This document shows, piece by piece, positions 1 to 64,000 of a stretch of DNA of 64,000 nt. A model generated the notes under the pieces. That model had not been told where the DNA came from and made no database searches. It saw only the letters and a list, made by a program, of their open reading frames with translations. The stretch lies in assembly GCA_963720565.1 (NCBI GenBank), contig CAVRFW010000001.1, positions 1 to 64,000 of the forward strand. The letters run 5' to 3'. The stretch's first letter is position 1. Each line of letters starts with the position of its first letter. Position numbers and translations under genes: made by a program. The stretch comes from Candidatus Bathyarchaeota archaeon (GTDB taxonomy: Archaea; Thermoproteota; Bathyarchaeia; Bathyarchaeales; Bathycorpusculaceae).

Positions 1-22
1 CTGCAAAACTGCGTGTCCTATG

Positions 23-2293
23 CTATCTTTCCTCAATAATTTTTAGCAGTTTTTGCAGTATGTCAATTGCTGCTTTCTTGTCCAAGGGTTCATTCTCATT
101 TCCGCATTTTGGCGAATAAATGCAGGAAGGGCAACCGTCTTTGCATTCGCATCTGGTTATTAATTGCAAGTGTTTTTTCCCACAGTCTTTCGACATTCGC
201 ATAGAGGGTTTCCGAAATTCCGATTCCTCCTTCAAATCCGTCGTAAATGAAAATGGTGGGGTGCCCTGTGTCTGGATGCATTTGTGTTGAGAGACCGCCG
301 ATATCCCATCTGTCGCACATTGCGTAGATTGGTGACATCGCTATCATCGCGTGCTCAACTGCGTGTATTCCTCCGGCGAAATCGAGTCCCATTGCTGTCT
401 ACTTCGTTTTTGATTTCGTCAGGAATTGTGAACCACATGCCCACTGTCGAGAATTCAACGGTGGCAGATCAAGCGGTCGTCGTCCTATAATTTCATCGTA
501 TGTTTTGACTATGAACTCGCGATAATTCTCTGTTATAGTCCAATTCGCCAATTCCTACTCTAATTTCGTTTTGCTTTTCTTCCAAAACTCTTCTTCACAG
601 ATACATTTACGGTTTTCATGGCTTCCGTATGGTAGTTAACATCTTCTTTTCTGACTCGGGCAGTCAGGCTCTTCAGATTCAGATCTTCGGAGATGTAGGT
701 CTCTCCTTGATGGAGCAAGACAGCTCCTTCGTGCACTTCTTCGTAAGCCTTGGTCAGCGCTAATGTCTCCAGTATGTTTCCGTCGCAAGTGACGGTCACG
801 GTTTTGTCAGATATGCTTTCCAGGTTCACGATTTCAACTGGTCTTGCTGTTCCGGAGTAGACCCAGCCTCTGGGAGTCTTGCGAACGAGGGTTTGTTCTT
901 CTAGTGCTTTGAGACTTTCATGAAAGAGTTCTGGGAAGTATTTGCGGTCGTCTTCTGTGATTGGAAGTTCGCATGCAGCGCACATTAGGTGCCCTAAGGA
1001 AATGTAGCGGTTATGCAAGTCTATTATTGCTTGTTCGTGTGGTCTTCCGAAGAGGTCTTCTGGGTTTTTCATGAAGTATTGGTCGAGGGGGTTTTGGAAG
1101 GCTACCATGGTAACGAGGGCGTCGTTTTTGCCTCTGCCTGCTCTTCCCGCCTGTTGCCATGTTGAGATGACTGTGCCTGGATATCCGGAGATAATGACTG
1201 AGTCCAAAGAGCCTATATCGATGCCTAGTTCGAGGGCGTTTGTTGATACGACTCCGATCAGGTTCTTGTTTTTCAGTCTGTTCTCGATTTCTCTTCTTTC
1301 TTGGGGCAAGTAGCCCGCGCGGTAAGCTGTCACCGAGTCTGCCAGTCTTGGCGATTTCTTGTAGAGCTCTTCTCTTGTCCATCTTGTGATTAGTTCTGCC
1401 ATTTGCCTCGACGTGGTGAAGCATAGGGTTTGAAGGTTGTTTAGGACGTTGAGTTCCAGAAGATCTTTGGTTTCTTGGTGGGTGGAGCGGCGAATGGTGT
1501 TGGTTTCATCGATGAAGGGCGGATTCCAGAACACAAAGGTCTTTTTTCCTCGTGGGGAACCGTCGATTGAGATTATTTCATAGTCTTTCCCCGTGAGCTT
1601 CTTGGCATGTTCTTCCGGATTTGCTATGGTTGCCGAGGACAGTATGACCTTCGGATCTGAACCATAGTGATTGCAGATTCTAAATAGGCGTCTTAGGAGC
1701 ATTGCTACGTTGGATCCGAATACTCCTCGGTAAACGTGCGCTTCATCGATTACAATGAACTTTAGGTTTTGAAAAAAGTTTCTCCACTTGTAGTGCCATG
1801 GGAGATACTGGTGGAGACCATATGGGTTAGTGAGGATTATTTTAGAGTTTTCCCGTATGCTCAACCTCTGACTTGTCGGAGTATCTCCATCGTAAACATT
1901 GGGGGAGACCTTGAGACCTGTTTCCTCTTCCATTTCTTTGAGAACTTTCAGCTGGTCGTTTGTTAGGGCTTTTGTGGGATAGAGGTAGAGCGCTGTCGCT
2001 TTTGGGTCTTCGTGTATGGCTTCTAAGACTGGAATGTTGAAAGCTAAAGTCTTTCCAGAAGCGGTTGGGGTGACTATTGCGATGTTTTTTCCTTGTCGGG
2101 CTTTGTTTATCGCCTCGGCTTGGTGCGAGTAAAATCTAATTTTCTTGTCAAGGAGGCAGTTTTGAATATTCGCCGGTAAGGCCTTTTCTAGGTCGCTGTA
2201 GTTTGCCTCCTGCGACGGGATTTCTTCTAAATGCGCGATTTGCTTTTTGTAGGAGCTGCTCTTCTTGATGTTTCTGATGAATTCGTCAATCAT
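23..2293 (-). CDS. DEAH-box helicase with C-terminal DUF1998 Zn domain (MrfA/Hrq1 family), frameshifted in the 3' third
   Basis: Motifs [32 protein letters not shown] and QQAGRAGR in ORF 560-2302. The gene continues in other frames ([38 protein letters not shown]) to the stop at 23. ATGA overlap with the upstream gene. Confidence 0.9.
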
Positions 2294-3576
2294 AAGTCCC
2301 ATTCCTCGTAGAGTCGTGAGAACAAACTGCCGAGGGTGATGAGGTCTTGCCTGTTATGCTCGACAATGGCAACGAGGGGTCCAACGTTTCTGGTTTTTAG
2401 GTATGTTTCATAGAAGTGGGGCACCATTGCTCCGGGTATGTCTATGTCTCTCTGGATGTTTAGGTATTTCTCGACGGTTTCGAGGCGGCAGTTGGCGAGT
2501 TTCTTGCCCAGTGCTCTTCTTGTAAAATGGAGAACGTCAAAGTGTGGGTTATTGAAGGATGCGTCCATGCCGTAGTAGGCGAGTCTTTGTTTTATGTAAG
2601 GTATGTCGAAACTTCTTCCGTTGAAGCTAATGAGAGAAGAACTTGGTTCAAGCTGGGATATTAAAGCCCATATTGCGCTTGGCTCATCGGGAATGTCGCG
2701 AAGCAGAAACTGACTTGTACATATGCTGTTGCCTTTTGGCTTGGCTATTCCCATTAGGATAATGGGTCTTTCGGAGAGCCCAAGGGTTTCGATGTCGATT
2801 ATGGCAAAATCTTCGCAACTGCATAGGCCCGCCAAATAGTGGGCTAATGGGTGGGATTTTGGAAGGCGGTGCCACAACCAGTCTTGCGCGGATCTGACTT
2901 CTTTCGAGTCTATTAGCTGCATAAATTTCTGTGCTGGTTTGTTCCAAATCGGATGATTTGTGAGCGCTTCCACGGTCGTGTAGCCTTGCTGCCTAAGGAC
3001 CTGTTCTCTTGCAGGTCCTATGCCTGGGACTATCTTGAGGTCGGAGATTAGTAATTGTCTGCTTTTCTCGTAGCTTGCCAGGTTGAATCTGGCAACGCAA
3101 GTGGTTGAGATTGAATAGCATTCGCCCTGGTCATTCGAAATTGTGTTTCCGGGTATTGCTTCTTCAAGGCTTTTCTCTTTGAACTTGCTGACGAGTCTGC
3201 GTTCAAGTTTTAGAGCGTCGTCATATTCTGTGTTCCATATCCAGCTCTCAACTCGCGAGGTTATTGGCTCTGAGGGTTTTGCCGCGGTTTCCGTAACTAC
3301 TGTGTACTCTCTTGAGCCTGTAACTTTCTCTCTTAACCTTTGAGCCACGCGCACTAATTCAGAAGCGTTTTTCTCATCCTTTTTAGTTTTTGCGGTCCTT
3401 TCCTGCGAGATTTTATTTCCTTCAGTGCAACTTCTGTTCTTGGAGAGAGACTGCCTGCGGTCCACATCATATTTCAAAAGAAGAAATGAGCCACAAGTTT
3501 GGCAGAATCTACTCTCTTCATATTCATGGTCCGAGTGGCTTCTGCCGCATTTTCTGCAAATATAACTTATTGTCAA
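2290..3576 (-). CDS. YprB/MrfB-like DEDDh (RNase_H_2) exonuclease with N-terminal Zn ribbon and HhH motif
   Basis: DIETLG, FNGRSFDIP, HFDV, HNRQD; CRKC..CQTC; VPGIGP; translationally coupled to the DUF1998 helicase. Confidence 0.85.
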   Translation of the reverse strand: MTISYICRKCGRSHSDHEYEESRFCQTCGSFLLLKYDVDRRQSLSKNRSCTEGNKISQERTAKTKKDEKNASELVRVAQRLREKVTGSREYTVVTETAAKPSEPITSRVESWIWNTEYDDALKLERRLVSKFKEKSLEEAIPGNTISNDQGECYSISTTCVARFNLASYEKSRQLLISDLKIVPGIGPAREQVLRQQGYTTVEALTNHPIWNKPAQKFMQLIDSKEVRSAQDWLWHRLPKSHPLAHYLAGLCSCEDFAIIDIETLGLSERPIILMGIAKPKGNSICTSQFLLRDIPDEPSAIWALISQLEPSSSLISFNGRSFDIPYIKQRLAYYGMDASFNNPHFDVLHFTRRALGKKLANCRLETVEKYLNIQRDIDIPGAMVPHFYETYLKTRNVGPLVAIVEHNRQDLITLGSLFSRLYEEWDL

Positions 3577-3711
3577 TCTTATCTTAGATAGAGGTTAGTT
3601 TTAGCAAATTAAAAACCTATGTCATACTGGCAAGAGCAAGCGCGCGTGCATCTTATGTTAACCCCCCTCTGCATTTGGGACAGTTGCTTGGTTCTTTTCT
3701 GCCTTCAATGA

Positions 3712-4043
3712 TTAATGAAATGTTGGGCGCGCTTTCACCAGATTTCCTTTGAAACCGCTGTTTACGTCTTTGTTTGCGATGAACTCTTTAACGCTCTCAG
3801 GCTCGTCTAAATCGACATCATCTGAGAGATGATTCAGATAGAAACCGATTATTTTTACAGTTCTTTCTTCCATGCCATTGTTTTTGAGTTTCAGTAGCGT
3901 GTTGACGATTTTTCCTTCCACATTAGGATTTATATTGCGCGAGTAGAGTAATCTCGTCGTGGAGGGCTCGTAGTCTGATACGGATTATGACACTGGCCTG
4001 CGGAGCCGGAGGTCCTGGGTTCAAATCCCAGCGGGCCCGCCAC
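3712..4043 (-). pseudogene. Truncated tyrosine-recombinase/integrase N-terminal remnant overlapping the tRNA antisense
   Basis: ORF 3712-3921 (GKIVNTLLKLKNNG..DLDEPESVKEFIANK..KGNLVKA) resembles integrase N-terminal core-binding regions. The frame stays open upstream into the tRNA (DYEP). No catalytic domain is present. Confidence 0.5.
3964..4042 (+). tRNA. tRNA-Arg (anticodon GCG), CCA encoded
   Basis: GGGCTCG/CGGGCCC acceptor stem, CTGGC-CTGCGGA-GCCGG anticodon arm, CTGGG-TTCAAAT-CCCAG T arm, GCCA end. TTTATAT lies about 30 nt upstream. Confidence 0.95.
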
Positions 4044-4155
4044 CCATTAACCAACCTCATTCCTTTTGGTTTTTGATTCCACTGAAGAAGGCAAATCCGG
4101 AAAAATCCGTTCTGGCGATGGCAAGTCTAATATCTGTTTTTCAGACAATAATTGA

Positions 4156-5494
4156 ATGGTGGGAGATGAAGCTGTTTTGGATTCTAGGGCGTTAACCAAG
4201 ATTCAATCAGTAGCATTGATCGCTGTAATTGTTGTTGCAGCCGTAGGTGGAGGTGTAGCGTATGTTCTTTGGAGCAGACCGGCACAACTCGGACAATCGA
4301 TAAGAATAGGTGTCTGTGATGACCTCGACATGCCTAATGGAAAAGGCATCTGGCAGGCTGTCATGTTGGCTGCTGAGCAGGTTAACGCTGAAGGCGGCGT
4401 TTTAGGCAGAAACATCACCATAGTCGCCGAAGACGACGATGCCGAAACATCAAATGATATTTCTGTTGCCACAAACGCCCTGACGAAACTCATCACCGTT
4501 GACGAAGCTGACTATGTAGTAGCAAGAGCAGGATTAATGGGCTTAACCTATCAGGATATTTGTGCTGAGCACAAGAAAATCCTAATTACAGTACAAGCTA
4601 ATTTCGATGAACTCTCGCAGCGAGTGCTTGACAACTATGATAAGTACAAGTACTATTTCTCAATGATGGCAAACCAGACTTCTATGGATGACGGATGGGT
4701 TGACGCTGTTTTAACGTTGAGGAACTATACCGGTTTCAACAAAGTAGCGTATCTGGATCAAGACGCTTCGACTTGGGAGCAGTTTAGACTATGGACTTTT
4801 GGAATCTCTGTCAGAGTCTGGTTTTGACGTTGTCTACCAAAACTCAGCCACGTGGGCAACCACAGATTTCGCAAGCTACTTCGCAGCGATAGAAGCCTCA
4901 GGAGCAGAAGTGCTCCTTGCAAACATTTATGGGACAAGTGCTTCTTTCGTGAAAGAATGGTATGATCGTCAGTCGCCGTTCGTCATTTGGGGCAACGTGG
5001 GCCAAGTAGGCAGCAATTTCTGGGATTTGACCGAAGGAAAATGCGAATATACAGTTTTTGCAGGGTTGCCAGCCCTAGCGGGATACCCTTTGACCAATCA
5101 AACACTGCCGGCCAGGGAAGCTTACATTCAGAGGTGGAATGGGGAAATACTAACTTTCTCGGGAACGCTTGCTTACGATTTCGTTCGTTTCATTCTGCCC
5201 AATGCTCTCAAACAAGCAGGGACTACTGAGACGGAAGCCGTAATCAAAGCGCTAGAAAAAACGGATGTTGAGACTTGCACGGCGCGCCATTTCATGTTCA
5301 CTTCTTCACACGATGTTATGATTGGGTCGGCTGACCCGAACAAGACGAGTACGGATTATATGCTTGTTTGCACGTTCCAGTGGCAGAACGGAATCCAGGT
5401 GCCTGTGTGTCCCAAAGAGATAATGGAAGAAGCGGGAGCAACCTACAGGTACCCGCCTTGGGAAGGTCCTTGGAGCAACAAACAAACTCCCTGA
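4156..5494 (+). CDS. LivJ/LivK-type branched-chain amino acid ABC substrate-binding protein, membrane anchored, frameshifted near 4800
   Basis: N-terminal TM helix, IRIGV, LAAEQVNAEGGVLGRNITIVAEDD, AGTTETEAVIKALE. Two overlapping ORFs (4156-4827 and 4799-5494). Confidence 0.85.
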
Positions 5495-5601
5495 TAGCGC
5501 AGTTTATTGAAGAATGCGATGAAAAACCTTTTGAGCGTATGTTTCTATACGTAGATGTAGTGGAAGAAAGGTAGCTAGGCGTTTTCGCTCGGAAGGCGGA
5601 T

Positions 5602-8600
5602 TTGAACTTGAAATTGAAGTCGGTCGTGTTATCGGAACCGGTTCTGGTTGGCAGAGAACGCGAACTTGAAGAGCTAGGCACTGTTCCTCGACTCAGCCAT
5701 CGAGGCAAAGGGATTACACGGTCTTCGTGTCAGGCGAGGCAGGAAGCGGAAAATCCAGACTGACCCGTGAATTTCTTAGTATCGCAAAGCAAAAAGGCGT
5801 TGGCGCGATGGCTGGTTGGTGCCTTGGCGACTCTCAAGTCCCATACTTCTCCTTTTATGGAAGCCTTCAACAATTACTATGCAACCTCAGGCGAGGGAGA
5901 AACAATCTTGTTGCAGCCACAGGAACAACTCGGCTTGGGAATACCTGCACAAGTCGGGATTGGAAGCGGAGAGATGGAAGTAACCTCTTGGCTCGCAGGC
6001 TCAAGACTACCGGAGAAAACAGGAGGTCTCCAAGCGCTTTCGCCTCAGGTCTGGAAGGACCAAGTTTTCGCCGCAGTTTCCAAAACACTGCACGACCATA
6101 GCAGCACAAGGCCCTGTAATCTTATTCATAGAGGACGTTCATTGGGCAGACTCCGCTTCGCTGGCGCTACTTCACTACATTTCAAGAGCAATTCACGACT
6201 CGGAACAAGTTTTGCTCTTAGCAACATTCCGTAGCGAGGAACTCACCGCCGATGCTGAGGGACATCCACACCCCTTGGCTGAAACCATGAGGTTGATGAG
6301 ACGCGAGGAGCTTTTCACAGAGATCAGACTGTCAAGCCTAAGCCAAGAAAACGTTTCAAAAATAGCCGAAAGCATGATCGGCGGAACGTTACAGCCCAAG
6401 CTTGCCGAGAAACTGACAAATGAAAGCAAGGGAAACCCGCTGTTCGTCGTTGAATCGCTGCGAATGTTACATGAACGGAAAAGCCTAATTCAAGAGGATG
6501 ATGAGTGGCGGCTTGCCGTTGACGAACTGGGGATTCCTTCAAAAATAAAAGACATTATCTTGCGTCGGCTCGCATGCTTGAAGTATGCTCAGAGGCGGGT
6601 TCTTGATGCCGCTTCAGTTATAGGCGAAAAATTCGATGTAGACCTACTCAGCGCTGTACTTGGACAAGACAGCCTTGAATTACTAGAAACACTCAACATC
6701 ATAGCTCAATCAACCTCACTCGTAAGTGTGGAAGGCAACTTTTATCATTTCTATCATGCAAAGTTCCAAGAGGCTCTATACGACGAGGTCTCAACACCTC
6801 TGAAGCGAGGATACCACGCTCGGATAGCTGAAAAACTTGAAAAAACAGACGGCGTAGGCAAACCCTTACCCCTTCGCAGACCTAGCCCACCACTATTCCG
6901 AGGCGGGGAACACTGAAAAAGCACTTTACTACGCTATGGAAGCAGGCAAGGATGCACTGAAAAAGAGCAGCAATGCACAAGCCATCAAACACTTCACGTA
7001 TGCTTTACACGCAGTCGGCACCGACCCTGAACGTCGCAGAGAGCAGGCTGTGGCACTACTAGGTTTGGGGGATGCTTATGCACAGAGCGGGCTTTCTCTG
7101 AGAGCTCTGCAAACATTTGAGCAACTCATAGAAAATACATCCGGCGCGGAGAAATTTCAGGCAATACTAAGAGCCGCTTCCGCCACATATCTCCATGGGG
7201 ACGTCATTCGCTTAGCCAAATTACTTGATCAAGCCCAGGAATATGTAGGGTCTGATCGTTTAGGAATGGCGCACATTTTCGGACTAAGAGCAGCTCTTGG
7301 AGGATTGAGAGGTGACGTCTCCTATGCTGAAAAATATGTAAAAAAAGCGACCCAAATCCTTGAAGAAGAATACATGTTGCAGGAAATGCCTCGCGCACTA
7401 GGCGGGGGGTTTGGACGAGCTCTCCAAGGTAAGTTGGAGACTGCTGTAGCTGAAGGGCTGCTTTGTATAGCGATTTGTGATGATTTGAAAGATTATCGAA
7501 CTCGACTAGAAAACTGCAACATGGTAGGTCAAACCTTCGGACTATGTGGTCTCTTCCCGGAAGAAGAACAGATGTTTAAGAAAGGGCTTCAAATTGAAGA
7601 TGACCTAAAACTTGGGTTACTGCGGGACATAAGCCAGATTTATGTAAGTTGGTCGATTATTCTGGGTCTCCAAGGTAAGCCTGAAGAATCGTTGACCAAG
7701 GCTTTGAAAGCAATTGAGATTGCTGAAAAAACCGATTCAGCCTTTGCCCAAGGCAATGCATATGCAAGAGCAACGATGGAATACGTATTCCTCAATAATA
7801 TGGCTGAAGCTGACAAATACTTCCAGAAACTGGTGAACCTTCCACCTCAAACATTGGAAAGCGGATGGGTAGGACTCAATAATGTGAAAGCAATATACTA
7901 CGCAGCAAAAGGTCAAATGCGCCAAGCCATTCAGTGCGCTAATGAATATGTAGCCTCTGCTAAGAGCTACCGCTTATCTCCCAATGAGCCGGGAAGCCCA
8001 TTAGTTGAGGCGAATATCAATCTAGTGAATTCTCTAATGCATGCTGCGTTGGGAAAGGAAGACGAGGCGCAAGAAGAACGGGATGAAGCATTCAGAATCC
8101 TCAAGGATGCCCAAAAACGATTCGAACATGTTAACCTACGCCCAAACCTAATGACATTAGCACGGGTGAAAGTAGACCAAACCTTTGACGCCCGGCTTGA
8201 CTTGATAAACGTTTCCAGAGCCCATGGCACGCTGGTTACAATTAAGGGTATGCTGCCAAGAGATCTCGAAGTCATCAAAACCCCACCGGATTGCTCAATC
8301 GAAGGTGCAGAGTTGCGGCTTAAAGAAAGCACGTTCGAACCTTTCTCCGTTAAGACTCTCACACTGGCTTTCAAGGCAACCAAACCATGCGCCGTTACTT
8401 TGAATCCAGAGATCGCATACATAGATGATTTGGGTCAAACGAAAACATCCCGTTCCAGACCAATAACCATAATCGTTTCACCTGCTGATCTGACCTATGA
8501 GATACTGCCTGGAAGAATATCCACGGGTTCAGCAGAGCTAGACAAGCCACTACTGGGAGGGATACCTGAAAAATACGCGGTTATTCTTTCTTCCCCTTCC

Positions 8601-9170
8601 TGCAACGAAAAAGAACTAATCGTGAAGAATTTCCTCGAAACAGGAGCTGAAAGAGGCGAAACAACCTTTTTCGTAACAACCGAAGCAGGCAAAATGACAG
8701 ATTTGGCTGGAAGCCACCAACAGAACTTTTTCCTTTTTGTCTGTAACCCACAAGCCGACGCCATGGTTCCTAATTTGCCCAACATATACAAACTGAAAAG
8801 CATAGAGAACCTGACAGAGATAGATATTGCACTAAATAGGGCTTTCAAAACCTTAAATCAAGCCAGTACAAACCCCAGAAGAATCTGCCTAGACATAGTC
8901 TCTGATGCCTTGCTGCAGCATCACGCAGTTACGACGAGAAGATGGCTGAGCGCACTTCTTCCAACCTTGAAATCAAAGGGCTTCACAATCTTCGCGATTA
9001 TCGATCCGCTCATTTCGCCGGAAGAGGTTCCAGCAATCAACGGCTTATTCGACGGAGAAATCAAAATCACAGAAAAAGGCCTGGGAAGAACCCTGAGAGT
9101 TAGAAAACTTGCCAACCAGAAATACTTGGAAAACGAGTTAGCCCTCACAAAAGAAAGTCTATCCACATAG
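5602..9170 (+). CDS. STAND (AAA_16-type) ATPase-TPR-Ig-like-degenerate KaiC/RAD55 multidomain protein, about 4 frameshifts
   Basis: LVGRERELEEL, Walker A GEAGSGKS, Walker B EDVHWAD (shifted frame), GNPLF, IPSKIKDIILRRL, TPR-like helices, a beta-rich segment, then RISTGSAELDKPLLGGIP. Confidence 0.8.
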
Positions 9171-9223
9171 GACAAGGACGAACAAAAACGCGGATTCAGA
9201 GACAGAAAAAGAGGGGTTGTGCG

Positions 9224-9267
9224 GGTGACATCTCCACACGGGGCGGGGTCCAAATTCCAGCGGACCA
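9224..9267 (+). mobile_element. Degenerate tRNA-3'-like att scar resembling the tRNA-Arg T-arm/acceptor end
   Basis: CGGGGTCCAAATTCCAGCGGACC vs tRNA CTGGGTTCAAATCCCAGCGGGCC (19/23 identical), preceded by GGTGACATC. Confidence 0.5.
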
Positions 9268-9318
9268 TTCGTTCTTGGCAAGGCAGCTGCAAGGCTACGA
9301 ACAAAACCAAGAGAGAAG

Positions 9319-9822
9319 TTATCGCGAATCCAACCTTGCCTGAACCTCAGCAGCGTTCAAACGCTTCAAATCTTCCCTGACAAACCTAGCCTCATCACAC
9401 TCCACATCAACCGCCGGAACAGAAACACACTGCTTGACCAGCGTGTAACCAAAAGCTCCTCCAGGACGCAGCTTAAGCCGCGTCAACTTCTTCTCAGCAA
9501 CAAGCCTCCTCAAAGCCGGATAAACAATACTCCTCGAAAGCCCCAGATCCACCTCAACCTCACCCGCCTTGAAAAGCCTCTTCCCCACAGCATAATGCAA
9601 AATCTTCGCTACGGTCTCCTTGGACGCCTGATTCTGCCAAGAAGGCGCAATATTGATAGAAGTGAGCTTGCCCAGTTGGTCCGCAACAGATGCCTCCAAA
9701 TGCTTAAGCTCACCGTAGAACTGCTGCAGCTCAGACTCGCTCAGCTCCCTCGACACATCCACCCCGAAAAAGGGAAAACGCAACACAATACTATACAAGA
9801 CTTTTCTGATAACCAAACTCAC
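9319..9822 (-). CDS. Winged-helix DNA-binding protein, probably from a mobile element
   Basis: FKAGEVEVDLGLSRSIVYPALRRLVAEKKL wHTH pattern, located between the att-like scars. Confidence 0.6.
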   Translation of the reverse strand: MSLVIRKVLYSIVLRFPFFGVDVSRELSESELQQFYGELKHLEASVADQLGKLTSINIAPSWQNQASKETVAKILHYAVGKRLFKAGEVEVDLGLSRSIVYPALRRLVAEKKLTRLKLRPGGAFGYTLVKQCVSVPAVDVECDEARFVREDLKRLNAAEVQARLDSR

Positions 9823-9870
9823 TCGGAACTCACCTCCCCATCAACTTCGCAAACGCTCTTTTTCGCGGCC

Positions 9871-10150
9871 TCAGGAAACGTAGCCTTTACCTCCCTCCCC
9901 AACAGGAACAGGTTGTTCGCCTTCACCGCTAAGACCACAGAGCCGATCCAACGCACTGCTCAAGCTTTCGGACATAATACCATGTATGTTGGCGGCTCAA
10001 ACCTATGATTCGCCCAGCCCTTGTCGGATAGTCCCCGACTGCTATTCTCAGCAGAAGTGGAAGAACCCATCTGCGAACAGTCCCAGTGTCAAATTTTACT
10101 TTATACTTTGAACCGCAAACATTTGTACTCCCGCCCAAAACCCCAGTCAA
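9871..10150 (-). pseudogene. Internally deleted wHTH (MarR-like/replication-type) gene remnant
   Basis: VLPLLLRIAVGDYPTRAGRIIGLSRQHTWYYVRKLE (HTH) breaks off near 9950. A plausible C-terminus (LDRLCGLSGE..GKGYVS*) follows in another frame. Confidence 0.45.
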
Positions 10151-10255
10151 CAGCCAGCCTCCAAAGGCAAAATTAAGGTCTGGCTCAGCATCCAACGAAC
10201 ATACAAAGAATTTTATCCATTGCCCTCGATACATGTATTGTGGAATTTCACAAAG

Positions 10256-10519
10256 ATGAAAACGAAGATTACACTTCTCATAACTGTAACCAGTCTGGTC
10301 GTCTTGCTTATGCTCTGGGCGCCATGGATCACAGATGACTACGCCATCAACCAAGTAGTTGAAAAGCTTGGAGGACCCGATGCCCACTTCAATTACCTGG
10401 GCGAAGACACGGTCGTTAAAGACATTGCCAAACAGGTCAGCTGGCTTCCCTTCGGCAGATACGTCACTTTTCCAGGCGAAGCAGGCTGGTTCGTGACCTT
10501 CTATGGCAGCGCACTTTAG
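10256..10519 (+). CDS. Small membrane-anchored hypothetical protein
   Basis: MKTKITLLITVTSLVVLLMLWAPW signal/TM segment followed by protein-like composition. Confidence 0.6.
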   Translation: MKTKITLLITVTSLVVLLMLWAPWITDDYAINQVVEKLGGPDAHFNYLGEDTVVKDIAKQVSWLPFGRYVTFPGEAGWFVTFYGSAL

Positions 10520-10617
10520 ATGCAAACGCGTAATATCTCCTGCCAAACATTTCACTCGGACAACAAAAGATCCCCAACAAAAAAAGGGGAAGAAAGCTGC
10601 GAAGAAACGATCTGAGA

Positions 10618-10665
10618 GGTGACATCGCCTGCCTGGTGAGGGTTCAAATCCCACTCCCGGCGCCA
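10618..10665 (+). mobile_element. tRNA 3'-end fragment (att-like; TCCCGGC-G-CCA end, Ser-like)
   Basis: GAGGGTTCAAATCCCACTCCCGGCGCCA followed by TTTT, with no 5' half of a tRNA upstream. Preceded by GGTGACATC. Confidence 0.7.
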
Positions 10666-10824
10666 TTTTCTAGGCGAAATTTAATTTTTTTTTACGAAAT
10701 AAGTCTGTTCAAAATAATTTTGAAGGGTTTCAACAATTGAGTGAATTTGATTGCCAATTTCTACTATTAAAAAAGTAGAGTGGCAAGCAGGTCTAGCCTT
10801 ATGGTGCGCGCTGTTGCTTTCTTA

Positions 10825-12363
10825 TCAGTTGAGTGATAGCAGGATTAGTTTGATGAAGTCGATTTGGTCTATGGAAGGCTGAATCAGGTTGAAGACTATC
10901 TGGGGGTAAAGGCCTAACACGATTATTGCACCTACGAGCAGGAATATTGGAATTAGGAGTCTTTTGGATTCTGTTATTTTTGTTTCTTCTTTGGGTTTTC
11001 TTCCATACATGTAGTTTATTAGCCGAAGCAAGTATGCGGTTTGGACAACGCTGGTTATTACGCCTATAATCGCCAGCCAACTCAAATCGGCTTCTATTGC
11101 GGCAGTGAAAACTAGGAATTTCGCTGTGAATCCTCCTAGAGGGGGGACACCGGCAAAAGATAGCGCTGCGAGTAGCAAAGCCAAGCTGGCGAATGGCATT
11201 TTCCAGCCTATCCCAGAAAAGTCTTCAAGAGTTTTGAATCCGTGCCGGTTAATTAGACCTACAGCCATGAACGAAAGGGCTGTGGTAATGCCTCCGATTA
11301 GGAAAAAGTAGAGATTGCCCATTAGACCGATGGTTGTTACGCTGGTTATGCCGATGAGATTGTATCCTACGTCGGCGACGCATATGTTTGCTATCAAGGT
11401 CTTTACGTTGTCCTGGATCAACGCAAAAAGGTTGCCTACAATCATGGTCAGAGCTGACATGACTGCTAACATGAAGACCCAGTTCAGCACACTTGGCGGG
11501 GTGAGGATGAAGACGAGAACTCTGATAAGCACATAGTAGCTTCCTTGGTCAATAAGAGCGGATAAAAATGCTGAAGATGATGATGGAGCCGCGGTGTAAG
11601 CGTCTGGGAGCCAGAAGTGGAAGGGCACGATCGCTGATTCAATGGCGTATCCGGCAGCTATAAATATGAATGCAAGCACGAGCAGGGTTTTGTCGCTTAG
11701 GGTTACTAACGCTTGTCTTACAGCCCAGAAGTTGAGCGTGCCTGTAAGCCCGTATACCATTGAGAGCCCGAAAACAATGAATGCTGAGGCGATAATAATC
11801 ATCACCAAATACTTAAGAGTGGAATTCAACGATACCTTGCTTTTCTTGTAAATCATAAGAAAACTTGATCCGGCAGCTGCAGCCTCCCAAAAAATGAAAA
11901 GCGTAAGCAAATCGCCTGAAAACACCGCGCCCATTAAGGCAGCTGTTAAGATGAGCATTATGGCGAAGTATCTTTCTGAGGGTCTTTCATCAATGCCCAT
12001 ATAAAAAATGCTGTAAAATATGACAACGGCACTGACAGCTATGAAAAGAATAGCCATGTAAATCGAAATTGCATCAATCATGAAACTGCTCGAAAGTGAA
12101 GCAAAAGGCGTCTCAGTCAAAGTTATGTTTAGAAACGGCTGCGGTGAGGCTAAACTGTAATATTTTGCCGCCAAGTTCGCAACAGCTGCACCAGAAACCA
12201 AAAAAATCGTGGAAAACCAAACGATGATTAAAGCTGTTTTATGCTGGGTTTTTCGGATAGCTTGGAAAACAGGAATGGTCAAGAGGGCAAATGTGACCAA
12301 GCTAACTATGGGTAAGAATAAATCAAAGACATCAACCATAAGTTTTTCACCACAGTCAGACAA
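10825..12363 (-). CDS. nuoN: NuoN-like antiporter subunit of a membrane-bound hydrogenase complex
   Basis: LFIFWE, PFHFWLPDAY, AGVPPLGGFTAKF; last gene of the complex-I-ordered operon. Confidence 0.85.
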   Translation of the reverse strand: MSDCGEKLMVDVFDLFLPIVSLVTFALLTIPVFQAIRKTQHKTALIIVWFSTIFLVSGAAVANLAAKYYSLASPQPFLNITLTETPFASLSSSFMIDAISIYMAILFIAVSAVVIFYSIFYMGIDERPSERYFAIMLILTAALMGAVFSGDLLTLFIFWEAAAAGSSFLMIYKKSKVSLNSTLKYLVMIIIASAFIVFGLSMVYGLTGTLNFWAVRQALVTLSDKTLLVLAFIFIAAGYAIESAIVPFHFWLPDAYTAAPSSSSAFLSALIDQGSYYVLIRVLVFILTPPSVLNWVFMLAVMSALTMIVGNLFALIQDNVKTLIANICVADVGYNLIGITSVTTIGLMGNLYFFLIGGITTALSFMAVGLINRHGFKTLEDFSGIGWKMPFASLALLLAALSFAGVPPLGGFTAKFLVFTAAIEADLSWLAIIGVITSVVQTAYLLRLINYMYGRKPKEETKITESKRLLIPIFLLVGAIIVLGLYPQIVFNLIQPSIDQIDFIKLILLSLN

Positions 12364-13870
12364 GACTCACAGTGTTAATCAAGTTGACGAAGAAGGCTGG
12401 GTAAATTCCCAAAATGATGACGAACAAAACCAGGATAGCCATCGCCAATTTCATCCAATTGGGAACATCAACAACGCTCTTTTCCTCTTTCTTTGCTTGA
12501 CCCAGAAAAACCCGAGAAATATAACGCAAGGAGTAAGCCAGCGAAAGTACCGTGGCTACGAGCATTAATGCTGTTGGAAGGAGATAGAATCCGTCCATTG
12601 AAATCACTTCGAACGCGCCAACGAATATTAGAAACTCGCTAATGAAACATGCAAAAGGAGGAGCCCCGGCTATACTGAGAGCAGCAATTGCCGAGGAGAC
12701 TGCAGTAAACTGCATTTTTCCTGCAAGACCACCCATCTCGCGAATATCTCTCTCTTCAGTCTGATGCATGACAGATCCTGCCGTAAGGAAGAATAGCCCT
12801 TTGCTCACAGCGTGACTTATCAAATGAAGTACTGTGCCAGTAATGGCTGAGGTTATAACTACTGCTCCCGCTATGAGTGGCGCTGCTGAAGGAAACAGAG
12901 AAAGCCCAAACAGTACATAACCCATGTGAGCAATACTGGAATATGCTATTACTCTCTTGATGTCTGTCTCAACTAAGGCAATGAACGAACCAAAAAACGC
13001 TGCTATGACTCCAAAAACCGCTAACCCGTGAAGGAAATCGATTCCAAATGTGGTTCCAGCAATTGAAGGAAAAACCGTGCCCAATGACAAGCGCAGTATA
13101 GCGTAAGCGCCTGCACTGATTATTACTCCGCTAAGTAATGCGGACATGGATGAAGGAGCCTCAGAATGAGCATCAGGCAACCACATATGAACTGGAACGA
13201 CAGCCATCTTAACGGCAAACCCCCCAGTTAATGCAAGCAAGATCCATCTCGCAATGTCAGGAAAAGCCATCAGCGCTGCTTGAGCTTGGAACATGTCTGT
13301 AACGCCAGTTACCATGTATATGGCACCCACACCTAATAGCACGAACACCGCCCCAGCATGTGTAAACACGAAAAACTTGAAGGCGGCACGATAGGGTTCT
13401 CGGTAGCCCCATCCGCCTATGATGAAATAAGCGGGAACAAGCATCAGTTCCCAGCAGAAATAGAACAGCAGAAGATTGGAAGTTATGAAGACTCCAACAA
13501 GCCCTATCGAGAGCAACGACAAAAGGGCGTAGTAAACTGCAAGGTTTTTCTTTCCTTGCATATAATTTATCGAGTAAAGCGAAGCAACTAGGATTAGTAT
13601 AGATGTTACTATTGCCATAGAGGCGCTTATGCCGTCTGCAAAAAGTGTGAACTCTGATTGAAGCATGGGAATCCAATAGTAGGATTCCACGTATCTGTGG
13701 TCCACGTTGTTCAAGATTGCCGGAACGGTGGTTAGAACCAAGGCTATATTAGCTAGCGCAATTGAGGCTACCAATATTGCCGCAGCTTTAGGAGATTTTC
13801 TTCCAGCGAAATAGGCCAATGGAACGCCCAATGTGGGTAGCAGGAACACCAAGAGTAGAGAATAACCCAT
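12356..13870 (-). CDS. nuoM: NuoM-like antiporter subunit
   Basis: FYFCWELMLVP, KMAVVPVHMWLPDAHSEAP, IKRVIAYSSIAHMG. Confidence 0.88.
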   Translation of the reverse strand: MGYSLLLVFLLPTLGVPLAYFAGRKSPKAAAILVASIALANIALVLTTVPAILNNVDHRYVESYYWIPMLQSEFTLFADGISASMAIVTSILILVASLYSINYMQGKKNLAVYYALLSLLSIGLVGVFITSNLLLFYFCWELMLVPAYFIIGGWGYREPYRAAFKFFVFTHAGAVFVLLGVGAIYMVTGVTDMFQAQAALMAFPDIARWILLALTGGFAVKMAVVPVHMWLPDAHSEAPSSMSALLSGVIISAGAYAILRLSLGTVFPSIAGTTFGIDFLHGLAVFGVIAAFFGSFIALVETDIKRVIAYSSIAHMGYVLFGLSLFPSAAPLIAGAVVITSAITGTVLHLISHAVSKGLFFLTAGSVMHQTEERDIREMGGLAGKMQFTAVSSAIAALSIAGAPPFACFISEFLIFVGAFEVISMDGFYLLPTALMLVATVLSLAYSLRYISRVFLGQAKKEEKSVVDVPNWMKLAMAILVLFVIILGIYPAFFVNLINTVSLV

Positions 13871-13872
13871 TT

Positions 13873-15831
13873 TTACACACCTATTGTCAGTATTATCAAT
13901 ATTACAATCAATATAAAACCGATCATCGCAGCGGCCACGTAATGCTGCAGAGAAGTCGAAGGCAGTTTCTTTGCTTGAGACGCTGACCGCATTGTGCTGC
14001 GCGCTAACACGACCAGCAGATCATCAGCTAAAGTGTCAAGGTTGTTATGAACCGCATTTGCCAAAATTATGACGGACCAGGCAACGATTAAAGGTATCTT
14101 ATTGAACAAAACGACCTCTACAAATCGAACACCTTTTGAGAAGCTGACTATTGCTTTTGCGATAATTCTCTCGTAAAGGTCATCGAAGAAATAGCCACGG
14201 TTTAGGATTTTCATAAGGGGGTTCGAGCTGCTGCGGAATTTGCTCATGATTTCAGAGTTCTTGTAGTAAGTGAGATATATAATTAAGCCAGTTGGAACGA
14301 GAAGTGCGAAGAAAATTGGGGTTTCGAGGTTGAAAAAGGCGCCAATCAAACTCAGTTCGGCCTCCGCCTGCATGAAATTGCCCAGCCACGGTTCGACAAA
14401 ACCCCAAACCACGCATAGAATCGCCAAGATCGCAGCAGGAAATAGCATCACCTTTGGTGCTTCATGAAGATGAAGCCCCTTAGCGTGTTCCGACTCTTTC
14501 CCCATGAAAGTTAGTTTAATAAATCTGAGACTGTATGCGAAGGTCAACATTGTCGTGGCGTAAATCAAGATTACCTGCCAAATATTACCATTCTCCATCA
14601 AGCTTGAAATTATAAGGCCCTTGCTGAAAAAAGCCGCGAAAGGAGGAATACCACTAGTGGTCAAAACCATTATGAGGCTTAGCCCGAAGGTGATCGGCAT
14701 TGCTTTCTTCAAGCCACCCATAAGCCTCATGTCTCGGGTTCCAATAGCATGAATGATACCGCCAGCCAAAAGGAATCCCAATCCTTCGAAAAAGGCGTGA
14801 CTCATCATATGAAACAGACTTGCAAACCACCCCAGAGAAGAATGAGGCGATATTGTGCCTAACGAAGCCATCATGAACCCCAACTGGCTTATCGTCGAGT
14901 ACGCAAGCACTCCTTTAATGTCAGGTGTATGCATGGCTAATGTAGCTCCTAACACAGCTGTCAAAACACCGATCCAAGCAACCGTGGGAAGCCACATCGG
15001 AAGTGAAAATGACAGCGCGCCTAGGACCAGGATTAGTCTTGCTATCAAGTAAATTCCGGCTTTAACCATCGTTGCCGCATGCAAGAGTGCGCTAACGGAG
15101 GTAGGGGCTTCCATGGCACTGTATAACCAAGTGTGCATCGGAAGTTGTGCGGACTTTGCGATGGCACCACCAAGAGTCAGGAAAGCAATCGCTGTTAGGA
15201 TAGGTATGGGTATTGCTGATATGTTTGCCATGGTGTATCTAAATGAGAATGAACCTAAGCTTGTGTAGAGTAGTCCGATGGCGGCAAGCAAGCTTATGTC
15301 GCCTATTCGCGTCATTAAGAAAACTTTTGTGCCGGCACGAACCGATTCTGGACGTTTATACCAGAAAGATATCAGCGAATACGAGCAGAGTCCCACCATT
15401 TCCCAAAAGATGAACAATTGAAGGAAATTGTCTGATAGGACTAAGCCTATCATCGAGCCGATAAAAAGCAGCATGAAGAAGTAGTATCGGGTTAATCCCT
15501 CCTCACCTTTCATGTAACCCAAGGAATAAACTGCGATAATTAGACCAAAGAAGGCCACAAGAACGGTGAAAAGGACGCTAAGCGGATCAACAAAAACTCC
15601 TGCCTCTATGCCTGAAGATGAAATCCAGGTAGCTGAAGAATCGATGGCTATTCCCTCTGAACCTGACGAGACCTCGAAAACTAGCGAAAACGCCAGCACT
15701 GCAGTAACCAAGCTTGCAAAGACAACAAAATAATCGCGTGCCTTGGCACTAAAACGTGCAATCGGTAGAACAAACAGACTCGCGATTAAGGGAACAATCC
15801 AAACGAGCCATCCTGTAATATTAGACAGCAA
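13873..15831 (-). CDS. nuoL: NuoL-like antiporter subunit
   Basis: AKSAQLPMHTWLYSAMEAPTSVSALLHAATMVKAG, LAYSTISQLG, YFFDDLY. Confidence 0.9.
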   Translation of the reverse strand: MLSNITGWLVWIVPLIASLFVLPIARFSAKARDYFVVFASLVTAVLAFSLVFEVSSGSEGIAIDSSATWISSSGIEAGVFVDPLSVLFTVLVAFFGLIIAVYSLGYMKGEEGLTRYYFFMLLFIGSMIGLVLSDNFLQLFIFWEMVGLCSYSLISFWYKRPESVRAGTKVFLMTRIGDISLLAAIGLLYTSLGSFSFRYTMANISAIPIPILTAIAFLTLGGAIAKSAQLPMHTWLYSAMEAPTSVSALLHAATMVKAGIYLIARLILVLGALSFSLPMWLPTVAWIGVLTAVLGATLAMHTPDIKGVLAYSTISQLGFMMASLGTISPHSSLGWFASLFHMMSHAFFEGLGFLLAGGIIHAIGTRDMRLMGGLKKAMPITFGLSLIMVLTTSGIPPFAAFFSKGLIISSLMENGNIWQVILIYATTMLTFAYSLRFIKLTFMGKESEHAKGLHLHEAPKVMLFPAAILAILCVVWGFVEPWLGNFMQAEAELSLIGAFFNLETPIFFALLVPTGLIIYLTYYKNSEIMSKFRSSSNPLMKILNRGYFFDDLYERIIAKAIVSFSKGVRFVEVVLFNKIPLIVAWSVIILANAVHNNLDTLADDLLVVLARSTMRSASQAKKLPSTSLQHYVAAAMIGFILIVILIILTIGV

Positions 15832-16146
15832 CTATGACCCAACCTCGGCCTCTTCTTCCTGACTGATTCTCATCAGCTCACCAATGTCTCTTGTTCCATA
15901 CTTCCTAGAAACAATCACTAGTAAGGCCAAGATCACGCCGCTTACTGCCGTATCGGTTGAGAACGCGAGAACCAAAAAAGCTTCTCCCAAGCCCACGCCC
16001 ATATAAGAAGCAAGCATCACAAAATTCAAAGTCGCCCCCAAAGCAATCAATTCAACGGAAATGAAAACCTTCAAAAGGTCACGTTTTGTCAGCAAACCGT
16101 ATATCCCGATAAGCAACAGAGTAAGTGATAAAATAACAAAGTCCAC
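15832..16146 (-). CDS. nuoK: NuoK-like membrane subunit
   Basis: Three TM helices, GIYGLLTKRDLLKVFISVEL. Confidence 0.85.
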   Translation of the reverse strand: MDFVILSLTLLLIGIYGLLTKRDLLKVFISVELIALGATLNFVMLASYMGVGLGEAFLVLAFSTDTAVSGVILALLVIVSRKYGTRDIGELMRISQEEEAEVGS

Positions 16147-16622
16147 TATGTTTCACCTTTCTTCTTATCGTGCAACACTATGGCTATTCCAATGGCAACA
16201 ACCATGACAACCAAACCCTGCAGGACAACATCTGGCGCTCTCAAGGACCACAAAGACTCTTCAAAAGAAACCCCATACCCCGTCGCAGTTGAAACTGGAA
16301 TTGAAAGGAAAACGGCCGGCAATCCCAGAAACGCCCCAGCAACAAGAACCGTTAAGGCAGTCCTTAGCGAAGTCTTCTTCTTGAATTTTTCAGTCAGCAT
16401 TTCCCCGGACAAAAAGAGAACGGCCAATGTTCCAACGCCTACGGCAAACTGGAAAATTGCCACAAAGACTGCACCGTTTAGCAAGAAAAGCAGTGCAGTA
16501 AAAAAGAAAGCTCCAGCCAAGGCAGCCACAGAATGAACAGCTTCCTCTAGAAAAATCGCTAGGCAAGCCGAGATTACTAGTCCAACGGCCACTAATTCCA
16601 AGGCTACTGTTTCCAAGATCAT
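16146..16622 (-). CDS. nuoJ: NuoJ-like membrane subunit
   Basis: Five TM helices, VHS..L..GAVFVAIFQFAVGVG; operon position. Confidence 0.8.
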   Translation of the reverse strand: MILETVALELVAVGLVISACLAIFLEEAVHSVAALAGAFFFTALLFLLNGAVFVAIFQFAVGVGTLAVLFLSGEMLTEKFKKKTSLRTALTVLVAGAFLGLPAVFLSIPVSTATGYGVSFEESLWSLRAPDVVLQGLVVMVVAIGIAIVLHDKKKGET

Positions 16623-17008
16623 GGCTCAACAACATCCACTTTTTTTGAGCTTGCTTCTGGTTTTATTATTAGGGTGGATTTATCAGTTGAGGCTAATTCG
16701 AAGAAGCACGAGCTCTTAATAGCGTTTCTCGGGCAACTTTCAGCGCATTGGTAACAGAAAACGCACAGGTCTAGGTGGAACAGAGGTCTCCGTTTTCCAT
16801 CAACTTCAACCATTTCGATTGCTTTGGCGGGGCAGTCTCTAGAGCATAGGCCACAGCTTACGCAAAGTGTGATATCGAAAACTTGTTTGCCCCTGAAGTC
16901 TTCAGGGACCTCGGCTTTTACGAATGGGTACTTGTCAGTTGCAGGTTTCTTGAAAAGGTTTGAAAAAACCTCTTTTATCATAGGTGAAATGGTAAATTTC
17001 TTTTTCAT
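16619..17008 (-). CDS. nuoI: NuoI-like 2[4Fe-4S] subunit
   Basis: PATDKYP, FRG, CVSCGLCSRDCP, CVFCYQCAESCP. Confidence 0.9.
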   Translation of the reverse strand: MKKKFTISPMIKEVFSNLFKKPATDKYPFVKAEVPEDFRGKQVFDITLCVSCGLCSRDCPAKAIEMVEVDGKRRPLFHLDLCVFCYQCAESCPRNAIKSSCFFELASTDKSTLIIKPEASSKKVDVVEP

Positions 17009-18009
17009 TTATGTCACCAAAGGATATACCCATGTAGCCATCGTGATCGTGAGAGCAAGGGACAGGATTGAAAGGGGAAGCAATATTCGCCAGTTAGCTG
17101 TTAGGACTTGATCGATCCGCAATCTCGCAAAAAGACACGTGACGTATTCAGTTATTACTACAATTGCCAACAATTTGAGCACAAACCAAAGGCTGTACCA
17201 GAACCCTGCTAAACCGAAGAAAACTGGTCCATTGGGCCTCCCAGGAAAAACGTTACAACCAGCGATGCACCGAGAACTATTTGAACATCTCTGGTCAGGT
17301 GCAGAAAAGCCAGTTTGCCACCGCCGTATTCGGTTTCTAATCCCCCAACCAGTTCGCTCTCTGCATGCGGAATATCGAATGGGTCTTTCTCAAGCTCCGC
17401 CTGAAGAGTAATTATGAAGAGAACAAAGCCCCAAGGCGCTAGGATTATGAACGGAATGTCCTGGCTTGACACGATTGCTGACAGGGTCAATTCTTTAGCC
17501 AAAAAGGCTGGTGTTAAAGCGAGGAGGAATAGAGGAATATCATAACCAAGAAACTGAGTTAAAACTCGGGCTGCGCCGATAGCACCGTACGGACTTGAAG
17601 AAGCCCATCCGGAAATGAACAAGAGAAAATTAGCTACAGTAACTAATGCCATAACGAAAATCAGGTCTCCTACAAAGCCAGAGCTTGATATTGCGCTGGA
17701 GCCGTCGATTGGCAAGAAGCACATGGCAAAAACCATAATTGAAAAAGCTACTATGGGTGCAATTCTAAAAACGTTCTTCTTGGCGTTACTCGGGATAATC
17801 TCTTCTTTTGTAAATAGTTTGATCAAATCAGCGAGAGGTTGAAGTATGCCTGCTGGACCTGCGACAGCGGGACCGACTCGGTTCTGCATTCTCGCTTCAA
17901 TCTTTCTTTCAACCCAATCGCAAAACAGTGTTAAGAAAAGGACAAAAGTGAAACCCGGAAATATCAGAACCCGGAAAATGAACCAAAAATCCAGCACTTT
18001 TTTTCTCAC
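17009..18009 (-). CDS. nuoH: NuoH-like membrane subunit, frameshift near 17235
   Basis: ERKIEARMQNRVGP, GILQPLADLIKLFTKE, PFDIPHAESELVGG. The C-terminal RLRIDQ lies in another frame ending at TAA 17009-17011. Confidence 0.88.
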
Positions 18010-19607
18010 CTATCAGTGCATGAGAAGCACGGGTCAAGGCTAACAAAGTTCGCTGGGATATCTGCTATGCTTTCTCCGATTGCGGTCTTGAGAAATGCTG
18101 GGAGGTTAGCAAAGGTTGGAGTGCGTACTTTGACACGCTCTGGGTAAGCTGTTCCGTTGCTTCTAACATAATGAAATAGTTCACCGCGTGGAGCTTCCAC
18201 TCTGTTAATGGCTTCGCCTGCAATCACAATTCTTGGGACTCTCACCCGGAATGGACCAGTGGGCATGTGGTCTAGAGCGTACTCGATTATGTTTATGCTT
18301 TCATTAAGCTCGTCTAAACGAACCATGAGTCGCGCATATGTGTCACCTTCGGTACGTGTAACTATGCGAAACGGTATTTCGCCGTAAGCCTCGTATGGTT
18401 CATCTTTCCGCACGTCGGTGTTGACACCGGAGGCTCTTGCCACTGGCCCCACGACACATAATCTTAGGGCATCTTCAGTTGAAAGGAACCCTACTTTCTG
18501 GGTCCGCATCTTTAGGGAGGTTTCATTTTGGAAAAGGCTTTGGTAGAAAACCAATTTCTTCTTCAGAATATCAAGCTGAGTCTTAATTTTTGGCACATCT
18601 GCTTCTTTCAGGTCGCGACGAACTCCACCAATGGTCATAGATGACGAAATAACCCGGTTTCCTGTGAGCAGTTCAGTTAAATCCATGATTGGTTCTCTGT
18701 CGCGCCACATATACTGGAAAAGTGTTTCATATCCTATTTCTAACCCAGCGTGACCTAAGACCAACAGGTGGCTGTGAAGTCGATTTAGTTCCAAGATTAT
18801 TGTCCGAAGGTACCTGGCTCTTGCCGGCACTTCTGTTTTCAGGATTTTCTCAACTGCTCCAATGAAGGTTAACGCGTGACAGGAGTTGCATATTCCGCAA
18901 ATTCGTTCAATTAGGTAAACATCCTGCAGGTATGTGCGCTGTTCAGAAGCTTTTTCAACACCTCTATGAACGTAACCGATTCTGGGTTCCACCGCCTTAA
19001 CGATTTCGCCGTCGACCTTTATTGAAAACTTCTCCGGTTCCAATAGGGCTGGGTGCTGCGGACCTACCACAATATTGACCAAACCAGTGTCTTCTGGGGG
19101 TTGCTGCTTTTCAATTTCAGGTTGTGTATTGTTGAGACCACTATTGAGTTTGGCTATGACCTCTTCAAGATTAGCGTCTTTTCTCAGTGGATAGAGATTC
19201 TTGGGCCAGTCTTCGGGAAGAACCAAGCGTACCGGGTTTGGGTGACCCTGAAAGACTACGCCGAAGAGGTCTGAAACCTCTCTCTCATGGAAATTGGCGC
19301 CGGGAATTAGGTCAGTTATCGAAGATATTTGCGGGTTTTCTTTTGGAACCTCGGTTCTGACGGTAACTATTGAACCGCCTGTGCGGGTGTGGTACATAAT
19401 GCCTATCTTTTCAGAGAGATCTAGGCCCGTAATGGCAACGATGACTGTTGCGCTATTATTTTCCAGTAGTATCTTGATAATTTTTCTAATAGAATCGGCA
19501 TTAGTTTGAATTGTGGCTTTTCCAAGGTAATCAGGCTGGATGCTTCCTAAACTACCTATTCTATCTTGGAGAGTTGAGACTAGACTGTTTTGATTTGCTT
19601 GTGTCAT
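18006..19607 (-). CDS. Group 4 [NiFe]-hydrogenase large subunit fused to a NuoC-like domain (NuoCD-like)
   Basis: HEREVSDLFGVVFQGHP (NuoC), GPQHP, GYVHRGVEK, L1 motif RICGIC, L2 motif DPCFSCTDR at the C-terminus. Confidence 0.92.
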   Translation of the reverse strand: MTQANQNSLVSTLQDRIGSLGSIQPDYLGKATIQTNADSIRKIIKILLENNSATVIVAITGLDLSEKIGIMYHTRTGGSIVTVRTEVPKENPQISSITDLIPGANFHEREVSDLFGVVFQGHPNPVRLVLPEDWPKNLYPLRKDANLEEVIAKLNSGLNNTQPEIEKQQPPEDTGLVNIVVGPQHPALLEPEKFSIKVDGEIVKAVEPRIGYVHRGVEKASEQRTYLQDVYLIERICGICNSCHALTFIGAVEKILKTEVPARARYLRTIILELNRLHSHLLVLGHAGLEIGYETLFQYMWRDREPIMDLTELLTGNRVISSSMTIGGVRRDLKEADVPKIKTQLDILKKKLVFYQSLFQNETSLKMRTQKVGFLSTEDALRLCVVGPVARASGVNTDVRKDEPYEAYGEIPFRIVTRTEGDTYARLMVRLDELNESINIIEYALDHMPTGPFRVRVPRIVIAGEAINRVEAPRGELFHYVRSNGTAYPERVKVRTPTFANLPAFLKTAIGESIADIPANFVSLDPCFSCTDR

Positions 19608-20050
19608 GGCTTACCCTCTGATTCTGGTTGTTTCAGGGAATTGAGGAGTTTAACAACTCCGTCAATTAACGCTTCTGGTTTTGGAGGACACCCTGGGATG
19701 TAGGCGTTCACTGGGATGACCTTGTCTACGCCGCCTAACACTGTGTAGTTTCCCTTAAACACGCCGCCAGAGCATGCGCACGCACCAATTGCTACAACGA
19801 ATTTGGGTTCAGGCATCTGATCGTAAATGCGTTTCAGTCTTTCTGCACATTGCCTTGTAACTACCCCGGACGTGAGCAGAACGTCCGCGTGTCTGGGTGA
19901 AGGCTCAAGTTTTATGCCAAATCGCTCTACATCATAGCGCGGAGTTAGAAGAGCAACGATTTCTATGTCACATCCATTGCACGCGCCGCTGTTGAAATGA
20001 AGAACCCAAGGAGATTTTAAGCGAGCCCAAGTAGCCAGACTTTTCATCAA
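19604..20050 (-). CDS. nuoB: Group 4 hydrogenase small subunit (NuoB-like)
   Basis: CNGCDIE, SPRHADVL, GACACSGG, IPGCPPKP. Confidence 0.9.
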   Translation of the reverse strand: MMKSLATWARLKSPWVLHFNSGACNGCDIEIVALLTPRYDVERFGIKLEPSPRHADVLLTSGVVTRQCAERLKRIYDQMPEPKFVVAIGACACSGGVFKGNYTVLGGVDKVIPVNAYIPGCPPKPEALIDGVVKLLNSLKQPESEGKP

Positions 20051-20376
20051 TCCCCGCCTCCTTCAAACAGCAAAAAAGTCGAAGTGAGCATCATGAAAAG
20101 GTAGAGAATTACTAACACAGTGTTTATTCCTGTTGTCATTAGTGCCCCAAACGCGAGGAGCAGTACAGCAGAATCAAATATTACAAAGTAAATCAGAAAT
20201 TTGTACAGTGAAATATTGACTTTCAGACCCTGAAAAGCAGCTTTTTCTCCACAGGCATAAGTTGACCGCTCATTCACGTTCTGAATGGGTTTCGGAGAGG
20301 CTCGTCTTCCAATAACATACAGAACTGAGGAAGCTAATAGAATCAGAAAAAACGCGACTATTGACTCAACAAGCAT
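20047..20376 (-). CDS. nuoA: NuoA-like membrane subunit
   Basis: Three TM helices, YACGE loop, YFVIFD. Confidence 0.82.
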   Translation of the reverse strand: MLVESIVAFFLILLASSVLYVIGRRASPKPIQNVNERSTYACGEKAAFQGLKVNISLYKFLIYFVIFDSAVLLLAFGALMTTGINTVLVILYLFMMLTSTFLLFEGGGD

Positions 20377-20733
20377 CTCTTATTGATCTCCCATCCATGC
20401 TAAACAAAGTTGAATTGCGGCTGGATAAGATAGGCTTGCAGTGGAATTTGGAGAAACCTATTGATTCCTCGCATCCTGATTCACCAGCAATCATTGGAAT
20501 GCCGCTCAAGCTTTCATAATTGTTCAAAACCTCAACCAATTCTGATAGAAAGAATTTAGGTTTTATGCAGGGGAAACCGTCTGTGTGTTGTCTCGTCTTC
20601 TGTCGCTTCCATGCAAGGTAAGATATTCTCTCAAGATAGCTTCATAAATTTAAATCTATTCAATTTACTTTTCGAGAAAACATGTTCTTAATATCGAAAA
20701 AAGCTTGTTCTGTAGTAGGTTTTCACGGATGAG

Positions 20734-21078
20734 TTATTCAGTCTCTGCTCCGCCGTGCCATCTTCTTTCCAAGTACAAGATCAAGCTGAATAATCCTCGG
20801 CTAACTATTACCAGAATGAGCAGTTCGAATTCCTGTGTTGTTCTTGTTACAGTGGTTTTTATGATTTCAGCGCCGATGAAGAACTCTAAGCTAAGAGTTA
20901 GATATCCAGAGAGAAACCTAGTAACGCAGGATGGCTTGTAGGGGTCGCTGAGTTTACACTGAATAAAACGGACCGTTACAAGCAAGGCTCCAAAAAACAC
21001 TACTAACCCGCCCAGAAGGTAAAGAACGTCTGTAGCAAGCGTAAGCAGGATATAAATTACGCTATCTAGTGTTGGCAA
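20734..21078 (-). CDS. DUF1622-like membrane protein (N-terminus may extend upstream by frameshift)
   Basis: YLTLSLEFFIGAEIIKT..LVIVSRGLFSLILYLE pattern. Confidence 0.7.
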   Translation of the reverse strand: MPTLDSVIYILLTLATDVLYLLGGLVVFFGALLVTVRFIQCKLSDPYKPSCVTRFLSGYLTLSLEFFIGAEIIKTTVTRTTQEFELLILVIVSRGLFSLILYLERRWHGGAETE

Positions 21079-21543
21079 GAATTTCGTCAGACCTCGGAGT
21101 TAAGAGAACGCCCATAATAGTTAGGACAGCAATCACGGTTAGTATCGTAAGAGTCAAAGAGTCTGTTCTTTTCTTGGAAGGCAAAGTGCATTCCGACAAT
21201 TGGCATGCGACCTACTTAATCCCGATAACAAGCAATATGTTCAAACACACTTAATATGATTTGTTCCTTCGAATACTGTCCTCCAATTCTTTCATAAGGC
21301 ATTAGAAAGGTCACTACTGGAAAAACGTTTAGGTTCACGATTTTGTCTTGTCAGTCGAGGGATTGATATGTCTTATTGTTCAAAATGCGGCTAAGAAGTT
21401 CGATGGACTCAGTTGCAGGCAAGAATGCAGTAGCCAACCTTGTTGCTCCAGATAAATCCGTCTTTTTTAACAATGAAAGTACTTTTCTTCCTGTAAGACT
21501 TTTAACCCAAATTTCCTACTATAGACAACAAGGACGGATAGCC

Positions 21544-22218
21544 TTGCGTATAGTGTTGCGAATTGGAGGATCGGTGGTAGCTTCTCCTATCGATACAGAA
21601 TTAATGGGCAAATATGTTGATTTGGCAATTAAGTTGAGGGAGCAAGGTCATGAACTCGTTGTTGTTACGGGCGGAGGTTCGCTAGCTCGAGAGTTTATCA
21701 CTATTGCAAGAAATCTTGGGCTCAACATGCAAGCTCAAGATGAAATCGCTATTTCAGTGTCGCGCCTCTTCGCCCAACTCTTTGTAAAGAAACTTGATTA
21801 TCTTAGTTGCAATCAGGTGTCTTCAACACTTGAGGATGCAGCTAAGTGTCTGAATGAAGGGAAAATCGTGGTTATGGGTGGTTTGAAACCTGGAATCACT
21901 ACAGATGCAGTTGCAGCCTTGGTTGCTGAACGTGTGAATGCGGACTTGGTAGTCAAAGGCACGGATCAAGATGGCGTGTTTAGCAAAGACCCTCGAAAAC
22001 ATTCAGATGCCGTGAAACTCGATCGTTTATCTTTTAGTGATTTGGGCAAAGTGCTTTCGGAAAGTAAACACAAGGCTGGGATTCATCAGATTATAGATCC
22101 TGAAGCTGTGAAGATTCTAAGCCGCGAGCATATGAAATTGATTGTGGTAAACGGCTTCAAACCTGAAAATATTTTATCAGTCATCAATGGTGAAAGTGTA
22201 GGTACGACAATAAGTTAA
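21544..22218 (+). CDS. pyrH: UMP kinase
   Basis: IVLRIGGS, VTGGGSLAREFI, PGITTDAVAA, DGVFSKDP. The TTG start at 21544 is inferred. Confidence 0.92.
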   Translation: MRIVLRIGGSVVASPIDTELMGKYVDLAIKLREQGHELVVVTGGGSLAREFITIARNLGLNMQAQDEIAISVSRLFAQLFVKKLDYLSCNQVSSTLEDAAKCLNEGKIVVMGGLKPGITTDAVAALVAERVNADLVVKGTDQDGVFSKDPRKHSDAVKLDRLSFSDLGKVLSESKHKAGIHQIIDPEAVKILSREHMKLIVVNGFKPENILSVINGESVGTTIS

Positions 22219-22425
22219 GTACTAACCTTTTTCAAGAACTCTAAACTTAAATATCACCTTTGATATCACCATCGGAGTGAGGCAACTTTTGATACTCAAT
22301 ATCGATTATAATAAGTGTGTATACTGCTTTGGGTACATAGGTCTCTTTTCTGCTGTGAGGACTACGACGGGAATAGTGCGTACTCGGCGTTACATAAACA
22401 AGCAAACCTGGAGACAAAAACGAGT

Positions 22426-23122
22426 ATGAAACAAACCTCTGTCGCGTCAGTTGTTGAAGCAGTTGACCTAAAAAAAACATATATGCTAGGAAAAATTCCC
22501 GTGGAAGCCTTGCGCGGGGTAAACCTCAGAGTCGAAAGCGGAGACTTCTTGTCTATCCTCGGTCCGTCAGGAAGCGGAAAATCCACGCTCCTCAACTTGA
22601 TTGGTGCCTTGGATAAGCCGACTTCAGGCAAACTGGCTATTGACGGCAGTAGAGGTCTCTACGTTAAGCGAAAACCAATTAGCTGAATTAAGGCTTCGAA
22701 TCGGTTTTGTTTTTCAATTCTTCAACCTTATTCCACGGTTCACGGCAAGAGACAATGTGGAGTTATCTATGTCAATCAAAGGTAAGAGCATGGATGAAAG
22801 AAGGAAACGTGCAGAAGAGTTGCTGGAAATTGTGGGTTTGAAAGACCGGATGAATCACAAGCCAGCTGAGCTAAGTGGGGGGCAGCAGCAACGTGTGGCA
22901 ATAGCAAGAGCTTTGGCGAATGATCCTCGCTTTCTGTTGATGGATGAACCCACGGGCAACATAGACTCAAAAACGGCACGTGAAGTCCTTAACTTAATCC
23001 AGAGTATCAACGCGAAAGGAGTTACGATAATTATGGTTACGCATGATCAACGTTTGGCTCTTGAAGGTAAAAGAACAGTGCAGATGTTTGACGGCGTGAT
23101 TACATCTGATCTGGAGAATTAG
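22426..23122 (+). CDS. MacB/LolD-type ABC ATP-binding protein, frameshift near 22645
   Basis: [39 protein letters not shown]. Confidence 0.9.
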
Positions 23123-23123
23123 C

Positions 23124-24425
23124 ATGAGAGTGTCTGATGTTTTCCATTATTCTTTCAGCGCGATTAAGCTTCGAAAACTTCGAGCAGCCTTGACAACACT
23201 AGGCGTTATAATTGGCATTGCAGCTATAGTTGCGCTCCTCTCAATAACGCAGGGATTACAGACAACTATAACTGATCAACTTCAAAGAGGTTTATCCGCA
23301 GATACGCTAATCGTTGTTTCTGGCTCAAATGCCTTGGGCGGGGGCAGCAGTGGCGCCGGAGGATTTGCCGGTGGAGGAATGGGCACCAGCAGTTCCAGCA
23401 CACGCTTGTACCTTAATTATACTGATGAGATTAACGCGTTGTCGCCAGATATTACGACCTCGTTGGCGTTGATCCAGAAGGCAGGGTACATACAAAACGG
23501 GTCAGGAATCACTAGAATAGTTACAACAATGGTAGGAGTTGACTTTTCGGAGTACAAGAATGCTTATTCGACCACATTTGTTGCTGCCAGTGGTAGCATA
23601 CCATCGAATCCTTCAATCAATGATATTGTAGTTGGAGCGCGAGTGAGTGACCCGCGACTTAACGGCACCCGGTTTGTTCAGACAAACGATGAAGTCAACA
23701 TCACATGGACAAATAATACGATAATTCCATTCAAGAATATGACCTACACAGCACGTGTTTCCGCGATACTCGAAAGAATAGGCGGTTTCGGTATCGGGGG
23801 ACCCTCTGACACCGGGATATATGTTCCACTATCCCAGGCTGAAGACTTCTTTGGAACAAATGAGGCTGATATGATAATCGTCAAGTTAAAGAGCAGTGAC
23901 GAGGCCACAATCAACAGAACCTCTAAAGCGATAACGGACTATTTTGGAGACCAAGTTTCAGTTATTTCAGCCACAGCTGTCCAAAGTTTGCTCACAACGA
24001 TTTTCTCGACAATATCCTTGTTTTTGGGAGGTATCGCAGCCATTTCGCTACTAGTCGCTGGAATAGGCATAATGAACATCATGATTGTCTCTCTAATTGA
24101 ACGCACACGCGAAATTGGCATCCTTAAAGCCATAGGCATGAAGAGCAGAACTGTACTGTATATTTTTCTAACAGAATCGGTAATAATAGGCTTGATAGGA
24201 GCTGCGATTGGCGTCGTATCCGGCTGGATTTTGGCTAATTTAGTCGCAATTTTCCTTGGTCGAGGCGGAATAATGGGAGGCGCCCTGACTATAACGCCAA
24301 TCTTGACCGTTGAGGTATTGTTGGGCGCTTTGGTTTTCGGCGTTGGAATCAGCGTTGTCTTCGCGTTGTATCCTGCCTGGCGAGCTTCAAAACTAAAGCC
24401 AGTAGAGGCTCTGCGATATGAGTAA
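23124..24425 (+). CDS. MacB/FtsX-type ABC permease
   Basis: LTTLGVIIGIAAIV, GIGIMNIM..ERTREIG, YPAWRASKLKPVEALRYE. Confidence 0.92.
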   Translation: MRVSDVFHYSFSAIKLRKLRAALTTLGVIIGIAAIVALLSITQGLQTTITDQLQRGLSADTLIVVSGSNALGGGSSGAGGFAGGGMGTSSSSTRLYLNYTDEINALSPDITTSLALIQKAGYIQNGSGITRIVTTMVGVDFSEYKNAYSTTFVAASGSIPSNPSINDIVVGARVSDPRLNGTRFVQTNDEVNITWTNNTIIPFKNMTYTARVSAILERIGGFGIGGPSDTGIYVPLSQAEDFFGTNEADMIIVKLKSSDEATINRTSKAITDYFGDQVSVISATAVQSLLTTIFSTISLFLGGIAAISLLVAGIGIMNIMIVSLIERTREIGILKAIGMKSRTVLYIFLTESVIIGLIGAAIGVVSGWILANLVAIFLGRGGIMGGALTITPILTVEVLLGALVFGVGISVVFALYPAWRASKLKPVEALRYE

Positions 24426-24888
24426 ACAAAATCCAAAAAAGGTACAGAGGCTCTATCCCAATCAGCCGATTATTGGCATAGGCGCTGTAATAATTAAGGA
24501 AGGCAAGATTCTTCTTGAGAAGCGCAAAAACTCCCCTGGCAGAGGAAAATGGAGCATTCCGGGTGGTCTGGTAGAACTCGGAGAAAACCTTGAGCAAGCG
24601 GTCATTAGAGAAGTGAACGAGGAAACCTGCTTGGACATTGCTGAACTAACCCTTGTTGACGTTATCGACGATGTAGAGCTTGATGATAATGGAAAAATAC
24701 GGTATCACTTTGTCGTTATTGACTATTGCGTCAAAGTTAAGAAAGGCGTGCCTAAAGCGGCAAGCGACGCGGGTGAATTAAGATGGGTACCCTTCAGCGA
24801 AGTGGAAGAGTGCAATCTGACCAGGTCTTTCAGATTTTTCTTTCGGCGAAATAGGCAGAAACTTGAAAAGCTCAATTCATATCCTTGA
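24418..24888 (+). CDS. NUDIX hydrolase (ADP-ribose pyrophosphatase-like)
   Basis: Nudix box GGLVELGENLEQAVIREVNEET. Confidence 0.9.
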   Translation: MSKQNPKKVQRLYPNQPIIGIGAVIIKEGKILLEKRKNSPGRGKWSIPGGLVELGENLEQAVIREVNEETCLDIAELTLVDVIDDVELDDNGKIRYHFVVIDYCVKVKKGVPKAASDAGELRWVPFSEVEECNLTRSFRFFFRRNRQKLEKLNSYP

Positions 24889-26332
24889 AGAACAAGCGGG
24901 TTTCACCCATTGTTTTTAAATCTAAAGCTCTGACTCTTGCTACGATTGGAAAATCATGAACCACACGTCCGAGTGCAAGACAGTGATGCGGTGGCAAATC
25001 TCTCGCAATACTGCGGACTGTTTCAGCATCCACCCGGGCAGCACGACTTACAACTTCTAGGTCATGTTCGTTGGTGAAGTTAAAGAGGAAGATGTTGTCA
25101 GCCTGCCGGTAGATGCTTTCGCGAATTGTATCAGGCTGGTTGGTTATGAAAGTAGTGAATATGCCGAAGTGTCGCATGCGCGTGACGATGTCATCCCAGT
25201 AAGTTTCTCGAAGATACAAGTGCGCTTCCTCGGCAAATAGGAAAACAGCTTTGAGTTTCCAGCTGCTCAGAGAATCTACAAGTTTGCCAAGGACATATTC
25301 GACGACTATTTGCCGGTCTATGTTGCTCGTGTTCTTCAGGTTTACGATTAAAGCTCCTCCTTGGTCTTTTGCTTTTAGTAAACACTCATCTAGTAGTGCA
25401 GCTTCCGCTGGTTTGTCTGTAAAGAAACCCGAGTTAACCAGAGAATGATAACGGGAGGATAATGCGTCTCTAACGTGTTGGTTACAGTTCACATTACGGA
25501 TTGCCTCTCCGAGATTAGATAGGGTAAGTTCTCCTTTGTCTCTAAGTTGTTTCCATATTCGCCTAAACTCGCGTGCGCTAGTTCCCGGAAGATGCAGTGC
25601 GTGAACGAGAATACCCATGACGACGTTAAGATGCAATTGGTCAATGGCAACTTTGAAGTTTTGGGAAGGTATCAGCGCGTGAATTCTGCTATAGTACATG
25701 TTTCTCTTTCCGTCAACTGACAGTCCTAGGCTTGAGTATTCTCCGTTTAGGTCAAACACGACAACGGTTGCCCCGTAACCTAAGAGATTGACCATTAGAA
25801 GCTTGCTCACGTGGGATTTACCACATCCTTTCTTGCCCGTTATTATGTTTAGCGTTCCGTCGACGGCATCCGCGTCTATTGTCAGAAGCGACGAGTCTTT
25901 GGTTCCACCTATGATTATGGGGTGCTTTCCTTCAACCTTCGCGAGCTTCAATAACGTTGGAATCGATAGTCTCTTAATGGTGGACTGCGAACGAGATGGA
26001 AGCCAACTACTGCTTGGGCTTAGCGCTTCATTCTCGAACGTTGCCCGTATTTTGCAGATAAGAAGACTAGCGTCTTGGATGTAAGTTATATGGGGCGCTA
26101 TTTCCATTGGATCTATGTCCTCACCTTGGATGGATTCACCACCATCTGGAAGCGTGCGCAACAATTCCTCTAGAACTCCTGGAACTGCAGCAAACTGAAC
26201 ATCGATAATTTGTGCAATTAGGGCTTTACCCGCGTCCATATCCTCCACCATTAAATAATCGCCTTTTTCGGCATTTTCGTTTGGGAAGCTTAATACTTGG
26301 AGAATATTGCCTTCTTTCTTGTACAGCTTCAT
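24872..26332 (-). CDS. herA: HerA-family ATPase (HAS barrel plus DUF87)
   Basis: GKKGCGKS, VFDLNGEY, FAEEAH, MRHFG..ITNQP; coupled to a NurA-like gene. Confidence 0.8.
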   Translation of the reverse strand: MKLYKKEGNILQVLSFPNENAEKGDYLMVEDMDAGKALIAQIIDVQFAAVPGVLEELLRTLPDGGESIQGEDIDPMEIAPHITYIQDASLLICKIRATFENEALSPSSSWLPSRSQSTIKRLSIPTLLKLAKVEGKHPIIIGGTKDSSLLTIDADAVDGTLNIITGKKGCGKSHVSKLLMVNLLGYGATVVVFDLNGEYSSLGLSVDGKRNMYYSRIHALIPSQNFKVAIDQLHLNVVMGILVHALHLPGTSAREFRRIWKQLRDKGELTLSNLGEAIRNVNCNQHVRDALSSRYHSLVNSGFFTDKPAEAALLDECLLKAKDQGGALIVNLKNTSNIDRQIVVEYVLGKLVDSLSSWKLKAVFLFAEEAHLYLRETYWDDIVTRMRHFGIFTTFITNQPDTIRESIYRQADNIFLFNFTNEHDLEVVSRAARVDAETVRSIARDLPPHHCLALGRVVHDFPIVARVRALDLKTMGETRLFFKDMN

Positions 26333-27414
26333 GCGTAAATTTCTCCTTTGCCAAAGGGTCCGAAAAGCAAGCGATGCATGTCTGGGCGGTTGACGAGTCT
26401 GATGCCATGTTTACGGGTTATGAAATGCTGCATTGCAAGGACTTCATTTGCCGTGAATGTGCAGAGAATGTGTGACAGCCTGAGGGTTTCGGGGTAGCTC
26501 TGAGCGTATAGGTCATTTCCCAAGAGTTTTTCAACAGCTTCCAATCGCCGGGGGATTTGAATTTCTCTGTCTATATCCAGTCTGAAGGCGTAGTTAGCCT
26601 TGTTTAGTCTAGCTACATAGACATCGCCTAAGAGTATTGTTGGCGGTTTGAATCGCAAGCCTGTGGTTTCGAGTAGATAAGGTGGTTCGCTTTTTGGAAG
26701 TTGTTCTGTTATGAGATATCCGTTTACACGGAGCGTGGTCATTTTGCTGAATGCGAGCACAATGTTTTGGTTTTTCCTGGCAACATTGAGAATCTCTTTC
26801 ATACGGTATACGGGTGTGTCGATGGTTCCAGAGGTTAAGCTCCCGTCTAGAAGTATTAACCCATCAGTGACGGTTTTTGCAATCATTGTCTGCAACCATC
26901 GTTCGAGTAGGGAGGCTAAGCGCAATGGCATCTGCATGAGGGTTGGTGCAGACTGGTTTGGGTTACCATAGCGTGTTGTGAAGTATGTGCGCTCGAGAGT
27001 GTTGTATACGTCTTTCTTGTTTTCTTCTGTAATGTGAAATATGAATGGCCCAAGCCGTGTGTAACGATAGGTGCGGTTTTGTTTCCATACTGTTGCGCCC
27101 CGAATAGCAACTATTATACCGGTGCTGGTTTCACCTATTTTGATCGTGGATGTATCTATGCCGATTACTATGGTTTCTTTGTGATTTGGTTTTAACGGTA
27201 TTGGCGTGCGGTTCAGTTGCAGGTTTGCGTATTCCAAGTCGGTATTGACAAGTTGTTGAAAGGGTTGTTGATTTAGTTGAAAGGTTTTTTGTCGCACTTG
27301 TTTTAGGGAACGCATGCTTTGCTCGAGGAATCTTGTTGGCAGAGTCGTGTCTATGGTTTGTTGTGGAAAATTATATTTTGGAGTTGTTGTAATAGTGTAT
27401 TGTTCAATCACCAA
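26329..27414 (-). CDS. nurA: NurA-family nuclease
   Basis: IGIDTS, LLDGSL, FSK, FRLD, YPETLRLSH. Confidence 0.78.
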   Translation of the reverse strand: MVIEQYTITTTPKYNFPQQTIDTTLPTRFLEQSMRSLKQVRQKTFQLNQQPFQQLVNTDLEYANLQLNRTPIPLKPNHKETIVIGIDTSTIKIGETSTGIIVAIRGATVWKQNRTYRYTRLGPFIFHITEENKKDVYNTLERTYFTTRYGNPNQSAPTLMQMPLRLASLLERWLQTMIAKTVTDGLILLDGSLTSGTIDTPVYRMKEILNVARKNQNIVLAFSKMTTLRVNGYLITEQLPKSEPPYLLETTGLRFKPPTILLGDVYVARLNKANYAFRLDIDREIQIPRRLEAVEKLLGNDLYAQSYPETLRLSHILCTFTANEVLAMQHFITRKHGIRLVNRPDMHRLLFGPFGKGEIYA

Positions 27415-27503
27415 GATTCACCAATAGCCAATATGGTCCGTGAGAAATATTTAAGTGTTGTGCATGTACATCTTGTACAATACAATAATCAACAGGTGAC
27501 AAC

Positions 27504-27902
27504 TTGACAGAAAAACCGCAAAGACCACCAATACGAGTAAAGATGAAAATCGGCGAAATAGAATTCGAAATTGAATCCCAAGAGGACCAGTTACAGGCAG
27601 CTGTAGACAGAATACTCAGCGCAGTGACCGAGCGCATGAAAGATACGCGCTTGTTAGAACGTCAGGCTCCCCCGGCTAGAGCGGAGACTTGCAAGGGTGT
27701 TATCCAGAAGCTCTGGGAGGAGAGCTGGTTTGCCCAGCCGAAAGGATTGAGCGAGGTCCATGCTGAAATGGCACGTCGAGGGTTCCATTACGATCGCACT
27801 GCCGTTGCACACGCCTTAATCGACCTTGTCAAAGATGGAATCCTAACCCGGGAAGGAAAACCAAGAAGATATCAGTACGCCCAAAAAAGACCCCCAACGT
27901 AA
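27504..27902 (+). CDS. Hypothetical protein with C-terminal wHTH
   Basis: WFAQPKGLSEVHAEM..LIDLVKDGILTREG..YQY. Confidence 0.7.
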   Translation: MTEKPQRPPIRVKMKIGEIEFEIESQEDQLQAAVDRILSAVTERMKDTRLLERQAPPARAETCKGVIQKLWEESWFAQPKGLSEVHAEMARRGFHYDRTAVAHALIDLVKDGILTREGKPRRYQYAQKRPPT

Positions 27903-27986
27903 AATAGCTTGACGCTCCTTTGAATTTTTTTGTCTGCAGCCTCGACAAACATGGAGAAGCACACGTGAGCGAAGTGGGGTGTGCGG

Positions 27987-28763
27987 TTATTTCACGTCAT
28001 TTGTTTCTATTTTATTGGCCATCTCATCTAGTATCTTGGAAAATGGGTGATCCGGCTTGTCTTGGGCAAATATGAAGTTGCCTTCGGCTCGTAGGATTTC
28101 GCAGAAGCATGGTACGAAGCCCAGCAGTGGAACTTGATAGGTTGTTTGAACTTTGCGGGTCATTTCATCTTTCTTAGATTTCGCTGAATCAAGGACCTTG
28201 TTGAGTACTAAGCCAGTCTTTTTCTCAAACAGGTTGTACAGTTCGGATAGCATTCGACGAGTGCCGTCTACGTCGGATCGGTCACCGGTTGTTGCAACAA
28301 CCACCAAATCGGCTGTTACGATGGCGTTTATCGAAGAATATTGAAGACCAGGACTGGTGTCAAAGACCAGGTAGTCGAATCCTCCTTGATCGAGTAGTGT
28401 ATTCCTTAGGGAAAGTAGGCTTCCTAGTGCGCGCATTTCCCATTTTCTGTCTTTAGCGCTCATGTCTCTTATTGCTTCGGTCGCTGGGTTTGCGAGTCCT
28501 ACAAAGAATTTCCCGTTTTCTTGAAGTCGGCTGCTCAAATCTATGAGCACCTTGTTGATATCGCACGTTCCATTCAAGTAGTCATTGACCCAGTGAGATA
28601 CTTCGTTTATTTTAAATATGGCGAATAGGCTTGGCGCTCGAAAGTCAAGATCGAAGAGCGCAACTTTTTTTCCGCGCTTGGCTAATGCAGCTGCCAAGTT
28701 TACTGAAAGAAGGGTCTTACCAGTTCCGCCTTTGTACGAATGAACGGCTATTATCTTGCTCAT
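27987..28763 (-). CDS. MinD/ParA family ATPase
   Basis: Deviant Walker A KGGTGKT, DLDFRAP, DTSPG, VLNKV. Confidence 0.9.
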   Translation of the reverse strand: MSKIIAVHSYKGGTGKTLLSVNLAAALAKRGKKVALFDLDFRAPSLFAIFKINEVSHWVNDYLNGTCDINKVLIDLSSRLQENGKFFVGLANPATEAIRDMSAKDRKWEMRALGSLLSLRNTLLDQGGFDYLVFDTSPGLQYSSINAIVTADLVVVATTGDRSDVDGTRRMLSELYNLFEKKTGLVLNKVLDSAKSKKDEMTRKVQTTYQVPLLGFVPCFCEILRAEGNFIFAQDKPDHPFSKILDEMANKIETNDVK

Positions 28764-28770
28764 TTGCTAA

Positions 28771-29145
28771 TCACCTTGGGTTTTCTCTGTCTGCGTAAAA
28801 GTAAGCTTTCCTTCCTTTCCGCTCTTTTTTGAGGTAACCCATGATTACAAGTTGATTCAAATATGCACTTTCAACAGCTCGTGCTCTGGTTGTTTGCTGG
28901 GAGATTTCTTCCGCTGTGGCTCTTCCGCATCTGCAAATTGTCATAGCTGTTTTTCTAAGATGGTCCGGCATCGAAAGCAAAGTCATCACGTCTAGTGAAG
29001 CGTCGGGGAGAGGTTGGGTGTCTTTTCTTCCATGTTTTTGTAGTTCGATCATGACTTCCATTTTTTCGTTGAGTCTCTCGAGGTTGTCCTTTATTTTTTC
29101 AAGCAAATACAGTGGCTTTTTGCCAAGGAGTTCTTCTGTGTTCAA
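28771..29145 (-). CDS. Coiled-coil plus wHTH protein
   Basis: ATAEEISQQTTRARAVESAYLNQLVIMGYLKKERKGRKAYF; 7 nt upstream of the ParA/MinD gene. Confidence 0.75.
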   Translation of the reverse strand: MNTEELLGKKPLYLLEKIKDNLERLNEKMEVMIELQKHGRKDTQPLPDASLDVMTLLSMPDHLRKTAMTICRCGRATAEEISQQTTRARAVESAYLNQLVIMGYLKKERKGRKAYFYADRENPR

Positions 29146-29400
29146 AGGTTTTCCTCAAGGTGCGTTTTGCGCGCGTGTAATAGAAGTAACTTTAGGCTGT
29201 TTATTAAGTCTTACGAAACACTGATATTTATTCATAAAAATAACACCTACTACTCAGAAGAGAAGACATACGCACAAACAAAAGCTCCAACGGAAAAAGA
29301 GATCTCGACAAGGCGCTAAAAATGAAGAAATTGGGCTTTCCGCCCCTACAATTGAAAGAAACTAAAAAGCAAATAGTTTAGAGATAAAGAATTGAAGATT

Positions 29401-29694
29401 TTAGAAGGGTATCGGCGCTTGATTCCTAGCTTCTTCAACTATGGGCAATACTTGCTTGAGTTCTCTGAAGTACTTCAGTACTGTAATGCCTCTTTGCGTG
29501 ACGGCGTAAACAACGCGTCTTTTTCCTACGGTTCTCTCTTCCACCAATCCTTGCTTAATCAGGAAGTCAAGGTATTCTTTGAGTACGCTGCAATTAACGT
29601 TGGCCTTATACATTACATGTGTTAGCTTCAGCGGACCTCTTTGAGCCAGTACTTTGAGGATGTCAACATACATTTCGAGTTTGGAACGTCTCAT
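29401..29694 (-). CDS. Archaeal wHTH transcriptional regulator (HTH_45-like)
   Basis: MRRSKLEMYVDIL..THVMYKANVN..YLDFLIKQGL..YAVTQRG. Confidence 0.85.
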   Translation of the reverse strand: MRRSKLEMYVDILKVLAQRGPLKLTHVMYKANVNCSVLKEYLDFLIKQGLVEERTVGKRRVVYAVTQRGITVLKYFRELKQVLPIVEEARNQAPIPF

Positions 29695-29781
29695 ACATCT
29701 GCCTCTTTTCAGCCTAATTCATTGGTTTTATTATAAAGCTTTTATGTATTGAAACTACATGTTTTTCTTCATCATGCAGCA

Positions 29782-29964
29782 TCAGTAGTCAGTCCTGGCG
29801 TTTACACGATTTAACACATTTAGTCTATTTTCGAAAGCAGTGGTCAGGTCATCTATCAATATTTCCTGCAAATCTGTCGAAAGTTCGCCGATTTTTTCAC
29901 CGAAGACCGCTGCGAACCTGCTTTTCAATTCTTTTCTGCTTTTTATTGTGTTCTGCTGTTTCAT
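29782..29964 (-). CDS. Small hypothetical protein
   Basis: 60 aa helical ORF with a GGAGG ribosome-binding site just upstream. Confidence 0.6.
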   Translation of the reverse strand: MKQQNTIKSRKELKSRFAAVFGEKIGELSTDLQEILIDDLTTAFENRLNVLNRVNARTDY

Positions 29965-30286
29965 GTTTTTTCCTCCAATGATATTGCTCAGCAGGTTAGT
30001 TTACGATATTTAACTAACTTATGAATTGGGGAAATACATTGAAAATATTGATTTGAAATTCAGATTCTAGAAAACCTATGGAGGATGGAAAACCTTCGGA
30101 TCGAGTCAAAGTTCTAGCTGGAAAATGGCTATACATTGCATAGACTCTGCGCGCCCCCTTAACGATAATTCTTCCATCAATTCTTGATATATGAAAGAAT
30201 TTAGTTCGTTAGCCTATCCTTTAGAGTTTTTTAAAGCTTAAATCGCACAAGATACATGTTCACTTGAACTTTGGAAGGACGAGCCA

Positions 30287-31081
30287 GTGATAGGCGAAAA
30301 AATTGGTGAAGCCGATTACGTAGTTCTCTATTTGGATGTGCGGAGAACATACATGGTTAAAGTGGAGGCGGGAAAAACCTTCCACACTCACAAAGGATTT
30401 CTGAAGCTTGACGACCTTGTCGGCAAGAATTATGGCGAGGCTATTCGAACCAGTCTCGGGATAGATTTTACTGCACTAAAGCCCTCTTTGATGGATTACA
30501 TCATGAAGTCTTCTCGTAACACGCAGATAACTTACCCCAAGGACGCTGCACTAATCGTTATGTTTAGCGGAATTGGCTCTGGTAGCAGAGTAGTCGAGTC
30601 AGGCACGGGAACAGGCGCCTTAACGACAACGCTTGCTCACTACGTAAAACCTGGAGGAAAAGTCTATAGTTATGAGATGCGAGAAGAATTCCAGAAAGGA
30701 GCCGAAAAAAACCTCAGACGCGCCGGTCTGCTGGAGTATGTGGAGCTAAAGAGTGGAGACGCGACAGTAGGGTTTGATGAAAGAGATGTGGACGCAGTGA
30801 TATTGGATCTGGCTGTGCCATGGCTGGTGATACCTCATGCTTATGAGGCTTTGAAATCTTCTGGATCAATAGTCTCGTTTAGCCCGACCATGGATCAGGT
30901 TGTAAAGGCAACGGAAGCGCTCAGAGAACAAAACTTTGTCTGCATTGAAACCGTTGAGTGTCTAATGCGGGGCATGCAGGTTGAACGGGGAAAAACTCGT
31001 CCTCAAACGTTGATGACAGGACACACTGGCTACATCACTTATGCACGCAAAGCGCTGAAAGGGGTTTCTCAAGAGAACTAG
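30287..31081 (+). CDS. trmI: tRNA (adenine-57/58-N1)-methyltransferase
   Basis: TQITYPKD, ESGTGTGAL, YEMREEF, LDLAVPW, GHTGY. Confidence 0.93.
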   Translation: MIGEKIGEADYVVLYLDVRRTYMVKVEAGKTFHTHKGFLKLDDLVGKNYGEAIRTSLGIDFTALKPSLMDYIMKSSRNTQITYPKDAALIVMFSGIGSGSRVVESGTGTGALTTTLAHYVKPGGKVYSYEMREEFQKGAEKNLRRAGLLEYVELKSGDATVGFDERDVDAVILDLAVPWLVIPHAYEALKSSGSIVSFSPTMDQVVKATEALREQNFVCIETVECLMRGMQVERGKTRPQTLMTGHTGYITYARKALKGVSQEN

Positions 31082-32643
31082 ACAGTGCTTTCGAGAAAGG
31101 GTTCTTGATTGCCTAAGGGTTTTTGAGGCATTCCAAGCTTCCAGAAGGCTTGTTTTAGCTGTTCACCGCGTTTTCGCCCGTAGTAGTAGCCAGCCACCTT
31201 TGCTAGAGAGGGAATCGCTACATTGTTGATTGCTTTGAAGAGTAGGGGGTTAGAGTACCTGTTTGCGAGGAACGTGTTGCGCCAGATCTTAATATTGTAT
31301 TCCCAGCATCGGAGGAAGAAGTCCCAGCGGACCCTGGAAAGTGAATCCAGTTCTGCGCCTTTTTTGTTCATGAGAACACAGTTTTCCAATGGCACAAAGA
31401 AAAGAGGAACGTAGAACGCGTTGTAGTCTTTCAGTGAATCCATCAACTCAAGGGTGTCTAGAACATCTTCTTCTTTTTCGTCGGGAAGCCCAATGATTAG
31501 AGTAGCCAATGGATACCAATTGTTGTCGTTCAGAATACCAAAGGCTTCAGCCACTATTTCCGGCCACTGTTCAGGCTTATAAGGGAGCATCTTGCCAGTC
31601 ATATACTTCCTCATCAATCGGGTACTGCCTGTTTCAATACCGGTTTCTGCCGTAACTATAGCTTTCCCGCCGTGAGAGTACCAGCTGCGTTTGATAAGGA
31701 TCTCGGACAGGTCTTTTACCATGCCGGGATTGCAGACGACAGGTGTCAGGGACATGTGTGAGGCTTGAATGCTTTCTACTCCAGGATGTTCCGCAACGGT
31801 TCTCGTCAGTTTCACGACCGCTTCTTTGTTTGGGATGAAACTTTGGTCTCTTGCGCCGTAAAGGAACAAGTCCTCAGTTACAAGGGTTATGTGGGCGCAA
31901 CCCTCTGAGGTTGAGATTTTCACTTCATCCATTATTCGGTCCAGGGGCACATCTACTTTCTTCTGCATGGTCGGTGTGCAAAACTGGCAGTTGCGACCGC
32001 ATCCTTTGGAAATTTCGATTGCTCCGTGGATGGCCGCGTGCTTTGTTAAGGGCGTATCATAACCGTTGTTCTTTACCTCGGGAAGTTCAATGCGGATAAC
32101 GCTAGGGAGATTTTCTCCGTTTACGGCTTTTCCAAAAACCTCTATTATTGCATCTATCCTAGTGCCTATGACCACGCAGTCTATCCCGAGGCTTTTTGCA
32201 GCATTATTTCGTTCCAATTGCCAAGAGCCAAAACCCCCAACTATGATTTTTGGCTTAAACCGTTTGATGGCGGGGTTAGTCAAGAGTTTTCTGAACTCAA
32301 TCGCGTTCATCGGTTCGCCTCCGCCTATGATGGAAGAGTAAGTCTTGCTGACGTAACCCATTCCCGTGGGGTCCATCGAAGAAATTCCAATTGCTTTTGT
32401 GTCAGGTCCTATGAAAGTATCTAAATCCTGAGGGTGGACGACGGCAACTTCAGATTCGCTGTAACCGTGATTCAGGAGGGTTGCCTCGACCTTCCTGAGT
32501 CCGTATGGTGCGTATCTTGCTCTGCCGTCGATTGTGCGGTCACCAGCGGGATAAAGGTATCGTCTCACGTATCGTAAAGGAAAGGGGCCTTTGCCGAAGC
32601 CCGCCACGAAGGCCATGAATGGATTGTTCTCGTAGTCACTCAT
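31078..32643 (-). CDS. Radical SAM protein with B12-binding-like N-terminal domain (frame open some way upstream of the ATG)
   Basis: APYGLRKVEA, IIVGG, KGCGRNCQFC, GIETGS, IIGLP. Confidence 0.88.
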   Translation of the reverse strand: MSDYENNPFMAFVAGFGKGPFPLRYVRRYLYPAGDRTIDGRARYAPYGLRKVEATLLNHGYSESEVAVVHPQDLDTFIGPDTKAIGISSMDPTGMGYVSKTYSSIIGGGEPMNAIEFRKLLTNPAIKRFKPKIIVGGFGSWQLERNNAAKSLGIDCVVIGTRIDAIIEVFGKAVNGENLPSVIRIELPEVKNNGYDTPLTKHAAIHGAIEISKGCGRNCQFCTPTMQKKVDVPLDRIMDEVKISTSEGCAHITLVTEDLFLYGARDQSFIPNKEAVVKLTRTVAEHPGVESIQASHMSLTPVVCNPGMVKDLSEILIKRSWYSHGGKAIVTAETGIETGSTRLMRKYMTGKMLPYKPEQWPEIVAEAFGILNDNNWYPLATLIIGLPDEKEEDVLDTLELMDSLKDYNAFYVPLFFVPLENCVLMNKKGAELDSLSRVRWDFFLRCWEYNIKIWRNTFLANRYSNPLLFKAINNVAIPSLAKVAGYYYGRKRGEQLKQAFWKLGMPQKPLGNQEPFLESTV

Positions 32644-32918
32644 CTCAGTGGCTGGAGCAGTGAGGACAATTTTGACGCCTGATCCCGTTGTATTTTCTCT
32701 CCGAACTATTTCACTTAAACAGAAAACAAGAAGTATCGAACTGGCTTATTATAAATTGCGTACGACAAATGTTCAGAAATCCTAAGTGTATCTTATTGCA
32801 ACATAAACAAAGACTTGCTTCATAACGCACGCGGTCTTATTATGCACTGCAACAGCTAAAACAGCGATTTTCTTGGCGCGTACTCGACGCCTTTTCGCTT
32901 TCTTCTCCTTCTGCGTGC

Positions 32919-33125
32919 TTAGTTGGAAACGTCTCTTTCCAACAAAGCGCAGTAGGTCAACCATTCATTACCTTGATCTAGACTCGCTATATTGAAAAAC
33001 TTGACGATCCACCCGTCCTTTGAAAGTTGTTTGATTTCTTCGAAAAACTCCTTAAAAGCAACAGGATCGCCTTTTTTGAGAAGATAGCTCGACACTGGCT
33101 TGGAAACTGATTTGTATTCCTTCAT
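32919..33125 (-). CDS. Small DUF4177-like hypothetical protein
   Basis: MKEYK..LSKDGW..ALLERD pattern; GTGGTGA-like RBS upstream. Confidence 0.6.
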   Translation of the reverse strand: MKEYKSVSKPVSSYLLKKGDPVAFKEFFEEIKQLSKDGWIVKFFNIASLDQGNEWLTYCALLERDVSN

Positions 33126-33610
33126 TTTTCACCACAATTTTTAGTGTTGCTCACAGGTATTTACTCACAGCAACGCTATTTCTTCGCAAAAATTTATGAT
33201 TTATTAATTTTCAAACAATATTGCAGAACACACTTTTCCTCGCGCTAGCGAAGCGCAAAAACCAGTAAGAACTTGCTAGAAAGGACCTTTTAATCAAACC
33301 TGAACCATGGACAACTATGAAAAATGATCTTCTTGTGACGAAGCAATGATCTAAGAGCAAAACTGTGTTCGCTCGTATACAAAAGCATCGACGAAACACA
33401 CTTGAAAAAAGGTCTACTCATGGAAAAACTCTGAACAAAGAATTATCAGAAAAGGTCTCTTAGCAAGTTATCATGCGCTAATGAAAAATAGTCCATGGAT
33501 GAAAAAGGACGGGAAAAAGTGGGGAGAAAAGGCTAAATGGTTTTTGAAGCAAAAACCGGTCTTCGTTCGAGAATTGAATAAGCGGCGCACCTTATAGCTA
33601 TTCCCTTGCA

Positions 33611-33678
33611 TTGCCGTCCGAGTAACTCTGAACTTTCATCCTTGATTGTCAAGCTAATGCCTTTTCATCATCCGGCAA
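33611..33678 (-). ncRNA. Box C/D sRNA (dual-guide 2'-O-methylation guide for 23S rRNA)
   Basis: Minus strand reads TTGCCG-G-ATGATGA(C)-AAAGGCATTAGC-TTGA(D')-CAATCA-AGGATGA(C')-AAGTTCAGAGTTACT-CGGA(D)-CGGCAA, with a 6-bp terminal stem. The guides are complementary to conserved LSU rRNA segments AGUAACUCUGA and AAUGCCUU. Confidence 0.8.
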
Positions 33679-33784
33679 GAAGTATTTAACTTGAACAAAA
33701 ATAAAAGCGTTCTTAGCGCACTCTGGCTACTGCAGCTTGTCCTATGATTGTTCCCTGAAAGGCCATCGCTAGAGGATTGTGCTT

Positions 33785-36598
33785 TTAGTGCTTCAGCTGG
33801 TTTCTAATGTGTTCCATTGCTGCTTTTGCGGCGTCGGATAGTCTTTTTGTTTGTGTTCCTCCAGCTTGTGCGAAGTTTGGTTTTCCGCCTCCGCCGCCCT
33901 CGATTATCGGGGAGATTGCCGCGACGATCTCGTTGGCGTTTACTCCTTTCTTGACTGCTTCTTTTCCCGCGTTGATGATTATGCGGGCTGTTTTTCCGTC
34001 TGTCCCGTAGAACAAAGTGACCGTTGTATCGTTATGTTTTATCATCTCGTTTGACGTTTGAACCATCCGGTTGATGTCGACGTCTTCTCCGAAGTCGCGT
34101 TTCACGAGCGTGATGCCTTCTATTTCTTGCGTTGCTTCAGAATTGTTTGCCTGATCCAGAGGCTGGCTCTCTTTCGACGCCAATTCTTTGATTAGTCTTC
34201 GTTTTTCGGTGTTGGTGTCTTTAAGTTCCTTGACTATTCTTTCGGCGGTCTTGTCAAGTTTCTCGACTGGCGCGTTTAGGGTTTCTGCTACCTTCCAGAG
34301 CAGGCTTTCTTGCTCTTGCACCTTTTTTAGCGCTTGAAGCCCTACTGCGTAGCCAAGGCGCTCTACGCCGTCTTGGACGCGTTCTGTGTAGACTATTTTG
34401 AGAAAGCCTATTTCGCCAGTTCGCTTCAAATGTGTTCCGCCGCATGCTTCTAGGTCCCAATCGCCGGTTTTAACCACTCGAATATCTTTTCCGGGCACTG
34501 CTCCACCCTGATATAGTCTGAATCCGTACCGTGATTCGGCCTCGTTTCGAAGCATCCATGAGGTTTCGACCGGCATGTCAGCAAGCACTGCTTGATTGGC
34601 TAGAGACTCAATCTCGTGTGTTTCTTGGGGCGTTAGTCGTCGGTAGTGAGAGATGTCTAGGCGAGAGGTTTGCACAGCTTTCTGTGCTCCATGTTGCCAG
34701 ACGTGTTCGCCTAAAACGCGTCTAGCAGCTCCGTTAACCAGGTGCGTGGCAGTATGGGCCTTCATCAGAGCGTAACGTTTGTCCCAATCCAGAACACCCT
34801 TAACGCTTGCGAGTTCTTTAGGCACTGAATTAGCCTTTACTTTGTGAACGATGGTTCTGCCGACCCTTTGCACGTCAATAACCTCAGCCTTCACATTGCC
34901 ATAGACAAGGTGCCCGTGATCGGCGGGTTGTCCACCTCCCTCGGGGTAAAAGCATGTTCGATCCAGAACAACATATTCATTGTCTATAACCTTCAGGACC
35001 TTGGCGTTAAACTCTGCGGTATAAGCGTTTTCATAGTACATCTTTTCGGTCTGGGGCAGTTTTTCGACGGCTGCTTCAAGATTTTCTTTAGCTTTGGTTT
35101 CTTCCTCTTCCATCGGCTTGTTTGCATGCATGTGCCTCTTAGCCACTAGTGCATAGAAGTTTTCGGGGATATCCACTTTAACGCCTTCTGCTTCGGCAAC
35201 CTGCTTGACGATTTCTGGCGGAAGACCATGTGAATCATACAGTTCTGACAGGACCGATTCGGGAATTTGAGCGCCCTTTTTCGTTTTGAGGTCGATTGCC
35301 AGTCGCTTGATCATTCCCTCGCCTCTTTTCAGGGTTTCCCCGAATTTTTCCTGTTCTACCTTTAACATTTCTATGATTTCGTCGCGCATGGTTTTGATTT
35401 GTGGATAGTCTCTTGACCACAAGGCAACTTGCATGTCGACTATATCGTAAAGTTTGTCTGGTTCTATGTGCAGGTTTCGGAGCAGACGGTAGACCCGGCG
35501 GAACAGCAGTCTTGCTAAATAGCCTTCTTGGATGTTTGAAGGCACAACACCTTCGGAGAGAATGAAGCTTAAGCATTTAGTGTGGTCCGCCACTGCAAAG
35601 GCATTTTCAATTGGAATCAGAATTTTGTCCAATTCTTCTAAGGGCATCTTGATGAGTTTAGCTACTTGGGTTCTTGCATCTTGCCGGTTGGCGTTTTTGT
35701 CAACACTCACCAAGCCAGAGTACTTAGCCACTTTAAACAGCAGGTCATTGTCAATTTTGGTCAATCCAGCCATTTTGAAGACGTTGTCGAGCAGGCTTCC
35801 GTAGACAGCGTGGAAACAGCTCGGAACTCCCTGAGAAAGCCAGGCAAATCGGTCCAAACCATAGCCTGTGTCAACCGTGCGAATAGGCAGTTTAACAAAC
35901 TCGTCATTAACGACCTTGTACTGCATAAAAACCAAGGTTGCAACTTCTAACCCGCCTACGATGCACTCCACGTCTGGTCCGGCGTTTCCCCCGCCTACCC
36001 AAACGTCCTCTTTGTACGTTACATCTTCAGATTTTACTCCCAACACTTCGGTAACGAACTCGTGATGATACCTAGTCGTTTGGTCTTTCCAATAGACTTC
36101 TTTGCCGGGATAATTGAAGGCGTGATGCCCACCCATCTCAAAAATGGTCAAGTGTCTTCCAAATGTTGGTCCAGTATTTGAAATATCAACCAGTCTAATG
36201 CAAGGCTGTGCAATAACTAGGGGGTTTGCTGGAGGAGGAGAAATCCCTTCCGTTACGTAAGGTTGGAAGTCAATTATGCTCGCGTGAGTTAAGTAGATGT
36301 CGCTTCGCCACCTTGCGACCACAGGGTATGGCTTGACCCTGGTGTGATCATGTTTCTCAAAAAATGATAGAAAAGTTTCCCTCATCTCGGGAAGACTGTA
36401 ACGAGTTCTGGTCGGCGGATTTGCAAGGAAAGTGTAGCTTGCACATCCTTCCGAGGTGGATTCGCCGCATGTCTCCTGTTCAGTGTTTTGAGTCCAGTAG
36501 TATTCTTTGCATTTTGGGCAGAGTTTCCTGACGAATCCCTGTTCCTTGAAGAAAGACAGCGAGTATTCTTCAGACGGAAATCGTTTCAAATTGTTCAA
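33785..36598 (-). CDS. alaS: Alanine--tRNA ligase (archaeal type)
   Basis: HASIIDFQP, QPCIR, DTGYGLDR, HTATH, EACGGTH, GGGGGKPNFAQ. Confidence 0.97.
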   Translation of the reverse strand: MNNLKRFPSEEYSLSFFKEQGFVRKLCPKCKEYYWTQNTEQETCGESTSEGCASYTFLANPPTRTRYSLPEMRETFLSFFEKHDHTRVKPYPVVARWRSDIYLTHASIIDFQPYVTEGISPPPANPLVIAQPCIRLVDISNTGPTFGRHLTIFEMGGHHAFNYPGKEVYWKDQTTRYHHEFVTEVLGVKSEDVTYKEDVWVGGGNAGPDVECIVGGLEVATLVFMQYKVVNDEFVKLPIRTVDTGYGLDRFAWLSQGVPSCFHAVYGSLLDNVFKMAGLTKIDNDLLFKVAKYSGLVSVDKNANRQDARTQVAKLIKMPLEELDKILIPIENAFAVADHTKCLSFILSEGVVPSNIQEGYLARLLFRRVYRLLRNLHIEPDKLYDIVDMQVALWSRDYPQIKTMRDEIIEMLKVEQEKFGETLKRGEGMIKRLAIDLKTKKGAQIPESVLSELYDSHGLPPEIVKQVAEAEGVKVDIPENFYALVAKRHMHANKPMEEEETKAKENLEAAVEKLPQTEKMYYENAYTAEFNAKVLKVIDNEYVVLDRTCFYPEGGGQPADHGHLVYGNVKAEVIDVQRVGRTIVHKVKANSVPKELASVKGVLDWDKRYALMKAHTATHLVNGAARRVLGEHVWQHGAQKAVQTSRLDISHYRRLTPQETHEIESLANQAVLADMPVETSWMLRNEAESRYGFRLYQGGAVPGKDIRVVKTGDWDLEACGGTHLKRTGEIGFLKIVYTERVQDGVERLGYAVGLQALKKVQEQESLLWKVAETLNAPVEKLDKTAERIVKELKDTNTEKRRLIKELASKESQPLDQANNSEATQEIEGITLVKRDFGEDVDINRMVQTSNEMIKHNDTTVTLFYGTDGKTARIIINAGKEAVKKGVNANEIVAAISPIIEGGGGGKPNFAQAGGTQTKRLSDAAKAAMEHIRNQLKH

Positions 36599-36972
36599 GC
36601 ACTCCGTTCACAAATGTCGATTTTTCGAGACTTTAATGGGATTACGAGGTTCACGGATTTAAACGGTATCCCTGAAATTGGTGTTGTCACCCGCGCACAC
36701 AATTCCATTTTTCTCTTTTTGAAAGCGTGCATCGAAAAAATTTGAAAAGATAAAATATGATATGTATTAGGTGGACTTTCTGAGAATACTTGAGGAAGAA
36801 AATAACCCACAGAAAGAAAACCAGCATGAGTGCAGTTTCTGCAATCGAAAATTTGAAACTGAATTAGAACTTATAACACATAAAAAGGAACGACATGCCG
36901 TCGTCTAGCGCGCATAACACTATTTTCGCTGGTTCAACTTTTTCATCTCGAGATTGGCTTTTATCGATTTTT

Positions 36973-38302
36973 CTATGGAGAGTGCCAGTTTGTAATCATA
37001 TGTTTCTCTGAAGCGTCGTGTTTTTCCAGTCCGTAACGTCTAAGTGGTTTGGTCAGATGCCTTTGGGAACGCGTTGAAGTAATGTACAACCCAGTTTTTA
37101 CTCCTCTGTCGCAAGCTATAGCCACTTTAGTTTTATCAGCAGTTTTCGTTCCGCATCTTTCGCATCGAAAACCTTTGTCTCTGCCCGTTGATTTCATTCG
37201 TTTTTTGCATGTGGGACAGGGCGGGTTCTTGAGTTCGGCGATTGGTGCTAAGGCTGTAATGTTGATTTTCTCAAGATTAATTGTCAAACGATTGCTCGGT
37301 GAAGAAGTCTTGCGAACTGCTCCATATGCTTCTACGGTGTCGCCAATCATGAGGTTTCTCGCGGTTCTCCTGAGATCTCCGGTTGGTTCATACGCCGCGC
37401 AGTCAACTTCTCCGGTGCCGTCTTTGATGGAAAATATTACGTGGCGTAGGGGAACTATTTTGGGGTTCTGTGAAACTTGACCTCTGGCGATGACAGAGCT
37501 GTATTCTTCTATTCGTTTCAGGGAAGTTGCGGGTTTGAGGTGCGCATCTGTGCCTTGGTTGCTGCGGAAAATAAGCCATCTTTCGATAGGTTCTAGAGGC
37601 TTTATGAGTTCGAAAGCCCTCTTAACTATCTCGGGGGTTTCGCCTCTTATTCCGAAGAGTATAGGGTCTGGACCTCTTGGAGTAATTATTACTCTCTTCT
37701 TTTCGTAGTCTACGTTGTTGAAAGTGTAGGGTTGCGTCGACAGGTCCATCGAGAAAATGGAGGCATCATCGACTTTTCTTTTTGTTCCATAGTTTTCTGG
37801 TGTACGGTAAGCTATGAGCTCATAAGTGTAGTCGCTTTCAAGTGTTGAGCCAACGGCGGCTAAGGCCCCGATTATTCCTCTGCAGTTGTTGAAACCAAAA
37901 CATTCTCCACCGTTTTTCATGATTATTTCTCTTGCTTCTTTCAGCGTGACGATGCTTGTGGTGGCTTTCTCAGAGAATGTTCTTATGTCTTCTGGAATTT
38001 CATCTCTTTTAAGGAACACCATTCCAGGGTTGGTGCCCTTTGATGAAAGATCAGCTTGTTCCTCTACTAGATTTATGGTCTCTTCTTTTATCCTGTTCTC
38101 AATTGATCCGTCAAATTCCACTCTCATCGCCAAGGCACCGTTGCCTCGGGTTTTCCAAGGCACGTTAGGGTTTAATCTTATTAGGTGTGGGTAGTCGAGA
38201 AGTTTAACGCCTAGTGTTCGATAGCTTTTGCATGAGGACAGCTGCAAGGTAGGTTGTACAGCCCTTTCTGGTTGAATCCGTATCGTCTAGCCCAATGTGC
38301 AT
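36973..38302 (-). CDS. tiaS: tRNA(Ile2) 2-agmatinylcytidine synthetase, frameshifts near the 5' end
   Basis: MHIGLDDTDS..GCTTY (shifted frames), IRLNPNVPWKTRGN, GPDPILFGIRG, SNQGTDAH, Zn ribbon, RHLTKP. Confidence 0.92.
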
Positions 38303-38398
38303 TATCTGCCTTTTTTCCAAATGGCACTTTTCTCCGTTTGGTTTAGGAAATGATGTTAGAAAGGTCGCGCGAGAGAAGGAAAAAATAGGTGGGGAAAT

Positions 38399-38635
38399 TT
38401 ATCGTTCTTCTACAACAATCATCGTTAGCGTGGATCGGACCTTGTCAAGACGTCTAATGCGCCAAGTTACTATTTCCTTGAGTTTATCCATTGTGTCAGC
38501 TTTGACTCTTGCGACAATATCGTAAACGCCATAGACTGCAGATGCCTCTTCAACACCTTCGACTTTTTTCAGGTCTTTAAGAACGTCTGTTTCTGAACCT
38601 ATTTCGGTGTTTATCAACACAAATGCTGTTGGCAT
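38399..38635 (-). CDS. Stand-alone Lrp/AsnC ligand-binding domain protein
   Basis: AFVLIN..VYGVYDIVARV..IRRLDKVRSTLTMIV. Confidence 0.9.
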   Translation of the reverse strand: MPTAFVLINTEIGSETDVLKDLKKVEGVEEASAVYGVYDIVARVKADTMDKLKEIVTWRIRRLDKVRSTLTMIVVEER

Positions 38636-38815
38636 GACTGACTCCTCTAAGTACTGTTGTTTGCAATACATTAAAATGTTTTTGCTAATCAGCTCTTAGA
38701 CGAGCATGGGAGGATCACCGGATGGTTTGGTTTGTGACATGCAATTTTGCGTTACCTTTTCTTTTCGGCTTAAATAATAGGACAGACCAAAAAGCATAGG
38801 GAACGTGGCGATATC

Positions 38816-39610
38816 ATGAGTTTGCGTGTAAATTCCGAATACGAAAAGTTGCTTCCCAAGATGACCGAGGAAGAGTTTGAGGCCCTGAAAAGCTCAATCA
38901 GAGAAGAAGGACAGCATTACGCAATTATTGTTAATGAAGACCTTGAGGTTTTGGATGGGCATCACAGATTTAGGGCTTGCACCGAATTGGATGTGGAGCC
39001 TGATTTTGAGGTGCGCAAGTTTGATGACAAACTACTTGAGAAAAAGTTTGTTATAGAAGCGAATTTGAGGCGACGACATTTGAGTAACTTTCAGCTCGTC
39101 GAGTTGGGTGTGCCACTGTTGGAGATTGAAAAGCAGTTGGCGAAGAAGAGGCAGATTGAAGGAGGAAAAACGGGTCGAAATCTTCAATTGGGGTTTGCGC
39201 CAGATGACGCTAAGCCCATTCTAAAGAGCAAGGCAACTGAAGCAGTGGCTAAGAAGGTCGGTGTTTCAACGCGCACTTTTGAGAGAGGCAAGAAGATCCT
39301 GGAGCAGGCAAGCGAAGAGGACAAGCAAATGCTGCGTGAAGGAAAAACCAGCATATCAAAAGTCTACAGCGAACTAGTCACACCGGGGCAATCATTAGCC
39401 CGGGAAAAGGGTGATATTATCGCTCAAAAACCCGTCCCCGATCCTCTTCTGGAACAGAACAAGATTGCGATATCATCAATTCTGGAAAGTCTACGAGAGA
39501 GAAGATTGTTTTGCACTTCATGCAGAAATGAGATGCTTGAGTGCAGCAAGTGCCACAAGTCCTTAGAAGACATGTTAGCACTAAATCTGGAAGGAAAATA
39601 CTCTGAGTAA
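38816..39610 (+). CDS. ParB/Srx N-terminal domain protein with HTH and C-terminal Zn-finger-like motif
   Basis: LKSSIREEG, LDGHHRFRAC, NLRRRHL, VAKKVGVSTRT, CTSC..CSKC. Confidence 0.85.
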   Translation: MSLRVNSEYEKLLPKMTEEEFEALKSSIREEGQHYAIIVNEDLEVLDGHHRFRACTELDVEPDFEVRKFDDKLLEKKFVIEANLRRRHLSNFQLVELGVPLLEIEKQLAKKRQIEGGKTGRNLQLGFAPDDAKPILKSKATEAVAKKVGVSTRTFERGKKILEQASEEDKQMLREGKTSISKVYSELVTPGQSLAREKGDIIAQKPVPDPLLEQNKIAISSILESLRERRLFCTSCRNEMLECSKCHKSLEDMLALNLEGKYSE

Positions 39611-39660
39611 AAACAGTTCTGAATAGTAGGATAGGGCGCTCGCCTCTTGCAGCCTTGCGG

Positions 39661-39921
39661 CTATTTCTGGGCTGAACTTTGGTTTTCAAGCGCATATGTT
39701 CGATGTTCTTGTATGCCAGTGTAGATGAAGACCGCCGATAATGTGATTGAAATCAGAATAAGAGGTATTGTGTAATCTCGGTACGGATAGATTATCGCGG
39801 GTTCAACCGTGCCAATAGAAACCTCGTATGAGTATGCCCAGTACAATGCCACTAGTGAAAGGAACAAGCATAGAAAAGATAGATATCTTGTCTTTCCCCA
39901 GACTTTGGATCTTGTTGGCAT
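39661..39921 (-). CDS. Small two-TM membrane protein
   Basis: Two hydrophobic segments flanking YPYRDY. Confidence 0.55.
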   Translation of the reverse strand: MPTRSKVWGKTRYLSFLCLFLSLVALYWAYSYEVSIGTVEPAIIYPYRDYTIPLILISITLSAVFIYTGIQEHRTYALENQSSAQK

Positions 39922-40429
39922 AGTTTTTTAAAATCGCAAGGGGTTATTTATCCTTGTAAATCCAGAAGGCGGGATTGCGAGTTTTCATGTCTTGACCTTC
40001 TTGCCGGATTGAACCGTAGACATTCCAGAATTCGTCGTCGGTGAGTCTCTCCTGTTTCCTCAGTTTGTCAGCTACCGCGGTCGCTTCTTCCTTGAGTGTT
40101 GTTTTTCCTTTTTGAGAAAGAACTTGAATTAATCTTTCTTTGAATGAAACCTTCTCTATCTCCTATACGTGTTTCAGATGGACGCAGAGAGCATATAAGG
40201 AAGGTTCCATTAAGGTAATATTTCCTGAGTTGGAACGTCTTTTCTTTTGTTTTTCCTGCAGGTACATTATAGAGAGCTGCGAAAAGAATTTACGGTTTAT
40301 TCTTAACTTTGATGCGATGAAAGTTCGCCATTGATCCAAGCTTCTGATAGATCAGAGATTGTTTGGATTGAGTTTTGGGGGGAAAGAATCAGGTTCGAAA
40401 AGAGTTATTACCATATCTGAAACTAAATA

Positions 40430-41137
40430 TTGGCAAAGATGCTGGGAGCTTTGTCAGAAGCCAACTGTAATCTCGCTTTCAAAAGCGCTGCAGCGGTTGT
40501 TGTTTTAGGTTTGGTCCTTTTCCAAGTTAATCCTAGCGTATTTGCTCAGACCTCAACAGCTTTTACGTCTGCAGACCGGTTCACTATTCCATCACGCAAC
40601 GGGATTATCGGTTTTGCAACAAACGGAACCTATGCAAATGCAAGGTTGGAAAACGACACTTGGTATTTTACAGACTTGCGACTAAACAGTTCGCAACCAC
40701 TTAAGATGTTCGAGATTTTGGCCGAGAACTCTAACGTGACCGTTTTTGCTCATTTGTCTTTCGATTATCTTAGGAGACTTTCGGTTTTAGCATATTATGT
40801 TGAAGGCCAGGGTATGCAAACCGTCAATATTGGAATTGAGCCTAGGGAAGACGAGGGGGGTTTGAATGCTGAGTGGAGTGTTCTCTTCAATGATGTTTTT
40901 ATGGGTGAAGGGGATGGATGGAGTATTGCTCGGGATGGCACAATAACGGTTACTGGAGCTATTGGCAACGTTACGATCATATACTATTCTATTGAAGGCG
41001 GAAGCAGCGCGGACTTGCCTTTCTTTGAGCAGCACTCAATAGTATTCTTAACGGGGGCTGCGGTGGCTGTAACAATGACCGCGGCAGTTTTGGTTAAAGT
41101 GAAAAACAAGAAGCAATCGGAACAAGGTGAGGGGTGA
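40430..41137 (+). CDS. Secreted/surface hypothetical protein with C-terminal membrane anchor
   Basis: Signal-like N-terminus, several NxS/T sites, C-terminal TM helix plus KVKNKK. Confidence 0.65.
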   Translation: MAKMLGALSEANCNLAFKSAAAVVVLGLVLFQVNPSVFAQTSTAFTSADRFTIPSRNGIIGFATNGTYANARLENDTWYFTDLRLNSSQPLKMFEILAENSNVTVFAHLSFDYLRRLSVLAYYVEGQGMQTVNIGIEPREDEGGLNAEWSVLFNDVFMGEGDGWSIARDGTITVTGAIGNVTIIYYSIEGGSSADLPFFEQHSIVFLTGAAVAVTMTAAVLVKVKNKKQSEQGEG

Positions 41138-41175
41138 TTATAGCCTATTTACAGTAGCATTAGTCGGAAATAGGC

Positions 41176-42435
41176 ATGGAATTAGGAAGTGCACATATGA
41201 CTTGGGAAAACTCTAGCGTCACCTTGGTTTCGCTGTACACTGTTATTGTACTGGTAGGAATATTCTTCGTTCTCAAGTTTTCAAAAGACAAAACAAGAAA
41301 GGTTAGTTCCCTTCGACTTTTCATTCAGGCAGCTGCTGTCTTTGCTGTGTTTATGGGACTCATAATAGGGCCATTTAATCAGCCGTTGTGGGAGCCTTTG
41401 GGGCCTTCCCCTCGTGACAGATTAATCGGGATTGAGTTTCTAGGAAACCAGTTTCCAGATGGTTTGTCTGTCCCTATATTGGCTTGTTATTATCCGAACG
41501 GTAGGACGGTTACTTGTCCGATTTGGCAAATTCAGGCTTACATTTTTCCGTTTTGGAACTATCCAAGGGGATATGAAGTTGTTTACTCTACATCGGGATT
41601 GGAGATGCTTGCCATAGTTTTCGGTTCCATGATTGTGTTGTCTTTGATTCTTGGAAGATTTTTCTGCGGGTGGTTATGTCCTTTCGGACTCTACATGGAC
41701 GTGTTGACTCGGATTCGGAAGGCTTTCAGGCGGAAACATTTGAATCTTTCTGACAAAACGAATAGTGCAGTTGGACAGCTTAGGTATGTTTTCATCGCAG
41801 CCTTTTTGATTTTAAGTGTGATCTTCGGCTCCTATGCTATTTTTGGCATCGAGATTGTTCCAGGCACGATTCCCGGTGGACCTGAAGGAACTGAAGCTGG
41901 AATTGTGGGAAACATCAACGAGCCCTTCTGCTTAATTTGTCCCATGAAACCCTTATGCATACTTGTTGAATGCGCCATTGGATCTATGAAGTATTCTTAC
42001 GTCTCCCAAATAACTTATGAGCCTTTTTATATGGTTGGCAGTTACCTAACCTCGATAAATCTGCCGATATTTGTCGCAGTTACAGTTTTGTCTTTGGCTT
42101 ATAGGCGGTTCTGGTGTAGAATCTGTCCCATGGGCGCTCTCACTGCTCTGTTTAGTTCCTTCTCGCCCTTCAAGAAAATCGCCCTTACGCGCTTGAAAAA
42201 GAATGAACAGAAATGCACCAAATGCGGAGTGTGTAAACGCGTGTGTCCAACTCAAGCAACAGATGTGTACGAGAAGAAAGGAGGCGACGTTACCGAATCT
42301 AGGTGCATGCTTTGTGCGCGTTGTGTCGAAATGTGCCCCTATGAAGACGCATTAACTTTGGAGTTTGCCGGAAAAAGAGTAATGCGATCAAGAAATTGGC
42401 TAGACCGAAAAACATCACAAAAGCAAGGCGGATAA
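41176..42435 (+). CDS. Membrane 4Fe-4S binding protein (NapH/RdxA-like)
   Basis: GRFFCGWLCPFG, RFWCRICPMG, CTKCGVCKRVCP, CMLCARCVEMCP. Confidence 0.88.
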   Translation: MELGSAHMTWENSSVTLVSLYTVIVLVGIFFVLKFSKDKTRKVSSLRLFIQAAAVFAVFMGLIIGPFNQPLWEPLGPSPRDRLIGIEFLGNQFPDGLSVPILACYYPNGRTVTCPIWQIQAYIFPFWNYPRGYEVVYSTSGLEMLAIVFGSMIVLSLILGRFFCGWLCPFGLYMDVLTRIRKAFRRKHLNLSDKTNSAVGQLRYVFIAAFLILSVIFGSYAIFGIEIVPGTIPGGPEGTEAGIVGNINEPFCLICPMKPLCILVECAIGSMKYSYVSQITYEPFYMVGSYLTSINLPIFVAVTVLSLAYRRFWCRICPMGALTALFSSFSPFKKIALTRLKKNEQKCTKCGVCKRVCPTQATDVYEKKGGDVTESRCMLCARCVEMCPYEDALTLEFAGKRVMRSRNWLDRKTSQKQGG

Positions 42436-42441
42436 AGCGGT

Positions 42442-43154
42442 TCAGAAATGTGAGCGTACAAATAGGAAATCAATAGTATCCAGTGAGGTTATACCTAGAT
42501 TTCTATTCCAGGAACGCTTTTTTCTCTCATAGATGAAGTCGGCGACCTTGGTGAAGGCTGTGATCCAAACTAGGTAAATTACTGCTATGATGGTGTATGC
42601 CTCGAGTACAGTATATGTTTGTCCGGCAATTGTCCTGCTGGCTCTCGTGAGATCCAATAGACCGATATAGCTTGTCACGCCGTGCTTTTTGTCAATGAAC
42701 AAAACTCATTTGTCCATGCTGGAATCACTTTCCTTAGAGCTTGGGGTAGAATTACGTGGATTATGGTTTGCGCTTTGGACATTCCGGTTGAGAGTCCCGC
42801 GAGCATCTGATCTTCAAATACGGTTTCGACTGCGCCTTTAATGTATCTTTTTTGGTACGCTGCGCTGTTTAGGGCAAAAACGAGGAAGCCAATGAGGTAT
42901 GGGTTGATTGGAATGTGAAGGATATCTGGGATTGTGTAGCGAGCGAGAAAGAGCTGGACAACAAGGGGGCTGCCTCTGAAAAACTCAACATATATTCTGA
43001 TTAAGAACGAGGTGATTTTTCCTCCGTACAAATCGCCAATAGTTAGACCGATTCCTAATGCAAGTCCAAGAAAAACTCCGAACAGGGTTATTGCTACTGT
43101 TAGAAGGAAGCCTTCAAGAATAGGAGGAGCGTATTCGATTGTGAATTCGAACAT
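42442..43154 (-). CDS. Polar amino-acid ABC permease, frameshifted, paralog of 48122-48802
   Basis: YVEFFRGSPLVVQLF, ILPQALRKVIPAWTNEFCSLTKST. Confidence 0.8.
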
Positions 43155-43155
43155 T

Positions 43156-43247
43156 CTATTCCCGTTGTGTTTTCTTGATTAGTCGGGTCATGAATTTTCT
43201 GGTTCGTTCGCTTTTAGGATGAAGAATTGTTCTGTCGGCGCGCTTTC
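43156..43247 (-). pseudogene. 3' remnant of an amino-acid ABC ATPase gene
   Basis: ESAPTEQFF..PKSERTRKFMTRLIKKTQRE* matches the C-terminus of 47312-48121 (ETGPPPLFFNAPNTDRAKKFMTRIINRTTRE*). Confidence 0.7.
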
Positions 43248-43369
43248 CTAGCAAACAAATCTCGCGCAACATAAACGCAGAAGAGTTTTGGGCTTCTTCA
43301 AATAGACGTGTTCTCAAGCTTTCAGGAAATCAGAGCTGGCTTACAATTGGGCAACTCCGAGCTTTGCTC

Positions 43370-44011
43370 TTAGGATGTTCGTGATTGTTTTGCTGCTTTC
43401 ACAATCATACCTTTCGGGACAATATAACCCTTGAAAGGAACCCACAAGCTCTTGAAATAGCTAATGCAGACAGCGCCAAATCCAGATTCTTCCAGCAATC
43501 TTACCATTTCGTCTTCGCCATAAAGCTTCAAATTATATTTTTCTATGAGTTGTGAATGATCTTTTCCATCGTCTTTGTTGTAGGCCATTTCAAGAACTAG
43601 CCTGCCACCAGGAGCTAATACTCTATATATTTCCTCAAGGGACGCTTTTGGTTCTGACCAAAAGAAGAATGTCTCAATCCCAACTGCAACAGAAAACTCG
43701 TTGCCTTTCCAAGGCAGAGCAGAAGCAACGCCTTGCACAAATTGGACTTTTCCTAATTTAACAAGTTCTTTGTTATTGTTGTTCGCTAATTTTGCCATGT
43801 CTTTGGAAAAGTCTAATGCAGATATTTGCGCGACGTGGGAAGCGTATTTTTTTATAAACAAGCCGGAGCCAGAGCCTATTTCAAGGTACCGGTCATTATT
43901 CCTCAGTCTGATAACTTGTGCGGCGTTTTTATAGAAACTTCTGGTGCCCATAGACATCCCCCAAGCTAGGAATTTTCCAAGAATGCCTGTGGGCTGTGAG
44001 GTTTGCGTCAT
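43370..44011 (-). CDS. Class I SAM-dependent methyltransferase
   Basis: LEIGSGSG, LDFS, EIYRVLAPGG. Confidence 0.9.
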   Translation of the reverse strand: MTQTSQPTGILGKFLAWGMSMGTRSFYKNAAQVIRLRNNDRYLEIGSGSGLFIKKYASHVAQISALDFSKDMAKLANNNNKELVKLGKVQFVQGVASALPWKGNEFSVAVGIETFFFWSEPKASLEEIYRVLAPGGRLVLEMAYNKDDGKDHSQLIEKYNLKLYGEDEMVRLLEESGFGAVCISYFKSLWVPFKGYIVPKGMIVKAAKQSRTS

Positions 44012-44094
44012 GAAGCATTATTCTCTTTATGGTGTTTCAAGTTCGCTTGCACGTGCTGCGTGCATAAGCTTTTTTAGTGGGATACTGTCGAACC

Positions 44095-44836
44095 TCAAAA
44101 TTCAAGTTTTAGACCATCGTGTGCGCAAATAGTGTTTCTGAATATCGTTGTTGCTGCAACCTTTGCCTAGGGAACGGTCTTTTGGTGTTTTGTAGTTGCT
44201 AGCGGTAAAGTGGGTTAATACGAGTTGTCTGACGTTGGCTTGTTTTGCTGTGTTTGCAGCGTCTTCCGGATCCAGATGAGGCCAATCTAATTCTTCTTGT
44301 CCAGGTAATAGTGAGCATTCTGTTATTAGAAGAGCTGCGTTTTGTGCGAGCTCGATCAAGTTGTTACATAGTCCTGTGTCAGTGCAGTAAGTAACTGTAT
44401 GATTGTCCAGTTCGAACCTGTATCCCAGGCTCGGATCCGAATGAACCAATTGTTTGCAAGCGAATGGGAAAGGCGTTTTGTGACTGCCTTCTTCCAGGTC
44501 GTGGATCTCGACCCTGAACGGCAGGTCGCTGAATGGAATCGTGTATGGGTGCCTGATAATTTGCAAGCCATCCTTGGTGCCTGTATATCCATAGATGTTT
44601 ACTGTTTGTTTGAATTTGAACTTGTTAAACGCGTGAAAACCTATAGTGTGGTCAAAGTGCAGGTGAGACAGGAACAAGTGAATCGGTTTTTCGGTTCGGA
44701 TGTACTTGTCAATTTTATGTATCCCGTCTCCAGCGTCAAGGACAACGTAGTCTGTTTCCGTTTCAATCAATACGCAAGATGTATTCCCCGAACCTGTTGA
44801 ATACCAGCCGTTTGTACCCAGAAACCTGATTTTCAT
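44095..44836 (-). CDS. Metallo-beta-lactamase-fold hydrolase (RNase Z-like), frameshift near the 3' end
   Basis: FLGT, DAG, SHLHFDH, TDT, HL, LVLTH; AHDG in the shifted frame. Confidence 0.85.
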
Positions 44837-45249
44837 GGCGAACACAATCCTCAGCGAATAGAGTTGTTGAAAATGTCTTCTTTGAGTAGATATATTTAAA
44901 TGATTTTTCAGCCGTAGCGCGCTAGCCACAAACCGCTTAGTTCTATCTCCTCCGCTACAATACAAAGAGGCATCTTTCACCTCTGCAGCTAATATTTAGT
45001 GTACATGAAGACTAAAGTGCCTATTCATCAGAGTGCTTTCAGAGGACGAATGTTATAAAAAGGCAAGGCGCGCTGAATCGGTACGGGATTGAGGATGCAT
45101 GTGTCCGCACCTTTCACAAACTTGGCAAAGATATCCTTGAGCGTTCAGGAAAGACGATTTACAGAACAGATATTGTTCACGAAAACAAGAAATACGAATT
45201 TGTAAAAAGCTTTTTCGAAGAAGAAGCAGTTGCTAACAGGAATTTCTAC

Positions 45250-45700
45250 AATTTGTTTATCCACTACGTGGTAACTGTTCGTGATGAAGATTCTGAGGTA
45301 ACTGAAGAAGACAAACAGGCGGTTTTGGATTACGCCATAGAAAGCAACTACATTTCGATTAATGGTACGAAGGTGAGTAGCAGAGCCGAGAAGGAGACTA
45401 TGGATTGGCTCCTTACGCATAAAATCAATGGGCGAAAAATCGAGGTGAGATATGAACCTGATGTTGATGATTTGTTTAGACCCGATTTCTATTTTCCACA
45501 GTTTGAAATCTAGAACATTGGGACCTTAGGAAAAATGGGGACGTACCCGAATGCTTCGACCAATCATCCTTGGAATATAAAGATAAGATGGAAAAGAAAA
45601 AGGGTTGGTTTGCTGAACACAACAAACCTCTTGTTGAAACATTTGCGTGCGCTACCAAAAGGTTGGTAGGTAGCGGCAATACTTTCCGAAAGTTTGCGAA
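45250..45700 (+). pseudogene. Fragment of a helicase IV/UvrD-associated PD-(D/E)xK-like domain
   Basis: KVSSRAEKE..YEP..RPDFYFPQ..*EHW..KKGWFAEHNKPLVETF, with an internal stop and no intact gene around it. Confidence 0.5.
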
Positions 45701-45803
45701 AAACGAGCAACTTTGACTCGTAAAGACCAAATAAAACATCGTTTGCCCATTATGCTAGAACTTAAATACAGAGACCAGTGAATTATGGAGCTAGGAGAAA
45801 AAA

Positions 45804-46637
45804 ATGGCAAAAATATTAACCATAGCTTTAGTTGTAATAATGCTCATCGTAGGATTCGCCGCAGGCTTGGTTGCCAGTCCACTAATTCTACCGCAAAACC
45901 AGTCAGGCACAGATGCTGTCTGGGCAAACATTCAAGAAACCAAAGTCATCCGTGTGGGCACAGACCCAACATGGCCTCCCTACCAACTGCGAGATGAGGT
46001 CACAGGAGAAATCGTAGGCTTCGAAGTTGACCTAGGAGACGCATGCGCAGCAAAACTAGGCTTAACAATACAATGGAACGACGTAGGATTCGACAACATC
46101 ATCCTTTCCGTTCAGAATGGTCAACTTGACATGGGTGTCAGCGGCTTTTCAGTAACCCCTGAAAGACTAGAGGTTGTCTCCTTCACTTTGCCACACAGCA
46201 CAACAGAAGGACAAATAGTAATGCTAACGAGCACAATGGAATCCAAAGGCATAACAACCGTAGACTCGCTTTCAGACTTCAAAACCCTGGGCATCACCGT
46301 TGGTGTCCAATCTGGAAACGTTCAGCAGATAGAACTTCAACAAGCAGGAGTAAGCGTCAGAACATGGGAAGATTCTGCATCGCCATTCCAAGATATGGTA
46401 AGCGCAAACCCAAGCGTACAAGCAGTATATGCCGAAACACCAATTACAACCGATTGGATTATTCGATTCCAAGCTGAGGGAAAATCAGTTGAGGTTGTCT
46501 ACACCCGCCCATTCTGGCCAGTTGCATTCCTCACCGCCAAAAACTCACATACTCTACTTGACAAAATGAACGGCGCACTTGCAGAGCTAATCTATGATGG
46601 AACAGTAGATCAACTAAAAGCAGAATGGCTTGATTAA
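45804..46637 (+). CDS. Polar amino-acid ABC substrate-binding protein
   Basis: VGTDPTWPPY, GFEVDL, VTPERLEVVSFT. Confidence 0.9.
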   Translation: MAKILTIALVVIMLIVGFAAGLVASPLILPQNQSGTDAVWANIQETKVIRVGTDPTWPPYQLRDEVTGEIVGFEVDLGDACAAKLGLTIQWNDVGFDNIILSVQNGQLDMGVSGFSVTPERLEVVSFTLPHSTTEGQIVMLTSTMESKGITTVDSLSDFKTLGITVGVQSGNVQQIELQQAGVSVRTWEDSASPFQDMVSANPSVQAVYAETPITTDWIIRFQAEGKSVEVVYTRPFWPVAFLTAKNSHTLLDKMNGALAELIYDGTVDQLKAEWLD

Positions 46638-46653
46638 ACACACGTGAACTGTA

Positions 46654-47307
46654 TTGGATGTCTGGCAACAGTTAATCTTCCTCCTGGGAGGAGTACCAGT
46701 TACTCTTTCCATTTCTATACTCTCTTTCATAATCGGCGTAGCAGTAGGTTTGCCACTCGCATTTATCAGAACCTACGAAAAAGAAATCGGTTTTGTAGTT
46801 GATGCTTACGAAAAAATCCTACGCGGCATTCCAGAAATAGTATTATTGTTACTCTTCTATTTTGGGTTAGGAGCTTATTTTCCGTTACCTTTTGGCAGCG
46901 CCTTCTTTGTTGCAGCCTTCGTATTAGGATTGAGAAGCGGAGCAAATCAATCGCAAATTTACAGAGGCGCAATTCGCGGAGTTGGTGACGAACAAATCAT
47001 CGCCGCCACATCTATCGGTCTCTCTAAATGGAGGGCAATTTGGCACATCATGGTTCCCCAAGTTTTGAATTTCTCAACTGCAGGTTTAGGCAGCGAATAT
47101 GCCTTGCTCATTAAAGACTCAGCCTATGTTTACGTCATAGGCCTAGCAGAACTGATGACAAAGGCCATACAGATAAAAAGCATCCCCCCCGGCGATGTTG
47201 TCACACCATTTGTTCTCTCCGCAGCCATCTATATTGCGTTAACATTCCCCATCGCCTCCTGGCTGGATAGATGGGGAAATAAAAGAAAAAAGAAACTAGG
47301 ATTGTAG
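46654..47307 (+). CDS. Polar amino-acid ABC permease
   Basis: LRGIPEIV, IYRGAIRGV, LIKDSA. Confidence 0.9.
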   Translation: MDVWQQLIFLLGGVPVTLSISILSFIIGVAVGLPLAFIRTYEKEIGFVVDAYEKILRGIPEIVLLLLFYFGLGAYFPLPFGSAFFVAAFVLGLRSGANQSQIYRGAIRGVGDEQIIAATSIGLSKWRAIWHIMVPQVLNFSTAGLGSEYALLIKDSAYVYVIGLAELMTKAIQIKSIPPGDVVTPFVLSAAIYIALTFPIASWLDRWGNKRKKKLGL

Positions 47308-47311
47308 AACA

Positions 47312-48121
47312 ATGACCGACCTCGTAATGGAAGCAAAACACGTGTACAAGAATTACGGCAAAGAATCCACAAAAACAAACAAGATTGGCCCACAAACATG
47401 CCTTGCCACCGAACAAATTGTTGAAGCAGTCAAAGACGTCTCAATGCAAATTAGAAAAGGCGACATAAAACTAATTTTTGGACCCAGCGGTTCAGGAAAA
47501 AGCACCTTCCTTCGCTGTATGGCCATGCTCGAGATTCCAGACAAAGGCGAAATTTACCTTCGCGACGAATGTTTAACCCGCCCCGGCGTTGATCTAAACA
47601 AAGCACGTGCAAGAATCGGATTTGTCTTCCAACACATCTACCTATTCCGCCATCTCACAGCCCTGGGCAACGTCGAGTTAGCACTCCGACAAGTGCTAAA
47701 ACTGCCCAAGGAAGAAGCCCGCAAACGAGCATTAGCTGCCTTAGCAGACGTAAAAGTCACTGACTGCGTTAACAAGTATCCTTCTCAAATGTCAGGAGGA
47801 CAGGCACAACGCGTAGGCATCGCCAGAGCGATAGCACGAGACCCTGACATTATTCTACTTGACGAACCCACATCAGCACTAGACCCAGAGCTCACCGGGG
47901 AAGTTATTGACACCCTTCGTGACTTGGCAAAGCAAGGTACAACAATGCTGATCGTAAGCCACGAAATGCCATTTGCACGCGAAGTCGCAGAAGAAATGAT
48001 TTTCTACGACGAGGGCACAGTCGTTGAAACTGGACCCCCACCACTATTCTTCAACGCACCAAATACTGATCGAGCCAAAAAATTCATGACAAGAATCATA
48101 AACCGAACTACCCGGGAATAA
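47312..48121 (+). CDS. Polar amino-acid ABC ATPase (GlnQ-like)
   Basis: [31 protein letters not shown]. Confidence 0.92.
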   Translation: MTDLVMEAKHVYKNYGKESTKTNKIGPQTCLATEQIVEAVKDVSMQIRKGDIKLIFGPSGSGKSTFLRCMAMLEIPDKGEIYLRDECLTRPGVDLNKARARIGFVFQHIYLFRHLTALGNVELALRQVLKLPKEEARKRALAALADVKVTDCVNKYPSQMSGGQAQRVGIARAIARDPDIILLDEPTSALDPELTGEVIDTLRDLAKQGTTMLIVSHEMPFAREVAEEMIFYDEGTVVETGPPPLFFNAPNTDRAKKFMTRIINRTTRE

Positions 48122-48802
48122 GTGATGTTTGAATTTGTCTTCAACCCCGTATACCAAGGGTGGATCCTTCAAGGGCTACTCCTAACAATCGAAATTACGA
48201 TGTTTGGGGTCTTGATGGGCTTAGTATTGGGAACCCTCTTGGCTATCGGCGACATCTACGGTAAAAAACCGATTAAAATAGTGATTGCGACTTATGTAGA
48301 AATCTTCCGAGGAAGCCCTTTATTTGTACAGCTTTTCCTGGCAGTATATACAGTTCCAGCGATACTTAATGTCCAGATTGACCACGCCTTTTTAGCTTTT
48401 CTAGTTTTTGGATTGAACAGTGCCGGTTATCAGAAAGGCTACATGAAAGGTGCAATTGAGACCATAATGGGTGATCAAACGGAAGCGAGTTTATCGGTAG
48501 GTTTGTCAAAGATTCAAACTCTTCGCCATGTTATTCTGCCACAAGCTTATCGTATAGTCATCCCCTCATGGACTAACGAATTCTGTTCCTTGACAAAAAG
48601 TACCGCAACTCTAGCATTCGTAGGCTTTCTTGACTTAGTAGGTGCAGGTCGCTCGATCTTAATCAATAACATGCAGATTATGCCTGTTTGGATTGTTATC
48701 GCGATAATCTACCTAGTTTGGATAACTGGATTCTCAAAAATAATGGACATCATTTATGAAAAAGAAAAGATTCCAGGCATCGAGCTAAGCATGCAATCTT
48801 AA
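48122..48802 (+). CDS. Polar amino-acid ABC permease
   Basis: YVEIFRGSPLFVQLF, ILPQAYR. Confidence 0.9.
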   Translation: MMFEFVFNPVYQGWILQGLLLTIEITMFGVLMGLVLGTLLAIGDIYGKKPIKIVIATYVEIFRGSPLFVQLFLAVYTVPAILNVQIDHAFLAFLVFGLNSAGYQKGYMKGAIETIMGDQTEASLSVGLSKIQTLRHVILPQAYRIVIPSWTNEFCSLTKSTATLAFVGFLDLVGAGRSILINNMQIMPVWIVIAIIYLVWITGFSKIMDIIYEKEKIPGIELSMQS

Positions 48803-49013
48803 GCATCTATTCTCTTTGGTAGTCCGACCAAATTTTTAGCTAAATCCTCTATAGCACCCGTGATTGTTCTGAAAATTATTCCCCAGCCATTCTAAGCTAA
48901 ACTCAAGTCTACGCGGTCTTGAAAGGCCCAGAATTGCCAAATTGCGCATATTAGATTTGGAGCACGTTGTCAAAGAGAAGGGTTTTATTAATTGTGCATC
49001 AATGAAGAATGCA

Positions 49014-50075
49014 ATGAAAACAATTCACAAGCTGTTTTTCGGAAACGCCCGCAACATGAACAAAATAGAAGACAACTCTATTGATCTAATGGTTACGTCT
49101 CCACCTTACCCTATGATTGAGATGTGGGATGAGATTTTCTCTAAGCAAAACTCAGAGATTGGGAGAGCTCTGAAGAGTGAAAACGGAGAAATAGCTTTTG
49201 AACTCATGAACAAAGAGCTGGATGAAGTCTGGAACGAAGCTTATCGTGTGCTAAGTCCTGGCGGGTTTGCATGCATCAATATCGGAGACGCCGCAAGAAC
49301 TTTAGGTGGCGAGTTCAAGATTTATCCAAGCCATGTGCGAATATTGCAGTCTTGTCTCAAATTGGGCTTCAGTTCTCTCCCCGAGATAATATGGAGAAAA
49401 CAAACGAACGCTCCGAACAAGTTCATGGGTTCAGGTATGTTGCCGGCTGGAGCCTACGTTACACTAGAACACGAGTTCATACTAATCTTGAGAAAAGGCA
49501 ACAAGAAAGAGTTCATCAACGAGGAAGACAAGGAACGCAGAAGAGAAAGCGCGTTTTTTTGGGAAGAAAGGAACATGTGGTTTTCCGATGTCTGGGAAGG
49601 TCTGAAGGGAACAAAACAAAACAGCATAGATGAGGAGATTCGGGAGAGAAGTGGAGCTTTTCCGTTCGAATTGCCTTATCGATTAATCAACATGTTATCG
49701 CTTAGAAACGATACCGTTCTTGACCCCTTTCTGGGAACTGGAACCACAACCTCGGCTGCGATGGCTACGGGAAGAAACAGCGTAGGAATCGAAATAGACA
49801 AGAAGTTCAAGGTAACTCTGTTTGAAAGATTTGGAGGCATAGTTGACTTCTCGAACAAGCTTATCGAAAACAGAATAATAAACCACCTGAAGTTTGTCAA
49901 AGAAAGAACCGAAGCCAAGGGTGAACTGGGCTACAAAAGCACGACATACGGCTTTCCAGTTATGACTAGTCAAGAGACTGAGATAACCTTCGATGAACCA
50001 TTAAAAATTGTTAAGAAAGAAAGCGAGATTGAAGTGGAATATCGAGAAAAGCATACTTTTCAGTCTACGACCTAA
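49014..50075 (+). CDS. Beta-class N4-cytosine/N6-adenine DNA methyltransferase (orphan)
   Basis: Catalytic motif TSPPY precedes the SAM-binding motif VLDPFLGTGTT. Confidence 0.9.
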   Translation: MKTIHKLFFGNARNMNKIEDNSIDLMVTSPPYPMIEMWDEIFSKQNSEIGRALKSENGEIAFELMNKELDEVWNEAYRVLSPGGFACINIGDAARTLGGEFKIYPSHVRILQSCLKLGFSSLPEIIWRKQTNAPNKFMGSGMLPAGAYVTLEHEFILILRKGNKKEFINEEDKERRRESAFFWEERNMWFSDVWEGLKGTKQNSIDEEIRERSGAFPFELPYRLINMLSLRNDTVLDPFLGTGTTTSAAMATGRNSVGIEIDKKFKVTLFERFGGIVDFSNKLIENRIINHLKFVKERTEAKGELGYKSTTYGFPVMTSQETEITFDEPLKIVKKESEIEVEYREKHTFQSTT

Positions 50076-50431
50076 GACCTTGTAAAAAAAAAGAGGAATC
50101 TATGTTCCGTATTTAGCAGTGTTTGCTCCCGAAGTTTTGTTTGCTCTCCATGCAACAAAAAACTGCCAGAGTCTTTGTTAGGGGAGCAAAATCGCTGAAA
50201 ACTTGCTGCAATCAAATTGTCAAAGCATCAAAACGCGTTCCTGGTAGAAACAAGTGTACGGCGTTGATCAAATTCAATTCACCAAGATTAGTGAAAGGAT
50301 ACCAGGCTTGTTGAGAGTAGTCTCAAATGCTACGAGCGTTGAGAGACACGCATTAAGCAAGGAGAGACTGTGGCGCAGAACTGGTTTCTTCCCTCTTTTC
50401 GGCAGGGTGAGCGCGCGGTACTGTTTTTCAA

Positions 50432-51311
50432 TTATAGTGTGTCTTCTGTTCTGAGTTTTTCTCTAATTGGCTTTTCTGAGTCGAATACAAGTTTCTTCCC
50501 GTTTCCCAGCCATAGAGGAAGAAGCGAGAGATCTCGGGTCAGCCTTTGGAGGCCAGATAATTCTAGACTTGCGGCTTGGTCACTGCCCCACATTGTTCGG
50601 TCTAGTGTTATGTGCCGTTCAATAACGCGGGCACCCATGACTGCTGCAACTAGAGATGCAGTGTAGCCTTTTTCATGTCCACTATAACCTATGATGTGGG
50701 CAGGGTATCTTTTCTTGTATGTCTCAATTGCTCGTAAATTGAGTTCGGAGTTTTCGGCTGGATATGAAGAGTTGCAATGGAGTATAACAAGAGGAACAGT
50801 AGACGAGGAAGTTTATGGCTTTGTTAATTTCAGATATTGTACTCATACCCGTGGAAAGTAGAATTGGTTTTCCTGTGGATTTTGTTTTTTCCAAAAGTCT
50901 TTTGTTGGTCAACATTGCAGAGGGGATTTTGTAGCAGGATACGTTGAAATCTTCCAGGAAGTTTACGCTGGGAAGGTCCCATGGTGAGGCAAACCACAGT
51001 ATATCCTTCTTCCTGCAATAGTTATCGATTTCCTCGTATTGTTCCCTGCTGAACTCCAGTCTTTTTTTGTATTCCAAGTAGGTCAGTCTCCCCCAAGGCG
51101 TATCTTTGTAATGGTTTTTCTGGTTTTCAGGTACGCAGAGCTCGGGTGTCCTTTTTTGGAATTTTACAGCGTCACATTTGCAGAAGCTTGCTAGATCTAT
51201 CAATTCTTTAGCGGTATCGATATTTCCATTGTGGTTTATCCCTATTTCAGCGACGAAGAAAACGGGCCAATCGTTTGAAATTGTTTTATTCTTGATTTTT
51301 ATCTTGGTCAT
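50432..51311 (-). CDS. neuB: NeuB-family nonulosonic acid synthase, frameshifted near 50770
   Basis: AEIGINHNG, AVKFQKR, KIPSA, STGMS, GYSGHE (shifted frame), IERHITLDR..GSDQ. No C-terminal AFP/SAF domain. Confidence 0.88.
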
Positions 51312-52479
51312 GCTTGCCAACTTGTTTTGATTTTATTATCATGTCACATATTTCGCGGACGAATCCAGCGCCACCAAAATAGGACGAAACATAATGGCAC
51401 TTGGGCTTAATGCTTTCAACAGCGTTCTTTGGGCAGGCGGCAAATCCGACGCTTTCAATTAGGGGTAGGTCGCCCAAATCATCTCCACAATAAGCTATTT
51501 CTGCATCTTTCACGGCAAGTTTTCTTTTAAGAAGCCTGTAAATAGTCTCCTTGTTTTTCACACCAGTGTATACGTGTTTTATGTTCAGTTTTTTCATCCT
51601 CTCTTTGACTATTCCGGTTTCTTCTGAAGTTATCACTGCGATTTCTATTCCTGTCTGACGTAGCATTTCAATGCCCTTGCCATCTATTCTCGAGAATTTC
51701 AATAATTCTCCACCTTGCTCGTTAGCGTACACAGAACCGTCGGTGAATACGCCATCCACATCAAAAATTGCAAGCTTAATTTTCTGTAGATTAGGTGTGA
51801 ATAGAATTCTTTTTTGTGCTATGTAATCAACTAATTCGAAGTCGAACGGTGTGTCAATCTCGTACGACGCCCAGTCCGGCATAACGTATGTCATAATACG
51901 ACCGCCGAGTCTATTGTTCTCTTTGAGCAGAATTTCTTTTTTTGTTATGTATATTGACCCATTTTCTACAAGTTCCCATTGCTTATCCTGGCGTCTAGGT
52001 CGAGCTTGATAGTCGTAGTTTAGGGGTTGACCGTCACTTGACCAGAAAAAGGACCTGTTCTCTCGAACACTCAACAAAGAATCTCCTGAACTGGTGATCA
52101 GAAATTCTATGGCTTTATCTATGTCGTATGTTCTTCTAATGGGAGAAGTGGGTTGCAGGAGTACAATGTACTTTGGATCAATTCCTTCTTTGAGAAGTTG
52201 CTCTATTGTATTTATCAAAACGGGTTCAGTCGGCGTCGTATCCGTTGCCAATTCTCCTGGTCGCATCAGCACTTTTGCACCATACTTTTTGCTTATCTTG
52301 GCGATATCTGGGTCTTCTGTTGAAACAACAGTATAGTCAATGTAATGAGATGCTATGGATTGCTCTATTGAATAGGCAATTAGGGGTTTGTTCAAAAGCT
52401 GTCTAAGGTTCTTGCGAGGAATGCTTTTGCTACCGCCTCGTGCAGGAATAATCGAAACGATCAAGTTACCTTCATACAT
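51286..52479 (-). CDS. neuA: CMP-nonulosonic acid synthetase fused to a KdsC-like HAD phosphatase
   Basis: PARGGSKSIPRKN, QPTSP, ENGSIY, EIDTPFD, then FDVDGVFTD and GDDLGD. Confidence 0.88.
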   Translation of the reverse strand: MYEGNLIVSIIPARGGSKSIPRKNLRQLLNKPLIAYSIEQSIASHYIDYTVVSTEDPDIAKISKKYGAKVLMRPGELATDTTPTEPVLINTIEQLLKEGIDPKYIVLLQPTSPIRRTYDIDKAIEFLITSSGDSLLSVRENRSFFWSSDGQPLNYDYQARPRRQDKQWELVENGSIYITKKEILLKENNRLGGRIMTYVMPDWASYEIDTPFDFELVDYIAQKRILFTPNLQKIKLAIFDVDGVFTDGSVYANEQGGELLKFSRIDGKGIEMLRQTGIEIAVITSEETGIVKERMKKLNIKHVYTGVKNKETIYRLLKRKLAVKDAEIAYCGDDLGDLPLIESVGFAACPKNAVESIKPKCHYVSSYFGGAGFVREICDMIIKSKQVGKHDQDKNQE

Positions 52480-52849
52480 GGATGGCAAATCCAAAACATT
52501 TTTTTTGCTTAATTAAAAAACACGTATGTTGCTCGTTTGATTTGTAGTTGCTATTAGCGCATTCACATAACACATTTTCGAACTGATGCTGGTCGTTCAT
52601 TTTCTTTGCCAGTCTTTTCTTTGGTTCAAATTGACTTTCGGAAATGTAAATAGCAGCTTTGCAGGCGGAAACATGTTTTCTCCCTAACATCAGTATCACA
52701 CGATATAGAACGTATTTTGCGTTTAACTTTTTATGGCTTCTGTAGAAAGAGAACACATATAGATTGATTGACAAACTCTCTTCCGGTGTATCAGCCTCTC
52801 GCCACCCCCTACGTTCACCTTAATAAGGCGAAGGTGGATTCCATAATCT

Positions 52850-53626
52850 ATGGACCCAGAGATCAAGATTCTAAAATCAATTAACCCAGCTGAAGTAGTG
52901 TTGGTTTGTGGTCTGCCTGGAATGGCTTACGTTGGAAAAATACCGGTTGACTACATAATACAACAGCTCAAAGCTGAGTTAATTGGTGAAGTGTACTCCA
53001 AGCATTTTCCCCCTTATGTAATAATAAACAAAGATGGATTAGTCGAATTACTGAGAAACGAAATACACTGCCTTGAAGGCGATTCAGGGCGCTTCATCGT
53101 CTTCCTATCAGGTAACGCACAAGCTTTCTCGCCTGAAGGACAGTACGAAATGGTGGAGAAAGTGTTGGATTGGGCCATAGAGAAAAAGGTGAAGAGAGTC
53201 ATTTCGATTGCTGCTTTGGTGACGGACAGGCCATTCGAGAGCCCAAGCGTGTATTGTTCCACCACTTCTGTCAGCCTGCTAGAAGAAGCAAAAGAACTGG
53301 GCGTGCAACCTTTGGATCAGGGTATTATCGGTGGTGAAAACGGTTTAATCATAGGCCTCGCAAGAAAGAAAAACGTTGAAGGCATTTGCCTCCTCACTGA
53401 AACCCATGGTTACCAGACTCCGACCGGAGAATACGTAATGGATCCCAGAACAGCACCTGCCACGCTAAACATTCTAACCAAATTACTAAATTTGAAGGTA
53501 GATATGGAACCCATGGAGAAAAGGATCACTCAAATGGACGAGGCCTTTGCGAAGATGGCTGAGTTCGATAGGCGAGTGCGAGAAGAAATACAGCAAACAA
53601 GCAAAAAACCAAGCTACGTAACCTAA
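52850..53626 (+). CDS. PAC2-family proteasome assembly chaperone-like protein
   Basis: GLPGMAYVGK, IIGGENGL, C-terminal SYVT. Confidence 0.85.
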   Translation: MDPEIKILKSINPAEVVLVCGLPGMAYVGKIPVDYIIQQLKAELIGEVYSKHFPPYVIINKDGLVELLRNEIHCLEGDSGRFIVFLSGNAQAFSPEGQYEMVEKVLDWAIEKKVKRVISIAALVTDRPFESPSVYCSTTSVSLLEEAKELGVQPLDQGIIGGENGLIIGLARKKNVEGICLLTETHGYQTPTGEYVMDPRTAPATLNILTKLLNLKVDMEPMEKRITQMDEAFAKMAEFDRRVREEIQQTSKKPSYVT

Positions 53627-53642
53627 GGATGAGAACGCTCTC

Positions 53643-54332
53643 ATGGAAAGCGAGCAAGACACATGGATAAGACGTTATAAGAGGGTTGAGATAGCTGAGC
53701 CAGTGGCTATTGTTGGATCACCTGGCTTGCGATCCATCGGCAAGCTGGTGGTTGAGAGCATCATCGCCGAAACTGAAGCACTGTTAATCGCCGAACTTTT
53801 TTCGACGCATCTACCCTCTGTCTATGAGACTTCACCTTCTTACGCGGCTAATCCATTATACCCCGGCTTCGCCGGTGCCATTGTAAAATCAGCGGAAGCG
53901 GATCTGCCTAAAATTCAGTTTTACGCCTGTTCAAAACCTGATTTGATTCTTGTTGCCGGGTATCACCCAAACTTTGAAGGACAGTACGAAGTTGCTGAAA
54001 AAGTCGTTGATTTTCTTAGCGAAAACAATGTCAAAAGAATGATTGTGGCAGCCGGATATGGTTCAAATATTAAGAGCGTGGTCTGTGCTGCTAACAATTC
54101 CAAAATCATCAGTGAAATGAAAGAAAAATTCGGCATCGAAACCGGATATGAAGGACCGTTCATGGGCTTTTCAGGATTAGTCTTCGGTCTTGCCAAGCGC
54201 AAAAAAATTGACGCTCTGTGCCTTTTTGCGTCAACTACGCCAACAGAAAATGACCTCGAGTTACCCGACAAAGAGGCTTCGGATAGAATTTTGGAAAATC
54301 TGAGGAAAATGGTAAAGTTGAACCATAACTAA
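53643..54332 (+). CDS. PAC2-family protein (second paralog)
   Basis: GSPGLRSIGK, GQYEVAEKVVD, GFSGLVFGLA. Confidence 0.82.
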   Translation: MESEQDTWIRRYKRVEIAEPVAIVGSPGLRSIGKLVVESIIAETEALLIAELFSTHLPSVYETSPSYAANPLYPGFAGAIVKSAEADLPKIQFYACSKPDLILVAGYHPNFEGQYEVAEKVVDFLSENNVKRMIVAAGYGSNIKSVVCAANNSKIISEMKEKFGIETGYEGPFMGFSGLVFGLAKRKKIDALCLFASTTPTENDLELPDKEASDRILENLRKMVKLNHN

Positions 54333-54366
54333 TACACACTAAAGAAATGGACGCTAGTCACTTTTT

Positions 54367-54927
54367 TTACCGAGCAGATCGGGTGGATCCTTTTTTGATG
54401 TGCTCCTTTACGAGTTGAAGGAGTTGCTCTCCTTCTGTTGAAAGATGGATTATTGGAATTCCAAGTTCGGATTTTGGAGGATTGAGATCGGCAATAATAC
54501 CTGTAATCGCAATTATTGGTTCGACGGTTTGTTCTAGCGTGCTCCTTAGATTAGCTTCATCCTTAGCGGTTACTATTTTTAGCACGTCTGCTCTCTTTGC
54601 TATGAGACTGTGAAATCCTTCAATAAAGATTATGTCAAGTTTTTCTCGCTTCAGCAGCTCAATAACTTGGTCTAAATCATCTAGTGCATTGTCAGTTTTT
54701 TTAATCACCGCGATTTCTTCTGGCGAGATTGCAACTACTATTTTTGATCCTGCTTTGGCGTATCTCCACGTGTTTGTGCCTTCTTTGTCTATTGTGAAGC
54801 CTTCGCGGTGTATGTGTTTTATTGCCCCGATTTTGTAGCCTTCAACGGAGAGATGGTTAATCAGGTATTCTAGCGTTGTTGTTTTTCCCGAGCCGCTGGT
54901 TCCAACTGCAGCGATAACAAAAACCAA
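54367..54927 (-). CDS. mobB: Molybdopterin-guanine dinucleotide biosynthesis protein B
   Basis: GTSGSGKTT, IKH, DKEGTNTWRY..AG, IEGF. Confidence 0.9.
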   Translation of the reverse strand: MVFVIAAVGTSGSGKTTTLEYLINHLSVEGYKIGAIKHIHREGFTIDKEGTNTWRYAKAGSKIVVAISPEEIAVIKKTDNALDDLDQVIELLKREKLDIIFIEGFHSLIAKRADVLKIVTAKDEANLRSTLEQTVEPIIAITGIIADLNPPKSELGIPIIHLSTEGEQLLQLVKEHIKKGSTRSAR

Positions 54928-55039
54928 TTAAGTGTCCTCCAAAAAAGAAACAGTTTAGTCAGGATTAATAAACACCGCCACTTACCTGGTTATTTTACTC
55001 TGGAAAAACCTCTGTTGTGTCTACTCTGCACGTCCGGCA

Positions 55040-56098
55040 TCATTGCTCAGAGAGTCTGCCCACGAGTTTTTCGCACCAGATCCTGTTCGATCTTGCACGT
55101 TCAGCTAGGAAAACTTGGGAGTTTTTCTCATACACTTCAGCTTCGAAGCCATAGTTAGCGGCTGCTCTCAATAGAGCTTTTTTTGCTCTTAATGCTTGGC
55201 TTGCCTCTTGTTCTGTCTTCATCTGTTGGACACCTTTCAGCAGTGTTTTGCCTTCGTTTTCTCGACTTATAGCTATCCAGAAGAATAAACTGTCAGCCTC
55301 CAAGTTTTCTGCACATGAAGCGAAGGCTCGTGATGCGTTGTAGATTTCACCTTTCTCAGCCAGCACGGCGGCATCCCTCAGGCTTCTTAATTCCTCTGCT
55401 GGAAAAGTGCCCGAGTTTAGCCGCATGTTTCCAGTTGCAGCCCCTTGAACGTGGCGAGGTTGTAACCGAGCTAAATCCTCGCGTGAGTTTATGTTTACAA
55501 AGCTTCTGAGTTCAGGATCAAACGTTTTAATCTCGGCGACCGTGGAAATAAACAAGACATCAAGTGCGCCTCGTATTATGCTATCAGACCGTGGTACACT
55601 CAGATTGCACAGTGTGCTCGCAATTTCAAGAGCACTTTTCCTTTCGAGAGCCATGAGGAGCGTCTCCAGTCTCCCGTTTGGCCACATTGGGACAACCACG
55701 CGTGTGCCCTTCACCGTATTTAGCATGTATTCTATAACCTTGGGTTGTACGAACGGCATGTCGCATGGAAGTGTAAGGCAATAGTCTGCTTCTGCTAGTT
55801 TCAATCCTGTGTAAATTGCAACGAGAGGTCCACCCAACTGGCCAATTTTCTCATCTACGAGTAGTCTGACATTTTGCAGATGATGCTTTCTCAAAATCTC
55901 AGAATATTGCGCTTTTCTGGTCTCATTGTCTACACTTATCACAATTTCGTCTACGAGGTTTTGAACGTTCTTAACAGCATGAATTAGAAGAGGCTTGCCA
56001 GATAGTTGAATAAGGGCTTTGTCTTGCCACTTTTGCTGTTCGCTTTGGAACCTGCTTGCCTTACCTCCTGCAAGGATAATGGCTGCTCGCTTGGTCAT
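55040..56098 (-). CDS. mobA: Molybdenum cofactor guanylyltransferase with C-terminal helical extension
   Basis: ILAGGKASRF..DKAL, GPL, CDMPF, FVNINSREDL. Confidence 0.88.
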   Translation of the reverse strand: MTKRAAIILAGGKASRFQSEQQKWQDKALIQLSGKPLLIHAVKNVQNLVDEIVISVDNETRKAQYSEILRKHHLQNVRLLVDEKIGQLGGPLVAIYTGLKLAEADYCLTLPCDMPFVQPKVIEYMLNTVKGTRVVVPMWPNGRLETLLMALERKSALEIASTLCNLSVPRSDSIIRGALDVLFISTVAEIKTFDPELRSFVNINSREDLARLQPRHVQGAATGNMRLNSGTFPAEELRSLRDAAVLAEKGEIYNASRAFASCAENLEADSLFFWIAISRENEGKTLLKGVQQMKTEQEASQALRAKKALLRAAANYGFEAEVYEKNSQVFLAERARSNRIWCEKLVGRLSEQ

Positions 56099-56376
56099 CG
56101 TTACTACCTTTTATCAGCGCAGCAAACGCTTTCTTCTGTTGGTCAATAGAGTCCTATGTACAATTTATTTGAATTGTCTCTGAGTCTTTCTTTTTCCCTT
56201 GAACAGCGAGAGTCGTTGTGAAACGGGAGAGGCGAGTGTGAATTATTTATCGGAAGATAAATTGGAAAAGCTTGGTCAAGAAGCACAACATACTTTTCAC
56301 AGCCAAATCACCACAGGATTGGATATTGTGTAATGTTAATTAGGTTCAGAACCAAAGAAACAAGGTAAGTGAGACT

Positions 56377-57165
56377 GTGGTGCTTCAAGTCAATATCGTG
56401 AAATTAGATCTTCCCACAAGAAAGGCTCAAAAGACTGTCGATTATGTAGCTGAAGAAAAGCCATTTTACTTATTCGTTAACACAACTTTCTGGGCATCTA
56501 TTCTGTGTTCGCCGACCGATCTTAAGGAATTGGCAGTCGGGCATCTTCTAGATGAAGGAGTAATTAATTCCATAGAAGAAATCGCAGAGGTTATTTTGAA
56601 AGAAACTGAGAGCGCCTGCACTGTGAAGTTGAGAAGTGAGGTTGATGTTGAAAATCGTGTCAGGCTTTCTAGGCTTCATACCCGTGTTATTACTTCGGCT
56701 TGTGGAGAGAGTTCACCTTATCAGTACGTAGGCATAACCCCCAGAGTAACGTCGAATCTAAGAGTTGATGCGCAGGTCATATTTGACAGCGTCAACCAGC
56801 TTAACTTTAAGGCTGAAGGATTCAGGCAGACTGGAGGTCTTCATTCTGCGGCGATTTACAGGAGTGACGGTTCTCTTATGGCGTTAGCTGAGGATGTAGG
56901 CAGGCATAATGCAGTGGACAAAGTGATAGGAAAAGCCGCCTTAAACAAGGTTAATTTCAAAGAGTGCTTCATAGCGTTGAGCGGTCGCATGTCAGGTGAT
57001 GTCGCTTTCAAGGCGGCAAAAGTGGGTTTGCCAATTGTAGCCTCAATTGCAGCGGCACTATCTTCGGGATTAGTGTTGGCTGAAGCGGCAAACCTTACGC
57101 TAGTCGGATTTGTTCGGGGCAAGCGCATGAACATCTACACATGTGTGGAAAGAATAGTCATTTGA
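56377..57165 (+). CDS. fdhD: Sulfur carrier/formate dehydrogenase accessory protein FdhD
   Basis: SACG, TGGLHSAA, EDVGRHNAVDKVIG, GFVRG. Confidence 0.92.
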   Translation: MVLQVNIVKLDLPTRKAQKTVDYVAEEKPFYLFVNTTFWASILCSPTDLKELAVGHLLDEGVINSIEEIAEVILKETESACTVKLRSEVDVENRVRLSRLHTRVITSACGESSPYQYVGITPRVTSNLRVDAQVIFDSVNQLNFKAEGFRQTGGLHSAAIYRSDGSLMALAEDVGRHNAVDKVIGKAALNKVNFKECFIALSGRMSGDVAFKAAKVGLPIVASIAAALSSGLVLAEAANLTLVGFVRGKRMNIYTCVERIVI

Positions 57166-57329
57166 CAGGCGATCTGGGATTGCAGACAAGCGGTTTATCT
57201 CGAAATTTTTTCGAGATATGACGGTTGAATGTATAGTGTTTGTGCTTCTGGAATGTTATTTTTGAGGTTAAAATCGCGGATTTTCAAACTTACTCTTAAA
57301 TATTAGCATTTTAATTCGTATTACAAAGG

Positions 57330-57740
57330 TTGGACCTCATGGTGCAGCAAAAGTTGCAGGTAACCTTGCTTACTGGAAGAACAATTGAGCAGGGTGTAGG
57401 CAAAGAAGCAGGAAAAGGCTCGAAGGAATATTTTGAGAGCACTACGATGTGTTACATGGACGCAAGTGACATGAAAAAGATGGGTATTAAGAACAATACC
57501 AACATACTTGTGACCACTGCGAACGGTTCTGTTGTGCTTAAAGCTGTCAAATACCCCAGAGGCGCTATGCCGGGTTTGATCTACATTCCTTATGGACCTT
57601 GGGCTAACGCGATCTGTAGTAGCGAGACCAACGGAATCGGAATGCCATCGTTTAAGGGCAACCCTGCCGAGGTTGAACCAGCCCCCGACCAGAACGTCCT
57701 AAGCATGGAAGAACTTCTTAGAAGCGAGTTTGGAAGGTAG
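57330..57740 (+). CDS. fwdD: Formylmethanofuran dehydrogenase subunit D
   Basis: LLTGRTIEQG, IPYGPWAN, GMPSFKG. Confidence 0.92.
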   Translation: MDLMVQQKLQVTLLTGRTIEQGVGKEAGKGSKEYFESTTMCYMDASDMKKMGIKNNTNILVTTANGSVVLKAVKYPRGAMPGLIYIPYGPWANAICSSETNGIGMPSFKGNPAEVEPAPDQNVLSMEELLRSEFGR

Positions 57741-57745
57741 AAATA

Positions 57746-59209
57746 ATGGCAATAGTTAATTTCGTAACTTGTCCAGTCTGCGGTTGTTTATGCGACGATA
57801 TTGAACTAACCATCGAGGAAGGAAAAGTCGTCAAGGTGAAAAATGGTTGCGCTATGTGTGAGTCGAAATTCCTAGGATACAAGAACGAACACCGGAACAA
57901 GACACCATTAATGCGTAAGGAGGGCAAGTTAGTTCCTGTTTCGTATGAAGAGGCGATACATAAATCCGCGGAGATTCTTGCCAATGCCAACTATCCTATT
58001 TTGTATGGTTGGAGTTCCACTGACTGCGAAGCTCAACGTGTCGGCGTTGAGCTAGCGGAAGAAGTAGGAGGGGTTCTCGATAACACATCTTTGGTCTGCC
58101 ATGGGCCTTCAATCTTGGCCGTCCAAGAAGTAGGCATCCCAACATGTACGTTGGGGCAGATTCGGCACCGCGCCGACTTAATAATCTATTGGGGATGTGA
58201 CCCATGGAGTGCACATCCAAGGCATCTTGAGCGTTACACGAGCTTCACAGACGGCAGGTTTGAAGGAAGCGAATGGAAAAGCTACATTAACAAAGTTAAG
58301 GCTTCAGCTGGAAAAAAGAAACTGCACAGCCTTGAAAGGAAAGGCGTATTGAAACACCCTGTGGAAATCGTAGCTGAGACTTCACAGGTAAACAAGCCTC
58401 CAGAGACATTAAGCAAGAAAGGGCGAAAGCTGATAGTTATCGACGTAAGAAAAACGATGACGGGAGAAATTGCTGATTACTTCATGCAAGTTGAACAGGG
58501 TAAAGACTACGAGTTGATGCTGGCCATTCGGGCTTTAGTCAAAGACCAAGAGCTGGATGTTGACCAAGTTGCGGGCGTTCCAGTAGAATACATACAAGAG
58601 CTGGTCGATGCAATGTTAAATTGCGATTTCGGTGTTATCTTTTTCGGCATGGGACTAACCCAAAGCGCCGGCAAGTTCCGCAATGTAGATGTCGCCATAT
58701 CATTGATTCGGGACTTAAACAAACGAACGAAATTTGCTATACTACCGATGAGAGGACACTTTAACGTGACTGGTGCAGACACAGTGTCAACTTGGCAGAC
58801 CGGTTATCCGTATGCAGTTGACATGTCTCTTGGTTACCCACGTTACAATCCCGGCGAAACCAGTGTTACGGATATCTTGCTTCGAAAAGAGTCAGACGCT
58901 GCCCTGGTGATTGCTTCAGACCCAGGCAGCAATTTTCCACGCGAAGCAGTTAAGCAGCTAGTTGCTAACCCGCTTATTGTCATTGACCCACACATGAATG
59001 TTACAGCTCTATTAGGTGACGTTGTTTTTCCTTCGGCAATTGTGGGAATAGAAAAAGCGGGAAGCGCATACCGCATGGATCATGTTCCTCTCCCTCTTAA
59101 GAAGGTAGTTGAGCCTCCCGAAGGGATGCTTTCGGACGAGGAAGTCTTGTTAAGGATTCTTGAAGAAGTCAGATTGATAAAGGCACAGAAAATGAGAGAG
59201 GCAGCGTAA
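57746..59209 (+). CDS. fwdB: Formylmethanofuran dehydrogenase subunit B (Cys ligand)
   Basis: CPVCGCLCDDI, VCHGPS, MRGHFNV, RYNPGET, YRMD. Confidence 0.94.
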   Translation: MAIVNFVTCPVCGCLCDDIELTIEEGKVVKVKNGCAMCESKFLGYKNEHRNKTPLMRKEGKLVPVSYEEAIHKSAEILANANYPILYGWSSTDCEAQRVGVELAEEVGGVLDNTSLVCHGPSILAVQEVGIPTCTLGQIRHRADLIIYWGCDPWSAHPRHLERYTSFTDGRFEGSEWKSYINKVKASAGKKKLHSLERKGVLKHPVEIVAETSQVNKPPETLSKKGRKLIVIDVRKTMTGEIADYFMQVEQGKDYELMLAIRALVKDQELDVDQVAGVPVEYIQELVDAMLNCDFGVIFFGMGLTQSAGKFRNVDVAISLIRDLNKRTKFAILPMRGHFNVTGADTVSTWQTGYPYAVDMSLGYPRYNPGETSVTDILLRKESDAALVIASDPGSNFPREAVKQLVANPLIVIDPHMNVTALLGDVVFPSAIVGIEKAGSAYRMDHVPLPLKKVVEPPEGMLSDEEVLLRILEEVRLIKAQKMREAA

Positions 59210-59210
59210 A

Positions 59211-60902
59211 ATGGAATTGCTAATTAGGAATGGATTCGTCTTCGATCCAATAAACGGCATAAATGGAGAAAAGATGGATATTGCCATAAAAAATGGCAAG
59301 ATCGTTGAGAAGGTAAATGAACACAAGGCCAAAAAGCTGGATGCTACGGGATTGACGGTGATGCCCGGCGGCGTCGACATTCACACTCACATAGCAGGAG
59401 CAGAAGTCAACACTGGCAGATTAATGCGACCAGAAGATCACATAAAAGACACGGAACGCAAGACGACTCTAACAAGGTCTGGTGTGGGATATTCAATTCC
59501 GTCAACATTCACTACAGGTTATCGTTACTCGCGCATGGGCTACACCACTATTATGAACCCGTCTATGCCGCCTCTGGAAGCTAAGCACACGCATGAAGAA
59601 TTAAGTGACACACCCATGCTGGATAAAGCCACCTATCCTCTGCTGGGAGACTGGTGGATGGTTCTGGAGTACTTGGCAAAAGGCGATTTGACCGAATGCG
59701 CAAAATACGTGGCTTGGATGATAGGCATATCAAAGGGTTACGCAATAAAGATTGTTAATCCTGGCGGACTAGAGTCGTGGGGTTTCGGAAGGAACGTTCA
59801 CAGCATAGATGATCAGGTTCCCAACTTCGGGATTACACCAAGAGAGATAATGTGTGGTTTGGCAAAAGTCAACAAGATGCTGAATTTGCCGCACACTATT
59901 CATCTTCACACTAACAACCTCGGTTTACCGGGAAACTATGCCACTACTCTTGATACGATGAGGGCTCTGGAAAGTGTGCCTTCAGATGGAAAACCGGTTG
60001 CTCACATAACTCATTTGCAGTTTAGCAGTTTCGCAGGCGATGGATGGGGAAACATGAGGTCTGGAGCTGAGGAAATCTCAAGCTACATAAACGCTCACAG
60101 CCACATGACATTTGACATGGGGCAAGTCATTTTTACAGACACAACTACCATGACTGCGGATGGTCCTTTTGAATACACACTTTATGAGCTGAGTGGACAC
60201 AAATGGGTTAACGGAGACGTGGAGACGGAAACAAGCGGAGGCATCATACCGTTTCATTACAAACGCAACAATGCTGTTAACGCTACGCAATGGTCTATAG
60301 CTTTGGAGCTTGCCCTGATGATTAATGACCCCTGGAAAATGTTCCTAACCACAGATCACCCCAATGGTGGACCATTCTTTGCTTATCCGAAGATTATTGC
60401 TTGGTTAATTAGCAATAAAGCGCGCATGGCAACGCTGAACAAATGTCACAAGAAAGCGCAGAAGAAAAGTCTTCTTCCTTCCATTAAGCGTGAATTGAGC
60501 CTTTACGAATTGGCTATAGTAACTCGGGCTGGGCAAGCAAAGGCTTTGGGACTAACGCACAAGGGACACTTGGGTGTTGGCGCCGATGCAGACGTTGCCA
60601 TATATAACGTGAACCCTGAGGATACGGATATAGCTCGGAAATACAAAACGGTGCGAAAGGCCTTCCGCAACTCTGCTTACACGATTAAGGACGGAAAGGT
60701 TGTTGTGAAGGATGGAGAGATAATTCAGCATGTTGACGGTAGAACGATGTGGCTTGACGTGCAGACTTCAGAACAGATAAAGGTTGACGAAGAGTTAAAA
60801 AGAAGGTTTAAGGAATACTGGACGGTTGAATTCGAAAACTACCCTGTCAGCACCCATTACTTGAAAGCTTCAGATCCAATAACAATAAAGGCAGATGTGT
60901 AA
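59211..60902 (+). CDS. fwdA: Formylmethanofuran dehydrogenase subunit A
   Basis: GGVDIHTHIAG, KIVNPGG, HLHTNNLG, TDHPNGG. Confidence 0.95.
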   Translation: MELLIRNGFVFDPINGINGEKMDIAIKNGKIVEKVNEHKAKKLDATGLTVMPGGVDIHTHIAGAEVNTGRLMRPEDHIKDTERKTTLTRSGVGYSIPSTFTTGYRYSRMGYTTIMNPSMPPLEAKHTHEELSDTPMLDKATYPLLGDWWMVLEYLAKGDLTECAKYVAWMIGISKGYAIKIVNPGGLESWGFGRNVHSIDDQVPNFGITPREIMCGLAKVNKMLNLPHTIHLHTNNLGLPGNYATTLDTMRALESVPSDGKPVAHITHLQFSSFAGDGWGNMRSGAEEISSYINAHSHMTFDMGQVIFTDTTTMTADGPFEYTLYELSGHKWVNGDVETETSGGIIPFHYKRNNAVNATQWSIALELALMINDPWKMFLTTDHPNGGPFFAYPKIIAWLISNKARMATLNKCHKKAQKKSLLPSIKRELSLYELAIVTRAGQAKALGLTHKGHLGVGADADVAIYNVNPEDTDIARKYKTVRKAFRNSAYTIKDGKVVVKDGEIIQHVDGRTMWLDVQTSEQIKVDEELKRRFKEYWTVEFENYPVSTHYLKASDPITIKADV

Positions 60903-61716
60903 CATGATAACCCTAACGCCTGCTAAAGAATTCAAGTTCCCAGTAATAGCAGAATGCATCAACCCTGATGTTTTTCAATGCAAATCTGCTAAGGAAATAT
61001 CTGAACTAAGCGTTTGGGAAGGGAACAAAGAGAAGAAGCTTGCTGATCTTTTCAAGATTGAGGAGACACCTGAGGAAACACCGAACATAACCATAAGCGG
61101 CAATGTGGAAAAGGTTCGCCATATAGGTTCAGGTATGAAAAACGGCGAAATACTGATCAACGGAAACGTGGGATTCCACTTAGGAGAAAAAATGTCTGGC
61201 GGAAAGATTACCGTACACGGTGACGCAGCTGGATGGATAGGCTCCGACATGAAAAAAGGCCTCATTGAAATCATGGGAAACGCAGGGCCCTATCTGGGTT
61301 CACCCAATCGAGGAAGCAGTACAGGGATGCGCGGAGGAAAAATAATTGTTCATGGAAACGTGGGATCCGACTCTGCAGTCTATATGAAAGGCGGTACAAT
61401 CAAGATTCTAGGTGATGCAGGTCCATTTCTGGGTTTTCGCATGTGTGATGGTACTGTGCATGTAGCTAAAAACTCTGGAACACGAGTTGGAGCTTGTATG
61501 TCAGGAGGCAAAATCGTGGTATCAGGGGTCTTAGAAGAAGTGTTACCTACTTTCACTATTGACAGCATAAAAGCTAAGGTCAAGATTGAAGAGGGCGATT
61601 CCGCATCAGGACCATTCTATGTATTCCTTGGCGATTTAGCTGAGAATGGCAGGGGCAAACTCTTCATTTCAAAAACGAACAATCCCCAATTAATCCCATA
61701 TGAGCGATTCCTATAG
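60895..61716 (+). CDS. fwdC: Formylmethanofuran dehydrogenase subunit C
   Basis: GxxMxxG beta-helix repeats, GDLAENGRGKL. Confidence 0.93.
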   Translation: MCNMITLTPAKEFKFPVIAECINPDVFQCKSAKEISELSVWEGNKEKKLADLFKIEETPEETPNITISGNVEKVRHIGSGMKNGEILINGNVGFHLGEKMSGGKITVHGDAAGWIGSDMKKGLIEIMGNAGPYLGSPNRGSSTGMRGGKIIVHGNVGSDSAVYMKGGTIKILGDAGPFLGFRMCDGTVHVAKNSGTRVGACMSGGKIVVSGVLEEVLPTFTIDSIKAKVKIEEGDSASGPFYVFLGDLAENGRGKLFISKTNNPQLIPYERFL

Positions 61717-61727
61717 GTCGTGGCGCC

Positions 61728-62723
61728 ATGCATGAAGCATTAAGCATTAACAACCTGTCTCTGAAACTTGTCAGGAAACTTCTGGATAATCAAGCTTTTT
61801 ATGGCGTTCACTCTTCCCAGACGAGCACGGGCGCCACTGTCATCGACGCAGGAGTGAAGGTTCCAGGAGGTTTTCAGGCTGGAAAGATACTGACTGAAAT
61901 CTGCTTGGGAGGCGCAGGAAAAGCTCAGTTAGGATTAAGAGAGTACGGTGAACTGACGCTACCTTCCATTACCGTATCTTCGGATCATCCTGCTGTTGCA
62001 GCTTTGGCTTCGCAGTTTGCAGGTTGGCGCATAAAAGAACCCGACGGGTCGATAGCAATTGGATCTGGTCCTGCACGTGCATTGGCGCTGAAACCAAAAG
62101 AAATTTACGAGGAATTGGGGTACACTGACGCTTCGGACAAGGCGGTATTGACGCTGGAGAGCAACAACCTCCCTTCTGACGCGCTCATCGAGAAGGTCTC
62201 CAACGCCTGTAAGATAAAACCTGAAAATTTTTTCGTCGTTGTTGCACCAACAGCGAGCATAGCGGGGCTGACGCAAGTCACAGGCAGAATAGTAGAGACT
62301 GGTATTCACAAGCTCAGAACGCTTGGTTTAAACCCAAAGTCAATACGTTATGCTATGGGCTATGCACCTATTCCTGCGCAATGCGGCGAGTTTGAGGTAG
62401 CTATGGCGAGGACAAACGACGCCATACTCTACGGTGGCACGGTCTACTGCATAGTAGACTACAATGACGAGGCAGCTCTGAAGAGAATGGTTGAACAGGC
62501 TCCTTCCAACATGTCAAAAGACTACGGCAAACCATTCCTTCAGATTTTTCAAGAGGCTGACCGCGACTTCTACAAGATAGACCACAACCTATTTGCGCCC
62601 TCAACACTGCTGGTGAATAACGCGAAAACAGGCAAAGTGTTTAGGGCTGGCGAAATCAACCCTGAGATTCTTGCTGAGTCATTAGGGTTTCAATCCGATT
62701 CTCTTATTTGTCGAAAAGGCTAA
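61728..62723 (+). CDS. mch: Methenyltetrahydromethanopterin cyclohydrolase
   Basis: SQFAGW, GSGPARAL, RIVETGIHK, TNDAILYGG, DFYKIDHNLFAP. Confidence 0.95.
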   Translation: MHEALSINNLSLKLVRKLLDNQAFYGVHSSQTSTGATVIDAGVKVPGGFQAGKILTEICLGGAGKAQLGLREYGELTLPSITVSSDHPAVAALASQFAGWRIKEPDGSIAIGSGPARALALKPKEIYEELGYTDASDKAVLTLESNNLPSDALIEKVSNACKIKPENFFVVVAPTASIAGLTQVTGRIVETGIHKLRTLGLNPKSIRYAMGYAPIPAQCGEFEVAMARTNDAILYGGTVYCIVDYNDEAALKRMVEQAPSNMSKDYGKPFLQIFQEADRDFYKIDHNLFAPSTLLVNNAKTGKVFRAGEINPEILAESLGFQSDSLICRKG

Positions 62724-62747
62724 AGGCGCTACTGCCCCCAGCGCTTC

Positions 62748-63329
62748 TTAGTTTTCCTGGTTCGTACTTGTTCTTACAAAATGGGCTTTTATGAAGTCGT
62801 TGAAGCCTTTGTTGCCGACGAGAGCAGCCATTATAAAGCTCATTATGACAACTTCAATTATCGCTTTTATCATTATAGTCGCAATTATTGCTGTCCCGAT
62901 TTGTTGTTCCATGAAAAGCGGCAATAGATATGAGAAATAGATGTACGTGAACACGCCTTCTGGGATGTAGGAAGCAAGGGTTGTCGGAACCGTTATGATT
63001 GAAGCGTGGTTTCTCTGATGTATATTGACAACCTTTCCTAGAAGTGCCATTGTTAGTCCGGTCAGGGCTTTTCCTACGGGCAAGCCAATCAAGCCAAGAA
63101 CGCCTCCTGTTCCAAGTGGACCGTACATGAGGCCAGGCAGTAATCCCGCGATTGCTCCTGCTGTTATTCCGGCGACAGGTCCTCCGTATAGTCCTGCTAT
63201 CAAGACTGCGATGAGAGAGAAATCAAAGGATACTCCTGGAGCTATTTGACCTACAACGTATGAAAGTAGGAAAAGGACGTTTCCGAGGGCACCCATCATA
63301 ATAGCTAGCGTGAGTTTCTTGGGGTTCAT
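62748..63329 (-). CDS. ECF transporter S-component-like membrane protein
   Basis: Hydrophobic 193-aa protein, DFSLIAVLIAGLYGGPVAG motif. Confidence 0.7.
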   Translation of the reverse strand: MNPKKLTLAIMMGALGNVLFLLSYVVGQIAPGVSFDFSLIAVLIAGLYGGPVAGITAGAIAGLLPGLMYGPLGTGGVLGLIGLPVGKALTGLTMALLGKVVNIHQRNHASIITVPTTLASYIPEGVFTYIYFSYLLPLFMEQQIGTAIIATIMIKAIIEVVIMSFIMAALVGNKGFNDFIKAHFVRTSTNQEN

Positions 63330-63459
63330 GTTAAACTCCTTCTTATTGAGAGACCTAATTATTTAAGAGTAGCTACTTAAAAAAGAGTAGACATTTTGTT
63401 GATAATTCAGCCTAAAATTGATAAACAAGACTCAACATATTATGTTGAAGTGAAGAGCC

Positions 63460-64000
63460 TTGTCTGAGACCTTACAATTCTCGAGCACTGAAATAAGAAG
63501 CTGGCTCGAAAGCCAAACCAACTCTATTCTCACGCCAGTGCAATCTCAAGCTCGAAAACTAAGGGATGACCTGAACATGGCGGTTCAAGGAGTCGCTGAA
63601 GTCAGCAAGTCTCTCTTGGATAACAGTGCAAAGGAAATTGAAAGGCGTAACATGCGCGTCTACAACAGGGCACGAGCGTTAAACAAGCTTGCACGTCTTT
63701 TCATAGACAGACTCAAAAAACTCGTAGCACCCGACCAAATAACCTACGAAAGCCTCAACAAGTATGCGCAAGACGCCCAAAAAGTATACTTGGTTACCGA
63801 CATCGACCTTAAAAATTGGTTCCCCAGGCTCTCTCCATTCTTCATTATGGACAGACGGAAATTCTTGGCAGTCCACGAGAAAGCAAAACTGTATCTAGCA
63901 ACCCTCAACGATTTTCTTACGAAGGAATACGTGAAAACAAAAACTCTGGAGGAAACCTTCCAGCTCATCAACGACCTTCACAATTTGGAAGCGCAACAAG
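63460..64000 (+). CDS. Helical hypothetical protein, runs off the window edge
   Basis: Open frame from TTG 63460 (MSETLQFSSTEIRSWLESQT...) to the window end; absent from the ORF track because it has no stop. Confidence 0.7.
   Translation, partial: MSETLQFSSTEIRSWLESQTNSILTPVQSQARKLRDDLNMAVQGVAEVSKSLLDNSAKEIERRNMRVYNRARALNKLARLFIDRLKKLVAPDQITYESLNKYAQDAQKVYLVTDIDLKNWFPRLSPFFIMDRRKFLAVHEKAKLYLATLNDFLTKEYVKTKTLEETFQLINDLHNLEAQQ

Follow-up and report, generated by a model that had tools for sequence, protein, structure and literature searches.

A STAND-TPR protein family of Bathyarchaeia ending in an inactivated KaiC-like domain: a possible new wiring of the proposed KaiC hub

Archaeal signal processing is poorly understood, and the idea that KaiC-like ATPases are its main hubs is, to our knowledge, a proposal with almost no experimental footing. 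Inactivated KaiC-like ATPase domains (iKaiC) and a KaiC 'signal transduction hub' were reportedly put forward by Makarova, Galperin and Koonin (mBio, 2017). A gene of an archaeon of the Candidatus Bathyarchaeota bears on this proposal, as it encodes a STAND-type sensor that ends in a KaiC-like domain and raises the question of what such a sensor signals through. The gene lies in a stretch of 64,000 nucleotides, here called the window. Most likely, its iKaiC tail plugs into a working KaiC, which would make it a new wiring of the already proposed hub and not a proven immune gene.

The sequence-only reading had put a STAND NTPase, a TPR array, a beta segment and a KaiC-like domain in this order, and its motifs were all found in the translations (Table 1): GEAGSGKS in frame 3, EDVHWAD and GNPLF in frame 2, and both RISTG..LD..LLGGIP and SPSCNEK inside an intact 744-aa ORF (6936-9170). 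The frames follow one another along the gene in the order f1 > f2 > f3 > f1 > f2 > f3, and the TTG at 5614 is probably the start codon. Because the gene is cut by frame breaks, the Pfam AAA_16 fragments in its N-terminal pieces score only 32.0 and 23.1 bits (cut-off 32.6); the intact orthologue P0002, of 1183 aa and 90% identical to the window protein, reaches 88 bits. The central region of TOMM_kin_cyc also matches the NTPase part of the window (E 5e-29). G39, G42, G44 and K45 of the Walker A motif are invariant in 16 full-length members, as are D173, W176 and D178 of the Walker B and HWAD-type motif, which reads VILFIEDVHWAD in frame 2 of the window. As to helical-arm and winged-helix domains behind the P-loop domain, the window shows the GNPLF motif, and an NB-ARC match above the cut-off (30.5 versus 23.5 bits) is seen only in the relative P0005. 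The TPR_12 score exceeds its Pfam cut-off of 30.1 bits, and the matches of the family profile to solved structures include LGN/Pins and the TPR sensor of PH0952 (E 6e-9); the best 60 of 97 such matches are TPR proteins and KaiC only, with no STAND NTPase among them.

Table 1. Features around the STAND-TPR-Ig-iKaiC gene, in window positions
Feature	Positions	Strand	Remarks
tRNA-Arg(GCG), upstream cassette border	3964..4042	+	ARAGORN; Rfam tRNA 55.2 bits
Membrane-anchored solute-binding protein (SBP) gene (Peripla_BP_6)	4156..5494	+	two frames, split near 4799-4827
STAND-TPR-Ig-iKaiC gene	5602..9170	+	about 1,185 codons with five frame breaks; intact orthologues P0002, L118
STAND NTPase module	5614..6938	+	P-loop GEAGSGKS, Walker B ..FIEDVHWAD, GNPLF of a putative helical arm; holds the five frame-breaking indels
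TPR array	6939..8147	+	TPR_12 35.7 bits; most variable part of the family
Ig-like beta-sandwich (DUF11/CARDB-like)	8148..8510	+	AF2 model and Foldseek
iKaiC: KaiC/RecA-fold domain, P-loop replaced by SPSCNEK	8511..9167	+	PF06745, Foldseek, alignment A1
tRNA-3'-end-like repeat (T-arm and acceptor strand)	9213..9263	+	43 nt after the stop codon
Second tRNA-3'-end-like fragment	10640..10665	+	T-arm identical to tRNA-Arg, acceptor strand like tRNA-Ser

Structure prediction and Foldseek, applied separately to the last two domains, gave an Ig-like sandwich and a KaiC/RecA fold. The beta segment is modelled by AF2 with 11 strands (pLDDT 86) and resembles the VesB Ig domain, TRAP subunits, PapD-like and pilin domains at a query-normalized TM of at most 0.69; a DUF11/CARDB match at 0.88 in the ESM Atlas serves as a lead only. 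The fold predicted for the C-terminal 315 residues (pLDDT 89) is closest to PH0284 (2dr3, E 9e-12, target-normalized TM 0.75), followed by Sso2452 (2w0m) and KaiC CI. In agreement with this, residues 529-725 of the 744-aa ORF score 33.0 bits to PF06745 (KaiC, cut-off 26.6), and the only PDB sequence match of P0002 is 2w0m (E 7e-5). The description of this tail as a catalytically dead KaiC/RAD55 domain was borne out, in that the Walker A motif GxxGxGK[ST] is lost: all 23 aligned family members have sPSxDE[RK] in its place, with SPSCNEK in the window. PH0284 and Sso2452, the single-domain archaeal KaiC-like ATPases that match the tail best in structure, retain Walker A. A KaiC-family domain with an inactivated nucleotide site, fused to signalling domains, corresponds to iKaiC, which is defined as an inactivated KaiC-like domain in a table footnote and a figure legend of PMC5847659. 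Outside the lost P-loop, residues E129, N187, S227, D228 and W241 (A1 numbering) are strictly conserved.

Across 43 full-length members, mean column identity is 0.51 for the NTPase, 0.32 for the TPR array, 0.33 for the Ig-like segment and 0.55 for iKaiC; the tail is thus the best conserved part, and the TPR array, whose variability had been singled out for checking, is together with the Ig-like segment the most variable. No nuclease, cyclase or LuxR effector was found in Pfam and profile searches of the window ORFs and P0002, as had been said, nor was any HTH family, such as the C-terminal LuxR-type HTH of MalT/LAL activators, found in P0002 or the window ORF. Single-ORF homologues of the STAND type number 27 genes (1163-1239 aa) at 23 foreign loci, almost all of them in Bathyarchaeia MAGs. 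The source genome itself holds about ten paralogs, only one of which is intact (C5:182115-185645). In the sister proteins P0004-P0007, the NTPase, TPR array and Ig-like segment are followed by a different end domain, which has no Pfam match. Conversely, iKaiC occurs well beyond the STAND proteins, with 575 cluster representatives at E<=1e-3 and 209 at E<=1e-30; a scan of 63 chosen representatives revealed fusions to AAA_16-TPR, HTH_45, FIST, Peptidase_C11, NYN, Sa_NUDIX, RyR, PocR-aminotransferase, Pkinase, ATP-grasp and nSTAND1.

The sequence-only reading further held that the tail docks onto KaiC partners, and the family as a whole argues for this part, whereas the window locus has no adjoining KaiC gene. 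At 30 of 77 related loci, the available 8-kb flanks contain a gene for a canonical 252-aa KaiC, which scores about 200 bits to PF06745 and has an intact GGPGxGKT; 16 of 31 iKaiC-KaiC gaps measure at most 126 nt, mostly in convergent orientation. Most of these adjacencies belong to the ~1305-aa and short HTH_45 subfamilies; the STAND-type loci with an adjacent KaiC are only L032, L033 and L035. Among 41 genomes of the order, 9 have this KaiC at >=280 bits, as a single copy. They make up 9 of the 10 genomes that bear iKaiC, and none of the 31 that lack iKaiC has it, a count that overstates the evidence because related genomes are not independent. The source genome encodes its single 251-aa KaiC at C11:38882-39634. 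When this protein was combined with the window iKaiC in a complex prediction, the score was 0.32 versus 0.00 for the best of 3 controls, which is weak: of 157 solved complexes, 116 come up to that mark, as do 2 of 215 mismatched pairs, and scores of up to 0.60 belong to only 18 of the 157 solved complexes plus both passing mismatches. At least 97% of contacts are common to the runs, and partner pLDDT is at least 78, although the prediction used our own alignments and the pass may stem from likeness, KaiC rings having been solved.

Taking these observations together, we propose, at a probability of about one half, that the gene product works in the cytoplasm as a MalT-like (AAA_16) STAND switch gated by a ligand, with an iKaiC output that docks on KaiC, the breaks in its frame being probably consensus errors or very recent lesions. 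The variable TPR and Ig region would sense the signal, and the conserved NTPase module would exchange nucleotide and oligomerize. The iKaiC tail, presumably unable to bind ATP in the usual way, would then act as the output by docking on the single canonical KaiC ATPase, either entering or capping the KaiC ring or modulating its ATPase/autokinase cycle. Other inputs (FIST, PocR) and outputs (HTH_45, NYN, Peptidase_C11, Sa_NUDIX, kinase) carry the same iKaiC plug; KaiC would therefore be a shared hub.

As to the signal, the genes next door, which code for orphan SBPs in the source genome and for MFS transporters in other Bathyarchaeia, suggest signalling linked to solutes or nutrients and not virus defence. 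The two ORFs of the SBP gene match PF13458 profile positions 2-145 and 158-328, and all eight PF13458 genes of the source genome lie within 2 kb of a STAND-iKaiC paralog; no SBP neighbour was found at the 77 foreign loci. Co-duplication of the SBP and STAND genes as a unit is neither supported nor excluded, as their pairwise identities are uncorrelated (rho 0.02, n=10). In other Bathyarchaeia, an MFS_1 gene adjoins 8 of 27 foreign STAND-type genes, and also the orthologue L118; the MFS protein at L118 is only 33% identical to the one beside C5:60469 of the source genome, so the MFS synteny is not an orthologous one.

The surroundings are also marked by tRNA genes and fragments. A tRNA lies within 2.5 kb of 6 of 10 paralogs in the source genome (random mean 1.0, P 0.00025), and of the earlier suggestion of an island at a tRNA, the link to tRNAs holds within this genome. 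The repeat behind the gene is 92% identical over 51 nt to C9:500802-500871, 1.3 kb behind the paralog on that contig; other paralogs, too, have copies behind them or nearby. The second fragment is located at the edge of the variable region, ahead of a Nuo-like operon; neither at 9246 nor at 10640 was a full tRNA gene detected by ARAGORN with introns allowed or by Rfam at E<=1. An orthologue of NuoN is present in three genomes of the same genus (G002, G003, G004), where its flanks share nothing with window positions 1-10.8 kb, and the RNase_H_2-like gene has no match in these genomes. What this comparison shows is a variable region, not where an island would end.

Whether the gene is alive at all has to be weighed from its five frame-breaking indels, which are +1 at 5677, 5713, 5849 and 6873 and -2 at 6092, as placed by alignment to the DNA of L118, an intact orthologue that is 91% identical; this alignment contains no others. 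Compensating indels at or next to four breaks are present in contigs of four other runs (5702/5714, 5849-5856, 6091-6096), and none is found near 5677 or 6873 among the matches listed for these contigs; an indel at 6487 and a compensating pair at 7877/7883 in relatives' contigs match no break of the window. The frame evidence thus comprises the consensus and these contigs, the best public run holding at most 22% of sampled words. Counting same-strand ORF overlaps without reference to homologues (192 pairs) proved too unspecific for frameshifts. The background was taken from a homologue-based count instead: of 89 ordinary genes of the source genome, covering 94.6 kb, 12 are broken, with 13 frame changes between them. 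A programmed frameshift or an alternative genetic code was discarded, as the five breaks share no motif and the orthologues are uninterrupted.

The window copy and most paralogs of the source genome could be true pseudogenes, remnants of a recently expanded family now decaying and without present function, a reading that we regard as doubtful but serious. Besides the five indels themselves and the split of the adjoining SBP gene, it is favoured by the state of the paralogs, 9 of 10 full-length ones being broken and several (C6, C10, C12) having many stops inside their matches, and by the foreign copies, of which 27 are intact and 2 (L023, L056) broken. The STAND-iKaiC family in the source genome shows about 23-26 frame changes in about 35 kb, or 0.65-0.73 per kb against a background of 0.14 per kb, roughly five-fold more, and one intact copy in ten compares with about six expected (P ~0.001 by our own arithmetic), which keeps it plausible that the family is truly decaying in this lineage. 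However, the broken ordinary genes point to an error-prone consensus, many copies lie at most 6 kb from contig ends, and the assembly of the heavily shifted L056 has contig names in a style unlike that of short-read assemblies, as far as can be judged from names only. The indels of the window copy, moreover, all cluster in the first 1.3 kb with none over the following 2.3 kb, and dN/dS is 0.17 in the broken part versus 0.275 in the rest, with no stop once this part is projected on the orthologue's frame, unlike what would be expected in the company of five independent neutral indels. Because of the broken ordinary genes, the low dN/dS and the lack of stops after re-framing, the five breaks are probably consensus or assembly errors or very recent indels rather than old decay.

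The iKaiC tail might make no contact with KaiC at all and instead self-associate or bind a ligand as a regulatory module, for example by forming rings that drive STAND clustering or by holding a nucleotide-like messenger via a conserved acidic loop, with the KaiC linkage reflecting co-regulation only. The strictly conserved residues would suit a retained pocket, locus L074 has two iKaiC domains in tandem like two-domain KaiC, and the complex score is weak; however, convergent adjacency in 16 loci and the co-occurrence counts form the pattern of an obligate partner, and PH0284- and KaiC-type RecA-fold subunits sit side by side in solved rings, making this alternative improbable. The proposal of an immune system fared less well than the domain architecture. 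In it, an NLR-like sensor for viruses or other conflicts would recognize a viral product through its TPR-Ig region, and its oligomerized iKaiC would recruit iKaiC-tagged NYN RNase, C11 protease or NUDIX proteins, or would poison KaiC and cause dormancy or death. The variable sensor between conserved ends, the tRNA-adjacent cassettes with tRNA-like flanking repeats and the many broken copies all fit it, as does a lineage-specific expansion, with 14 iKaiC matches in the source genome versus 1-6 in nine other positive genomes. The family is also patchy even within the genus, a survey with the 744-aa C-terminal query (E<=1e-20) giving no match in G001 and G003, one partial match in G002 and one weak match in G004 (7e-21, 31% identity). 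The fusions of iKaiC to NYN, Peptidase_C11 and Sa_NUDIX seen elsewhere fit a conflict system equally well, but the source genome has no iKaiC-effector fusion. Furthermore, no PADLOC family matched P0002, P0003, P0004, P0040 or the window ORF at a meaningful score, the best in PADLOC-DB 2.0 being BrxD (E 0.0011, 16 bits, P-loop only) and a TPR model (E 2.6e-5), with nothing for the window ORF. By Pfam, the 140 neighbour ORFs of the paralogs include replication, tRNA synthetase, shikimate, chaperonin and transporter genes and, barring cross-matches of ABC ATPases, no restriction, CRISPR or abortive-infection genes; at foreign loci, the 38 immediate neighbours examined likewise show genes for MFS transporters and metabolism, so that no defence island was seen in either set. 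An immune role is thus unlikely.

Antiviral STAND/NLR proteins such as Avs and bNACHT follow an adaptor-domain logic via effector-associated domains. The present family resembles them in its STAND core, variable repeat sensor, lineage expansion and a small module common to sensors and enzymatic effectors, but differs in that it matches none of the PADLOC 2023 models, carries no effector of its own and has shown no defence genes in its neighbourhood. In the mal regulon, transporter genes adjoin the MalT-type regulator, and transporter neighbours are likewise found here. The kinds of modules are also those of MalT and of PH0952 from Pyrococcus horikoshii (PDB 6mfv), a MalT-like STAND regulator with a TPR/SUPR sensor (PMC6468293), namely an AAA_16-type nucleotide-binding oligomerization module and a TPR sensor; unlike MalT, the protein has no DNA-binding effector, its output being iKaiC after an Ig-like sandwich. 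With the KaiC hub, as outlined in passages of PMC5847659 and PMC13700489, it shares the P-loop-less KaiC fold, the input and output fusions, the working KaiC-like partner and the archaeal host. The partners listed in those passages are REC, HalOD1 and MEDS, and the STAND-TPR-Ig fusion and its expansion in Bathyarchaeia are absent there. A literature search with a scope that left aside the 2017 mBio paper and its supplements found no STAND-TPR-iKaiC fusion described.

The switch with an iKaiC output would provide a concrete and testable wiring, in which a dead KaiC subunit is the sole output of a nucleotide-gated STAND protein, and in which both gene order and the pattern of presence and absence link this subunit to one single-copy KaiC ATPase. 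The lineage concerned is uncultured and abundant in sediments and wetlands. The iKaiC output would mean that STAND sensors can signal through something else than a DNA-binding or enzymatic effector, and if the docking is true, the dozen other iKaiC fusions could be read as inputs to, and outputs from, one hub.

The fusion repertoire also brings to mind death-fold adaptors. It is a long shot that iKaiC is their archaeal counterpart and, at the same time, that STAND-iKaiC proteins form a mobile, tRNA-targeted NLR-like surveillance repertoire wired through a clock-type ATPase. An ATP-blind, ring-forming subunit would in that case gather sensors (STAND-TPR-Ig, FIST, PocR) and executioners (NYN RNase, C11 protease, NUDIX, kinase, HTH) on one KaiC hexamer, and the STAND-iKaiC cassettes of this lineage would be rapidly diversifying.

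The gene at 5602-9170 (+) in the window is a single long gene spread over five frame segments, and the motifs named in the sequence-only reading are all present: its N-terminal third carries GEAGSGKS, EDVHWAD and GNPLF, and the uninterrupted 744-aa C-terminal ORF (table) carries RISTG..LD..LLGGIP with SPSCNEK after it. Pfam detects AAA_16 in pieces, TPR_12 (35.7 bits; cut-off 30.1) and KaiC (PF06745; 33.0 bits; cut-off 26.6), and in NCBIfam the match (E 5e-29) is to the STAND region at the centre of the TOMM kinase/cyclase fusion. Of two metagenome homologues, P0002 (1183 aa) is uninterrupted, 90% identical and scores 88 bits to AAA_16, and P0003 (1167 aa) keeps the domain order at 31% identity. 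The C-terminal domain had been taken for a KaiC-type fold with a degenerate Walker A, and both points hold. A model of the last 315 residues, built with a 23-row alignment, has a pLDDT of 89, and its residues 95-315 match two single-domain KaiC-like ATPases, PH0284 (E 9e-12, target-normalised TM-score 0.75) and Sso2452, and next KaiC CI. Throughout the 23 aligned members of the family the Walker A has given way to sPSxDE[RK], and a Glu there is invariant, as are N187, S227, D228, W241, F254 and T255. This output domain cannot act as an ATPase, and it corresponds to the inactivated KaiC domain named "iKaiC" in the literature (PMC5847659). The beta segment, modelled by itself (pLDDT 86), forms eleven strands and matches Ig-like sandwiches; its assignment to DUF11/CARDB by ESM Atlas (0.88) is only a lead.

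The proposal that such a domain docks onto KaiC partners gains from genome context. A canonical single-domain KaiC (248-280 aa, GGPGxGKT kept, about 200 bits to PF06745) flanks 30 of the 77 genomic loci fetched, mostly in convergent orientation and with gaps to iKaiC of at most 126 nt in 16 of 31 cases. These KaiC genes are orthologues of one gene of the source genome, C11:38882-39634; of the 15 neighbours aligned, 13 are 66-78% identical to it and the other two (L074 and L090) 40-45%. The orthologue is single-copy and patchy. Of 41 genomes of the order, 9 carry it (at least 280 bits); they make up all but one of the 10 iKaiC-positive genomes and include none of the 31 iKaiC-negative ones. Related genomes do not count as independent, but the positive genomes cover four families of the order. 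The window locus lacks a KaiC neighbour, which among STAND-type loci is present only at L032, L033 and L035. Co-folding of the window iKaiC with the source-genome KaiC scored 0.32 (best control 0.00), in a range where the majority of passes is wrong unless the two partners had been likely to pair from the start; it lends the pairing weak support and may be explicable by likeness, as solved KaiC rings exist. Docking of iKaiC on the one linked KaiC ATPase would be the most economical mechanism, because iKaiC is tightly tied to one KaiC in genomes and in phyletic pattern. On C11 of the source genome, locus L099 has the look of a decayed KaiC-iKaiC neighbourhood: besides the genes given in the table, it encodes a small TPR protein and contains another KaiC-like gene, which a frameshift has split.

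Judged by its fusions, the iKaiC module is promiscuous. Among 63 proteins chosen for Pfam from 150 listed module matches, with preference for those in which only the KaiC part matched, it is C-terminal to AAA_16-TPR, TPR alone, HTH_45, FIST, Peptidase_C11, NYN, Sa_NUDIX, RyR, PocR plus aminotransferase, ATP-grasp, beta-propeller or nSTAND1, and in P0112 a protein-kinase domain and AAA_16-TPR flank it on either side. Another large subfamily (about 1305 aa), the form most frequently convergent with the KaiC gene, shares no more than the Ig-iKaiC end, and its N-terminal part of about 1000 aa has no Pfam match. Sister STAND-TPR-Ig metagenome proteins (P0004-P0007, about 1000-1070 aa) carry a different C-terminal domain in place of iKaiC, which has no Pfam match and by eye looks like a winged helix; if it is one, the output end is exchangeable.

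A search with the C-terminal module returned 575 cluster representatives at E<=1e-3, and 73 of the 77 loci bear Bathyarchaeia or Bathyarchaeota titles. The module occurs in 10 of 41 genomes of the order, most often in the source genome (14 matches versus 1-6 in other positive genomes). With the 744-aa query at E<=1e-20, two of four same-genus genomes gave no match; of the others, one matched in part and one weakly (7e-21, 31% identity). The TPR array did prove variable: column conservation is 0.51 in the NTPase and 0.55 in iKaiC versus 0.32 in the TPR array and 0.33 in the Ig-like part, a pattern that would suit sensors of differing specificity with one common output.

What such sensors respond to may be indicated by their neighbours. 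Each of the eight Peripla_BP_6 genes in the source genome has a paralog within 2 kb, and four, as in the window, are immediately upstream of it in the same orientation; permease or ATPase genes are not beside them. This family adjoins none of the 77 foreign loci, where an MFS_1 transporter adjoins 8 of 27 STAND-type genes and also the intact orthologue L118, and L019 has two STAND-MFS pairs in succession. These transporter neighbours favour a MalT-like, solute-linked kind of signalling. A role in conflict, for which the expansion and patchy distribution of the family, its cassettes beside tRNA genes and the fusions of iKaiC to effector-type domains speak, seems unlikely; the supposed defence association was not borne out, as no PADLOC model matched and the source-genome paralogs are surrounded by MCM, GINS, shikimate enzymes, tRNA synthetases, thermosome, TBP and similar Pfam families.

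The five frame breaks are probably consensus error or very recent lesions (about 0.65), and real decay of the gene is the less probable reading. Aligned to L118 DNA (91% nucleotide identity), the window has one extra base each at 5677, 5713, 5849 and 6873 and lacks two at 6092, all within 1.3 kb, with no further indel across 3.55 kb. Once read in the frame of the orthologue, this broken stretch shows no stop codons and a dN/dS of 0.17 versus 0.275 for the remainder; five independent neutral indels would be expected to come with many neutral substitutions and downstream lesions, hence error or recent lesions are favoured. In contigs assembled from four other runs, of wetland and freshwater origin, compensating indels fall on or beside four break places (5702/5714, 5849-5856, 6091-6096), none near 5677 or 6873 among those listed; these contigs also have an unrelated indel at 6487 and, at 7877/7883, two that compensate each other. 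For decay speaks the breakage in this family, about five-fold above the background of ordinary genes in the assembly (2.09 Mb, 13 contigs, 88.8% complete): of about ten full-length paralogs only C5:182115-185645 (1177-aa ORF) is uninterrupted, and foreign STAND-type genes comprise 27 single ORFs in 23 loci and two broken genes (L023, L056). The background comes from 89 genes (94.6 kb) whose homologues were well covered: 12 of them change frame, once or twice each, with 13 changes in all; because about 13% of ordinary conserved genes change frame, caution is due for gene calls in this assembly. Two more genes in the window are split, the Peripla_BP_6 gene (4799-4827) and an ABC ATPase gene (22601-22686).

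Coordinates of features in the window, the source genome (contig numbers prefixed C) and related loci
Feature	Location	Strand	Remark
Uninterrupted C-terminal ORF	6936-9170	+	744 aa
Peripla_BP_6 genes beside paralogs	C1:4156-5494, C5:342151-343308, C5:185923-186870
Peripla_BP_6 genes beside paralogs, C4	C4:48034-50111, C4:54070-55497, C4:59741-60950, C4:66203-67154
KaiC neighbourhood L099	C11:37470-42708		251-aa canonical KaiC between two short iKaiC C-terminal remnants
Conserved subfamily of about 1305 aa	L034, L039-L043, L045-L053 and others
tRNA-like element copies	window 9213-9263, window 10640-10665, C9:500802-500871, C10:44782-44849, C4:59488-59510
DEAD/Hrq1-like helicase, then RNase_H_2-family (YprB-like) protein	window 560-3576	-
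Two ORFs convergent with the window gene	window 9319-9822, 9929-10666	-	no Pfam family

The suggested link to a tRNA holds within the source genome, where a tRNA gene lies within 2.5 kb of 6 of 10 paralogs (random mean 1.0, P 0.00025), and does not extend to the foreign loci; no integrase was seen. An element of 50-70 nt that ends like a tRNA 3' end starts 43 nt behind the window gene. Further copies are found on C10 and, at a distance of 1.3 kb, after the C9 paralog, and a partial one follows the short C4 copy; the element stands close behind several iKaiC genes. In its 3' part it reproduces the T-arm and acceptor strand of tRNA-Pro/Arg, and ahead of these come a conserved A-run and a stretch rich in G. 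The element receives no tRNA or Rfam family call and could represent either the remnant of an attachment site or a small tRNA-like RNA. The second convergent ORF is doubtful, because its N-terminal part reads the tRNA-like fragment at 10640-10665 in reverse. The flank of the conserved Nuo-like operon is unlike that in same-genus genomes. Of the helicase and RNase_H_2 pair, the RNase_H_2-like protein was searched in four of these genomes and gave no match at E<=1e-30; the variable region may therefore reach as far as the start of the contig.
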